Source: Escherichia coli
GTDB taxonomy: Bacteria > Pseudomonadota > Gammaproteobacteria > Enterobacterales > Enterobacteriaceae
Length of the DNA: 64,000 nt
Strand: one strand, 5' to 3'
Assembly: GCF_044324785.1 (NCBI RefSeq)
Contig: NZ_CP172127.1
Position numbers and translations under genes: made by a program. Position 1 is the first letter of the stretch; every line of letters starts with the position of its first letter. Below, piece by piece: positions 1 through 64,000 of the stretch. Under the pieces are notes generated by a model, which worked only from the letters and a program-made list of their open reading frames with translations, was not told where the DNA came from and ran no database searches.

Positions 1-2468
1 AAGCCTAACCCTTTGAGATCCGAGCGAACCAGCACGGCAAATTCGGCATCGATGTTATCAGGGTCGGAGATCGCACGCGTGACGCCGAGGATCTCTTCCG
101 TTTGATCAATACGTCGTACCGCTACAAATGCCATTTCCCGATCGTAGTCGATCTGCGTCATGTTGGCTAAATCTTCATGGGTAAATTCGTTGATCTCGCT
201 AAAGTAGCGGTAATAAAGATCTTCTTTGGTGACTCGCGAAATGAACTGCTGAAGTTGTGGCTCATCTTCTGGCAAAATCGGGCGGAACAAGCAGCGTTCA
301 CCGTTTTTCAATTCTACCCACTCTTCCAGCTGATGTGGATAAGGGCGCACTGCCAGCCGGCTCTCGTTATCGCCTTCAAACGGCGCGATATCCAGCGTGA
401 CATCCAGCGCGGTAAATTCACTGCCAGAAGCCAGCAAAGGATGAATATCCAGACGTTGAATTTCCGGACAATCGACAATCAAGTTGGAAACCTGTACCAG
501 AAGCTGGCTCAAGCCTGCAACATCCAATGGGCGTAGCGCACTGCGCGCACGAATCTTTTTACTTTTGATCCCCTGAATAACCAGATAGCGGGCCAGGTTC
601 ATGTTCAGCGGCGGCAGTGCGACGACGGCTTGATCTTCAGGACGCCACTCCACACCGCCTTCACCCAGCATGATTAACGGCCCGAAAACCGGATCGTGCT
701 CAACCACAACCCGCAACTCCTGAGCGCCAGCACGGTTAGCCATACTTTGCACCAACAGGCCGTGGACCCGCGCCTGCGGCCAGGCCATTTTTACGCGATC
801 GAAAATAGCGTTTGCCGCTTGCTGGACTTCATTAGCTGTACGCAGGTAGAGCATTACGCCCTGAACTTCCGATTTATGTGGAATATCCGGCGAGCGCAAT
901 TTCAGTGCCACCGGATAGCCAATCTGTTCGGCAATATGTACCGCTTCGGTGCTATCACTGGCAATCCAGGTAGGGAGAGTATTCATACCATACGCTTGCA
1001 GGATGGGCTGAACTTCATGGGTATCGAGCGACGTAGCCCCTTCGGCAATCGCCTGTTGCAACAGAAGATGCGCTTCTGCGGTATTGGAAGTCAGATTGCT
1101 GGGCAACGCCGGCGTTTCGCGTAGTTGCTTCTGATTACGCCGGTACTCGACCATATGCATAAAAGCAGTGATGGTTCCTTCCGGAGTACGGTAAGTCGGC
1201 AGCCCGGCTTCGCTGAATAAACGTCGTGCCTCTTGCGAGGAGTGCTCGCCGCACCAGTTCGTCAGCAAAGAGACATATTTGCTGCGGGGATGATGCTTTA
1301 CCGCTTCAATTAATACTTGCGCGCTTTCTGTTGCGGGAGCAGCGGCGCTGGGCGAATGAATAACCATCAGCGCATCAAAATCCTGGCTGTGGAGCAGAAT
1401 GTCCAGCGTTTTGACATAATGCTCGCTGCTGGCGTCATCGCGCAGATCGAGCGGGTTAGAGATTGCCACATGCCCTGGCAGTGCATCGCGCAGTTTCTGG
1501 CAGGTTTCTTCGCTTAGCGTTGCCAGCTTGCCATTACGTGACCATAAGGCATCCAGCGCCAGCGCGGCAGGCGCAGCACCGTTGCTGATAATCATCAATC
1601 GGTCGCCACGCAGCGGGCGCATATGGCTAAGGGTTTCCACCGCCGAAAACAGTTCGTGGGTGTCCTGTACCCGCAACAAACCGGCACGCTGAATAGCTGC
1701 ATCCCACGCCGGATCCATTCCTGCCGTGGTGTTCAACAGACGTTGAGCCGCCGGGCTACGTCCGCTTTTAATCACCAGAATCGGTTTATTGCGCGAGGCA
1801 CTACGGGCTGCCGAAACAAAGCGCCTCGCGTCGCTTAACTGTTCGAGATAGAGCAGGATGGCGCTGGTTTTACTGTCGCGCGCCAGATAGTCGAGCAATT
1901 CATCAACGTCGATATCCAGGCTGTCGCCGAGCGCAATAAAGTAGGAAAAGCCCATCTCACGCTGTTGCGCCCAGTCGAGGATGGTGTTGGAGACAGCAGC
2001 CGATTGCGAAATAAACGCCAGCTTGCCGCGTTTAATCGGCACAGGCGAAAAGCTGGCATTCAGACCTTGCCAGGGAGCCAGTAAGCCCAGACTGTTTGGT
2101 CCTAGCAGGCGCATGTTATGGCGCAGGGCGCAGGCGCGGAGATCTTCGTGTTGCGATGCCGGGGCGGAAAGAATAATGCAGGTTTTACAGCCTTTCTCGC
2201 CGAGCTCTTCCAGAAGAGCAAGATTACGGCTGGCATTGGTACATAAAACCGCAAGGTCGGGTGTAAAGGGCAAGCTGGCAATATCCGGCCAGGCCAACAC
2301 ACCCAACACCGCTTTCCAGGCTGGCGTCACCGGGAGTACCGGTCCGTTAAAGCCTCCCGCCAGCAGGTTACGCATCATCAGGTAACCTGCGCGATTGGGT
2401 TTCATCGACGCGCCAATTACCGCTATCGATTTTGGTCGCAGTAGTGCTTCCAGTCCTCGCTGACTCAT
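1..2468 (-). CDS. patZ: Protein lysine acetyltransferase PatZ/Pka (YfiQ), N-terminal ~822 codons; 3' end runs off the window edge
   Basis: Reverse-strand ATG at 2466-2468 reads MSQRGLEALLRPKSIAVIGAS; frame taken to run open to position 1 because no ORF-track entry (not traced codon by codon); directly downstream of yfiP as in E. coli. Confidence 0.8.
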   Translation of the reverse strand, partial: MSQRGLEALLRPKSIAVIGASMKPNRAGYLMMRNLLAGGFNGPVLPVTPAWKAVLGVLAWPDIASLPFTPDLAVLCTNASRNLALLEELGEKGCKTCIILSAPASQHEDLRACALRHNMRLLGPNSLGLLAPWQGLNASFSPVPIKRGKLAFISQSAAVSNTILDWAQQREMGFSYFIALGDSLDIDVDELLDYLARDSKTSAILLYLEQLSDARRFVSAARSASRNKPILVIKSGRSPAAQRLLNTTAGMDPAWDAAIQRAGLLRVQDTHELFSAVETLSHMRPLRGDRLMIISNGAAPAALALDALWSRNGKLATLSEETCQKLRDALPGHVAISNPLDLRDDASSEHYVKTLDILLHSQDFDALMVIHSPSAAAPATESAQVLIEAVKHHPRSKYVSLLTNWCGEHSSQEARRLFSEAGLPTYRTPEGTITAFMHMVEYRRNQKQLRETPALPSNLTSNTAEAHLLLQQAIAEGATSLDTHEVQPILQAYGMNTLPTWIASDSTEAVHIAEQIGYPVALKLRSPDIPHKSEVQGVMLYLRTANEVQQAANAIFDRVKMAWPQARVHGLLVQSMANRAGAQELRVVVEHDPVFGPLIMLGEGGVEWRPEDQAVVALPPLNMNLARYLVIQGIKSKKIRARSALRPLDVAGLSQLLVQVSNLIVDCPEIQRLDIHPLLASGSEFTALDVTLDIAPFEGDNESRLAVRPYPHQLEEWVELKNGERCLFRPILPEDEPQLQQFISRVTKEDLYYRYFSEINEFTHEDLANMTQIDYDREMAFVAVRRIDQTEEILGVTRAISDPDNIDAEFAVLVRSDLKGLG

Positions 2469-2499
2469 ACCGGTCTCCCGCAGAAGTGACCGAATGATT

Positions 2500-3198
2500 T
2501 TAAACGCTTTCTAACTGTTCTGCTGTGATGCTACCCAGATGTTGCGTTTTTCCTGCCAGATAGCGTGTTTTAAAGCGGGTAAAATGCTCGCCTAACCCTG
2601 CTGCCGCCCCGGTATCGCCGGCCATATCTAACAGTGCGATGGCTACCTCGGCAGTACAATATTGGCCTTCAGCCTGGGCTTCACGCAGGCGATAGGCAGA
2701 AAGCCGGGAAAGATCGACGGAAATGACGGGAAGATTATCCAGATACGGACTTTTACGAAACATTTTGCGAGCTTCCGGCCAGGTACCATCGAGCATGATA
2801 AACAGCGGTGGCTTACCGGCAGGTGGTGTGAAGATCACTTCCCGTTGCTCATCAGCATACGAGGCGGGAAAGACCACCATTGGCTGATAATCCGGGTTTT
2901 GTACCAGATCCAGCAAATCTTGCGAGGGTTCGGTACGCGACCATTGAAACGCAACGGTATCAGGCAAAATATCAGCAATCAGACGCCCGGTATTACTGGG
3001 CTTCATTGGCTCGGTGTCGAACATCAGCAAACAGAAGCGACTTTTTGCTTGTGCTGGGGTAATTGTCGAACAGAGACATAATTTCTCTGGCAAAAGACAG
3101 CGTTGGCAGCGAAGAACGCGATTACCGCGGGCAAGAAAAGGACGTGTTGCGCGCGCAATACGCTCGGCGCGTAACTGAAGAACAGCGTTTTCGGTCAT
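2500..3198 (-). CDS. yfiP: DTW-domain tRNA-uridine aminocarboxypropyltransferase (YfiP/TapT), 232 aa
   Basis: ORF 2500..3249; internal Met (MTENAVLQ...) gives the 232-aa length recalled for YfiP; CxxC...CxC and DGTW motifs. Confidence 0.85.
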   Translation of the reverse strand: MTENAVLQLRAERIARATRPFLARGNRVLRCQRCLLPEKLCLCSTITPAQAKSRFCLLMFDTEPMKPSNTGRLIADILPDTVAFQWSRTEPSQDLLDLVQNPDYQPMVVFPASYADEQREVIFTPPAGKPPLFIMLDGTWPEARKMFRKSPYLDNLPVISVDLSRLSAYRLREAQAEGQYCTAEVAIALLDMAGDTGAAAGLGEHFTRFKTRYLAGKTQHLGSITAEQLESV

Positions 3199-3266
3199 AA
3201 GAGAGCGTCGAAAAAACGCCATTGTCGCAGAGGAGAAAACGGGGCACAAGATGCGCCCCGGTAAGA

Positions 3267-3686
3267 TTAAAGCGATTCGTTCAGCCAGCTATCGAACGGC
3301 GCTTTCGGTACTGCGCCATTAAGCATGTCGACAACCTGACCGTTTTTGAAAATCATGATCGTCGGTATACTACGAATTCCAAAGCGACTGCTCAATTCAC
3401 GTTCAGCTTCGGTATTCACTTTCACAAAGCGCACTTTACCGCTACGCTCTTGCGCGACATCTTCAAAAATTGGTGCGAAATTACGGCAGGGGCCGCACCA
3501 CGGTGCCCAGAAGTCGATCACCACTGGTAGATCATCTTTCAGCAATTTGTCGAGCGTTTCACCGGTCGCATTAATCACCTCTCCGTCAAACAAGTCGTGA
3601 CCGCAGCGTCCGCATTTTGCCGCATCTTCGATCCGATCGTCGGGAATGCGATTGATGGCCTGACAATGGGTACAAACGGTATTCAT
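3267..3686 (-). CDS. trxC: Thioredoxin 2
   Basis: 139 aa; WCGPC active site plus N-terminal paired CxxC zinc-binding motifs typical of Trx2. Confidence 0.95.
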
Positions 3687-3892
3687 AACTAACCTCGGGA
3701 TGAGTAAGGAGACTTATCGGCAACGACGCCGGTATGTTTCTAATATGTTACATATTATCGGGGACATTGTTCCAGACAACAATCTGTTTTATTCAATAGG
3801 TATGATAGTCGCAGGCTTTGGTACGAAATCATGGCGAACCGCGCGGACTTCGGGTAATCTGCGCGCTTCGCGCAGCGCTGGTGGAGAAAAGC

Positions 3893-4930
3893 ATGAACGA
3901 TGAAATGAAAGGTAAAAGCGGCAAGGTCAAAGTGATGTATGTCCGCAGTGATGATGATTCTGATAAACGTACCCACAACCCGCGTACCGGGAAAGGGGGC
4001 GGGCGTCCAGGAAAATCTCGTGCTGACGGTGGCCGTCGCCCCGCCCGCGATGACAAACAGAGTCAGCCCCGTGACCGCAAGTGGGAAGATTCGCCGTGGC
4101 GCACGGTTTCCCGCGCGCCGGGTGATGAGACGCCGGAAAAGGCCGATCACGGTGGCATCAGTGGTAAAAGTTTTATTGATCCAGAAGTTTTGCGTCGTCA
4201 GCGTGCGGAAGAAACCCGCGTCTACGGCGAAAATGCATGTCAGGCACTGTTCCAGAGCCGTCCGGAAGCGATTGTTCGCGCCTGGTTTATCCAGAGCGTA
4301 ACGCCACGTTTTAAAGAAGCCTTGCGCTGGATGGCGGCAAACCGCAAAGCGTACCATGTGGTGGATGAAGCGGAATTGACAAAAGCGTCAGGCACGGAAC
4401 ATCACGGCGGCGTTTGCTTCCTGATCAAAAAGCGTAATGGCACAACTGTGCAGCAGTGGGTAAGCCAGGCAGGTGCGCAGGATTGCGTTCTGGCACTGGA
4501 AAACGAATCTAACCCGCATAACCTGGGGAGCATGATGCGCAGCTGCGCGCACTTCGGCGTGAAAGGCGTTGTGGTGCAGGATGCGGCACTGCTGGAGTCG
4601 GGTGCGGCTATCCGTACCGCAGAAGGCGGCGCAGAGCACGTTCAGCCGATTACTGGCGACAACATTGTTAACGTGCTGGATGATTTCCGTCAGGCGGGTT
4701 ACACCGTAGTGACAACTTCCAGCGAGCAGGGGAAACCGCTGTTCAAAACCAGTCTGCCAGCGAAAATGGTACTGGTGCTGGGTCAGGAATATGAAGGGTT
4801 ACCGGATGCCGCACGCGATCCAAACGATCTGCGCGTGAAGATTGACGGTACTGGCAACGTTGCCGGGCTAAATATCTCTGTCGCAACTGGCGTTTTGCTT
4901 GGTGAATGGTGGCGTCAGAATAAAGCCTGA
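3893..4930 (+). CDS. yfiF: SpoU/TrmH-family RNA 2'-O-methyltransferase with K/R-rich N-terminal extension (YfiF), 345 aa
   Basis: ORF 3818..4930; ATG at 3893 preceded by GGAG; product matches recalled YfiF. Confidence 0.85.
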
Positions 4931-4977
4931 TAAATCAGCCGGGTGGCAACGCTGCCATCCGGCGTTTTCCTGCAAAT

Positions 4978-5667
4978 TTACTCACTCTCTGCCGGTAATA
5001 CTGGCATCCAGTCAATCGGTTTCTCGCCACGTTGTTCCAGCCACTGATTTGCCAGCACAAAATGGTTGCAGCCAAAGAACCCGCGATGCGCAGAAAGCGG
5101 TGATGGATGCGGCGCTTTCAGTACGTGATGGCGTTGCTTATCAATAATCGCCCCTTTCTTTTGCGCATGTGAGCCCCACAACAAAAACACCACGCCTTCG
5201 CGATGCTGGTTAATCAGGCTGATGACTTTATCGGTGAAGGTCTCCCAGCCGAGGCTGGCGTGGGAATGCGCCTGACCTGCGCGAACCGTCAACACAGTAT
5301 TGAGTAGCAGAACGCCCTGACGCGCCCAGCTTTCAAGATAACCATGATTAGGGCGGGTGAAACCGGGAATAGTATTTTCCAGCTCTTTATACATATTCAG
5401 CAGTGACGGCGGTGTCGCAATGCCGGGGCGAACGGAAAATGCCAGACCATGCGCCTGTCCCGGTCCGTGATAAGGATCCTGGCCGAGAATCACCACTTTA
5501 ACGTCACCCAACTCTGTAAAGCGGAACGCGTTAAAAACATCCTTTTGTGGCGGATAGATAGTGACGCCGGACTGCCGCTCGCTGGCGACGGTCTGTAGGG
5601 TATTAAGAAAATAGGGTTGTTGCTTCTCTTCAGCCAGCACGTCATGCCAGGTTAATTCGTTTGCCAT
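4978..5667 (-). CDS. ung: Uracil-DNA glycosylase
   Basis: 229 aa; GQDPYH active-site motif; full-length match to recalled Ung. Confidence 0.95.
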
Positions 5668-5797
5668 CTCGCTCTCCCGCGAATCTTCAATCCGCCTAGC
5701 TTAACTGCTTCTTTCTACAGAACAAAATCATGCTCATTTTTTAGACTTAAACGAGTGCAAAAAAATGTAAATTGGTAAAATTTCACACCTGCATAAG

Positions 5798-5864
5798 TTG
5801 ATGTAAAACAATAAAATCCATTTGCGACCATACTTGATGTGTGGTTTTTATTGATTTAAATCAA
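5798..5864 (+). promoter_or_regulatory. grcA promoter with two FNR boxes: TTGATgtaaAACAA (5798-5811) and TTGATttaaATCAA (5851-5864)
   Basis: Two TTGAT-N4-ATCAA-type palindromes with centres 53 bp apart, about 108 bp upstream of the grcA ATG; matches the recalled -93.5/-40.5 FNR architecture of yfiD/grcA. Confidence 0.75.
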
Positions 5865-5971
5865 AGATTCAAGGGTGTTTGAGGAGTATATATACACTCA
5901 AGCAACAATGGTTTTACCAATTGGCCGCGACAGGCTGAACAAATCAAATAATTTTGCCGGGGAGGCATCAC

Positions 5972-6355
5972 ATGATTACAGGTATCCAGATTACTAAAGC
6001 CGCTAACGACGATCTGCTGAACTCTTTCTGGCTGCTGGACAGCGAAAAAGGCGAAGCGCGTTGCATCGTTGCGAAAGCAGGTTTTGCAGAAGACGAAGTG
6101 GTTGCAGTAAGCAAACTGGGTGACATTGAGTACCGTGAAGTTCCAGTAGAAGTGAAACCAGAAGTTCGCGTTGAAGGTGGTCAACACCTGAACGTAAACG
6201 TTCTGCGTCGTGAAACTCTGGAAGATGCAGTTAAGCATCCGGAAAAATATCCGCAGCTGACCATCCGTGTATCCGGTTATGCAGTTCGCTTTAACTCTCT
6301 GACTCCGGAACAGCAGCGCGACGTTATCGCTCGTACCTTTACTGAAAGCCTGTAA
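5972..6355 (+). CDS. grcA: Autonomous glycyl-radical cofactor GrcA (YfiD), 127 aa
   Basis: ORF 5954..6355; ATG at 5972 after GGGGAGG; C-terminal glycyl-radical motif RVSGYAV. Confidence 0.95.
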
Positions 6356-6375
6356 GGCTTAAGTAGCAAGTTACT

Positions 6376-6408
6376 AAGCGGAAGAGGGCAACTTCTTCCG
6401 CTTTTTTC
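6376..6408 (+). terminator. Rho-independent terminator of grcA
   Basis: AAGCGGAAGA / TCTTCCGCTT stem followed by a T-run. Confidence 0.8.
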
Positions 6409-6409
6409 G

Positions 6410-6997
6410 TTAATAGAATATGCGTACCGCACAATAGACCAGCAACAGGGCAAGCACGATATTTAACTGGCGACCATACTGGCGAAACAATCGCTGAAAC
6501 AGATGCCCCGCCAGCGCCCAGCACACATTGCCAAACGTCCCAATCATCGCCAGCAAAACGCTGACGCCAACTACCCAGCTTAGCGCCTGCGTTTGCGGCA
6601 GGACAAACGTCGACAGTGCCGTAACGCCATACAAAATGATTTTGACGTTCACAAACTGCAAAGCAAAGCTGGCCCAAAAGCTGATTGGTTTTGCCTGAAG
6701 TCCGTCTTCCTTTGTTGGACTGGTAGCGATTTTCCACGCCAGCCAGACAATGTATGCCGCTCCTGCCCAACTCAACAGATGCACTGCTGCCGGGTCGATA
6801 ACAGCCAGTGAAAACGAAATTCCCGCACACAGCAACATGACGATTAAAAATCCCAGACTCATCCCTGCCAGCACGCGGGTACTCTGACGAAATCCGTGCG
6901 ATGTGGCTGAGCTAAGGGCGAGAATATTGTTCGGTCCTGGCGTCATGGCGGTAATCAGGGTGTAAGTCCAAAAAGCACTTAAAAGGGTCGGTGTCAC
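6410..6997 (-). CDS. eamB: LysE-family cysteine/O-acetylserine exporter EamB (YfiK), 195 aa, GTG start
   Basis: ORF-track match; start codon is reverse-strand GTG (cac at 6995-6997). Confidence 0.9.
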   Translation of the reverse strand: MTPTLLSAFWTYTLITAMTPGPNNILALSSATSHGFRQSTRVLAGMSLGFLIVMLLCAGISFSLAVIDPAAVHLLSWAGAAYIVWLAWKIATSPTKEDGLQAKPISFWASFALQFVNVKIILYGVTALSTFVLPQTQALSWVVGVSVLLAMIGTFGNVCWALAGHLFQRLFRQYGRQLNIVLALLLVYCAVRIFY

Positions 6998-7099
6998 TTG
7001 TTATCTCCTCTGTTTTGGTAGACAGTACCCGACACGGAACATTTAAAAAAATGAATGTTTTTACATTCTAAATTCGATATTTTCGATAGGTTTGGAGTT

Positions 7100-7981
7100 A
7101 TGGATCTGCGCCGTTTTATTACGCTTAAAACCGTGGTGGAAGAGGGTTCCTTTTTGCGAGCTTCGCAAAAATTGTGCTGTACACAATCGACGGTGACTTT
7201 TCATATTCAGCAGCTTGAACAGGAGTTCTCGGTACAGTTGTTTGAGAAAATTGGTCGACGGATGTGCCTCACTCGCGAAGGAAAAAAGCTGCTGCCGCAC
7301 ATCTATGAACTTACCCGAGTGATGGATACGCTTCGTGAGGCTGCCAAAAAAGAGTCGGATCCGGACGGGGAACTACGCGTTGTTTCGGGCGAAACGTTGC
7401 TCTCTTACCGAATGCCGCAGGTGTTGCAGCGTTTTCGGCAACGTGCACCAAAAGTACGTTTATCGCTGCAGTCGCTGAACTGTTACGTGATCCGTGATGC
7501 ACTACTGAATGATGAGGCCGATGTTGGCGTCTTTTATCGCGTAGGAAATGATGATGCTTTGAACCGACGAGAGTTGGGTGAACAATCGCTGGTGCTGGTG
7601 GCTTCACCACAAATTGCAGATGTCGATTTTACTGAGCCGGGAAGACATAACGCCTGTAGCTTTATTATCAACGAACCGCAATGTGTCTTCCGGCAGATAT
7701 TTGAGAGCACGCTGCGACAGCGGCGGATCACGGTGGAAAACACCATTGAGCTTATAAGTATCGAAAGCATCAAGCGTTGTGTCGCGGCGAATATCGGGGT
7801 CAGTTACTTGCCGCGCTTTGCGGTGGCAAAAGAGCTTGAGAGCGGAGAATTAATTGAATTGCCTTTTGGCGAACAGTCGCAGACCATTACGGCCATGTGC
7901 GCACACCATGCTGGAAAAGCGGTTAGCCCGGCGATGCACACTTTTATTCAGTGTGTTGAAGAGTGTTTTTTGCCGGGATAA
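7100..7981 (+). CDS. yfiE: LysR-family transcriptional regulator YfiE, 293 aa
   Basis: ORF 7055..7981; internal ATG at 7100 gives the recalled length; N-terminal HTH, divergent from eamB. Confidence 0.85.
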   Translation: MDLRRFITLKTVVEEGSFLRASQKLCCTQSTVTFHIQQLEQEFSVQLFEKIGRRMCLTREGKKLLPHIYELTRVMDTLREAAKKESDPDGELRVVSGETLLSYRMPQVLQRFRQRAPKVRLSLQSLNCYVIRDALLNDEADVGVFYRVGNDDALNRRELGEQSLVLVASPQIADVDFTEPGRHNACSFIINEPQCVFRQIFESTLRQRRITVENTIELISIESIKRCVAANIGVSYLPRFAVAKELESGELIELPFGEQSQTITAMCAHHAGKAVSPAMHTFIQCVEECFLPG

Positions 7982-7985
7982 AAAT

Positions 7986-8012
7986 AATGCCGGGCTTAAA
8001 CCCGGCATTGAA
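7986..8012. terminator. Hairpin between convergent yfiE and srmB (bidirectional terminator)
   Basis: AATGCCGGG cttaaa CCCGGCATT inverted repeat. Confidence 0.6.
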
Positions 8013-8013
8013 A

Positions 8014-9348
8014 TTACTCTTCTGTCGTTTGCGGTGGCACGCCCGTTCCGCTTGGTTTACGGCGCTTACCAATATTTTTGGTGTCGCGATGGCGTTTTTT
8101 CACCCGCGGCTTCTCTTTCTCTTTAGCTTTTTTCTTCTCGGCACGTTTAGCCAGTACTTTCTTCGATGGCTTGCCGGTCTGCTTTTCGCTTGGCGCACGC
8201 GTTTTCGGGCGTAACTCATCAATAACGCGAGCTTTAATTGGCTCTTCAATATAGCGGCCTACTTTGCCCAGCAGCAGATGGTCATGAGCTTCAACCAGCG
8301 AAATCGCTGTTCCCTTACGACCGGCGCGCGCGGTACGTCCGATACGGTGCAAATAAGTATCACCACTGCGCGGCATATCGAAGTTAAAGACGTGGCTGAC
8401 GTCTGGAATGTCGATACCGCGTGCAGCAACGTCGGTGGCAACCAGTACGTTTACGCGGCCTTCGGTCAGACGTTTAATCGCTTCGTTACGCTTACCTTGT
8501 ACCATCTCGCCTTCGAGATAGCAGTTGTTGATGCCCGCTTCGCGCAGCCAGTTTGCCAGCTCATGCACACGCTCACGCTTACGCACAAATACGATTGAGC
8601 GAGTCGCTTCCGGCTGTTTTAACAGGTGCACCAGCAACGCGGTTTTATGTTCCAGGTCATCGGCGCGGTAATACCACTGATGAATTTTTTTGCGCTCACG
8701 GGTGGAGGGATGGGCAGAAACTTCCACCGGATCTTCCAGCAGACGCTCGGCAAAGTCCTGAATCGCATCGCCTTCCAGCGTTGCCGAAAAGAGCAGGGTC
8801 TGTTTACGCCAGCGAGTTTCGCCAGCAATATGTTCGATATCCTGAGCGAAGCCCATATCCAGCATACGGTCAGCTTCGTCGAGGATCAGCGTTTCAACTG
8901 CGCGGCAATCGAAGTTCTCTTCTTTTATGTATTGCAGCAGACGTCCGGTCGTGGCGACCACGATGTCCTGGTTTTCGCTGAAAACTTCTGCGTGGTTCAT
9001 ATAGGCCACGCCGCCGGTGATAGTGGCGATATCCAGATGCGTATGTTTCGCCAGTTCGCGGGCATGATCGGCCACCTGCATCGCCAGCTCGCGAGTTGGG
9101 GTGAGGATCAAAATACGCGGCGGACCGGATTTCTTACGTGGGAAATCGAGCAGGTGCTGCAACGCTGGCAGCAGATACGCCGCCGTTTTACCGGTGCCTG
9201 TCGGCGCAGAACCGAGTACATCACGGCCATCGAGCGCAGGCGGAATGGCGGCAGCCTGAATGGCGGTCGGGCGAGTGAAACCTTTATCCTGGAGGGCTTC
9301 CAGCAGGCTTTCGTCGAGTTCAAGTTCGGAAAAAGTCGTTACAGTCAT
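8014..9348 (-). CDS. srmB: DEAD-box ATP-dependent RNA helicase SrmB
   Basis: 444 aa; GTGKT Walker A, DEAD box, SAT and HRIGRTAR motifs; lysine-rich C-terminus. Confidence 0.95.
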
Positions 9349-9479
9349 GTTCTACCTCTGTGTGGGGCGCTGATTATAGACGTTACGGCTGCAATCTTCA
9401 TCTGTTTGTATGGATATCGCTTCTCGGGTATTGTTCTCACCCGGTGCTATCGCCGTTTTTCCTGCAAGGTTTTATTTTC

Positions 9480-11922
<2,443 letters not shown>

Positions 11923-12079
11923 CGCTGACGCAGGGCGGCGAGAAAAAGAGAAGTTACTGGCTGGTGGAGGATTAGGTGGTGAAATAAAAAGGCCGTTGGG
12001 TTACTCTTCAGGCAGTTAAATGGGCATTTCTACACAGATAATGCGATGTTCAGATTCTGTAGACTTATAATGATAGATA

Positions 12080-12235
12080 ATGATCCGTCTACAGCATGAC
12101 AAACAAAAACAGATGCGTTACGGAACTTTACAAAAACGAGACACTCTAACCCTTTGCTTGCTCAAATTGCAGCTAATGGAGTGGCGTTTCGATAGCGCGT
12201 GGAAATTTGGTTTGGGGAGACTTTACCTCGGATGA
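12080..12235 (+). CDS. rseD: rpoE leader peptide RseD, 51 aa (MIRLQHDKQKQMRYG...GRLYLG)
   Basis: ATG 12080 to TGA 12233-12235; its stop overlaps the rpoE ATG (ATGA); below the ORF-track size cutoff; matches the recalled rpoE leader ORF. Confidence 0.6.
   Translation: MIRLQHDKQKQMRYGTLQKRDTLTLCLLKLQLMEWRFDSAWKFGLGRLYLG
12122..12149 (+). promoter_or_regulatory. SigmaE-dependent rpoE promoter (GGAACTT-N16-TCTAA)
   Basis: Exact sigmaE -35/-10 consensus with 16-nt spacer, about 85 bp upstream of the rpoE ATG and inside rseD. Confidence 0.8.
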
Positions 12236-12807
12236 GCGAGCAGTTAACGGACCAGGTCCTGGTTGAACGGGTCCAGAAGGGAGATCAGAAAGCCTTTAAC
12301 TTACTGGTAGTGCGCTATCAGCATAAAGTGGCGAGTCTGGTTTCCCGCTATGTGCCGTCGGGTGATGTTCCCGATGTGGTACAAGAAGCTTTTATTAAAG
12401 CCTATCGTGCGCTGGATTCGTTCCGGGGAGATAGCGCTTTTTATACATGGCTGTATCGGATTGCTGTAAATACAGCAAAAAATTACCTGGTTGCTCAGGG
12501 GCGTCGTCCACCTTCCAGTGATGTGGATGCCATTGAAGCTGAAAACTTCGAAAGTGGCGGCGCGTTGAAAGAAATTTCGAACCCTGAGAACTTAATGTTG
12601 TCAGAAGAACTGAGACAGATAGTTTTCCGAACTATTGAGTCCCTCCCGGAAGATTTACGCATGGCAATAACCTTGCGGGAGCTGGATGGCCTGAGCTATG
12701 AAGAGATAGCCGCTATCATGGATTGTCCGGTAGGTACGGTGCGTTCACGTATCTTCCGAGCGAGGGAAGCTATTGATAACAAAGTTCAACCGCTTATCAG
12801 GCGTTGA
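12232..12807 (+). CDS. rpoE: RNA polymerase sigma-E factor, 191 aa
   Basis: ORF 12199..12807; internal ATG at 12232 (MSEQLTDQ...); ECF sigma regions 2 and 4. Confidence 0.97.
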   Translation: MSEQLTDQVLVERVQKGDQKAFNLLVVRYQHKVASLVSRYVPSGDVPDVVQEAFIKAYRALDSFRGDSAFYTWLYRIAVNTAKNYLVAQGRRPPSSDVDAIEAENFESGGALKEISNPENLMLSEELRQIVFRTIESLPEDLRMAITLRELDGLSYEEIAAIMDCPVGTVRSRIFRAREAIDNKVQPLIRR

Positions 12808-12839
12808 CGATAGCGGGATACTGGATAAGGGTATTAGGC

Positions 12840-13490
12840 ATGCAGAAAGAACAACTTTCCGCTTTAATGGATGGCGAAACGCTGGATAGTGAGCTGCTTA
12901 ACGAACTGGCTCATAACCCAGAAATGCAGAAAACCTGGGAAAGCTATCACTTAATCCGTGACTCAATGCGGGGTGATACTCCCGAGGTGCTCCATTTCGA
13001 TATCTCTTCACGCGTGATGGCCGCCATTGAAGAAGAGCCAGTACGTCAACCGGCGACATTGATCCCGGAAGCCCAGCCTGCGCCGCATCAATGGCAGAAA
13101 ATGCCATTCTGGCAGAAAGTACGTCCGTGGGCGGCACAGCTTACCCAAATGGGCGTAGCAGCATGCGTATCGCTTGCAGTTATCGTTGGCGTCCAGCACT
13201 ATAATGGACAATCTGAAACGTCCCAGCAGCCCGAAACGCCGGTATTTAATACACTGCCGATGATGGGTAAAGCCAGCCCGGTTAGTCTGGGAGTACCTTC
13301 TGAAGCGACCGCAAATAATGGTCAACAGCAGCAGGTACAGGAGCAGCGTCGTCGCATTAATGCAATGTTGCAGGATTACGAACTGCAACGCCGACTCCAC
13401 TCTGAACAGCTTCAGTTTGAGCAGGCACAAACTCAGCAAGCCGCTGTACAGGTGCCAGGAATTCAAACTTTAGGAACGCAATCGCAGTAA
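12840..13490 (+). CDS. rseA: Anti-sigma-E factor RseA, 216 aa
   Basis: ORF 12804..13490; internal ATG 12840 (MQKEQLSALMDGE...); single TM segment and Q-rich C-terminus. Confidence 0.95.
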   Translation: MQKEQLSALMDGETLDSELLNELAHNPEMQKTWESYHLIRDSMRGDTPEVLHFDISSRVMAAIEEEPVRQPATLIPEAQPAPHQWQKMPFWQKVRPWAAQLTQMGVAACVSLAVIVGVQHYNGQSETSQQPETPVFNTLPMMGKASPVSLGVPSEATANNGQQQQVQEQRRRINAMLQDYELQRRLHSEQLQFEQAQTQQAAVQVPGIQTLGTQSQ

Positions 13491-14446
13491 TGAAGCAACT
13501 TTGGTTTGCCATGTCATTAGTGACAGGTAGCCTGTTATTCTCTGCTAACGCCTCGGCCACTCCCGCGTCCGGGGCGTTATTACAGCAGATGAACCTGGCC
13601 AGTCAGTCACTGAATTACGAGCTGTCATTTATCAGCATCAATAAACAGGGTGTTGAGTCTCTGCGTTATCGACATGCACGCCTCGATAACCGTCCTCTTG
13701 CACAATTGTTGCAAATGGATGGCCCGCGCCGGGAAGTGGTACAGCGCGGCAATGAAATCAGCTATTTTGAACCGGGACTTGAACCGTTCACGCTTAATGG
13801 CGATTACATTGTTGATTCTCTGCCATCGCTCATCTATACCGATTTCAAACGCCTTTCTCCTTACTACGACTTTATCTCCGTCGGGCGCACGCGTATTGCT
13901 GATCGTCTTTGCGAAGTCATTCGCGTGGTTGCCCGAGATGGTACACGCTACAGCTACATCGTGTGGATGGACACCGAATCGAAATTACCGATGCGGGTTG
14001 ATCTCCTTGATCGCGATGGTGAAACGCTGGAACAATTTCGCGTGATTGCTTTTAACGTCAATCAGGATATCGGCAGCAGTATGCAGACGCTGGCGAAGGC
14101 AAATTTGCCGCCGTTGCTTTCTGTTCCTGTAGGTGAAAAAGCTAAATTCAGCTGGACGCCAACCTGGTTGCCACAGGGTTTTAGCGAAGTTTCCAGTAGT
14201 CGACGTCCGCTACCGACGATGGACAACATGCCTATCGAATCACGTCTCTATTCCGACGGATTATTCAGCTTCTCGGTAAACGTTAACCGCGCTACGCCAT
14301 CGAGCACCGATCAGATGTTGCGCACCGGGCGCAGAACCGTCAGTACAAGCGTACGTGATAACGCCGAAATCACCATTGTCGGTGAACTGCCGCCGCAAAC
14401 GGCGAAACGCATTGCCGAGAATATTAAGTTCGGGGCAGCGCAATGA
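13490..14446 (+). CDS. rseB: SigmaE regulatory protein RseB
   Basis: 318 aa with signal peptide; start overlaps the rseA stop (TAATG). Confidence 0.95.
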   Translation: MKQLWFAMSLVTGSLLFSANASATPASGALLQQMNLASQSLNYELSFISINKQGVESLRYRHARLDNRPLAQLLQMDGPRREVVQRGNEISYFEPGLEPFTLNGDYIVDSLPSLIYTDFKRLSPYYDFISVGRTRIADRLCEVIRVVARDGTRYSYIVWMDTESKLPMRVDLLDRDGETLEQFRVIAFNVNQDIGSSMQTLAKANLPPLLSVPVGEKAKFSWTPTWLPQGFSEVSSSRRPLPTMDNMPIESRLYSDGLFSFSVNVNRATPSSTDQMLRTGRRTVSTSVRDNAEITIVGELPPQTAKRIAENIKFGAAQ

Positions 14447-14922
14447 TCAAAGAGTGGGCTACCGTCGTCTCCTGGGAAAACGGGCAGGCGCTGGTTAGTT
14501 GTGATGTTAAAGCCTCATGCAGCAGCTGCGCTTCACGCGCCGGTTGCGGTAGCCGCGTGTTGAATAAACTTGGCCCGCAAACCACGCATACCATTGTCGT
14601 ACCCTGTGATGAGCCGTTAGTGCCGGGGCAAAAAGTGGAATTGGGGATCGCCGAAGGCAGCCTGCTTAGCTCCGCATTACTGGTTTATATGTCGCCGCTG
14701 GTGGGATTATTTCTCATCGCTTCGCTATTTCAGCTACTCTTTGCTTCAGATATTGCAGCATTATGCGGTGCGATTCTCGGTGGCGTTGGTGGATTCCTGA
14801 TTGCACGTGGCTGCTCTCGAAAGTTTGCTGCCCGGTCTGAATGGCAACCGATCATCTTAAGCGTGGCATTGCCGCCTGGCCTTGTGCGATTTGAAACATC
14901 TTCGGAAGACGCGAGCCAGTGA
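14443..14922 (+). CDS. rseC: SoxR-reducing system / sigmaE regulatory protein RseC
   Basis: 159 aa; N-terminal Cys cluster and two TM helices; start overlaps the rseB stop (ATGA). Confidence 0.9.
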   Translation: MIKEWATVVSWENGQALVSCDVKASCSSCASRAGCGSRVLNKLGPQTTHTIVVPCDEPLVPGQKVELGIAEGSLLSSALLVYMSPLVGLFLIASLFQLLFASDIAALCGAILGGVGGFLIARGCSRKFAARSEWQPIILSVALPPGLVRFETSSEDASQ

Positions 14923-15119
14923 TTTCACTGGCTTTGTTGCATTTTGCATAACAAATGCGAGGACGTTTCCAGATACCACAATCCATACGGTATGAACATT
15001 TCCTCGCCTCAATGTTGTAGTGTAGAATGCGGCGTTTCTATTAATACAGACGTTAAGCTCAGAACAGCGACTTCTAAAAGCCTGGTTAACCGGGCATTAA
15101 GGCACAATAATCATACTTT

Positions 15120-16919
<1,800 letters not shown>

Positions 16920-16934
16920 CCCTTAGGAGTTGGC

Positions 16935-17909
16935 ATGGCGAATATGTTTGCCCTGATTCTGGTGATTGCCACACTGGTGACGGGCATTTTATGGTGCGTG
17001 GATAAATTCTTTTTCGCACCTAAACGGCGGGAACGTCAGGCAGCGGCGCAGGCGGCTGCCGGTGACTCACTGGATAAAGCAACACTGAAAAAGGTTGCGC
17101 CGAAGCCTGGCTGGCTGGAAACTGGTGCTTCTGTTTTTCCTGTGCTGGCTATCGTATTGATTGTGCGTTCGTTTATTTATGAACCGTTCCAGATCCCGTC
17201 AGGTTCGATGATGCCGACTCTGTTAATCGGTGATTTTATTCTGGTAGAGAAGTTTGCTTATGGCATTAAAGATCCTATCTACCAGAAAACGCTGATCGAA
17301 ACCGGTCATCCGAAACGCGGCGATATCGTGGTCTTTAAATATCCGGAAGATCCAAAGCTTGATTACATCAAGCGCGCGGTGGGTTTACCGGGCGATAAAG
17401 TCACTTATGATCCGGTCTCAAAAGAGCTGACGATTCAACCGGGATGCAGTTCCGGCCAGGCATGTGAAAACGCGCTGCCGGTCACCTACTCAAACGTGGA
17501 ACCGAGCGATTTCGTTCAGACCTTCTCACGCCGTAATGGTGGGGAAGCGACCAGCGGATTCTTTGAAGTGCCGAAAAACGAAACCAAAGAAAATGGAATT
17601 CGTCTTTCCGAGCGTAAAGAGACACTGGGTGATGTGACGCACCGCATTCTGACAGTGCCGATTGCGCAGGACCAGGTGGGGATGTATTACCAGCAGCCAG
17701 GGCAACAACTGGCAACCTGGATTGTTCCGCCGGGACAATACTTCATGATGGGTGACAACCGCGACAACAGCGCGGACAGCCGTTACTGGGGCTTTGTGCC
17801 GGAAGCGAATCTGGTCGGTCGGGCAACGGCTATCTGGATGAGCTTCGATAAGCAAGAAGGCGAATGGCCGACAGGTGTGCGCTTAAGTCGCATTGGCGGC
17901 ATCCATTAA
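16935..17909 (+). CDS. lepB: Signal peptidase I
   Basis: 324 aa; catalytic Ser in SGSMMPTL and Lys in KRAVGLPGD. Confidence 0.97.
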   Translation: MANMFALILVIATLVTGILWCVDKFFFAPKRRERQAAAQAAAGDSLDKATLKKVAPKPGWLETGASVFPVLAIVLIVRSFIYEPFQIPSGSMMPTLLIGDFILVEKFAYGIKDPIYQKTLIETGHPKRGDIVVFKYPEDPKLDYIKRAVGLPGDKVTYDPVSKELTIQPGCSSGQACENALPVTYSNVEPSDFVQTFSRRNGGEATSGFFEVPKNETKENGIRLSERKETLGDVTHRILTVPIAQDQVGMYYQQPGQQLATWIVPPGQYFMMGDNRDNSADSRYWGFVPEANLVGRATAIWMSFDKQEGEWPTGVRLSRIGGIH

Positions 17910-17922
17910 TAGCCCATCTTCG

Positions 17923-17962
17923 TTCACGTTGTCGCCGTTATGGCGACAACGTGAATTATTTA
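17923..17962 (+). terminator. Rho-independent terminator after lepB
   Basis: 14-bp perfect stem TTCACGTTGTCGCC / GGCGACAACGTGAA followed by a T-rich tract. Confidence 0.8.
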
Positions 17963-17984
17963 TGAGATAAATCTCCCGTGGCTA

Positions 17985-18013
17985 ACGACATCCCCCGTCG
18001 TTGTGTATAGAAT
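17985..18013 (+). promoter_or_regulatory. Putative rnc promoter (ACGACA-N17-TAGAAT)
   Basis: Sigma70-like -35/-10 pair about 170 bp upstream of the rnc ATG, ahead of the leader stem-loop. Confidence 0.4.
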
Positions 18014-18054
18014 ATTCCCCCGAAGTTTAAGGTTGGCACCTCCAGGTTGCCACG

Positions 18055-18148
18055 GCACACGAAACAGCGTTGGTCCCCATATACCGGTAAACTGAAACTG
18101 CAGCGAAGCAGTTAGCAGAGCCATGTATATCAGGTCTGTTTCGTGTGC
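18055..18148 (+). promoter_or_regulatory. rnc 5' leader stem-loop (RNase III autoregulatory target)
   Basis: Perfect 13-nt arms GCACACGAAACAG (18055-18067) and CTGTTTCGTGTGC (18136-18148) enclosing 68 nt, 34 nt upstream of the rnc ATG. Confidence 0.7.
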
Positions 18149-18151
18149 TGA

Positions 18152-19764
<1,613 letters not shown>

Positions 19765-19775
19765 GAGTAACTCCG

Positions 19776-20504
19776 ATGGAAGGCTGGCAGCGCGCATTTG
19801 TCCTGCATAGTCGCCCGTGGAGCGAAACCAGCCTGATGCTGGACGTCTTCACGGAGGAATCGGGTCGCGTGCGTCTGGTTGCCAAAGGCGCACGCTCTAA
19901 ACGCTCTACTCTGAAAGGTGCATTACAGCCTTTCACCCCTCTCTTGCTACGTTTTGGCGGGCGTGGCGAAGTCAAAACGCTGCGCAGTGCTGAAGCTGTC
20001 TCGCTGGCGCTGCCATTAAGCGGTATCACGCTTTACAGCGGTCTGTACATCAACGAACTTCTCTCCCGCGTACTGGAATACGAGACGCGCTTCTCTGAAC
20101 TCTTTTTCGATTACTTGCACTGCATTCAGTCACTTGCAGGTGCCACTGGTACGCCAGAACCCGCGCTGCGCCGCTTTGAACTGGCACTGCTCGGGCATCT
20201 GGGCTATGGCGTCAATTTTACTCATTGTGCGGGTAGCGGCGAGCCGGTAGATGACACCATGACGTATCGTTATCGCGAAGAAAAAGGGTTTATCGCAAGC
20301 GTCGTTATCGACAATAAAACGTTCACCGGAAGGCAGTTAAAAGCGTTAAACGCGCGGGAATTTCCTGACGCAGACACACTGCGCGCCGCGAAACGCTTTA
20401 CCCGCATGGCGCTTAAGCCGTATCTTGGCGGTAAACCATTAAAGAGCAGGGAACTGTTCCGGCAGTTTATGCCTAAGCGAACGGTGAAAACACATTATGA
20501 ATGA
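19776..20504 (+). CDS. recO: DNA repair protein RecO
   Basis: 242 aa; full-length match to recalled RecO. Confidence 0.95.
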
Positions 20505-20515
20505 TGAGGATTGTC

Positions 20516-21247
20516 ATGGCTGAATTACTGTTAGGCGTCAACATTGACCATATTGCAACGCTGCGTAACGCACGCGGTACTGCTTACCCGGATCCGGTGC
20601 AGGCGGCGTTTATTGCCGAGCAGGCGGGAGCAGACGGCATTACCGTGCATTTACGTGAAGATCGCCGCCACATTACTGACCGCGATGTGCGCATCCTGCG
20701 TCAGACGCTGGATACCCGCATGAATCTGGAGATGGCGGTGACCGAAGAGATGCTGGCGATCGCCGTTGAGACGAAGCCACATTTTTGCTGCCTGGTACCG
20801 GAAAAGCGTCAGGAAGTAACAACCGAAGGCGGCCTGGACGTCGCTGGACAGCGTGAAAAAATGCGCGATGCCTGCAAACGTTTGGCGGAGGCCGGGATCC
20901 TGGTTTCTCTGTTTATCGACGCCGATGAAGAGCAGATCAAAGCTGCGGCAGAGGTTGGCGCACCGTTTATCGAGATCCACACCGGTTGCTATGCTGATGC
21001 CAAAACTGACGCCGAACAGGCGCAAGAGCTTGCGCGTATCGCCAAAGCCGCGACCTTTGCCGCAAGTCTCGGTCTGAAAGTTAACGCCGGACACGGTCTG
21101 ACATATCACAACGTGAAAGCCATTGCCGCCATTCCTGAGATGCACGAACTGAATATCGGTCATGCCATTATTGGTCGTGCAGTGATGACCGGACTGAAAG
21201 ATGCGGTGGCAGAAATGAAGCGTCTGATGCTGGAAGCGCGTGGCTAA
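20516..21247 (+). CDS. pdxJ: Pyridoxine 5'-phosphate synthase, 243 aa
   Basis: ORF 20501..21247; internal ATG 20516 ([21 protein letters not shown]...). Confidence 0.95.
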
Positions 21248-21627
21248 TGGCAATATTAGGTTTAGGCACGGATATTGTGGAGATCGCTCGCATCGAAGCG
21301 GTGATCACCCGATCCGGTGATCGCCTGGCACGCCGCGTATTAAGCGATAACGAATGGGCTATCTGGAAAACGCACCACCAGCCGGTGCGTTTTCTGGCGA
21401 AGCGTTTTGCTGTGAAAGAAGCGGCGGCAAAAGCGTTTGGCACCGGGATCCGCAATGGTCTGGCGTTTAATCAGTTTGAAGTATTCAATGATGAGCTCGG
21501 CAAACCACGGCTACGGCTATGGGGTGAGGCATTAAAACTGGCGGAAAAGCTCGGCGTTATAAATATGCATGTAACGCTTGCCGATGAGCGCCACTATGCT
21601 TGTGCCACGGTAATTATTGAAAGTTAA
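21247..21627 (+). CDS. acpS: Holo-[acyl-carrier-protein] synthase
   Basis: 126 aa; [17 protein letters not shown]-terminus; start overlaps the pdxJ stop (TAATG). Confidence 0.95.
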
Positions 21628-21644
21628 AAATAATACCGTTCTCT

Positions 21645-21726
21645 TTATAAAGTAAAACCCCCGAACTGGTAAGGAACGGGGGTTTTACTTTTTAACTTTA
21701 ATTTTGTGCAGCACACGATTCCAACG
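21645..21726 (-). ncRNA. ohsC: Probable OhsC antitoxin sRNA of the shoB type I toxin-antitoxin pair (boundaries approximate)
   Basis: Plus-strand 21706-21724 (GTGCAGCACACGATTCCAA) repeats shoB 5'-UTR 21955-21973 at 18 of 19 positions, so a minus-strand transcript is antisense to the shoB leader; candidate minus-strand -10 CATAAT (complement of 21733-21738); terminator at 21652-21688. Confidence 0.35.
21652..21693. terminator. Bidirectional intrinsic terminator (acpS on plus strand; probable OhsC 3' end on minus strand)
   Basis: GTAAAACCCCCG / CGGGGGTTTTAC 12-bp stem with T-rich flanks on both strands. Confidence 0.75.
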
Positions 21727-22048
21727 GAAATGATTATGGATCAATTTCGTTATCCTGTACAAGCAACTTGCAATCTCTGACATAAAAAACGCGAGCCTTT
21801 ACGAAGAAATCGACATTGATGAAAAGATTAACGTGACCGCTTTTTGATAAGTACATTAAAATCGGTTTCGTTATTGGCAATTTTGCTGTGCTTTACACCA
21901 TGCCACTGAATTCCCCCATTGAAACGAGTGGTGTCGTCAAAGCTCTGGTGTGGAGTGCAGCACTCGATTCCAATAACTCGCACGTTCAGTTTTGGGGAGA
22001 TGTAAGGGCTAATCTGAACGGCTGCATTCCTTGTTTAAGGAAAAACGA

Positions 22049-22129
22049 ATGACTGATTGCCGATACCTGATTAAACGGGTCATCAAAATCATCATTGCTG
22101 TTTTACAGCTGATCCTTCTGTTCTTATAA
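22049..22129 (+). CDS. shoB: Type I toxin ShoB, 26 aa (MTDCRYLIKRVIKIIIAVLQLILLFL)
   Basis: ATG 22049 to TAA 22127-22129, preceded by AAGGAAAAA; hydrophobic single-helix peptide; lies in the acpS-yfhL gap; below ORF-track cutoff. Confidence 0.85.
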   Translation: MTDCRYLIKRVIKIIIAVLQLILLFL

Positions 22130-22146
22130 CATAAGGAAACGTACTT

Positions 22147-22185
22147 AAGGCGCGTCAGGTTAACCAGCCAGGCGCGCCTTTAATA
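22147..22185. terminator. Hairpin after shoB (AAGGCGCG ... CGCGCCTT)
   Basis: GC-rich inverted repeat 22147-22154 / 22173-22180 downstream of the shoB stop. Confidence 0.55.
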
Positions 22186-22322
22186 ATTATAAATAAATGT
22201 CTGGGCAGATATTATATAAATTCATTTGGTGAATAATTATGCTAATGTCATCAATTAAATAAATATAATGGCGTTAAGGCTTCCCTGTAAAATAATTAAC
22301 ACTCTACCTCCAGAGTAGAATA

Positions 22323-22619
<297 letters not shown>

Positions 22620-22638
22620 TTATACGCGCATTCTTTAC

Positions 22639-23487
22639 TCAGACCAGTTTTTTCACCAGCGCTTCACTATGACGAATACGTTCTGGTGCCAGTTCCAGAT
22701 CCTGCTGAATCAGCGCAATGAACAGCAAATCCGTTAACATTCCCTGCGCGTGGCAAGCAGAGATTGAAGCACTGTTTGTCGCTTGTTCTTCGGCAATGGT
22801 ATACAGGCAATGAGAAGCACGCTGTTGCAGGGCATTGGGAGTAAAGCCGGTAATCGCCAGCACTTTTCCGCCCACTCGCAGCATCTCATCTGCCGCCAGG
22901 TTTAACTCGCGTCGTACACCGGTGTAGGAAATGGCTAATAACAGATCGTCAGGGGACGACGCCTGTACTGTAGCGAGTAGCGCATGCATATCGCGCACTG
23001 CGGCAGCATTGAAGCCAATCTTCATCAGCTTCCAGGCAAAGTTTTGCGCCACCAGACCCGAAGCGCCAATACCGGTCAGAATTATCCGCCGTGCAGAGCG
23101 CAACATTGCCACGCACTCATGCAGCTTCTCTTCACTATTAACGTTTAGCGTTGCGTACATGGCGGCAGTATTTTCTTTAATCAGTTTTTCGCCGACCAGC
23201 CGTAACGGATCATCACCGCGGATTTGGTTATGAATGGGCACGGAGGGAGATTCCGGCTGGCTTGCCAGCGCTTCACTCAACGCCAACTTAAGTGCCGGAA
23301 AACCTTTATAGCCGAGTTTTTGCGCAAACTTCACGACGCTGGACTGACTGACTCCGGCTTCGTTGGCCAGTTGCTGAGAGCTTAAATGGCGCGCCGTATC
23401 AGGTTGTAGCAGCAGATAATCCGCCAGTTTTTTATCACTCTGGGCAAGCCCCTGGTAACGCTGACGGATACGAAGTAAGCCGTTCAT
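22639..23487 (-). CDS. yfhH: RpiR-family (HTH + SIS domain) transcriptional regulator YfhH, 282 aa
   Basis: ORF 22639..23559; internal ATG (cat 23485-23487) gives MNGLLRIRQRYQGL... Confidence 0.8.
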   Translation of the reverse strand: MNGLLRIRQRYQGLAQSDKKLADYLLLQPDTARHLSSQQLANEAGVSQSSVVKFAQKLGYKGFPALKLALSEALASQPESPSVPIHNQIRGDDPLRLVGEKLIKENTAAMYATLNVNSEEKLHECVAMLRSARRIILTGIGASGLVAQNFAWKLMKIGFNAAAVRDMHALLATVQASSPDDLLLAISYTGVRRELNLAADEMLRVGGKVLAITGFTPNALQQRASHCLYTIAEEQATNSASISACHAQGMLTDLLFIALIQQDLELAPERIRHSEALVKKLV

Positions 23488-23695
23488 ATCTTTCCTCGCG
23501 ATGAAATAGTGGCGACAACAGGCAATATGAGACACACGCGAGTGAATTTTATATTCCATTGCCGCTAATTGCCATGAATTAAAAATTCCAGTTAGCCATG
23601 ATGCGGTCGATTGTTGCCGGAAAAGTGATGATCTATCTGTTAGGCTATGTAGTAGCGAAAATTAATCAGGATGTTTCAGTCCAGAGGAGTATGGT

Positions 23696-24331
23696 TTGGC
23701 AACTCACGAGCGTCGTGTGGTGTTTTTTGACTTAGATGGAACATTGCATCAGCAGGATATGTTCGGCAGTTTTCTGCGCTATTTACTGCGTCGCCAACCG
23801 CTGAATGCGTTACTTGTCCTGCCGTTGTTGCCGATTATAGCCATTGCGTTATTGATAAAAGGTCGTGCGGCACGCTGGCCGATGAGTCTGCTTCTGTGGG
23901 GATGCACTTTTGGTCACAATGAAGCGCGTTTGCAGGCGTTGCAGGCCGATTTCGTACGCTGGTTTCGTGACAATGTTACCGCCTTTCCGCTGGTTCAGGA
24001 GCGATTAACCACCTACCTGTTAAGTTCCGATGCTGATATCTGGTTGATTACCGGCTCTCCGCAGCCGCTGGTTGAAGCGGTTTATTTCGATACGCCCTGG
24101 CTGCCGCGGGTTAATCTTATCGCCAGTCAGTTTCAGCGTGGCTATGGTGGTTGGGTATTGACGATGCGTTGCCTCGGGCATGAGAAGGTCGCGCAACTGG
24201 AGCGTAAAATCGGCACGCCACTGCGGTTGTACAGTGGCTATAGCGACAGTAATCAGGACAACCCGCTGCTTTATTTCTGTCAGCATCGCTGGCGAGTAAC
24301 CCCGCGCGGTGAACTCCAGCAACTGGAATAG
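23696..24331 (+). CDS. pgpC: Phosphatidylglycerophosphatase C (YfhB), TTG start
   Basis: 211 aa; HAD motif FFDLDGTL; TTG at 23696 preceded by GAGGAG. Confidence 0.85.
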   Translation: MATHERRVVFFDLDGTLHQQDMFGSFLRYLLRRQPLNALLVLPLLPIIAIALLIKGRAARWPMSLLLWGCTFGHNEARLQALQADFVRWFRDNVTAFPLVQERLTTYLLSSDADIWLITGSPQPLVEAVYFDTPWLPRVNLIASQFQRGYGGWVLTMRCLGHEKVAQLERKIGTPLRLYSGYSDSNQDNPLLYFCQHRWRVTPRGELQQLE

Positions 24332-24343
24332 AGTAAAGCATAG

Positions 24344-26445
<2,102 letters not shown>

Positions 26446-26610
26446 TTAGTTAATTCTCTGTGTCGTGCGCGTCCCAGCTTGAAAAAACGTAATAATAGTG
26501 AAAGGTTTACTCATAAATGAGCGGCATTTTGCGTAAACCTGCGCCAGTTGGCAACTTATTACAGCCATTGGCGGCACGCGTTGCTAATTCTCGATGGTGA
26601 TTTTATTTCC

Positions 26611-26649
26611 ACGCAAACGGTTTCGTCAGCGCATCAGATTCTTTATAAT
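26611..26649 (+). promoter_or_regulatory. purL promoter: PurR box ACGCAAACGGTTTCGT (26611-26626) plus -10 TATAAT (26644-26649)
   Basis: Close match to the PurR operator consensus placed over the -35 region, upstream of the purL ATG. Confidence 0.75.
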
Positions 26650-26702
26650 GACGCCCGTTTCCCCCCCTTGGGTACACCGAAAGCTTAGAAGACGAGAGAC
26701 TT

Positions 26703-29700
26703 ATGATGGAAATTCTGCGTGGTTCGCCTGCATTGTCGGCATTCCGAATCAACAAACTGCTGGCACGTTTTCAGGCTGCCAGGCTCCCGGTTCACACTAT
26801 TTACGCCGAGTATGTCCATTTTGCTGACCTCAATGCGCCGTTAAACGATGATGAGCACGCACAACTTGAACGCCTGCTGAAATATGGCCCGGCACTCGCC
26901 AGCCACGCCCCGCAAGGCAAACTCCTGCTGGTGACCCCGCGTCCTGGCACCATCTCTCCCTGGTCTTCGAAAGCGACCGATATTGCCCATAACTGCGGGC
27001 TGCAACAGGTAAACCGTCTTGAGCGCGGCGTGGCTTACTATATAGAAGCCGGTACGCTGACCAATGAACAATGGCAGCAGGTTACCGCTGAACTGCACGA
27101 CCGCATGATGGAAACGGTCTTTTTTGCTTTAGATGATGCAGAGCAGCTGTTTGCACACCATCAACCGACTCCGGTCACCAGCGTTGATTTGCTGGGGCAG
27201 GGCCGTCAGGCGCTAATCGACGCTAACCTGCGTCTTGGCCTGGCACTGGCGGAAGATGAAATTGACTATTTGCAGGATGCTTTCACAAAGCTTGGTCGTA
27301 ACCCGAACGACATCGAACTGTATATGTTTGCCCAGGCGAACTCCGAGCACTGCCGCCACAAAATTTTTAACGCCGACTGGGTTATCGATGGTGAACAGCA
27401 GCCGAAATCGCTGTTTAAGATGATCAAAAACACCTTCGAAACCACGCCGGATCACGTTCTCTCTGCTTATAAAGATAACGCCGCCGTAATGGAAGGTTCT
27501 GAAGTGGGCCGCTACTTTGCTGACCACGAAACGGGCCGCTACGATTTCCATCAGGAACCGGCGCATATTCTGATGAAAGTCGAAACTCACAACCACCCGA
27601 CTGCGATTTCTCCGTGGCCGGGCGCGGCGACCGGTTCCGGCGGTGAAATCCGCGATGAAGGTGCCACCGGACGTGGCGCAAAGCCGAAAGCTGGTTTGGT
27701 TGGTTTCTCCGTTTCCAACCTGCGAATTCCTGGCTTCGAACAGCCGTGGGAAGAAGATTTCGGTAAGCCTGAGCGCATTGTCACCGCGCTGGACATCATG
27801 ACCGAAGGCCCGCTGGGCGGCGCGGCATTTAACAACGAATTTGGTCGTCCGGCACTGAACGGCTACTTCCGTACTTATGAAGAAAAAGTGAACAGCCACA
27901 ATGGCGAAGAGCTGCGCGGTTATCACAAACCGATCATGCTGGCGGGTGGGATCGGCAACATTCGCGCCGATCACGTACAAAAAGGCGAGATCAACGTTGG
28001 TGCGAAGCTGGTCGTTCTCGGCGGCCCGGCAATGAACATCGGTCTTGGCGGCGGCGCGGCGTCTTCCATGGCATCTGGTCAGTCTGATGCCGACCTCGAC
28101 TTTGCTTCCGTACAGCGCGACAACCCGGAGATGGAGCGTCGCTGCCAGGAAGTGATCGACCGTTGCTGGCAGCTTGGTGATGCCAACCCAATCCTGTTTA
28201 TCCACGACGTTGGCGCAGGCGGTCTTTCTAACGCCATGCCGGAACTGGTGAGCGACGGCGGGCGCGGCGGTAAATTTGAACTGCGCGATATCCTGAGCGA
28301 CGAACCGGGCATGAGCCCGCTGGAAATCTGGTGTAACGAATCCCAGGAACGCTACGTGCTGGCGGTTGCTGCCGATCAGTTACCGCTGTTTGACGAACTG
28401 TGTAAGCGTGAACGAGCGCCATACGCGGTGATTGGCGAGGCCACCGAAGAATTACATCTTTCTCTGCACGATCGTCATTTTGATAATCAACCCATCGATC
28501 TGCCGCTGGACGTGCTACTCGGCAAAACGCCGAAGATGACTCGCGATGTACAAACGCTGAAAGCGAAAGGCGACGCGCTGGCCCGTGAAGGGATCACCAT
28601 CGCTGACGCGGTGAAACGCGTGCTGCATCTGCCGACCGTGGCGGAGAAAACTTTCCTGGTGACCATTGGTGACCGCAGCGTAACCGGCATGGTAGCGCGC
28701 GATCAGATGGTGGGTCCGTGGCAGGTGCCGGTCGCTAACTGCGCGGTCACTACCGCCAGCCTCGATAGCTACTACGGCGAAGCGATGGCAATTGGCGAGC
28801 GTGCGCCGGTTGCGCTGCTGGATTTCGCCGCCTCTGCCCGTCTGGCGGTCGGTGAAGCGTTAACCAATATTGCCGCAACACAGATTGGCGATATCAAACG
28901 CATTAAACTTTCCGCGAACTGGATGGCAGCGGCAGGTCATCCAGGCGAAGATGCGGGCCTGTATGAAGCCGTTAAAGCTGTGGGCGAAGAGCTTTGTCCG
29001 GCGCTGGGCCTGACGATCCCGGTGGGTAAAGACTCTATGTCGATGAAAACCCGCTGGCAGGAAGGTAACGAAGAGCGCGAAATGACGTCGCCGCTGTCGC
29101 TGGTGATTTCTGCATTTGCCCGTGTGGAAGATGTGCGTCACACCATCACGCCGCAGCTTTCTACCGAAGATAACGCATTACTGCTGATTGATCTGGGCAA
29201 AGGCAATAACGCGCTGGGCGCAACGGCGCTGGCGCAGGTTTATCGTCAGCTTGGCGACAAACCGGCAGATGTACGCGACGTCGCGCAACTGAAAGGTTTC
29301 TATGACGCGGTTCAGGCGCTGGTAGCACAGCGTAAGCTGCTCGCGTACCACGACCGCTCTGATGGCGGCCTGCTGGTAACGCTGGCGGAAATGGCCTTTG
29401 CTGGTCATTGCGGCATTGACGCGGATATCGCCACTCTGGGTGACGATCGCCTGGCGGCGTTGTTTAACGAAGAACTGGGTGCGGTGATTCAGGTTCGAGC
29501 CGCTGACCGTGAAGCCGTTGAAGTGGTACTGGCACAGCATGGGCTTGCTGATTGCGTCCATTATGTTGGCCAGGCGGTTTCCGGTGACCGTTTTGTGATT
29601 ACCGCCAACGGGCAGACTGTATTCAGCGAAAGCCGCACTACGTTGCGTGTCTGGTGGGCAGAAACTACCTGGCAGATGCAGCGCCTGCGTGACAACCCGG

Positions 29701-30590
29701 AGTGTGCCGATCAGGAACATCAGGCGAAATCCAACGACGCCGATCCGGGCCTGAATGTGAAACTGTCGTTCGATATTAACGAAGATGTAGCAGCTCCGTT
29801 TATCGCTACTGGCGCGCGCCCGAAAGTTGCCGTACTGCGTGAGCAAGGCGTGAACTCGCATGTTGAAATGGCGGCAGCTTTCCACCGTGCGGGCTTTGAT
29901 GCTATCGACGTGCATATGAGCGACCTGCTGACTGGACGCACGGGACTGGAGGATTTCCACGCCCTGGTCGCGTGCGGTGGTTTCTCCTACGGTGATGTGC
30001 TGGGTGCCGGTGAAGGTTGGGCGAAGTCTATCCTGTTCAATGACCGTGTACGCGATGAGTTTGCAACCTTCTTCCACCGTCCGCAAACGCTGGCGCTGGG
30101 GGTATGTAACGGTTGCCAGATGATGTCTAATCTGCGTGAACTGATCCCAGGTAGTGAGTTGTGGCCACGTTTTGTGCGCAATACCTCCGATCGCTTTGAA
30201 GCGCGTTTCAGCCTGGTTGAAGTGACCCAAAGCCCATCGCTGCTATTGCAGGGGATGGTGGGCTCACAGATGCCGATTGCTGTGTCTCACGGTGAAGGGC
30301 GCGTGGAAGTGCGCGATGCGGCGCATCTGGCGGAGCTGGAAAGTAAAGGGCTGGTGGCACTGCGCTATGTCGATAACTTCGGTAAAGTCACTGAAACCTA
30401 CCCGGCTAACCCGAACGGTTCTCCGAATGGTATTACGGCGGTTACGACTGAAAGTGGTCGAGTCACCATTATGATGCCGCACCCGGAACGTGTTTTCCGT
30501 ACTGTCAGCAACTCCTGGCATCCGGAAAACTGGGGCGAGGATGGCCCATGGATGCGCATTTTCCGCAATGCGCGTAAGCAGTTGGGGTAA
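26703..30590 (+). CDS. purL: Phosphoribosylformylglycinamidine synthase
   Basis: 1295 aa single-chain FGAM synthase with C-terminal glutaminase domain (GVCNGCQ). Confidence 0.98.
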
Positions 30591-30647
30591 GCCGTCAGTC
30601 CATTGGTTTTACAGCCGGATGAGGCATTAAGCACCAACCACTATTAT

Positions 30648-30673
30648 AAGCTCCCAACTTCGGGAGCTTTTTT
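30648..30673 (+). terminator. Rho-independent terminator of purL
   Basis: AAGCTCCC aacttc GGGAGCTT followed by TTTTTT. Confidence 0.85.
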
Positions 30674-30674
30674 G

Positions 30675-30788
30675 TGTCTGTAAATCACGACAATGGGTGG
30701 TTTACCGTGTCGCTTTCTGGCGACACTTAACTGATTGATTTTAATAGTATCTAATAAGTTTATCTTAAGTTGTCTCTTTTTAGCGACA
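30675..30788 (+). promoter_or_regulatory. Three GlrR (QseF-type) activator sites TGTC-N10-GACA at 30675-30692, 30708-30725 and 30771-30788
   Basis: Three exact TGTC-N10-GACA repeats 100-230 bp upstream of the sigma54 promoter; fits the recalled glmY upstream activating sequences. Confidence 0.75.
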
Positions 30789-30877
30789 CAGTGGCTGATT
30801 TACATTCAAATAGCGAAGAAGCCATAAATCCCTCAAAGCAGCGTATAATCAGTACGTTACCAAACTATTTTCTTTAT

Positions 30878-30897
30878 TGGCACAGTTACTGCATAAT
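30878..30897 (+). promoter_or_regulatory. Overlapping sigma54 (TGGCAC-N5-CTGCAT) and sigma70 (-10 CATAAT) promoters of glmY
   Basis: GG at 30879-30880 and GC at 30891-30892 have the canonical 12-nt -24/-12 spacing; CATAAT at 30892-30897 overlaps the -12 element. Confidence 0.8.
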
Positions 30898-30904
30898 AGT
30901 AACC

Positions 30905-31088
30905 AGTGGCTCATTCACCGACTTATGTCAGCCCCTTCGGGACGTGCTACATAAAATTCGAATGACGCACAACAAGGTGCCTGCCGTCCAACTTCTGATA
31001 TCAGCGTAGCTATATCAACCATCGGGCGAAACGTCGAGTTAGGCACCGCCTTATTCCATAACAAAGCCGGGTAATTCCCGGCTTTGTT
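30905..31088 (+). ncRNA. glmY: GlmY small RNA (SroF/tke1), about 184 nt
   Basis: Starts about 12 nt after the -12 element (AGTGGCTCATTCACC...) and ends at terminator hairpin AAAGCCGGG taatt CCCGGCTTT (31063-31085) plus GTTGT; in the purL-glrK gap next to the GlrK/GlrR genes. Confidence 0.75.
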
Positions 31089-31146
31089 GTATCTGAACTT
31101 CCCCTCGGTTAGCATCAGGCTATTCGCGTCTGACGAGAGTAACACC

Positions 31147-32574
31147 TTGAAACGCTGGCCCGTTTTTCCCCGCTCATTACGACAACTGGTAATGCTGGCA
31201 TTTTTGCTGATTCTGCTGCCCCTGTTGGTGCTGGCATGGCAAGCCTGGCAAAGCCTGAATGCGCTTAGCGATCAGGCGGCGCTGGTTAACCGCACTACGC
31301 TTATTGATGCCCGGCGTAGTGAAGCGATGACCAACGCGGCGCTGGAGATGGAGCGTAGTTACCGTCAGTATTGCGTGCTGGACGACCCAACCCTGGCGAA
31401 GGTTTATCAAAGCCAGCGCAAGCGTTACAGCGAAATGCTCGATGCCCACGCAGGCGTGCTGCCGGACGATAAACTCTACCAGGCATTACGTCAGGATTTG
31501 AACAATCTGGCTCAACTTCAGTGTAACAACAGCGGTCCCGATGCTGCCGCCGCCGCACGTCTTGAAGCCTTTGCCAGTGCCAATACCGAAATGGTACAGG
31601 CCACGCGCACAGTGGTGTTCTCTCGTGGGCAGCAGCTTCAGCGTGAAATTGCCGAACGCGGGCAATATTTTGGTTGGCAATCGCTGGTGCTATTTCTGGT
31701 GAGTCTGGTGATGGTGCTACTTTTCACGCGGATGATTATCGGTCCGGTGAAAAATATTGAACGGATGATCAACCGGCTGGGGGAAGGGCGTTCTCTGGGC
31801 AATAGCGTTTCGTTCAGTGGACCGAGTGAGTTACGCTCGGTTGGGCAACGTATTCTTTGGTTAAGTGAGCGCCTGTCATGGCTGGAATCCCAACGTCATC
31901 AATTCTTAAGACATTTATCTCATGAATTAAAAACGCCGCTGGCGAGTATGCGCGAGGGCACTGAATTACTGGCTGACCAGGTTGTCGGGCCGCTTACGCC
32001 AGAGCAAAAAGAGGTGGTGAGCATTCTTGATAGCAGCAGCCGCAATTTGCAAAAGTTGATCGAACAACTGCTTGATTACAACCGTAAACAGGCGGACGGT
32101 GCGGTGGAACTGGAGAATGTTGAGTTAGCGCCACTGGTGGAAATGGTGGTTTCTGCTCATAGCCTGCCCGCACGGGCTAAAATGATGCATACCGACGTCG
32201 ATCTCAAAGCAACAGCTTGCCTGGCGGAGCCAATGCTGCTGATGAGCGTACTGGATAATCTTTACTCCAATGCGGTGCACTACGGGGCTGAATCCGGTAA
32301 CATTTGCCTTCGCAGCAGTTTACATGGCGCGCGGGTTTATATTGATGTCATCAATACAGGCACACCCATTCCGCAAGAGGAACGCGCCATGATCTTTGAA
32401 CCCTTTTTTCAGGGAAGCCACCAGCGAAAAGGGGCGGTGAAGGGCAGCGGTCTGGGATTAAGCATTGCCAGGGATTGTATTCGCCGTATGCAAGGGGAAC
32501 TGTATCTGGTCGACGAGAGCGGGCAAGACGTTTGCTTCCGCATTGAATTGCCGTCGTCGAAAAACACGAAATAA
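31147..32574 (+). CDS. glrK: Sensor histidine kinase GlrK (YfhK/QseE), 475 aa, TTG start
   Basis: ORF 31084..32574; TTG at 31147 gives MKRWPVFPRSL... of recalled length; HAMP, H-box HELKTPL, and ATPase N/G boxes. Confidence 0.85.
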   Translation: MKRWPVFPRSLRQLVMLAFLLILLPLLVLAWQAWQSLNALSDQAALVNRTTLIDARRSEAMTNAALEMERSYRQYCVLDDPTLAKVYQSQRKRYSEMLDAHAGVLPDDKLYQALRQDLNNLAQLQCNNSGPDAAAAARLEAFASANTEMVQATRTVVFSRGQQLQREIAERGQYFGWQSLVLFLVSLVMVLLFTRMIIGPVKNIERMINRLGEGRSLGNSVSFSGPSELRSVGQRILWLSERLSWLESQRHQFLRHLSHELKTPLASMREGTELLADQVVGPLTPEQKEVVSILDSSSRNLQKLIEQLLDYNRKQADGAVELENVELAPLVEMVVSAHSLPARAKMMHTDVDLKATACLAEPMLLMSVLDNLYSNAVHYGAESGNICLRSSLHGARVYIDVINTGTPIPQEERAMIFEPFFQGSHQRKGAVKGSGLGLSIARDCIRRMQGELYLVDESGQDVCFRIELPSSKNTK

Positions 32575-32738
32575 TGCTAACAGCCTATCCCATCAGGCTA
32601 TTTTATTTGCCAGTTTGGCCCTGGGCAGTGCTCGAAATCCTCACGTACGACGTGTACGCTCCGGTTTCTCCGCGCTGTCCATGTCCAGACTGCCTGCAAT
32701 AATTACGCCCACTGGGATAGGCATTAAGTCTGGTGAAT

Positions 32739-33452
32739 ATGCGACACATTTTTCAACGATTATTGCCCCGACGGCTGTGGCTGGCAGGGCTGCCATGTCT
32801 GGCATTGCTGGGTTGCGTGCAGAGTCACAATAAACCAGCCATTGATACGCCAGCAGAAGAAAAAATTCCGGTTTATCAACTGGCTGACTATCTTTCTACT
32901 GAATGTAGCGACATCTGGGCGCTGCAAGGTAAATCAACCGAAACCAATCCGCTTTACTGGCTGCGGGCGATGGATTGTGCTGATCGTTTAATGCCTGCGC
33001 AGTCGCGTCAGCAAGCCCGCCAATATGATGACGGCAGCTGGCAAAATACCTTTAAACAAGGGATTTTGCTCGCCGATGCCAAAATTACGCCGTATGAGCG
33101 CCGCCAGCTGGTCGCGCGTATTGATGTGTTAAGTACCGAGATCCCGGCACAGGTTCGCCCACTGTATCAACTCTGGCGCGACGGTCAGGCGCTGCAACTG
33201 CAACTGGCGGAAGAGCGCCAACGCTACAGCAAACTTCAGCAGTCCAGCGACAGCGAGCTTGATACTTTGCGCCAGCAACATCACGTTCTACAACAGCAAC
33301 TGGAACTCACCACCCGCAAGCTGGAAAACCTGACCGATATTGAACGCCAGCTCTCGACCCGCAAACCGGCTGGAAATTTCTCGCCGGATACGCCGCACGA
33401 GGGTGAAAAGCCCGCGCCATCCACCCATGAGGTCACGCCTGATGAGCCATAA
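32739..33452 (+). CDS. qseG: Outer-membrane lipoprotein QseG (YfhG), 237 aa
   Basis: ORF 32733..33452; ATG at 32739; lipobox LLGC; Q-rich coiled-coil C-terminus. Confidence 0.8.
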   Translation: MRHIFQRLLPRRLWLAGLPCLALLGCVQSHNKPAIDTPAEEKIPVYQLADYLSTECSDIWALQGKSTETNPLYWLRAMDCADRLMPAQSRQQARQYDDGSWQNTFKQGILLADAKITPYERRQLVARIDVLSTEIPAQVRPLYQLWRDGQALQLQLAEERQRYSKLQQSSDSELDTLRQQHHVLQQQLELTTRKLENLTDIERQLSTRKPAGNFSPDTPHEGEKPAPSTHEVTPDEP

Positions 33453-34776
33453 ACCTGCGCATTTATTATTGGTCGATGACGATCCGGGATTGCTGAAACT
33501 GCTTGGCCTGCGTCTGACCAGCGAAGGCTACAGCGTGGTTACGGCGGAAAGTGGTGCTGAAGGATTACGGGTACTGAATCGCGAAAAAGTAGATTTAGTC
33601 ATCAGCGACCTGCGGATGGATGAAATGGACGGTATGCAGCTGTTTGCTGAAATCCAGAAAGTGCAGCCGGGAATGCCAGTAATTATTCTTACTGCGCATG
33701 GTTCTATTCCCGATGCCGTTGCTGCAACACAGCAGGGCGTTTTTAGTTTCCTCACCAAGCCTGTCGATAAAGACGCGCTATATCAGGCAATTGACGATGC
33801 GCTGGAACAATCCGCGCCAGCCACCGATGAACGCTGGCGCGAGGCGATTGTCACCCGCAGCCCGCTGATGCTGCGTTTGCTGGAACAGGCGCGGCTGGTG
33901 GCACAATCAGACGTTAGCGTTTTGATTAACGGCCAGAGCGGCACCGGGAAAGAGATTTTCGCCCAGGCTATCCACAACGCCAGCCCGCGCAACAGCAAAC
34001 CATTTATTGCTATTAACTGTGGTGCATTGCCCGAGCAATTGCTGGAGTCGGAGCTGTTTGGTCATGCGCGTGGAGCGTTTACTGGCGCTGTCAGCAATCG
34101 CGAAGGTTTATTCCAGGCGGCGGAAGGCGGTACGCTATTTCTCGATGAGATTGGCGATATGCCCGCACCGTTGCAGGTTAAACTGCTGCGCGTGTTGCAG
34201 GAGCGTAAAGTGCGCCCGCTGGGCAGTAACCGCGATATTGATATCGACGTGCGGATTATTTCTGCCACTCACCGCGACCTGCCAAAAGCGATGGCGCGCG
34301 GGGAATTCCGTGAAGATCTTTATTACCGCCTCAACGTTGTCAGCCTGAAAATTCCGGCACTGGCGGAGCGCACAGAAGACATTCCGCTACTGGCAAATCA
34401 CCTGTTGCGCCAGGCGGCAGAGCGACATAAACCGTTTGTCCGCGCGTTCTCTACCGATGCGATGAAACGCCTGATGACCGCGAGCTGGCCGGGTAATGTG
34501 CGCCAGTTGGTCAACGTGATTGAACAGTGCGTGGCGCTGACCTCATCTCCGGTGATTAGTGATGCGCTGGTGGAGCAGGCGCTGGAGGGTGAAAATACGG
34601 CGCTGCCAACCTTTGTTGAGGCACGTAATCAGTTTGAACTCAACTATTTGCGTAAGCTGCTGCAAATTACCAAAGGCAACGTCACCCACGCGGCGAGAAT
34701 GGCGGGGCGCAACCGGACAGAATTTTATAAACTGCTTTCCCGACACGAGCTGGATGCAAACGATTTCAAGGAATGA
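33442..34776 (+). CDS. glrR: Sigma54-dependent response regulator GlrR (YfhA/QseF), 444 aa
   Basis: ORF 33340..34776; internal ATG 33442; receiver domain, AAA+ with GAFTGA, C-terminal HTH; overlaps the qseG 3' end by 11 nt. Confidence 0.9.
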
Positions 34777-34800
34777 ATTGGCGTTATGTGTTACGTTTAG

Positions 34801-35175
<375 letters not shown>

Positions 35176-35188
35176 ACCGCGTCAAGGG

Positions 35189-35214
35189 TTGCCGGATGTT
35201 TCCATCCGGCAACA
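35189..35214. terminator. Bidirectional terminator between convergent glnB and hmp
   Basis: GTTGCCGGATG ttt CATCCGGCAAC perfect hairpin. Confidence 0.8.
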
Positions 35215-35219
35215 TCAAA

Positions 35220-36410
35220 TCACAGCACCTTATGCGGGCCAAAGCATTCGTAATGAATGTTTTCCTGCTTCACGCCCAGATCCACTAACTGTTTCGCGGC
35301 AAACTGCATGAAGCCAACCGGGCCGCAGAGATAGAACTGCATTGTCGGATCGCTGAACGCACCTTCCAGTTTGCTCAAATCCATCAGACCTTCGCTATCA
35401 AACTGACCTTTAGCGCGATCGGCTTCGCTTGGCTGACGATACCAGGTGTGCGCGGTAAAGCGCGGCAGTGCTTGCCCCAGTTCCTTAACTTCATCGGCAA
35501 AGGCGTGAACATCGCCATTTTCTGCCGCATGGAACCAGTTCACTTGTGCTGTGTGGCCAGCTTTTGCCAGCGTGTCGAGCATTGCCAGCATTGGCGTTTG
35601 ACCGACACCGGCAGAGATTAACGTCACTGGTGTGTCATCTGCGACAGCCATAAAGAAATCACCTGCTGGAGCAACCAGTTTCACGACATCGCCAACATTG
35701 GCGTGATTGTGCAGCCAGTTGGATACCTGCCCGCCCTCTTCGCGTTTCACCGCAATACGATAGCCTTTGCCATCCGGTTTGCGAGTCAAAGAGTACTGAC
35801 GAATTTCCTGATGCGGGAAACCTTCCGGCTTCAGCCAGACGCCGAGATATTGCCCCGGACGGTATTCTGCCACTGCGCCACCGTCGACCGGCTCCAGTTC
35901 GAAGCTGGTGATAAGTGCGCTGCGCGGTGTTTTAGCCACAATGCGGAAATCGCGAGTACCTTCCCAGCCACCGGCTTTGCTGGCGTTTTCGTTATAGATT
36001 TCCGCCTCGCGATTGATAAATACATTAGCCAGTACGCCATAGGCTTTACCCCACGCGTCCAGCACTTCCTGGCCCGGGCTGAACATTTCGTCCAGCGTCG
36101 CCAACAGGTGTTCGCCGACGATGTTGTACTGTTCCGGTTTGATCTGGAAACTGGTGTGCTTCTGCGCGATTTTTTCTACCGCTGGCAGCAGCGCAGGCAG
36201 GTTTTCAATATTACTGGCGTAGGCGGCAATGGCGTTAAACAGGGCTTCACGTTGATCGCCATTACGCTGGTTACTCATGTTAAAAATTTCTTTGAGTTCT
36301 GGGTTATGAGTAAACATACGGTCGTAGAAATGGGCGGTTAACTTTGGCCCTGTTTCCACCAGTAAAGGGATGGTGGCTTTTACTGTAGCGATGGTTTGAG
36401 CGTCAAGCAT
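35220..36410 (-). CDS. hmp: Flavohaemoglobin (NO dioxygenase), 396 aa
   Basis: ORF 35220..36431; internal ATG (cat 36408-36410) gives [17 protein letters not shown]...; globin plus FAD/NAD reductase domains. Confidence 0.97.
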
Positions 36411-36427
36411 ATGGTCTTCCTTTTTTT

Positions 36428-36461
36428 GCATCTTAATTGATGTATCTCAAATGCATCTTAT
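36428..36461. promoter_or_regulatory. hmp promoter operator: NsrR-type palindrome (AAGATGCATTTGAGATACATCA on the hmp strand) with overlapping FNR-like TTGATgtatCTCAA
   Basis: Palindrome 18-51 bp upstream of the hmp ATG with a duplicated TGCATCTTA element; matches the recalled NsrR/FNR repression site. Confidence 0.7.
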
Positions 36462-36605
36462 AAAAAATAGCCCTGCAATGTAAATGGTTCTTTGGTGTTT
36501 TTCAGAAAGAATGTGATGAAGTGAAAAATTTGCATCACAAACCTGAAAAGAAATCCGTTTCTGGTTGCAAGCTCTTTATTCTCCAAAGCCTTGCGCAGCC
36601 TGAAG

Positions 36606-36621
36606 GTAATCGTTTGCGTAA
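36606..36621 (+). promoter_or_regulatory. Possible PurR operator in the glyA promoter (GTAATCGTTTGCGTAA)
   Basis: Contains the CGTTTGCGT core of the PurR box about 120 bp upstream of glyA. Confidence 0.4.
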
Positions 36622-36737
36622 ATTCCTTTGTCAAGACCTGTTATCGCACAATGATTCGGTTATACTGTTCGCCGTTGTCCAACAGGACCGCCTATAAAGG
36701 CCAAAAATTTTATTGTTAGCTGAGTCAGGAGATGCGG

Positions 36738-37991
36738 ATGTTAAAGCGTGAAATGAACATTGCCGATTATGATGCCGAACTGTGGCAGGCTATGGAGCAG
36801 GAAAAAGTACGTCAGGAAGAGCACATCGAACTGATCGCCTCCGAAAACTACACCAGCCCGCGCGTAATGCAGGCGCAGGGTTCTCAGCTGACCAACAAAT
36901 ATGCTGAAGGTTATCCGGGCAAACGCTACTACGGCGGTTGCGAGTATGTTGATATCGTTGAACAACTGGCGATCGATCGTGCGAAAGAACTGTTCGGTGC
37001 TGACTACGCTAACGTCCAGCCGCACTCCGGCTCCCAGGCTAACTTTGCGGTGTACACCGCGCTGCTGGAACCAGGTGATACCGTTCTGGGTATGAACCTG
37101 GCGCATGGCGGTCACCTGACTCACGGTTCTCCGGTTAACTTCTCCGGTAAACTGTACAACATCGTTCCTTACGGTATCGATGCTAGCGGTCATATCGACT
37201 ACGCCGATCTGGAAAAACAAGCCAAAGAACACAAACCGAAAATGATTATCGGTGGCTTCTCTGCATATTCCGGCGTGGTTGACTGGGCGAAAATGCGTGA
37301 AATCGCTGACAGCATCGGTGCTTACCTGTTCGTTGATATGGCGCACGTTGCGGGCCTGGTTGCTGCTGGCGTCTACCCGAACCCGGTTCCTCATGCTCAC
37401 GTTGTTACTACCACCACTCACAAAACCCTGGCGGGTCCGCGCGGTGGCCTGATCCTGGCGAAAGGTGGTAGCGAAGAGCTGTACAAAAAACTGAACTCTG
37501 CCGTTTTCCCTGGTGGTCAGGGCGGTCCGTTGATGCACGTAATCGCCGGTAAAGCGGTTGCTCTGAAAGAAGCGATGGAGCCTGAGTTCAAAACTTACCA
37601 GCAGCAGGTCGCGAAAAACGCTAAAGCGATGGTAGAAGTGTTCCTCGAGCGCGGCTACAAAGTGGTTTCCGGCGGTACTGATAACCACCTGTTCCTGGTT
37701 GATCTGGTTGATAAAAACCTGACCGGTAAAGAAGCTGACGCCGCTCTGGGCCGTGCTAACATCACCGTTAACAAAAACAGCGTACCGAACGATCCGAAGA
37801 GCCCGTTTGTGACCTCCGGTATTCGCGTGGGTACTCCGGCGATTACCCGTCGTGGCTTTAAAGAAGCCGAAGCGAAAGAACTGGCTGGCTGGATGTGTGA
37901 CGTGCTGGACAGCATCAATGATGAAGCGGTTATTGAGCGCATCAAAGGTAAAGTTCTCGACATCTGCGCACGTTACCCGGTTTACGCATAA
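36738..37991 (+). CDS. glyA: Serine hydroxymethyltransferase, 417 aa
   Basis: ORF 36732..37991; ATG 36738 after AGGAG; PLP-lysine motif [14 protein letters not shown]. Confidence 0.98.
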
Positions 37992-38024
37992 GCGAAACGG
38001 TGATTTGCTGACAATGTGCTCGTT

Positions 38025-38128
38025 GTTCATGCCGGAAGCGGCATGAACGCCTTATCCGGCCTACAAAACTTTGCAAATTCAATATATTGCAATATCCGTG
38101 TAGGCCTGATAAGCGTAGTGCATCAGGC
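38025..38128. repeat. REP/BIME cluster downstream of glyA
   Basis: Hairpin GTTCATGCCG...CGGCATGAAC, then REP copies GCCTTATCCGGCCTAC and inverted GTAGGCCTGATAAGCG...CATCAGGC. Confidence 0.8.
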
Positions 38129-38149
38129 AATCTTAGGTTTGTGATCATC

Positions 38150-38171
38150 AAGGCTTCCTTCGGGAAGCCTT
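38150..38171. terminator. Hairpin AAGGCTTCC ttcg GGAAGCCTT between glyA and yphH (putative terminator)
   Basis: Perfect 9-bp stem with tetraloop; flanks are not strongly T-rich. Confidence 0.45.
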
Positions 38172-38188
38172 TCTACGTTATTGCGCCA

Positions 38189-39382
38189 TCAAATCTGCCG
38201 TAACTGCGCCTCAACATACAAATAGCCAATTCCCAGCACCTGTTGTGCGCGGCTTAATTGCCCAAAGCCAATCTGTGTCGCTTTCACGCTCGGTCCTTCG
38301 TCGCGGTCGAAAGGGTTAAATCCCGTCTGGCGAATGATGGTATTAAGCCAGTTCTCACCAAAGGCACAACTGCGACCGTACAACCAAATCTGATTAATAT
38401 TGAGGATGTTGAGGAAGTTATACAGACTCAAACCAATGGCGTTGGCAGAGCGATCAACCCAACTGGTGATCCACGGTTCTCCACTCTGCCAGGCAGCGAT
38501 TAACTGCGCAGTAGTCAGTTTTTCAGGATCAAGCTGAGTATTAACCGGTTGTGATTTTAGCCATACCCGCGCCTGTTTTTTTAATGCGCTTAACGAGGCG
38601 ACGGTTTCCAGGCAGCCATAACGTCCGCAGTCGCAGACGACGCCATCCGGATTAACGATGGTGTGACCAATCTGTCCGCTACCATACAAACTGCCGCGAT
38701 AAATTTGCTCGTTAATCACGAACGACGAGCCAATGCCGTAATCAACGTTGATCACGCAGAAATCCCGGCCCTGCGAATTATTTTGCCATTTCTCCGCCAG
38801 CGCCAGCATCACGCAGTCATTATCGACCATCACCCGAATGCCGAGCTTCTCTTCCAGCAGATACTTTACCTCAACCGGCGTTGTCCACGGTGCTTGCGGC
38901 ATGGTTTGCGACACGCCAGTCACCGGATCAACCTGACCGTGGATTGCCAGCGCCAGGTTGATGGTACGGTCCGGCCACAATTTACGGTGGCGATGCCAGC
39001 ATTTTTCGATTTCGGACAGCAGCGCCTGCGGCGTCGGTGCATCAATCTGTAAATACTCAAATTCACCTTTCGGACTTAAACAGGCGTTAGCGACCTGACA
39101 CTCAATACTGGTGGGCGTCACGTTCAGGCACAGCGTCCAGTCACCTTCCGGCGCAATCAGCCATGTACCGCTACTATGCCCGCGCGTCTGGCTTTCATCG
39201 TCGATATTCACCACCCGTTTTTCGCTTTCCAGTTCCTGCAAAATATTACTGACCGCCGGAATCGAAATTTGCGCCAGCCGGGCCAGGGTTGATTTATTGG
39301 CGCGCTTTTGCCGGTACAGCAGTTCCAGAATCACGCATTTGTTATGGTGGCGAATCTGTTGATTATTAATGCAGGCTCTCAT
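38189..39382 (-). CDS. yphH: ROK (NagC/Mlc)-family transcriptional regulator YphH, 397 aa
   Basis: ORF 38189..39388 (GTG); ATG (cat 39380-39382) gives MRACINNQQIRHH...; N-terminal HTH and ROK CxCGxxGC zinc motif. Confidence 0.85.
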   Translation of the reverse strand: MRACINNQQIRHHNKCVILELLYRQKRANKSTLARLAQISIPAVSNILQELESEKRVVNIDDESQTRGHSSGTWLIAPEGDWTLCLNVTPTSIECQVANACLSPKGEFEYLQIDAPTPQALLSEIEKCWHRHRKLWPDRTINLALAIHGQVDPVTGVSQTMPQAPWTTPVEVKYLLEEKLGIRVMVDNDCVMLALAEKWQNNSQGRDFCVINVDYGIGSSFVINEQIYRGSLYGSGQIGHTIVNPDGVVCDCGRYGCLETVASLSALKKQARVWLKSQPVNTQLDPEKLTTAQLIAAWQSGEPWITSWVDRSANAIGLSLYNFLNILNINQIWLYGRSCAFGENWLNTIIRQTGFNPFDRDEGPSVKATQIGFGQLSRAQQVLGIGYLYVEAQLRQI

Positions 39383-39499
39383 CTTCACTAAACCTTGTTT
39401 AGTTAATTGCGTGATTATTCCGCGAAAACATTGCCAGATTGTTCAATACACTGCCACAAATCTTTTAATTCAGTATGTCTTGTTAATATTGAGGGCACC

Positions 39500-42400
39500 A
39501 TGACTCCAGTAAAAGTGTGGCAAGAGCGCGTTGAGATCCCGACCTATGAAACCGGGCCGCAGGATATACATCCCATGTTCCTGGAAAATCGCGTTTATCA
39601 GGGATCGTCCGGCGCGGTTTATCCCTACGGCGTGACCGATACGCTGAGCGAGCAGAAAACCCTGAAATCCTGGCAGGCGGTGTGGCTGGAAAACGACTAC
39701 ATCAAAGTGATGATCCTGCCGGAACTGGGCGGTCGGGTGCATCGCGCGTGGGATAAAGTGAAACAGCGCGATTTTGTCTATCACAATGAAGTCATTAAAC
39801 CGGCGCTGGTGGGGCTGCTGGGACCGTGGATCTCCGGCGGGATTGAGTTTAACTGGCCGCAACACCATCGCCCGACCACCTTTATGCCCGTTGATTTCAC
39901 CCTCGAAGCCCATGAAGACGGCGCACAGACGGTGTGGGTAGGCGAAACGGAGCCGATGCATGGTTTACAGGTGATGACAGGTTTCACCCTGCGTCCTGAC
40001 CGGGCGGCGCTGGAAATCGCCAGCCGCGTCTATAACGGCAACGCCACGCCGCGTCATTTCTTGTGGTGGGCCAACCCGGCAGTGAAAGGGGGTGAAGGGC
40101 ATCAGAGCGTTTTCCCACCGGATGTGACTGCGGTGTTTGATCACGGCAAACGGGCCGTCTCTGCTTTCCCCATCGCCACCGGCACTTACTACAAAGTGGA
40201 CTACTCCGCTGGAGTGGACATTTCTCGCTATAAAAATGTGCCTGTTCCAACCTCATATATGGCTGAAAAATCACAGTACGATTTTGTTGGCGCGTGGTGT
40301 CACGATGAAGATGGCGGTTTGCTGCACGTTGCCAACCACCATATTGCGCCAGGTAAAAAACAGTGGAGTTGGGGACACAGTGAATTTGGCCAGGCGTGGG
40401 ATAAGAGTCTGACCGACAATAACGGCCCGTATATCGAACTGATGACTGGTATTTTTGCCGATAACCAGCCCGATTTTACCTGGCTTGATGCTTACGAAGA
40501 GAAGCGTTTCGAGCAGTATTTCCTGCCTTATCATTCTCTGGGCATGGTGCAAAATGCCTCCCGCGATGCGGTGATAAAACTCCAGCGTAGTGAGCGGGGG
40601 ATTGAGTGGGGGCTGTATGCCATCTCTCCGTTGAACGGATACCGCCTGGCGATCCGCGAAATCGGCAAATGCAACGCGTTACTTGATGATGCCGTGGCCT
40701 TGACACCAGCGACCGCCATCCAGGGCGTGTTGCACGGTATCAATCCTGAAAGGCTGACCATTGAGCTCTCCGATGCCGACGGCAATATTGTACTGAGTTA
40801 TCAGGAACATCAGCCGCAAGAGTTGCCGTTGCCGGACGTCGCCAAAGCGCCACTGGCAGCACAAGACATTACCAGTACAGATGAAGCCTGGTTTATCGGT
40901 CAGCATCTGGAGCAATATCATCACGCCAGCCGTTCACCGTTCGATTACTACCTGCGCGGCGTGGCGCTGGATCCGCTGGATTATCGCTGTAATCTGGCGC
41001 TGGCGATGCTGGAATATAACCGCGCAGATTTCCTGCAAGCGGTGGCGTATGCCACTCAGGCGCTGAAACGCGCACATGCGCTGAACAAAAATCCGCAGTG
41101 CGGACAGGCGAGTTTGATTCGCGCCAGTGCTTACGAACGTCAGGGGCAATATCAACAAGCCGAAGAGGATTTCTGGCGTGCGGTCTGGAGCGGCAACAGT
41201 AAAGCCGGTGGCTATTATGGTCTGGCACGGCTGGCGGCGCGTAATGGTCACGTCGACGCTGGTCTGGATTTTTGCCAACAAAGTCTTCGCGCCTGCCCAA
41301 CCAATCAGGAAGTGCTTTGCCTGCATAATCTGCTGCTGGTGTTAAGTGGTCGTCAGGACAACGCGCGTTTGCAGCGTGAGAAACTGCTGCGTGATTATCC
41401 GCTGAACGCCACTCTGTGGTGGCTGAACTGGTTCGATGGTCGTAGCGAATCAGCCCTCGCGCAGTGGCGCAGTCTGTGTCAGGGACGCGACGTTAACGCC
41501 CTGATGACCGCCGGGCAACTGATTAACTGGGGAATGCCCACCCTGGCGGCAGAGATGCTGAACGCACTGGACTGCCAGCGCACGCTGCCGCTTTACTTGC
41601 AAGCCAGCATGCTGCCGAAAGCTGAACGCGGCGAACTGGTCACAAAAGCCATTTATGTCTTCCCGCAGTTTGTCCGTTTCCCGAATACGCTGGAAGAAGT
41701 GGCGGCGCTGGAGAGTATTGAAGAGTGCTGGTTTGCCCGTCATTTACTGGCCTGCTTCTACTACAACAAGCGCAGCTACAACAAAGCCATTACTTTATGG
41801 CAACGTTGCGTAGAGATGTCGCCGGAGTTTGCCGACGGCTGGCGCGGGTTAGCGATCCATGCGTGGAATAAGCAACACGATTATGAGCTGGCCGCGCGTT
41901 ATCTTGATAATGCTTATCAGCTTGCTCCGCAGGATGCACGTCTGCTTTTCGAACGGGATTTGCTGGATAAGTTAAGCGGAGCCACACCGGAGAAACGACT
42001 GGCGCGTCTGGAAAATAATCTGGAAATTGCGCTGAAACGCGACGACATGACCGCAGAACTGCTCAATTTGTGGCATCTCACGGGTCAAGCAGACAAAGCG
42101 GCGGACATTCTCGCCACGCGCAAATTCCACCCGTGGGAAGGCGGGGAAGGGAAGGTCACCAGTCAGTTTATCCTCAACCAGTTATTACGCGCCTGGCAGC
42201 ATCTTGATGCCAGAGAGCCGCAGCAGGCCAGCGAACTGCTTCATGCCGCGCTGCATTATCCGGAGAATTTAAGCGAAGGCCGTTTACCGGGGCAAACTGA
42301 CAACGACATCTGGTTCTGGCAGGCGATATGCGCCAACGCGCAGGGTGATGAAACTGAAGCGACGCGTTGTTTACGTCTGGCGGCGACTGGCGATCGCACC

Positions 42401-42781
42401 ATTAACATTCACAGTTATTACAACGATCAGCCGGTTGATTATCTCTTCTGGCAAGGAATGGCGCTGCGACTGCTGGGCGAACAACAAATCGCACAGCAAC
42501 TGTTTAGTGAAATGAAACAGTGGGCGCAAGAGATGGCGAAAACCAGTATCGAGGCGGATTTCTTTGCTGTTTCACAACCTGACCTGTTGTCGCTGTATGG
42601 CGATTTACAACAGCAGCATAAAGAAAAATGCCTGATGGTGGCGATGCTGGCGTCCGCGGGACTAGGGGAGGTTGCGCAATATGAATCTGCTCGTGCTGAA
42701 TTGACGGCGATTAATCCGGCCTGGCCGAAAGCAGCATTATTCACCACCGTGATGCCTTTTATTTTTAACCGCGTTCACTAA
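39500..42781 (+). CDS. yphG: Large TPR-repeat protein YphG (start uncertain: ATG 39500 with GAGGG RBS, or TTG 39407)
   Basis: Continuous ORF 39407..42781 (1124 codons from TTG, 1093 from ATG); TPR-like repeats in the C-terminal two-thirds. Confidence 0.8.
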   Translation: MTPVKVWQERVEIPTYETGPQDIHPMFLENRVYQGSSGAVYPYGVTDTLSEQKTLKSWQAVWLENDYIKVMILPELGGRVHRAWDKVKQRDFVYHNEVIKPALVGLLGPWISGGIEFNWPQHHRPTTFMPVDFTLEAHEDGAQTVWVGETEPMHGLQVMTGFTLRPDRAALEIASRVYNGNATPRHFLWWANPAVKGGEGHQSVFPPDVTAVFDHGKRAVSAFPIATGTYYKVDYSAGVDISRYKNVPVPTSYMAEKSQYDFVGAWCHDEDGGLLHVANHHIAPGKKQWSWGHSEFGQAWDKSLTDNNGPYIELMTGIFADNQPDFTWLDAYEEKRFEQYFLPYHSLGMVQNASRDAVIKLQRSERGIEWGLYAISPLNGYRLAIREIGKCNALLDDAVALTPATAIQGVLHGINPERLTIELSDADGNIVLSYQEHQPQELPLPDVAKAPLAAQDITSTDEAWFIGQHLEQYHHASRSPFDYYLRGVALDPLDYRCNLALAMLEYNRADFLQAVAYATQALKRAHALNKNPQCGQASLIRASAYERQGQYQQAEEDFWRAVWSGNSKAGGYYGLARLAARNGHVDAGLDFCQQSLRACPTNQEVLCLHNLLLVLSGRQDNARLQREKLLRDYPLNATLWWLNWFDGRSESALAQWRSLCQGRDVNALMTAGQLINWGMPTLAAEMLNALDCQRTLPLYLQASMLPKAERGELVTKAIYVFPQFVRFPNTLEEVAALESIEECWFARHLLACFYYNKRSYNKAITLWQRCVEMSPEFADGWRGLAIHAWNKQHDYELAARYLDNAYQLAPQDARLLFERDLLDKLSGATPEKRLARLENNLEIALKRDDMTAELLNLWHLTGQADKAADILATRKFHPWEGGEGKVTSQFILNQLLRAWQHLDAREPQQASELLHAALHYPENLSEGRLPGQTDNDIWFWQAICANAQGDETEATRCLRLAATGDRTINIHSYYNDQPVDYLFWQGMALRLLGEQQIAQQLFSEMKQWAQEMAKTSIEADFFAVSQPDLLSLYGDLQQQHKEKCLMVAMLASAGLGEVAQYESARAELTAINPAWPKAALFTTVMPFIFNRVH

Positions 42782-42797
42782 ACCTTATTAACTGTAA

Positions 42798-42834
42798 TAT
42801 TTGAGCGGCACGCGCTGCCGCTCACGCTCAAATA
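42798..42834. other. Nested inverted repeat between yphG and yphF
   Basis: TATTTGAGCG...CGCTCAAATA outer arms with inner GAGCGGCA/TGCCGCTC arms; 17 nt after the yphG stop. Confidence 0.5.
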
Positions 42835-42877
42835 ATTAAAATAAGCCGTTGTAAATAAAAACCCTACAGGAGGCACT

Positions 42878-43861
42878 ATGCCTAAAAAAATGAGAACAAC
42901 CCGTAATCTATTATTAATGGCTACGCTATTAGGTAGCGCACTATTCGCCAGGGCTGCGGATAAAGAAATGACCATTGGCGCAATATACCTTGATACCCAG
43001 GGATATTACGCTGGCGTGCGTCAGGGCGTTCAGGATGCGGCAAAAGATTCTTCAGTACAGGTACAGTTAATTGAAACTAACGCCCAGGGTGATATTTCGA
43101 AAGAAAGTACCTTTGTTGATACCCTCGTGGCGCGTAATGTCGATGCCATTATTTTATCGGCAGTGTCTGAAAATGGCAGTAGCCGTACCGTTCGTCGCGC
43201 CAGTGAAGCGGGTATTCCGGTGATTTGCTACAACACCTGTATTAATCAAAAAGGCGTCGATAAATATGTCTCGGCGTATCTGGTCGGCGATCCGCTGGAA
43301 TTTGGTAAAAAACTGGGTAACGCTGCCGCCGATTATTTTATTGCCAACAAAATTGACCAGCCGAAAATTGCCGTTATCAATTGCGAAGCCTTTGAAGTTT
43401 GTGTGCAACGACGTAAAGGGTTTGAAGAAGTATTAAAAGCCCGCGTTCCCGGCGCGCAAATTGTCGCTAATCAGGAAGGGACTGTTTTAGATAAAGCGAT
43501 TTCCGTTGGTGAAAAACTAATTATCTCCACGCCGGATCTCAACGCCATTATGGGCGAATCGGGCGGTGCGACACTCGGCGCGGTAAAAGCGGTACGTAAT
43601 CAAAATCAGGCCGGAAAAATTGCTGTTTTCGGTTCTGATATGACCACTGAAATTGCTCAGGAGCTGGAAAACAACCAGGTGCTGAAAGCGGTGGTGGATA
43701 TTTCCGGTAAGAAAATGGGCAATGCTGTTTTCGCGCAAACTTTGAAGGTTATCAATAAACAAGCCGACGGTGAAAAAGTGATTCAGGTGCCTATCGATCT
43801 CTATACCAAAACGGAAGACGGTAAACAGTGGCTGGCAACGCACGTTGATGGTCTGCCCTAA
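42878..43861 (+). CDS. yphF: ABC transporter periplasmic sugar-binding protein YphF
   Basis: 327 aa with signal peptide; AGGAGG RBS. Confidence 0.9.
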   Translation: MPKKMRTTRNLLLMATLLGSALFARAADKEMTIGAIYLDTQGYYAGVRQGVQDAAKDSSVQVQLIETNAQGDISKESTFVDTLVARNVDAIILSAVSENGSSRTVRRASEAGIPVICYNTCINQKGVDKYVSAYLVGDPLEFGKKLGNAAADYFIANKIDQPKIAVINCEAFEVCVQRRKGFEEVLKARVPGAQIVANQEGTVLDKAISVGEKLIISTPDLNAIMGESGGATLGAVKAVRNQNQAGKIAVFGSDMTTEIAQELENNQVLKAVVDISGKKMGNAVFAQTLKVINKQADGEKVIQVPIDLYTKTEDGKQWLATHVDGLP

Positions 43862-43883
43862 TCGCTGATTCGCAGAGGTCCCT

Positions 43884-45395
43884 ATGTTCACGGCAACAGA
43901 GGCAGTCCCGGTAGCAAAAGTGGTGGCAGGAAATAAGCGTTATCCCGGCGTCGTTGCGTTGGATAACGTTAACTTCACGCTCAATAAAGGCGAAGTTCGT
44001 GCGCTGTTAGGCAAAAACGGCGCGGGCAAATCGACCCTCATTCGAATGCTTACCGGTAGCGAACGTCCGGATAGCGGTGATATCTGGATTGGCGAGACGT
44101 GACTGGAAGGTGACGAAGCTACGCTGACTCGCCGTGCCGCTGAACTGGGGGTACGCGCGGTTTATCAGGAGTTAAGTCTGGTGGAAGGGCTGACGGTGGC
44201 GGAAAACCTCTGCCTCGGTCAATGGCCCCGCCGCAACGGCATGATTGATTACCCGCAAATGGCGCAGGATGCCCAACGTTGCTTACTGGCGCTGGGCGTT
44301 GACGTTAGTCCTGAACAACTTGTTTCAACACTAAGCCCGGCGCAAAAGCAGCTGGTGGAAATTGCGCGGGTGATGAAAGGCGAGCCGCGCGTGGTCATTC
44401 TTGATGAACCTACCAGTTCGCTTGCCAGTGCGGAAGTTGAACTGGTGATCAGCGCGGTTAAAAAGATGTCGGCACTGGGCGTGGCGGTGATTTATGTCAG
44501 CCACCGGATGGAAGAAATTCGCCGCATTGCCTCCTGTGCCACCGTTATGCGCGATGGTCAGGTGGCGGGCGATGTGATGCTCGAAAACACCTCCACGCAT
44601 CATATTGTGTCGCTAATGCTCGGGCGCGATCACGTTGATATTGCGCCGGTTTCCCCTCAGGAAATTGTCGATCAGGCCGTGCTGGAAGTCCGTGCGTTAC
44701 GCCATAAGCCCAAGCTGGAGGATATCAGCTTTACGCTCCGTCGTGGCGAAGTACTCGGCATTGCTGGCCTGCTGGGGGCAGGGCGCAGTGAATTGTTGAA
44801 AGCCATAGTTGGGCTGGATACGTATGAACAGGGCGAAATTGTTATCAACGGCGAGAAAATCACGCGCCCCGATTACGGCGACATGCTGAAACGCGGCATT
44901 GGCTATACGCCAGAAAACCGCAAAGAAGCGGGGATCATTCCCTGGCTGGGCGTTGACGAAAATACGGTGCTGACCAATCGGCAAAAAATCAGCGCCAACG
45001 GTGTGCTGCAATGGTCCACCATCCGCCGCCTGACCGAAGAGGTGATGCAGCGGATGACGGTCAAGGCCGCCAGTAGCGAAACGCCCATCGGCACGCTTTC
45101 TGGCGGCAATCAGCAAAAAGTGGTGATCGGTCGTTGGGTCTATGCCGCCAGCCAGATTTTGTTGCTCGACGAGCCAACGCGTGGCGTCGATATCGAAGCC
45201 AAACAGCAGATTTACCGTATTGTCCGCGAGCTGGCTGCCGAAGGAAAAAGCGTGGTGTTTATCTCCAGTGAAGTGGAGGAGTTGCCGCTGGTGTGTGACC
45301 GCATCCTGTTATTACAGCACGGCACGTTCTCGCAGGAGTTTCACGCTCCGGTCAATGTGGATGAGCTGATGTCCGCCATTCTGTCTGTGCACTGA
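43884..45395 (+). pseudogene. yphE: Sugar ABC transporter ATP-binding protein YphE interrupted by an in-frame TGA at codon 73 (44100-44102)
   Basis: ORF-track entries 43884..44102 (72 aa, Walker [10 protein letters not shown]) and 44181..45395 (404 aa) are in the same frame; the only break is TGA 44100-44102; 72+1+430 codons = 503, the recalled intact YphE length. Confidence 0.85.
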
Positions 45396-45419
45396 TGAAT
45401 TTTACCGAGGAACCTGAAG

Positions 45420-46418
45420 ATGTCTGCTTCGTCATTACCATTGCCGCAGGGCAAGAGCGTCTCGCTCAAACAATTTGTCAGTCGCCATATTAATGAGATC
45501 GGTTTGCTGGTGGTGATTGCCATTCTTTATCTGGTCTTCTCCCTGAACGCGCCTGGCTTTATCTCATTGAATAACCAGATGAACGTGCTGCGCGATGCCG
45601 CCACCATCGGGATCGCCGCCTGGGCGATGACGCTGATTATTATCTCTGGTGAAATTGATGTCAGCGTTGGGCCGATGGTGGCTTTTGTCTCGGTGTGCCT
45701 GGCATTTTTGCTGCAATTTGAAGTTCCGCTGGCGGTGGCGTGTCTGCTGGTGTTGCTGTTAGGCGCGCTGATGGGAACGCTGGCCGGGGTGCTGCGCGGC
45801 GTGTTTAACGTACCAAGTTTCGTGGCCACGCTGGGGCTGTGGAGCGCCCTGCGCGGAATGGGGCTGTTTATGACCAACGCACTGCCAGTGCCGATTGACG
45901 AAAATGAGGTGTTGGACTGGTTGGGGGGACAATTTCTCGGTGTGCCGGTATCTGCGCTGATCATGATGGTGCTGTTTGCGCTGTTTGTGTTCATTAGCCG
46001 CAAAACCGCCTTCGGGCGCTCGGTTTTTGCCGTTGGCGGTAATGCCACGGCGGCGCAGTTATGCGGTATTAACGTTCGTCGGGTACGCATTCTTATTTTT
46101 ACCCTTTCGGGATTATTAGCAGCGGTGACCGGCATTTTGTTGGCGGCGCGCCTCGGTTCTGGTAACGCAGGTGCGGCAAACGGTCTGGAGTTTGACGTCA
46201 TCGCCGCGGTCGTGGTCGGCGGTACGGCACTTTCCGGCGGTCGCGGTTCCCTGTTCGGTACATTGCTTGGTGTGCTGGTGATTACGCTAATCGGTAACGG
46301 TCTGGTGCTGCTCGGTATTAACTCCTTTTTCCAGCAGGTGGTACGCGGCGTCATCATCGTGGTGGCGGTGCTGGCGAATATCTTGCTGACCCAGCGAAGC
46401 AGTAAAGCGAAACGCTAA
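45420..46418 (+). CDS. yphD: ABC transporter permease YphD
   Basis: 332 aa multi-TM permease (ribose/xylose-type); RBS GAGG. Confidence 0.9.
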   Translation: MSASSLPLPQGKSVSLKQFVSRHINEIGLLVVIAILYLVFSLNAPGFISLNNQMNVLRDAATIGIAAWAMTLIIISGEIDVSVGPMVAFVSVCLAFLLQFEVPLAVACLLVLLLGALMGTLAGVLRGVFNVPSFVATLGLWSALRGMGLFMTNALPVPIDENEVLDWLGGQFLGVPVSALIMMVLFALFVFISRKTAFGRSVFAVGGNATAAQLCGINVRRVRILIFTLSGLLAAVTGILLAARLGSGNAGAANGLEFDVIAAVVVGGTALSGGRGSLFGTLLGVLVITLIGNGLVLLGINSFFQQVVRGVIIVVAVLANILLTQRSSKAKR

Positions 46419-46483
46419 ACCTTAACGCCCCTGGCGCGGGTGCGGCAGGGATGAAAATTAATCGTATTGTTAATGAGGGATTT

Positions 46484-47545
46484 ATGAAAACGATGCTGGC
46501 AGCTTATTTACCAGGAAATTCGACCGTCGATCTGCGGGAAGTTGCGGTGCCGACGCCGGGGATTAACCAGGTACTGATCAAAATGAAATCCTCCGGAATT
46601 TGCGGAAGCGATGTCCACTATATCTACCACCAGCACCGCGCTACGGCGGCGGCACCCGATAAACCGTTATACCAGGGATTTATCAACGGTCATGAACCGT
46701 GCGGGCAAATTGTGGCGATGGGGCAAGGCTGCCGCCATTTTAAAGAGGGCGACCGTGTGCTGGTGTATCATATTTCTGGCTGTGGTTTTTGCCCGAACTG
46801 CCGTCGTGGTTTTCCTATCTCTTGTACTGGCGAAGGAAAAGCGGCTTACGGCTGGCAGCGTGACGGCGGCCATGCTGAATACCTGCTGGCGGAAGAAAAA
46901 GATCTGATCCTGCTCCCGGACGCGCTGAGCTATGAAGATGGTGCGTTTATCAGTTGCGGCGTTGGTACAGCGTATGAAGGGATTTTGCGCGGCGAAGTTT
47001 CCGGCAGTGATAACGTGCTGGTGGTCGGTCTGGGGCCGGTCGGCATGATGGCGATGATGCTGGCGAAAGGTCGCGGTGCAAAACGGATCATCGGCGTTGA
47101 TATGCTGCCGGAACGTCTGGCGATGGCAAAACAGTTAGGGGTGATGGATCACGGCTATTTAGCGACCACCGAAGGTCTGCCGCAGATAATTGCTGAACTT
47201 ACCCACGGTGGCGCGGATGTTGCGCTCGATTGTTCTGGTAATGCCGCAGGTCGCTTGCTGGCACTGCGATCCACCGCTGACTGGGGACGGGTGGTTTACA
47301 TCGGAGAAACCGGAAAAGTGGAGTTCGAGGTCAGCGCCGATCTGATGCACCATCAACGGCGGATTATCGGCTCCTGGGTGACCAGTCTGTTCCATATGGA
47401 AAAATGCGCCCATGATCTGACGGACTGGAAACTGTGGCCGCGTAACGCCATTACCCATCGCTTCACGCTGGAACAGGCAGGTGATGCCTATGCGCTGATG
47501 GCGAGCGGCAAATGCGGGAAAGTTGTGATTAACTTCCCGGATTAA
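46484..47545 (+). CDS. yphC: Zinc-dependent alcohol/sugar dehydrogenase YphC, 353 aa
   Basis: ORF 46451..47545; ATG 46484 after GAGGGA; MDR motifs GHEPCG and GLGPVG. Confidence 0.85.
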   Translation: MKTMLAAYLPGNSTVDLREVAVPTPGINQVLIKMKSSGICGSDVHYIYHQHRATAAAPDKPLYQGFINGHEPCGQIVAMGQGCRHFKEGDRVLVYHISGCGFCPNCRRGFPISCTGEGKAAYGWQRDGGHAEYLLAEEKDLILLPDALSYEDGAFISCGVGTAYEGILRGEVSGSDNVLVVGLGPVGMMAMMLAKGRGAKRIIGVDMLPERLAMAKQLGVMDHGYLATTEGLPQIIAELTHGGADVALDCSGNAAGRLLALRSTADWGRVVYIGETGKVEFEVSADLMHHQRRIIGSWVTSLFHMEKCAHDLTDWKLWPRNAITHRFTLEQAGDAYALMASGKCGKVVINFPD

Positions 47546-47556
47546 GGAGTTAGCGG

Positions 47557-48429
47557 ATGACCATCTATACCTTGTCCCACGGGTCGCTAAAGCTGGGCGT
47601 TTCTGACCAGGGCGGCGTAATCGAAGGCTTCTGGCGCGATACGACGCCGCTCTTACGTCCTGGTAAAAAAAGCGGTGTGGCAACCGATGCCTCTTGTTTT
47701 CCGCTGGTGCCATTTGCAAACCGGGTGAGCGGCAACCGTTTTGTCTGGCAGGGGCGTGAGTATCAACTGCAACCGAATGTTGAGTGGGATGCGCACTATC
47801 TGCACGGCGACGGCTGGCTGGGGCAGTGGCAATGTGTCTCGCGCAGCGAAGATAGCTTGTGTCTGGTGTATGAACATCGCAGCGGTGTTTATCACTATCG
47901 GGTAAGTCAGGCGTTTCATTTAACGGCGGATACGCTGACGGTGACGCTCTCTGTCACCAATCAAGGGGCAGAGACGCTGCCATTTGGTACCGGCTGGCAT
48001 CCTTATTTTCCGTTGTCACCACAAACGCGGATTCAGGCGCAGGCGAGCGGTTACTGGCTGGAGCGGGAGCAGTGGCTGGCGGGTGAGTTTTGCGAGCAGC
48101 TACCGCAGGAGCTGGATTTCAACCAGCTCGCGCCGTTGCCGCACCAGTGGGTAAACAATGGCTTTGCCGGATGGAATGGTCAGGCCCGCATCGAGCAGCC
48201 GCAGGAGGGTTATGCCATCATCATGGAAACGACGCCACCTGCACCATGTTATTTCATCTTTGTTTCCGACCCGGCGTTTGATAAAGGATATGCGTTTGAT
48301 TTCTTCTGTCTGGAACCGATGAGCCATGCGCCGGATGACCATCATCGCCCGGAAGGGGGTGATCTCATTGCGCTTGCACCAGGGGAATCAACAACTTCAG
48401 AGATGTCGTTGCGGGTTGCGTTACTGTAA
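47557..48429 (+). CDS. yphB: Aldose 1-epimerase-family protein YphB
   Basis: 290 aa; ORF-track match, RBS AAGGAG. Confidence 0.85.
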   Translation: MTIYTLSHGSLKLGVSDQGGVIEGFWRDTTPLLRPGKKSGVATDASCFPLVPFANRVSGNRFVWQGREYQLQPNVEWDAHYLHGDGWLGQWQCVSRSEDSLCLVYEHRSGVYHYRVSQAFHLTADTLTVTLSVTNQGAETLPFGTGWHPYFPLSPQTRIQAQASGYWLEREQWLAGEFCEQLPQELDFNQLAPLPHQWVNNGFAGWNGQARIEQPQEGYAIIMETTPPAPCYFIFVSDPAFDKGYAFDFFCLEPMSHAPDDHHRPEGGDLIALAPGESTTSEMSLRVALL

Positions 48430-48437
48430 TTTATAAA

Positions 48438-48477
48438 ATGCCGGATAAGGCGTTCACGCCGCATCCGGCATGTTTTT
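48438..48477. repeat. REP-type palindrome between yphB and yphA, also serving as terminator
   Basis: ATGCCGGAT aaggcgttcacgccgc ATCCGGCAT followed by GTTTTT. Confidence 0.75.
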
Positions 48478-48898
48478 AACGCCGATCGAGAGAAATTGCC
48501 CCCGGCCCGGTAATTGCCAACAGCAGGAATGCGCCAGCGATACTGACATTCTTCCAGAAATTAATCATATTTGGCCCAACCGCATCGCCGGTCATATCCC
48601 AGTAATGGTGACCAATTACCGCTGTACCCAGCGTGTAGAAAATAAACAGCACCGCCAGCGGACGGGTGAAAAAGCCAAGCACGATTAATATCGCGGCGGG
48701 CACTTCCATAACTACCGCAATAATCGCTGCCAGCATCGGCATTGGCGCGCCCAGCGAGGCCATATATTGGACCGTACCGTCAAAACCCATCATTTTGGGA
48801 AAACCAAAAATAATGAAAATTAAGACCACGGCGATACGGGCAATTAATAACAAAACGGGGCGTGCAGCACCAAAATCAAAATAACGTAGTGAGTTCAT
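48476..48898 (-). CDS. yphA: DoxX-family inner membrane protein YphA, 140 aa
   Basis: ORF 48476..48970; internal ATG (cat 48896-48898) gives [14 protein letters not shown]... Confidence 0.85.
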
Positions 48899-48994
48899 AA
48901 CCAATCCCTTTGCAAGATAATGTGATTTAAACGTAATACACACTCTGGTACCTCGCCACGCCCCAGGCATTGAGATATTCGCTAATTATCCTGG

Positions 48995-50206
<1,212 letters not shown>

Positions 50207-51019
50207 TTAAAGATCCAGCCCAGCCGCTACGTGGCGAATGCCGCGAATCGCTAAACCCGCATCAGCGTTGATCATCACACCGCTTAATGCGCGATTATTG
50301 CGCCGCGATGCCAACATCACATACGGACCCGTAAAATCCGCCGGTTGCGGGAAAAATTGCAGCGGTAAAATGGCGGCAATTTTCTCAGGCGTCAGAGACT
50401 GCATTATCGAGGTTTCACTTTGCCCGAGCGCCTGTGGGCCGCGCAGGTCGCTGGCCATACCACACGGGCCGACGCCATTCACCCGCACTTTCGGTGCCAG
50501 TTCATAAGCCAGTTGGCGAATAAGTCCGGTTGCGGCATGTTTACTGGCGGTGTACAGCGGGCCACCGCCGCCGGGATACCAGGCGGCGTTTGACAGTGTG
50601 AAAATCATGCTGCCTTCACTGGCGATTAACGCCGGAGCGCAGGCTTTTGCGCCCAGCAGGTAACCGAGTACGTTGACGTTAAACAGCTCGTGGAAGCCAG
50701 TTTCGAGCGTCTCTGCAGGAGTATTAACCAGTGAGGCATTGTGATCCCAGATGCCCGCATTGCCGATAAAACAATCCAGCTTGCCAGAACGAGTCAGGAT
50801 CTGATCGACCGCGCGTTGATAATCGGCATAACAGGTCACGTTACCTTCCACCGCCAGAATATGTTCGCCAAATCGCTGACGCAGACTGGCGACTTTTGCC
50901 GCCGACAGTTCCAGCGTGGCAACCTGCGCGCCTTCTTCGATAAATCGCTCGACCAGCGCCAGGCCTAATCCCGATCCGCCGCCGGTAATAAAGATGGACT
51001 CGTTATGCAGATCGCTCAT
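50207..51019 (-). CDS. hcaB: 2,3-dihydroxy-2,3-dihydrophenylpropionate dehydrogenase (SDR)
   Basis: 270 aa; SDR motifs TGGGSGLG and YTASK. Confidence 0.95.
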
Positions 51020-51335
51020 GGCTGCGCCTCCGGTAAGTCGATGAAGATGTCACCACCTTCAACGTGTACTGGATAAGTGGTGAGCGGATCGGTGGCGGGC
51101 AGGCATAATGCTTTCCCCGTTTTCAGGCAAAAACTGGCGGCGTGCAGCGGGCACTCCACCGTGGCGTCATCTTCCAGATACCCTTCTGACATCGACGCAT
51201 TACCATGGCTGCAACGATCGTTAATGGCATAAAACTCGCCGCCTACGTTGAACAGGGCGATGACGGGCGAGGTATCGATCCGGAGAGCCTCACCCTCCGG
51301 CACATCCGCAACGGGACACGCATAAATTCGATTCA

Positions 51336-51336
<1 letters not shown>
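51016..51336 (-). CDS. hcaC: Rieske ferredoxin subunit of 3-phenylpropionate dioxygenase
   Basis: 106 aa; Rieske CSH...CPLH motifs. Confidence 0.95.
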
Positions 51337-53248
<1,912 letters not shown>

Positions 53249-53347
53249 CTATTTTTGTGCCATAAGGATGTTGCTGGTTGGTTGCTAATATGTGAAATAG
53301 TTAATTTCTACCAGCTGAGACGTTTTTTCGATAACAAGGGGAAGGTG

Positions 53348-54238
53348 ATGGAACTACGGCATTTACGCTATTTCGTCGCAGTGGCGCAGGCACTGAACTT
53401 TACCCGTGCGGCGGAAAAACTGCATACCTCACAGCCTTCGTTAAGCAGCCAGATCCGCGATCTTGAAAACTGTGTCGGTGTTCCGTTGCTGGTGAGGGAT
53501 AAGCGCAAAGTCGCGTTGACGGCGGCGGGAGAATGTTTTCTCCAGGACGCGCTGGCAATCCTCGAACAAGCGGAAAATGCCAAATTACGGGCGCGGAAAA
53601 TTGTTCAGGAAGACAGACAATTAACCATTGGCTTTGTGCCATCGGCGGAAGTGAATTTACTGCCAAAAGTATTACCGATGTTTCGTCTCAGACAGCCAGA
53701 TACCTTAATTGAGCTGGTGAGTTTAATCACCACGGAACAGGAAGAAAAAATTCGCCGTGGTGAACTCGACGTCGGCTTAATGCGCCATCCTGTTTATAGC
53801 CCGGAGATTGATTATCTGGAGCTTTTTGACGAACCATTAGTGGTGGTGTTACCGGTTGATCACCCTTTAGCACATGAAAAAGAGATCACTGCCGCGCAAC
53901 TGGATGGCGTGAATTTCGTCAGTACTGATCCAGCGTATTCCGGTTCGCTTGCGCCGATCGTTAAAGCGTGGTTTGCGCAAGAAAACAGCCAGCCAAATAT
54001 CGTCCAGGTGGCAACGAATATTCTGGTGACCATGAATCTGGTGGGGATGGGGCTGGGCGTCACTTTGATACCCGGTTATATGAATAATTTTAATACCGGC
54101 CAGGTGGTATTTCGACCCATTGCCGGAAATGTGCCTTCCATTGCTTTACTGATGGCGTGGAAGAAAGGGGAGATGAAGCCGGCATTACGCGATTTCATCG
54201 CCATTGTGCAGGAACGTTTGGCAAGCGTAACGGCATAA
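53348..54238 (+). CDS. hcaR: LysR-family activator of the hca operon, 296 aa
   Basis: ORF 53255..54238; ATG 53348 after AAGGTG; divergent from hcaE. Confidence 0.9.
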   Translation: MELRHLRYFVAVAQALNFTRAAEKLHTSQPSLSSQIRDLENCVGVPLLVRDKRKVALTAAGECFLQDALAILEQAENAKLRARKIVQEDRQLTIGFVPSAEVNLLPKVLPMFRLRQPDTLIELVSLITTEQEEKIRRGELDVGLMRHPVYSPEIDYLELFDEPLVVVLPVDHPLAHEKEITAAQLDGVNFVSTDPAYSGSLAPIVKAWFAQENSQPNIVQVATNILVTMNLVGMGLGVTLIPGYMNNFNTGQVVFRPIAGNVPSIALLMAWKKGEMKPALRDFIAIVQERLASVTA

Positions 54239-54397
54239 TTACGCATTATTTTTGCAACATGCGTCGCGGATCGCAGTTTTTTAGTGCTTGTGAACTGGTG
54301 TTACAGACATCGGGAAGCAGGCTCGAATATTCTTATTTTTCAACTTGCACCAACATTCGATTAACCCCAGACTAACGCCTCCTGACGGGAGGGACTC

Positions 54398-55537
54398 ATG
54401 GTTTTGCAATCCACGCGCTGGTTGGCGCTCGGCTATTTCACATACTTTTTTAGTTACGGCATTTTTCTACCTTTCTGGAGCGTCTGGCTTAAGGGGATTG
54501 GTTTAACGCCAGAAACCATCGGCCTGTTATTGGGGGCAGGTCTGGTTGCCCGTTTTCTCGGGAGCTTGCTCATCGCGCCCCGCGTCAGCGATCCTTCTCG
54601 CCTGATTTCCGCCTTGCGCGTGCTGGCACTGCTGACACTTCTCTTTGCTGTCGCATTCTGGGCGGGGGCGCACGTAGCGTGGCTGATGCTGGTGATGATT
54701 GGCTTTAACCTCTTTTTCTCACCACTGGTACCGTTGACCGATGCACTGGCGAATACGTGGCAAAAGCAGTTCCCGCTTGATTACGGCAAAGTGCGATTGT
54801 GGGGCTCGGTGGCGTTTGTCATTGGCTCGGCGCTGACGGGCAAACTGGTCAGTATGTTTGATTATCGGGTGATCCTCGCGCTGTTGACGTTGGGCGTGGC
54901 ATCCATGCTGCTCGGCTTTCTCATCCGTCCGACGATTCAGCCACAAGGGGCAAGCCGCCAGCAGGAGAGCACCGGTTGGTCTGCGTGGTTGGCGTTGGTT
55001 CGCCAGAACTGGCGCTTTCTGGCCTGCGTTTGTTTATTGCAGGGGGCGCATGCGGCCTATTACGGTTTTAGCGCCATTTACTGGCAGGCTGCTGGCTACT
55101 CGGCCTCGGCGGTGGGCTATTTGTGGTCGCTGGGCGTGGTGGCGGAAGTCATTATCTTTGCGCTGAGTAATAAACTTTTCCGCCGTTGTAGTGCACGCGA
55201 TATGCTGTTGATCTCAGCGATTTGCGGCGTAGTGCGCTGGGGCATTATGGGAGTAACTACGGCGTTGCCGTGGTTGATAGTGGTGCAAATTCTGCATTGT
55301 GGCACCTTCACGGTCTGCCACCTGGCCGCCATGCGCTATATTGCCGCTCGCCAGGGTAGCGAAGTCATCCGTTTACAGGCGGTTTACTCTGCCGTCGCGA
55401 TGGGCGGCAGTATTGCGATCATGACCGTTTTCGCCGGTTTCCTGTATCAATATCTGGGGCACGGCGTGTTCTGGGTGATGGCGCTGGTGGCGCTTCCGGC
55501 AATGTTTTTGCGCCCGAAAGTTGTTCCCTCATGCTGA
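54398..55537 (+). CDS. hcaT: MFS transporter HcaT (putative 3-phenylpropionate permease)
   Basis: 379 aa, 12-TM MFS-like. Confidence 0.9.
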   Translation: MVLQSTRWLALGYFTYFFSYGIFLPFWSVWLKGIGLTPETIGLLLGAGLVARFLGSLLIAPRVSDPSRLISALRVLALLTLLFAVAFWAGAHVAWLMLVMIGFNLFFSPLVPLTDALANTWQKQFPLDYGKVRLWGSVAFVIGSALTGKLVSMFDYRVILALLTLGVASMLLGFLIRPTIQPQGASRQQESTGWSAWLALVRQNWRFLACVCLLQGAHAAYYGFSAIYWQAAGYSASAVGYLWSLGVVAEVIIFALSNKLFRRCSARDMLLISAICGVVRWGIMGVTTALPWLIVVQILHCGTFTVCHLAAMRYIAARQGSEVIRLQAVYSAVAMGGSIAIMTVFAGFLYQYLGHGVFWVMALVALPAMFLRPKVVPSC

Positions 55538-56809
55538 TTCGAGCATTTTGCGGATCTGCTCCTGTTGATGTGTTGTCAGCGTCAAGTCCGTATAGATCAG
55601 CGGTGGTGAAAAGAGCGGTAACGGCATGGTATAAGGCGCAATAATCAGTGCCGCGCCGCGCGGAGCGCCTGTCTGCAAAAATACCTTTACCGACATATGT
55701 TTAATGTTGAGCGGCAGTAACGTTAGTTCGCGTAGCTGCTGCTCAATCTGCGCTTCTCGCTCGCTATCATTCCCGGTCAGTAGAATAATCTGTTTCTCAT
55801 GCAGGTCGTTTTCCTGCATTAGCCAGGCACCGAAAATCACCGCGACCAGACCGCTTTCCTCATCAGAAAGATGGACGCCGTATTCACTTTCAAATCCGGC
55901 CAGCGCCGCGCGGGTGGTGCGCACCAGGCGTGGATACAGGCGGGCGAACTCTTCCGGCAGGGTGTTATCAATACCGATGGCAAACAAACTGCGATTTAAC
56001 GCCTGGGCGAGGTGGGTATAAAGCTGATCGCACAACCCCTGTTCATCATAAAAACGAACATTTCCCAGCTCACGAAAGTGGTTTACTAGACGTTTGATAG
56101 ACTTACGCAGTTGTCTGTCCCGCTGATGCGCATCCCGCAGTGGATCGGGAACCCGCAACATGGAAAAAAGTAATGCCATAAACAGTGGCTCATCAGGCGG
56201 TACAGGCTGGAGCGCCCGACGCTGCCAGTGGCGTCCAATTTCCTGCGCTACCTGAAATTCAAGGCAGGATTCCGCCCAGCGACGTTGGAGCGGATTAAAC
56301 TGAGGCGTAATTCCAGCGTGGTGTTGCAGCAAACAATATTGCAGATACAGACACAGGAAATGAATATCGCGCGTTTCAAAGCGTTTTTGCAGCCGTCGGG
56401 AGCAGAGATTCACTAACGCTTGTAGATTGGTATCGTCGTAAAAGTTACGCGCAATTCCGCGTCGCTTCAGTTCACTCTTCAGGGCGGGGGTGAAATGGCT
56501 GGTAATAAATGACGGACACAGACGGAAACCACGTCGTAGCCAGTGAAATAAACACAAACGTTGGTTAAGCACTGTACCTTCAACCCGGTAGCTACCGTCA
56601 TAACCAGTAGTCAGTGTGAGTTGATGATAGCGCAGGATCTCACGTCCTGTTTCGCTGATATCAAGACTGGCAATATCATCATCCACACCATTAAGCTCGC
56701 TGAAAGTTGCCGTGGTGGCGGTCAACCCCGGCTGAAAGAGTGTCAGCAAGATCTGGCAGCGGCGCTGGGGAGCCGAAAGGACAGATGGTGGAGCAAGCGT
56801 AGGCATCAT
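55529..56809 (-). CDS. csiE: Stationary-phase-inducible protein CsiE, 426 aa
   Basis: ORF 55529..56830; ATG (cat 56807-56809) gives MMPTLAPPSV...; 3' end overlaps hcaT by 9 nt. Confidence 0.85.
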   Translation of the reverse strand: MMPTLAPPSVLSAPQRRCQILLTLFQPGLTATTATFSELNGVDDDIASLDISETGREILRYHQLTLTTGYDGSYRVEGTVLNQRLCLFHWLRRGFRLCPSFITSHFTPALKSELKRRGIARNFYDDTNLQALVNLCSRRLQKRFETRDIHFLCLYLQYCLLQHHAGITPQFNPLQRRWAESCLEFQVAQEIGRHWQRRALQPVPPDEPLFMALLFSMLRVPDPLRDAHQRDRQLRKSIKRLVNHFRELGNVRFYDEQGLCDQLYTHLAQALNRSLFAIGIDNTLPEEFARLYPRLVRTTRAALAGFESEYGVHLSDEESGLVAVIFGAWLMQENDLHEKQIILLTGNDSEREAQIEQQLRELTLLPLNIKHMSVKVFLQTGAPRGAALIIAPYTMPLPLFSPPLIYTDLTLTTHQQEQIRKMLESA

Positions 56810-56999
56810 CTGTAGATCTCCCATAAGCATAATTGATAAGAATAGCTAAAGTTTGCTCAGGGAAATGGCGAAGGGAATGCTAATCATCAGAAATGTTGGC
56901 AAGCGTCACAGAATTTTTCTCATCTTAAACTGTTCTGACCAGTGGATTAGCATGTCTTAAGGTAGTTTTGTGAATGATTATCGTGCTAGCGATCATGGG

Positions 57000-57854
57000 T
57001 TAGTTCTGCGGATTCAACGCGCTAAGGATAAAATCCACTATCTGTTCGCGATAAACATCGCCGTGACGATCGGAAAAAGCATCAATGTGTTCGCCATCCG
57101 GGATTAGGATCAACCGTTTTGGCTCTTTTGCCAGGCTATACAACTTTTCGCTGTGCTGCCATGGGATAACGTGATCAGCTTTACCGTGAATCAGTAAAAG
57201 CGGGATCGGGCTGACGCTGGCGATGTAATTTTCGCCGCTGTAACTCTCATCAAGTAAGTAGCCACTGCCGGGGATCATCTGGTTGGCGATGGTCGCATAA
57301 GAGGCAAATGTGGAGTCGAGGATCACCGCACGTATGCCTTCACGATCACCCTGACCAATAACATCCAGAATATTCGCCCCGCCAATACTCTGCCCGAACA
57401 GCACCAGCCGTTGTGGGTTTACATCACTGCGATGGCGCACCACATTGATGGCACTTTGCGTATCGTCCAGCAATCCGGCCTGGGACGGCGTGCCTTTTGA
57501 TTTACCGAATCCACGATAATCAAACATAAAAACATTGAAATTACGTTCGGGTAACCAACTGACCAGCGGCCAGTGGGCGGACATATTTCCGGCATTGCCG
57601 TGAGCATGAATAATGGTAGCAATGGCGTTATCAGCAGGGCCCGTCGAAGAAGGGATAAACCAGCCTTGCAGATGAGTACCGTCCTTAGCCGTAAATTCGA
57701 CGGATTCCGCCGACCAGGGTTCGGGACCGTAGATTTTGTCGTCAGGGTAATAGAAAAAATTGATGGCGATGCGCGGTATTAAATAAATGCAGAAGGCAAC
57801 AACAAAGAGAATAAACAGAATTTTGAGAACGCGTTTGTTCACTGGCAGCGCCAT
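57000..57854 (-). CDS. yfhR: Alpha/beta-hydrolase-fold protein YfhR, 284 aa
   Basis: ORF 57000..57881; ATG (cat 57852-57854) gives MALPVNKRVLK...; N-terminal TM anchor and nucleophile elbow GQSIGG. Confidence 0.85.
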   Translation of the reverse strand: MALPVNKRVLKILFILFVVAFCIYLIPRIAINFFYYPDDKIYGPEPWSAESVEFTAKDGTHLQGWFIPSSTGPADNAIATIIHAHGNAGNMSAHWPLVSWLPERNFNVFMFDYRGFGKSKGTPSQAGLLDDTQSAINVVRHRSDVNPQRLVLFGQSIGGANILDVIGQGDREGIRAVILDSTFASYATIANQMIPGSGYLLDESYSGENYIASVSPIPLLLIHGKADHVIPWQHSEKLYSLAKEPKRLILIPDGEHIDAFSDRHGDVYREQIVDFILSALNPQN

Positions 57855-57998
57855 AACCTTTCCTTGCGACTTCTTTATCATCCATTAATCGGGGAAAGAT
57901 GGTGGGAGAGTGGCGAAAGAAAGTAAAGCGGTGAGGAAGTATTTCGGAATAGCGCCTGAAAGGCGAGGGCGGGTGAGTGACATCACCCGCCAGAGTCA

Positions 57999-58802
57999 TT
58001 AACGCTTCAGGGCGTCGCTTAACTCGTCACGCATGTTCGCCAGCATGGCTTTAACAACGCGCGGGTTACCAGCAACGATGTTACCGGTCAGCATGTAGTT
58101 ATGACCACCGGTGAAGTCGCTGACGATGCCGCCCGCTTCACGAACCAGCAGCTCGCCTGCGGCGAAATCCCACGGACGCAGACCGATTTCAAAGAAACCG
58201 TCAACGCGACCCGCAGCAACGTAAGCCAGATCCAGCGCCGCAGAACCGGTACGACGGAAGTCAGCGCATTCGTTGAACAGTTTGCCGACGATGTTGATGT
58301 AGGTGGTGGCGTACTGTTTTGCTTTGAACGGGAAGCCGGTCGCCAGAATAGTACCGTCGAGATCGCGAGCGGTGCTGCCGCGCAGACGGTAGCCGTTCAG
58401 CTGTGCGCCCTGACCGCGAGTGGCGGTGAACAGTTCGTTACGCATAGGATCGTAAACCACAGCAACTTCAGTGCGGCCTTTGATACGAACGGCGATAGAT
58501 ACCGCGAAGTGCGGCAGACGTTTGATAAAGTTGGTAGTGCCATCCAGTGGATCGATAACCCATTGAACATCCTGATCAGTACCTTCAAGTTCACCGCTTT
58601 CTTCGGTGATGATGGTGTGCTGTGGGTAAGATTTACGAATCGTGTCGATAATCACCGCTTCGGCAGCTTTATCTACGTTGGTCACGAAGTCGTTACTGCC
58701 TTTCTGGCTCGCTTCTACAGCGTCCGGGGTTTCATAGTTTTTGGCAATTAAATTACCCGCCTTGCGCGCTGCGCGCACGGCGATGTTCAGCATCGGATGC
58801 AT
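57999..58802 (-). CDS. suhB: Inositol monophosphatase SuhB
   Basis: 267 aa; IMPase motifs DPLDGT and WDFAAG. Confidence 0.97.
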   Translation of the reverse strand: MHPMLNIAVRAARKAGNLIAKNYETPDAVEASQKGSNDFVTNVDKAAEAVIIDTIRKSYPQHTIITEESGELEGTDQDVQWVIDPLDGTTNFIKRLPHFAVSIAVRIKGRTEVAVVYDPMRNELFTATRGQGAQLNGYRLRGSTARDLDGTILATGFPFKAKQYATTYINIVGKLFNECADFRRTGSAALDLAYVAAGRVDGFFEIGLRPWDFAAGELLVREAGGIVSDFTGGHNYMLTGNIVAGNPRVVKAMLANMRDELSDALKR

Positions 58803-58920
58803 CGGTCTCTCTCACTGGATGTTAAAGAACGGGAAAACGGCGCAGAGTATAGCAGCGAGATCGGCATCTGTCTTCGTTTTATGATAAGATGCGCGAATAA
58901 TCTTTAGACGAAGAAAGACA

Positions 58921-59661
58921 ATGCTGCAAAATATTCGAATTGTGCTGGTGGAGACGTCACACACCGGCAATATGGGTTCTGTTGCCCGTGCCATGAAAAC
59001 AATGGGATTAACCAATCTGTGGCTGGTTAATCCACTGGTGAAACCTGACTCCCAGGCGATTGCCCTGGCAGCAGGGGCCAGCGATGTGATTGGTAATGCT
59101 CATATCGTCGATACGCTCGACGAAGCGTTAGCCGGTTGTAGCCTGGTGGTGGGCACCAGCGCACGCTCCCGCACGCTGCCGTGGCCGATGCTCGACCCGC
59201 GCGAATGTGGTCTGAAAAGCGTCGCTGAAGCGGCAAATACCCCGGTGGCGCTGGTTTTTGGTCGTGAGCGTGTTGGCTTGACCAATGAAGAGTTGCAGAA
59301 ATGCCATTATCATGTCGCGATTGCTGCGAACCCGGAATACAGTTCGCTGAACCTGGCGATGGCGGTTCAGGTTATTGCCTATGAAGTGCGCATGGCCTGG
59401 CTGGCAACTCAGGAAGATGGCGAACAAGTCGAGCATGAAGAGACGCCGTATCCGCTGGTCGATGATCTGGAGCGTTTTTATGGTCATCTGGAACAAACGC
59501 TGCTGGCAACCGGTTTTATTCGTGAAAACCATCCGGGGCAGGTGATGAATAAATTGCGCCGTCTGTTTACCCGTGCGCGCCCGGAAAGCCAGGAATTGAA
59601 TATCCTGCGCGGGATTCTGGCTTCTATAGAGCAGCAGAATAAAGGTAATAAGGCCGAATAA
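58921..59661 (+). CDS. trmJ: tRNA (cytidine/uridine-2'-O)-methyltransferase TrmJ (YfhQ)
   Basis: 246 aa SpoU-class methyltransferase. Confidence 0.95.
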
Positions 59662-59669
59662 CAGTGGTT

Positions 59670-59753
59670 GCCTGATGCGACGCTTAATGCGTCTTATCAG
59701 GCCTACAATGTACAGAACCGTAGGTCGGATAAGGTGTTCACACCGCATCCGAC
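59670..59753. repeat. REP/BIME pair between trmJ and iscR
   Basis: GCCTGATGCGACGCTTAATGCGTCTTATCAGGCCTAC and GTAGGTCGGATAAGGTGTTCACACCGCATCCGAC in inverted arrangement. Confidence 0.8.
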
Positions 59754-59799
59754 AACAGGTACAAACGCCACGATAAAAAAATGGCACTGAAGGTTAAAT

Positions 59800-59880
59800 A
59801 CCCGACTAAATCAGTCAAGTAAATAGTTGACCAATTTACTCGGGAATGTCAGACTTGACCCTGCTATGCAATACCCCCAC
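59800..59880 (+). promoter_or_regulatory. iscR promoter with tandem IscR type-1 binding sites
   Basis: AAATACCCGACTAAATCAGTCAAGTAAATAGTTGACC and AATTTACTCGGGAATGTCAGACTTGACCC upstream of iscR; match the recalled IscR autoregulatory sites. Confidence 0.7.
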
Positions 59881-59930
59881 TTTTACAATAAAAAACCCCG
59901 GGCAGGGGCGAGTTTGAGGTGAAGTAAGAC

Positions 59931-60419
59931 ATGAGACTGACATCTAAAGGGCGCTATGCCGTGACCGCAATGCTTGACGTTGCGCTCAACTCTGAAGCGG
60001 GCCCGGTACCGTTGGCTGATATTTCCGAACGTCAGGGAATTTCCCTTTCTTATCTGGAACAACTGTTTTCCCGTCTGCGTAAAAATGGTCTGGTTTCCAG
60101 CGTACGTGGACCAGGCGGTGGTTATCTGTTAGGCAAAGATGCCAGCAGCATCGCCGTTGGCGAAGTGATTAGCGCCGTTGACGAATCTGTAGATGCTACC
60201 CGTTGTCAGGGTAAAGGCGGCTGCCAGGGCGGCGATAAATGCCTGACCCACGCGCTGTGGCGTGATTTGAGCGACCGTCTCACCGGTTTTCTCAACAACA
60301 TTACTTTAGGCGAACTGGTTAATAACCAGGAAGTGCTGGATGTGTCTGGTCGTCAGCATACTCACGACGCGCCACGCACCCGCACACAAGACGCGATCGA
60401 CGTTAAGTTACGCGCTTAA
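59931..60419 (+). CDS. iscR: Fe-S cluster regulator IscR
   Basis: 162 aa Rrf2-family; cluster-ligating Cys residues (CQGKGGC...C). Confidence 0.97.
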
Positions 60420-60530
60420 TAAAAAGTATTCAGAATCAGGCCGGAGTGTTTAACACTCCGTAAACACGGTCGTACATCCAGCCGGTAGCCTGGTTCCTTG
60501 CATTGAGTGATGTACGGAGTTTATAGAGCA

Positions 60531-61745
60531 ATGAAATTACCGATTTATCTCGACTACTCCGCAACCACGCCGGTGGACCCGCGTGTTGCCGAGAAAATGA
60601 TGCAGTTTATGACGATGGACGGAACCTTTGGTAACCCGGCCTCCCGTTCTCACCGTTTCGGCTGGCAGGCTGAAGAAGCGGTAGATATCGCCCGTAATCA
60701 GATTGCCGATCTGGTCGGCGCTGACCCGCGTGAAATCGTCTTTACCTCTGGTGCAACCGAATCTGACAACCTGGCGATCAAAGGTGCAGCCAACTTTTAT
60801 CAGAAAAAAGGCAAGCACATCATCACCAGTAAAACCGAACACAAAGCGGTACTGGATACCTGCCGTCAGCTGGAGCGCGAAGGTTTCGAAGTCACCTACC
60901 TGGCACCGCAGCGTAATGGCATTATCGACCTGAAAGAACTGGAAGCAGCGATGCGTGACGACACCATCCTCGTTTCCATCATGCACGTAAATAACGAAAT
61001 CGGCGTGGTGCAGGATATCGCGGCTATCGGCGAAATGTGCCGTGCTCGCGGCATTATCTATCACGTTGATGCAACCCAGAGCGTGGGCAAACTGCCTATC
61101 GACCTGAGCCAGTTGAAAGTTGACCTGATGTCATTCTCCGGTCACAAAATCTATGGCCCGAAAGGGATCGGTGCGCTGTATGTGCGTCGTAAACCGCGCG
61201 TACGCATCGAAGCGCAAATGCACGGCGGCGGTCACGAGCGCGGTATGCGTTCCGGCACTCTGCCTGTTCACCAGATCGTTGGTATGGGCGAAGCCTATCG
61301 CATCGCAAAAGAAGAGATGGCGACCGAGATGGAACGTCTGCGCGGCCTGCGTAACCGTCTGTGGAACGGCATCAAAGATATCGAAGAAGTTTACCTGAAC
61401 GGTGACCTGGAACACGGTGCGCCGAACATTCTCAACGTCAGCTTCAACTACGTTGAAGGTGAGTCGCTGATTATGGCGCTGAAAGACCTCGCGGTTTCTT
61501 CCGGCTCCGCCTGTACGTCGGCAAGCCTCGAACCGTCCTACGTGCTGCGCGCGCTGGGGCTGAACGACGAGCTGGCACATAGCTCTATCCGTTTCTCTTT
61601 AGGTCGTTTTACTACTGAAGAAGAGATCGACTACACCATCGAGTTAGTTCGTAAATCCATCGGTCGTCTGCGTGACCTTTCTCCGCTGTGGGAAATGTAC
61701 AAGCAGGGCGTGGATCTGAACAGCATCGAATGGGCACATCATTAA
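60531..61745 (+). CDS. iscS: Cysteine desulfurase IscS, 404 aa
   Basis: ORF 60507..61745 (GTG); ATG 60531; PLP-lysine [12 protein letters not shown] and active-site SSGSACTS. Confidence 0.98.
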
Positions 61746-61772
61746 TCGGTATCGGAATCAGGAGAATTTATA

Positions 61773-62159
61773 ATGGCTTACAGCGAAAAAGTTATCGACC
61801 ATTACGAGAATCCGCGTAACGTGGGTTCCTTTGACAACAACGACGAGAACGTCGGCAGCGGCATGGTGGGTGCACCGGCCTGTGGCGACGTGATGAAGTT
61901 GCAGATTAAAGTCAACGATGAAGGTATCATTGAAGACGCGCGTTTTAAAACTTACGGCTGCGGTTCTGCTATCGCTTCCAGCTCCCTGGTCACCGAATGG
62001 GTGAAAGGGAAGTCTCTCGACGAAGCGCAGGCGATCAAAAACACCGATATTGCTGAAGAACTTGAACTGCCGCCGGTGAAAATTCACTGTTCTATTCTGG
62101 CAGAAGACGCGATCAAAGCCGCCATTGCGGACTATAAAAGCAAACGTGAAGCAAAATAA
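61773..62159 (+). CDS. iscU: Fe-S cluster scaffold IscU
   Basis: 128 aa; GAPACGD, LPPVK and HCS motifs. Confidence 0.98.
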   Translation: MAYSEKVIDHYENPRNVGSFDNNDENVGSGMVGAPACGDVMKLQIKVNDEGIIEDARFKTYGCGSAIASSSLVTEWVKGKSLDEAQAIKNTDIAEELELPPVKIHCSILAEDAIKAAIADYKSKREAK

Positions 62160-62175
62160 GAGTTGAGGTTTGGTT

Positions 62176-62499
62176 ATGTCGATTACACTGAGCGACAGTG
62201 CAGCAGCGCGAGTAAATACCTTTCTGGCTAACCGCGGCAAAGGGTTTGGCCTGCGTCTGGGCGTGAGAACCTCCGGATGTTCAGGTATGGCTTATGTACT
62301 GGAATTTGTTGACGAACCGACGCCGGAAGACATCGTGTTTGAAGACAAAGGCGTGAAAGTCGTGGTCGATGGCAAAAGCCTGCAATTTCTGGACGGTACG
62401 CAGCTGGACTTCGTAAAAGAAGGCCTGAACGAAGGGTTTAAATTCACCAACCCGAACGTTAAAGATGAGTGTGGTTGCGGCGAAAGCTTCCACGTTTGA
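62176..62499 (+). CDS. iscA: Fe-S cluster carrier IscA, 107 aa
   Basis: ORF 62170..62499 (TTG); ATG 62176; C-terminal CGCGESF. Confidence 0.97.
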
Positions 62500-62512
62500 T
62501 GCGCATACCGAT

Positions 62513-62550
62513 AACCCCACCGTGGTCGCCTGCGCGTGGGGTTTGTTTTA
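62513..62550 (+). terminator. Hairpin plus T-tract between iscA and hscB (partial terminator/attenuator)
   Basis: AACCCCAC...GTGGGGTT followed by TGTTTTA. Confidence 0.5.
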
Positions 62551-62594
62551 CCTGATTCGCCGTTATCGCGGCGGATCGCAGCCCTGAGAATGTT

Positions 62595-63110
62595 ATGGAT
62601 TACTTCACCCTCTTTGGCTTGCCTGCCCGTTATCAACTCGATACCCAGGCGCTGAGCCTGCGTTTTCAGGATCTACAACGTCAGTATCATCCTGATAAAT
62701 TCGCCAGCGGAAGCCAGGCGGAACAACTCGCCGCCGTACAGCAATCTGCAACCATTAACCAGGCCTGGCAAACGCTGCGTCATCCGTTAATGCGCGCGGA
62801 ATATTTGCTTTCTTTGCACGGTTTTGATCTCGCCAGCGAGCAGCATACTGTGCGCGACACCGCGTTCCTGATGGAACAGCTGGAGCTGCGCGAAGAACTG
62901 GACGAGATCGAACAGGCGAAAGATGAAGCGCGGCTGGAAAGCTTTATCAAACGTGTGAAAAAGATGTTTGATACCCGCCATCAGTTGATGGTTGAACAGT
63001 TAGACAACGAGACGTGGGACGCGGCGGCGGATACCGTGCGTAAGCTGCGTTTTCTCGATAAACTGCGAAGCAGTGCCGAACAACTCGAAGAAAAACTGCT
63101 CGATTTTTAA
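62595..63110 (+). CDS. hscB: Co-chaperone HscB (J-domain)
   Basis: 171 aa; J-domain HPD motif. Confidence 0.95.
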
Positions 63111-63126
63111 TTTCTGGAAGCTAAAC

Positions 63127-64000
63127 ATGGCCTTATTACAAATTAGTGAACCTGGTTTGAGTGCTGCGCCGCATCAGCGTCGTCTGGCGGCCGGTATCGA
63201 CCTGGGCACAACCAACTCGCTGGTGGCGACAGTGCGCAGCGGTCAGGCCGAAACGTTAGCCGACCATGAAGGCCGTCACCTGCTGCCGTCTGTTGTTCAC
63301 TATCAACAGCAAGGGCATTCGGTGGGTTATGACGCGCGTACTAACGCAGCGCTTGACACCGCCAACACCATTAGTTCTGTTAAACGCCTGATGGGGCGCT
63401 CGCTGGCTGATATCCAGCAACGCTATCCGCATCTGCCTTATCAATTCCAGGCCAGCGAAAACGGCCTGCCGATGATTGAAACGGCGGCGGGGCTGCTGAA
63501 CCCGGTGCGCGTTTCTGCGGACATCCTCAAAGCACTGGCGGCGCGGGCAACTGAAGCCCTGGCAGGCGAGCTGGATGGTGTCGTTATCACCGTTCCGGCG
63601 TACTTTGACGATGCCCAGCGTCAGGGCACCAAAGACGCGGCGCGTCTGGCGGGGTTGCATGTTCTGCGCTTACTTAACGAACCGACCGCTGCGGCTATCG
63701 CCTACGGGCTGGATTCCGGTCAGGAAGGCGTGATCGCCGTTTATGACCTCGGCGGCGGGACGTTTGATATTTCCATTCTGCGCTTAAGTCGCGGCGTGTT
63801 TGAAGTGCTGGCGACCGGCGGTGATTCTGCGCTCGGCGGCGATGATTTCGACCATCTGCTGGCGGATTACATTCGCGAGCAGGCGGGCATTCCTGATCGT
63901 AGCGATAACCGCGTTCAGCGTGAACTGCTGGATGCTGCCATTGCGGCCAAAATCGCGCTGAGCGATGCGGACTCCGTGACCGTTAACGTTGCGGGCTGGC
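63127..64000 (+). CDS. hscA: Hsp70-type chaperone HscA, N-terminal ~291 codons; 3' end beyond window
   Basis: ATG 63127 ([31 protein letters not shown]...); Hsp70 ATPase motifs DLGGGTFD; open to window end so absent from ORF track. Confidence 0.9.

Follow-up and report, generated by a model that had tools for sequence, protein, structure and literature searches.

The window analyzed here, a stretch of 64,000 nt of Escherichia coli chromosome from contig NZ_CP172127.1 (RefSeq assembly GCF_044324785.1), contains the iscRSUA operon, with iscR followed directly by iscS on the plus strand. The gene trmJ ends at 59661, upstream of iscR, and iscU, iscA, and hscB lie downstream of iscS. For the start of iscS, the list of open reading frames gives an in-frame GTG at 60507, and the RefSeq annotation gives an ATG at 60531. 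Because iscR ends at 60419 and iscS begins at this ATG, the spacer between the two genes, 60420-60530, is exactly 111 nt long, the length claimed when the region was first picked out; RefSeq annotation of identical E. coli loci concurs. The abstract of the 2009 study by Desnoyers and colleagues is said to give the same figure, and K-12 MG1655 was reportedly the strain used in their experiments. A 351-bp stretch around the spacer is found once each in 5424 of 5426 complete E. coli genomes, annotated as iscR and then iscS. No sigma-70 promoter was found inside the spacer by a scan of 59600-60700, and a 42-aa minus-strand reading frame at 60436-60564 was set aside as a mechanical ORF without support. 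The features of the junction are collected in Table 1.

Table 1. Genes, structural elements, and predicted pairing sites at the iscR-iscS junction
Feature	Position	Strand	Basis and remarks
iscR CDS	59931..60419	+	162 aa, stop codon 60417-60419; upstream cistron protected by the element; ORF list and RefSeq of identical E. coli loci
iscRS "iscR stability element" (RF01517)	60420..60529	+	cmscan, model positions 1-110
Weak outer stem	60427-31 with 60517-21	+	RF01517 consensus; 67% paired, without compensatory change
Structured core	60433..60496	+	Closing stem encloses two hairpins; MFE -28 kcal/mol, z -4.96
9-bp closing stem	GAAUCAGGC 60433-41 / GCCUGGUUC 60488-96	+	99.3% paired over 17 genera; 2 pairs with compensatory change
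Hairpin 1	60442..60460	+	CGGAGUG/CACUCCG, 5-nt loop; Rfam pairs 60442-47 with 60455-60; 5/6 pairs changed on both sides
Hairpin 2	60464..60486	+	60464-69 with 60482-86, interrupted 5-bp stem; 12-nt loop UCGUACAUCCAG 60470-81; 5/5 pairs changed on both sides
5' arm of long-range repeat, CGUACAUC	60471..60478	+	In hairpin 2 loop; GTACATCCAGCC in 8/16 related module-carrying loci
Weak 3' hairpin (U-GCAU...AUG-U-A)	60499..60514	+	RF01517; 85% paired, without compensatory change; isolated duplex -4.4 kcal/mol
Predicted RyhB pairing region	60504..60534	+	Three blocks, over the iscS ribosome-binding site and AUG; hybrid plus accessibility score
3' arm of long-range repeat, GAUGUACG	60509..60516	+	Adjoins iscS Shine-Dalgarno, within predicted RyhB site; invariant in 17/17 aligned genera
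iscS Shine-Dalgarno GGAG	60516..60519	+	11 nt 5' of AUG; invariant in 17-genus alignment; mostly paired in predicted ensemble
iscS CDS	60531..61745	+	ATG 60531-60533; first cistron of the degraded downstream part; ORF list and RefSeq

Several other elements surround the junction. A REP cluster occupies 59637-59786, between trmJ and iscR, where both strands give matches to the REP-derived RNA family naRNA4 at scores of 33-40 bits, below the gathering score of 59.5; its REP tail motifs at 59693-59706 (plus strand) and 59720-59733 (minus strand) belong to genuine REPs, unlike the iscR-iscS spacer. The iscR leader holds a GC-rich hairpin at 59895-59909 (ACCCCGGGCAGGGGC on the plus strand) preceded by an A-run, which the scan scored as a terminator-like site on the minus strand. 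The hairpin sits in the iscR 5' untranslated region, at which the small RNAs OxyS and FnrS were recently reported to act (PMC11572966). Further RNA families above threshold in the 64-kb window are AsrC, antisense to rseC (14407-15238, minus strand), the rncO leader (18022-18236, plus strand), the OhsC antitoxin small RNA (21649-21725, minus strand), and GlmY (30905-31052, plus strand).

A search with cmscan identified the spacer as a full-length match, on the plus strand, to the Rfam family RF01517, covering positions 1-110 of the 110 in the model with 131.7 bits against a gathering score of 40 (E ~1e-35). The match lies where the family is placed, between iscR and iscS and in the sense orientation of iscRSUA. 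The spacer RNA is real and not new: it is already known and curated. The original prediction had assigned a structured region to 60442-60514 and linked it to discoordinate regulation of the operon by the small RNA RyhB, so that a known regulatory RNA was correctly recognized from raw sequence. The link is borne out by the RF01517 match and by the literature citing Desnoyers et al. 2009, and the interval covers part of the element, which is curated as 60420-60529 and has a predicted RyhB site reaching to 60534.

The RF01517 consensus structure places five helices on the spacer. Folded as a whole, the spacer reaches -32.6 kcal/mol (z -2.6). RNA folding had been proposed as a check on the structured region, and when it was run on the core, 60433-60496, none of 200 shuffles was as stable as the native sequence. 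The tight hairpin described at the outset, CGGAGTG (60442-60448) and CACTCCG (60454-60460) around a 5-nt loop, is present and coincides with a helix of the curated structure that is supported by covariation. The second element described, a longer-range GTACATC/GATGTAC inverted repeat, is also present and perfect over 8 bp (CGTACATC at 60471-60478, GATGTACG at 60509-60516), and therefore runs 2 nt past 60514; it lies outside the curated structure and is without covariation support. A further 8-bp complement joins ACTCCGTA (60455-60462) to TACGGAGT (60513-60520). Altogether the 111-nt spacer contains 4 perfect 8-mer inverted-repeat pairs against 0.049 expected, a number reached by 0 of 1000 dinucleotide shuffles.

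Some shorter repeats were seen as well. The hexamer CGGAGU occurs twice (60442-60447 and 60515-60520), as does its complement ACUCCG (60455-60460 and 60556-60561). The nested minimum free energy fold of 60420-60560 joins the Shine-Dalgarno GGAGU to an ACUCC that lies in iscS codons 9-10, and the unpaired probability of the Shine-Dalgarno is at most 0.04. The string CCAGCCGG, in the loop and 3' stem of hairpin 2 (60478-60485), is identical, not complementary, to RyhB nt 71-78, the 5' half of the terminator stem, probably by chance.

For a comparison across species, we assembled 80 iscR loci, with one genome per species, and extracted the iscR-iscS spacers. The 16 loci that carry the structured module were aligned with the window, by sequence only, to give an alignment of 17 Enterobacteriaceae genera. 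When the RF01517 structure is laid on this alignment, 84% of cells are paired, compared with 35-47% when the partners are slid by 1-3 columns. Twelve RF01517 pairs change on both sides, a level attained in 0 of 500 shuffles. Most of this support comes from the closing stem, hairpin 1 (5 of 6 pairs), and hairpin 2 (5 of 5), and there is little for the outer stem or the 3' hairpin. RNAalifold independently recovers the closing stem and the 3' hairpin.

Variation within E. coli was examined in the same region and centers on the hairpin 1 apex. Seven alleles differ from one another at the hairpin 1 apex, at 60427 and upstream of it, and at 60493, and the differences at the apex include one compensatory swap of U-A to C-G. 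The window departs from K-12 MG1655 at 5 spacer positions, 60427, 60449, 60451, 60454, and 60493, three of which are in the hairpin 1 apex; the difference at 60454 turns the top G-C pair of hairpin 1 into G-U, and that at 60493 turns a closing-stem U-G into U-A. Hairpin 1 takes the form CGGAGUG-UUUAA-CACUCCG in the window, CGGAGUG-CUAAA-UACUCCG in K-12, and CGGGGCG-UAUCG-CGCUCCG in an O111 strain and others, with the stem kept in all. Over 60424-60500, identity to the window is 99% or more in only 205 of the 5424 E. coli genomes and 90-95% in 3869.

A passage in the secondary literature calls the structure a REP secondary structure (PMC7038943), which raises the alternative that the spacer holds a canonical copy of this dispersed repeat, placed between iscR and iscS as a generic stabilizer of upstream mRNA. 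The position at the 3' end of the protected cistron is that of stabilizing REPs, and the 8-nt string AGGCCGGA is common to the spacer and the REP consensus. However, a blastn search (word size 11, E up to 1) finds the 77-nt core at a single site in each of 5424 E. coli genomes. Patterns of the REP consensus (GCCGGATGCGGCG...CGCCTTATCCGGCCTAC) locate true REPs at 38031-38113, 48436-48469, and 59693-59733 and find none in 60420-60530, and the sub-threshold naRNA4 matches fall upstream of iscR, outside the spacer. Copy number and consensus rule out membership of the spacer in the REP family, and we regard the generic REP reading as extremely unlikely. Since it is single-copy and without the REP consensus, the element can be called REP-like in function only.

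The two parts of the junction differ in how widely they are conserved. The three-helix module was found only in about 16 Enterobacteriaceae loci of the 80. The segment around the iscS ribosome-binding site, which also holds the predicted RyhB site, is invariant over the 17-genus alignment and is conserved well beyond the structured module: GATGTACGGAG is present in 30 of the 80 loci and GAGCAATG in 33. The GAUGUACGGAG...AGAGCAAUG segment thus counted in 30 to 33 loci covers the Enterobacteriaceae together with Serratia, Yersinia, Hafnia, Dickeya, Pectobacterium, and Brenneria, and it occurs also in Tatumella, Edwardsiella, Mixta, and Rosenbergiella. Given this wide segment and narrow module, the ribosome-binding/RyhB segment looks the older of the two, and the stabilizer, judged from its distribution among these spacers, looks like a later insertion upstream of it.

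Spacers of other kinds were also seen in the comparison set. In Yersinia, Serratia, Mixta, and Hafnia (loci L018, L012, L033, and L016, at about 1896-2097 in each), the spacer matches RF02783 instead of RF01517, and GAUGUACGGAG...AGAGCAAUG is retained. Spacers of 236-259 nt in Citrobacter werkmanii (L003, 1993-2234), Pectobacterium and Brenneria (L024 and L025, 1996-2254), and a Providencia MAG (L052, 1999-2234) owe their length to additional sequence that separates iscR from the conserved 3' segment. Additional short hairpins directly after the iscR stop codon occur in other genera, for example at loci L006, L008, L011, and L015. In Rahnella and Rouxiella, spacers of 208-281 nt (L027, 1996-2203; L031, 1996-2276) carry an intrinsic terminator after iscR (AAAAAAGCCCGCGGG...CCCGCGGGCUUUUUU in Rahnella) and are without the conserved ribosome-binding/RyhB segment, which suggests a different way to uncouple iscR from iscS.

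The RF02783 matches, at 62-212 bits and at the same gene junction, bear on the possibility that the E. coli spacer serves chiefly as an RNA thermometer or translational gate for iscS, sequestering the Shine-Dalgarno in a structure that melts with temperature, independently of RyhB. The E. coli GGAG is almost fully paired in the predicted ensemble (unpaired probability 0.00-0.03), and several CGGAGU/ACUCCG complements are available to it. Even at E up to 10, however, there is no RF02783 match in 59600-60800, and the partner of the E. coli Shine-Dalgarno is either coding sequence at 60556-60560 or the weak outer stem, which is 67% paired without covariation. An anti-Shine-Dalgarno pairing of ACUCCGUA with UACGGAGU was rejected, as it is 61% paired across the alignment and does no better than shuffles. 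A thermometer as the main function is therefore, in our judgment, highly improbable.

The Rahnella and Rouxiella spacers, with a classical GC hairpin and U-run directly after iscR, show that terminator designs exist at this junction, and an iscR-only transcript could in principle result from the end of transcription at an intrinsic terminator or attenuator, not from processing. In the E. coli spacer, however, no helix is followed by a U-run (hairpin 1 is followed by UAAACACGG), and a terminator scan found no site in 60420-60530; on these two grounds an intrinsic terminator in the spacer is ruled out. The iscR fragment is moreover reported, in portions of the RyhB literature, to depend on RyhB and RNase E (PMC12533949, PMC11572966, PMC3089445, PMC5040110, PMC7038943). 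Termination as the source of the iscR-only transcript has, in our view, next to no chance of being correct, and we return to the RF01517 element with its RyhB site.

RyhB pairing was predicted using the MG1655 RyhB sequence. Run plainly on full-length RyhB and 60-nt target segments, RNAduplex returned long duplexes without meaning, some of which opened the RyhB terminator, and it was replaced by an accessibility-aware score (hybrid plus opening energy) for RyhB nt 1-68 over 160 nt around the iscS start. Pairing had been anticipated around 60500-60540, and the best site indeed lies at 60504-60534, with RyhB nt 39-68, at an energy moderately above background. The strongest of its three predicted blocks is a perfect 8-bp pairing of GAGCAAUG (60526-60533, including the AUG) with CAUUGCUC (RyhB nt 40-47); at the Shine-Dalgarno, GGAGU (60516-60520) would pair with RyhB GCUUC (nt 53-57), and upstream, GAGUGAUG (60505-60512) with RyhB nt 61-68. 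From a hybrid energy of -22.9 kcal/mol, opening costs of 12.0 (target) and 3.4 leave a net score of -7.6 kcal/mol, which is equaled by 4 of 100 dinucleotide shuffles and by 4 of 47 translation-initiation regions elsewhere in the window. The calculated energy is thus only moderately significant and is consistent with pairing without deciding it alone; the decisive evidence is published. Portions of the RyhB and iscRSUA literature citing Desnoyers et al. 2009 report that RyhB pairs at the iscS ribosome-binding site, that RNase E-dependent decay of the iscSUA part follows, that the iscR fragment stays stable and translatable owing to strong secondary structure in the spacer, and that the iscS_iscR intergenic region is enriched 17-fold in MS2-RyhB pull-downs (PMC12533949, PMC11572966, PMC3089445, PMC5040110, PMC7038943).

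The long-range repeat overlaps this predicted site. Its 5' arm is held in the loop of hairpin 2, where bases 60473-60477 have an unpaired probability of ~1.0. Since the 5' arm is inside the closing stem and the 3' arm outside it, pairing of the two alongside the core would make a pseudoknot. We considered whether CGUACAUC in the loop pairs with GAUGUACG beside the Shine-Dalgarno as a lineage-specific pseudoknot that would couple the stabilizer to the region where iscS translation starts. In favor, the two arms are complementary over 8 bp without a mismatch, the fold prediction leaves the loop bases unpaired, and the duplex is calculated at -9.6 kcal/mol, compared with -4.4 for the competing 3' hairpin at 60499-60514, which is incompatible with simultaneous long-range pairing and likewise with the RyhB duplex. 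GTACATCCAGCC is identical in the 8 related loci and the window, while only 31% of iscS four-fold synonymous sites are invariant in the same taxa, a comparison with some circularity, since the motif was used to select the taxa.

Against the pseudoknot, the helix is 84% paired over the 17 sequences and no pair is changed on both sides; compensatory change is absent because the 3' arm is invariant everywhere, even in taxa without the 5' arm. Superficieibacter has no 5' arm although its RF01517 score is a strong 84 bits, and the arm is also missing from Cedecea, Siccibacter, Shimwellia, Mangrovibacter, and Klebsiella sp. BIGb0407; its absence from about half of the family weakens the reading. Eight base pairs out of a 12-nt loop would be sterically demanding, and the curated RF01517 structure does not include the pairing. 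The 3' arm is conserved in many Enterobacterales that do not have the structured module, so that its conservation is explained by its role at the Shine-Dalgarno side and in the RyhB site. In the papers citing Desnoyers et al. 2009, the literature covered here, we found no mention of pairing between the hairpin 2 loop and the Shine-Dalgarno flank. From these models and alignments the pseudoknot seems unlikely, with perhaps a small minority chance of forming in some lineages. If it does form, it would modulate iscS translation or be in competition with RyhB for the 3' bases that both need: either RyhB binding would require that the contact be broken, or basal iscS translation and the location of the decay boundary would depend on the contact.

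Family membership, fold, covariation, and RyhB complementarity are all observed in the spacer. We conclude that the iscR-iscS spacer is very probably an intercistronic regulatory RNA with two parts, a stabilizer module at 60433-60496 and a RyhB docking site at about 60504-60534 at the start of iscS. Under iron limitation, Fur-controlled RyhB, together with Hfq, would pair across the iscS ribosome-binding site and AUG and block translation initiation, and the iscSUA part, now unprotected, would be degraded in an RNase E-dependent manner. Decay would halt at the structured module, and an iscR-only transcript would therefore persist and be translated, raising the level of apo-IscR and moving Fe-S cluster assembly from Isc to Suf. 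The E. coli K-12 literature reports that the process depends on RyhB and RNase E and that the iscR fragment is stabilized, for a spacer that differs from that of the window at 5 positions; we infer that the module physically blocks nucleases, as well as where cleavage and the 3' end of the fragment fall.

It is established that the element allows one operon transcript to yield more of the IscR regulator and less of the Isc machinery in iron starvation, and that this drives the switch from Isc to Suf. Portions of the literature on RyhB and iscRSUA link it to aminoglycoside tolerance (PMC12533949, PMC11572966, PMC3089445, PMC5040110, PMC7038943). The present analysis adds small refinements, namely, which helices covary, the status of the REP label, and the wider conservation of the ribosome-binding/RyhB segment.

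The closest known system is the curated element itself, RF01517 (Desnoyers, Morissette, Prevost and Masse 2009, EMBO J 28:1551), which the window resembles in locus, strand, length, and helices and in predicted RyhB complementarity at the iscS initiation region; there is no essential difference, apart from a window allele that departs from K-12 MG1655 at the spacer positions given above. With stabilizing REPs, such as the intercistronic REPs of malE-malF, the element has in common a stable stem-loop that closes the upstream cistron at its 3' end and brings decay to a halt, so that the genes of the operon are expressed unequally, but the element is single-copy per genome and is without the REP consensus. 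The RF02783 IscS-1 ICR thermometer of the Yersinia iscR-iscS spacer lies at the same gene junction, and the conserved GAUGUACGGAG...AGAGCAAUG segment is common to both; the Yersiniaceae-type spacer, however, is 39-70 nt long and without the three-helix module, and the window has no RF02783 match. In Spot 42/galETKM and NarS/nirBDC-cysG, as here, a small RNA pairs at an internal cistron, and the downstream part is repressed or degraded while the upstream cistrons are still expressed. At iscR-iscS, a dedicated intercistronic structure stabilizes the upstream fragment, whereas Spot 42 acts mainly on translation and NarS relies on a terminator (PMC7038943).
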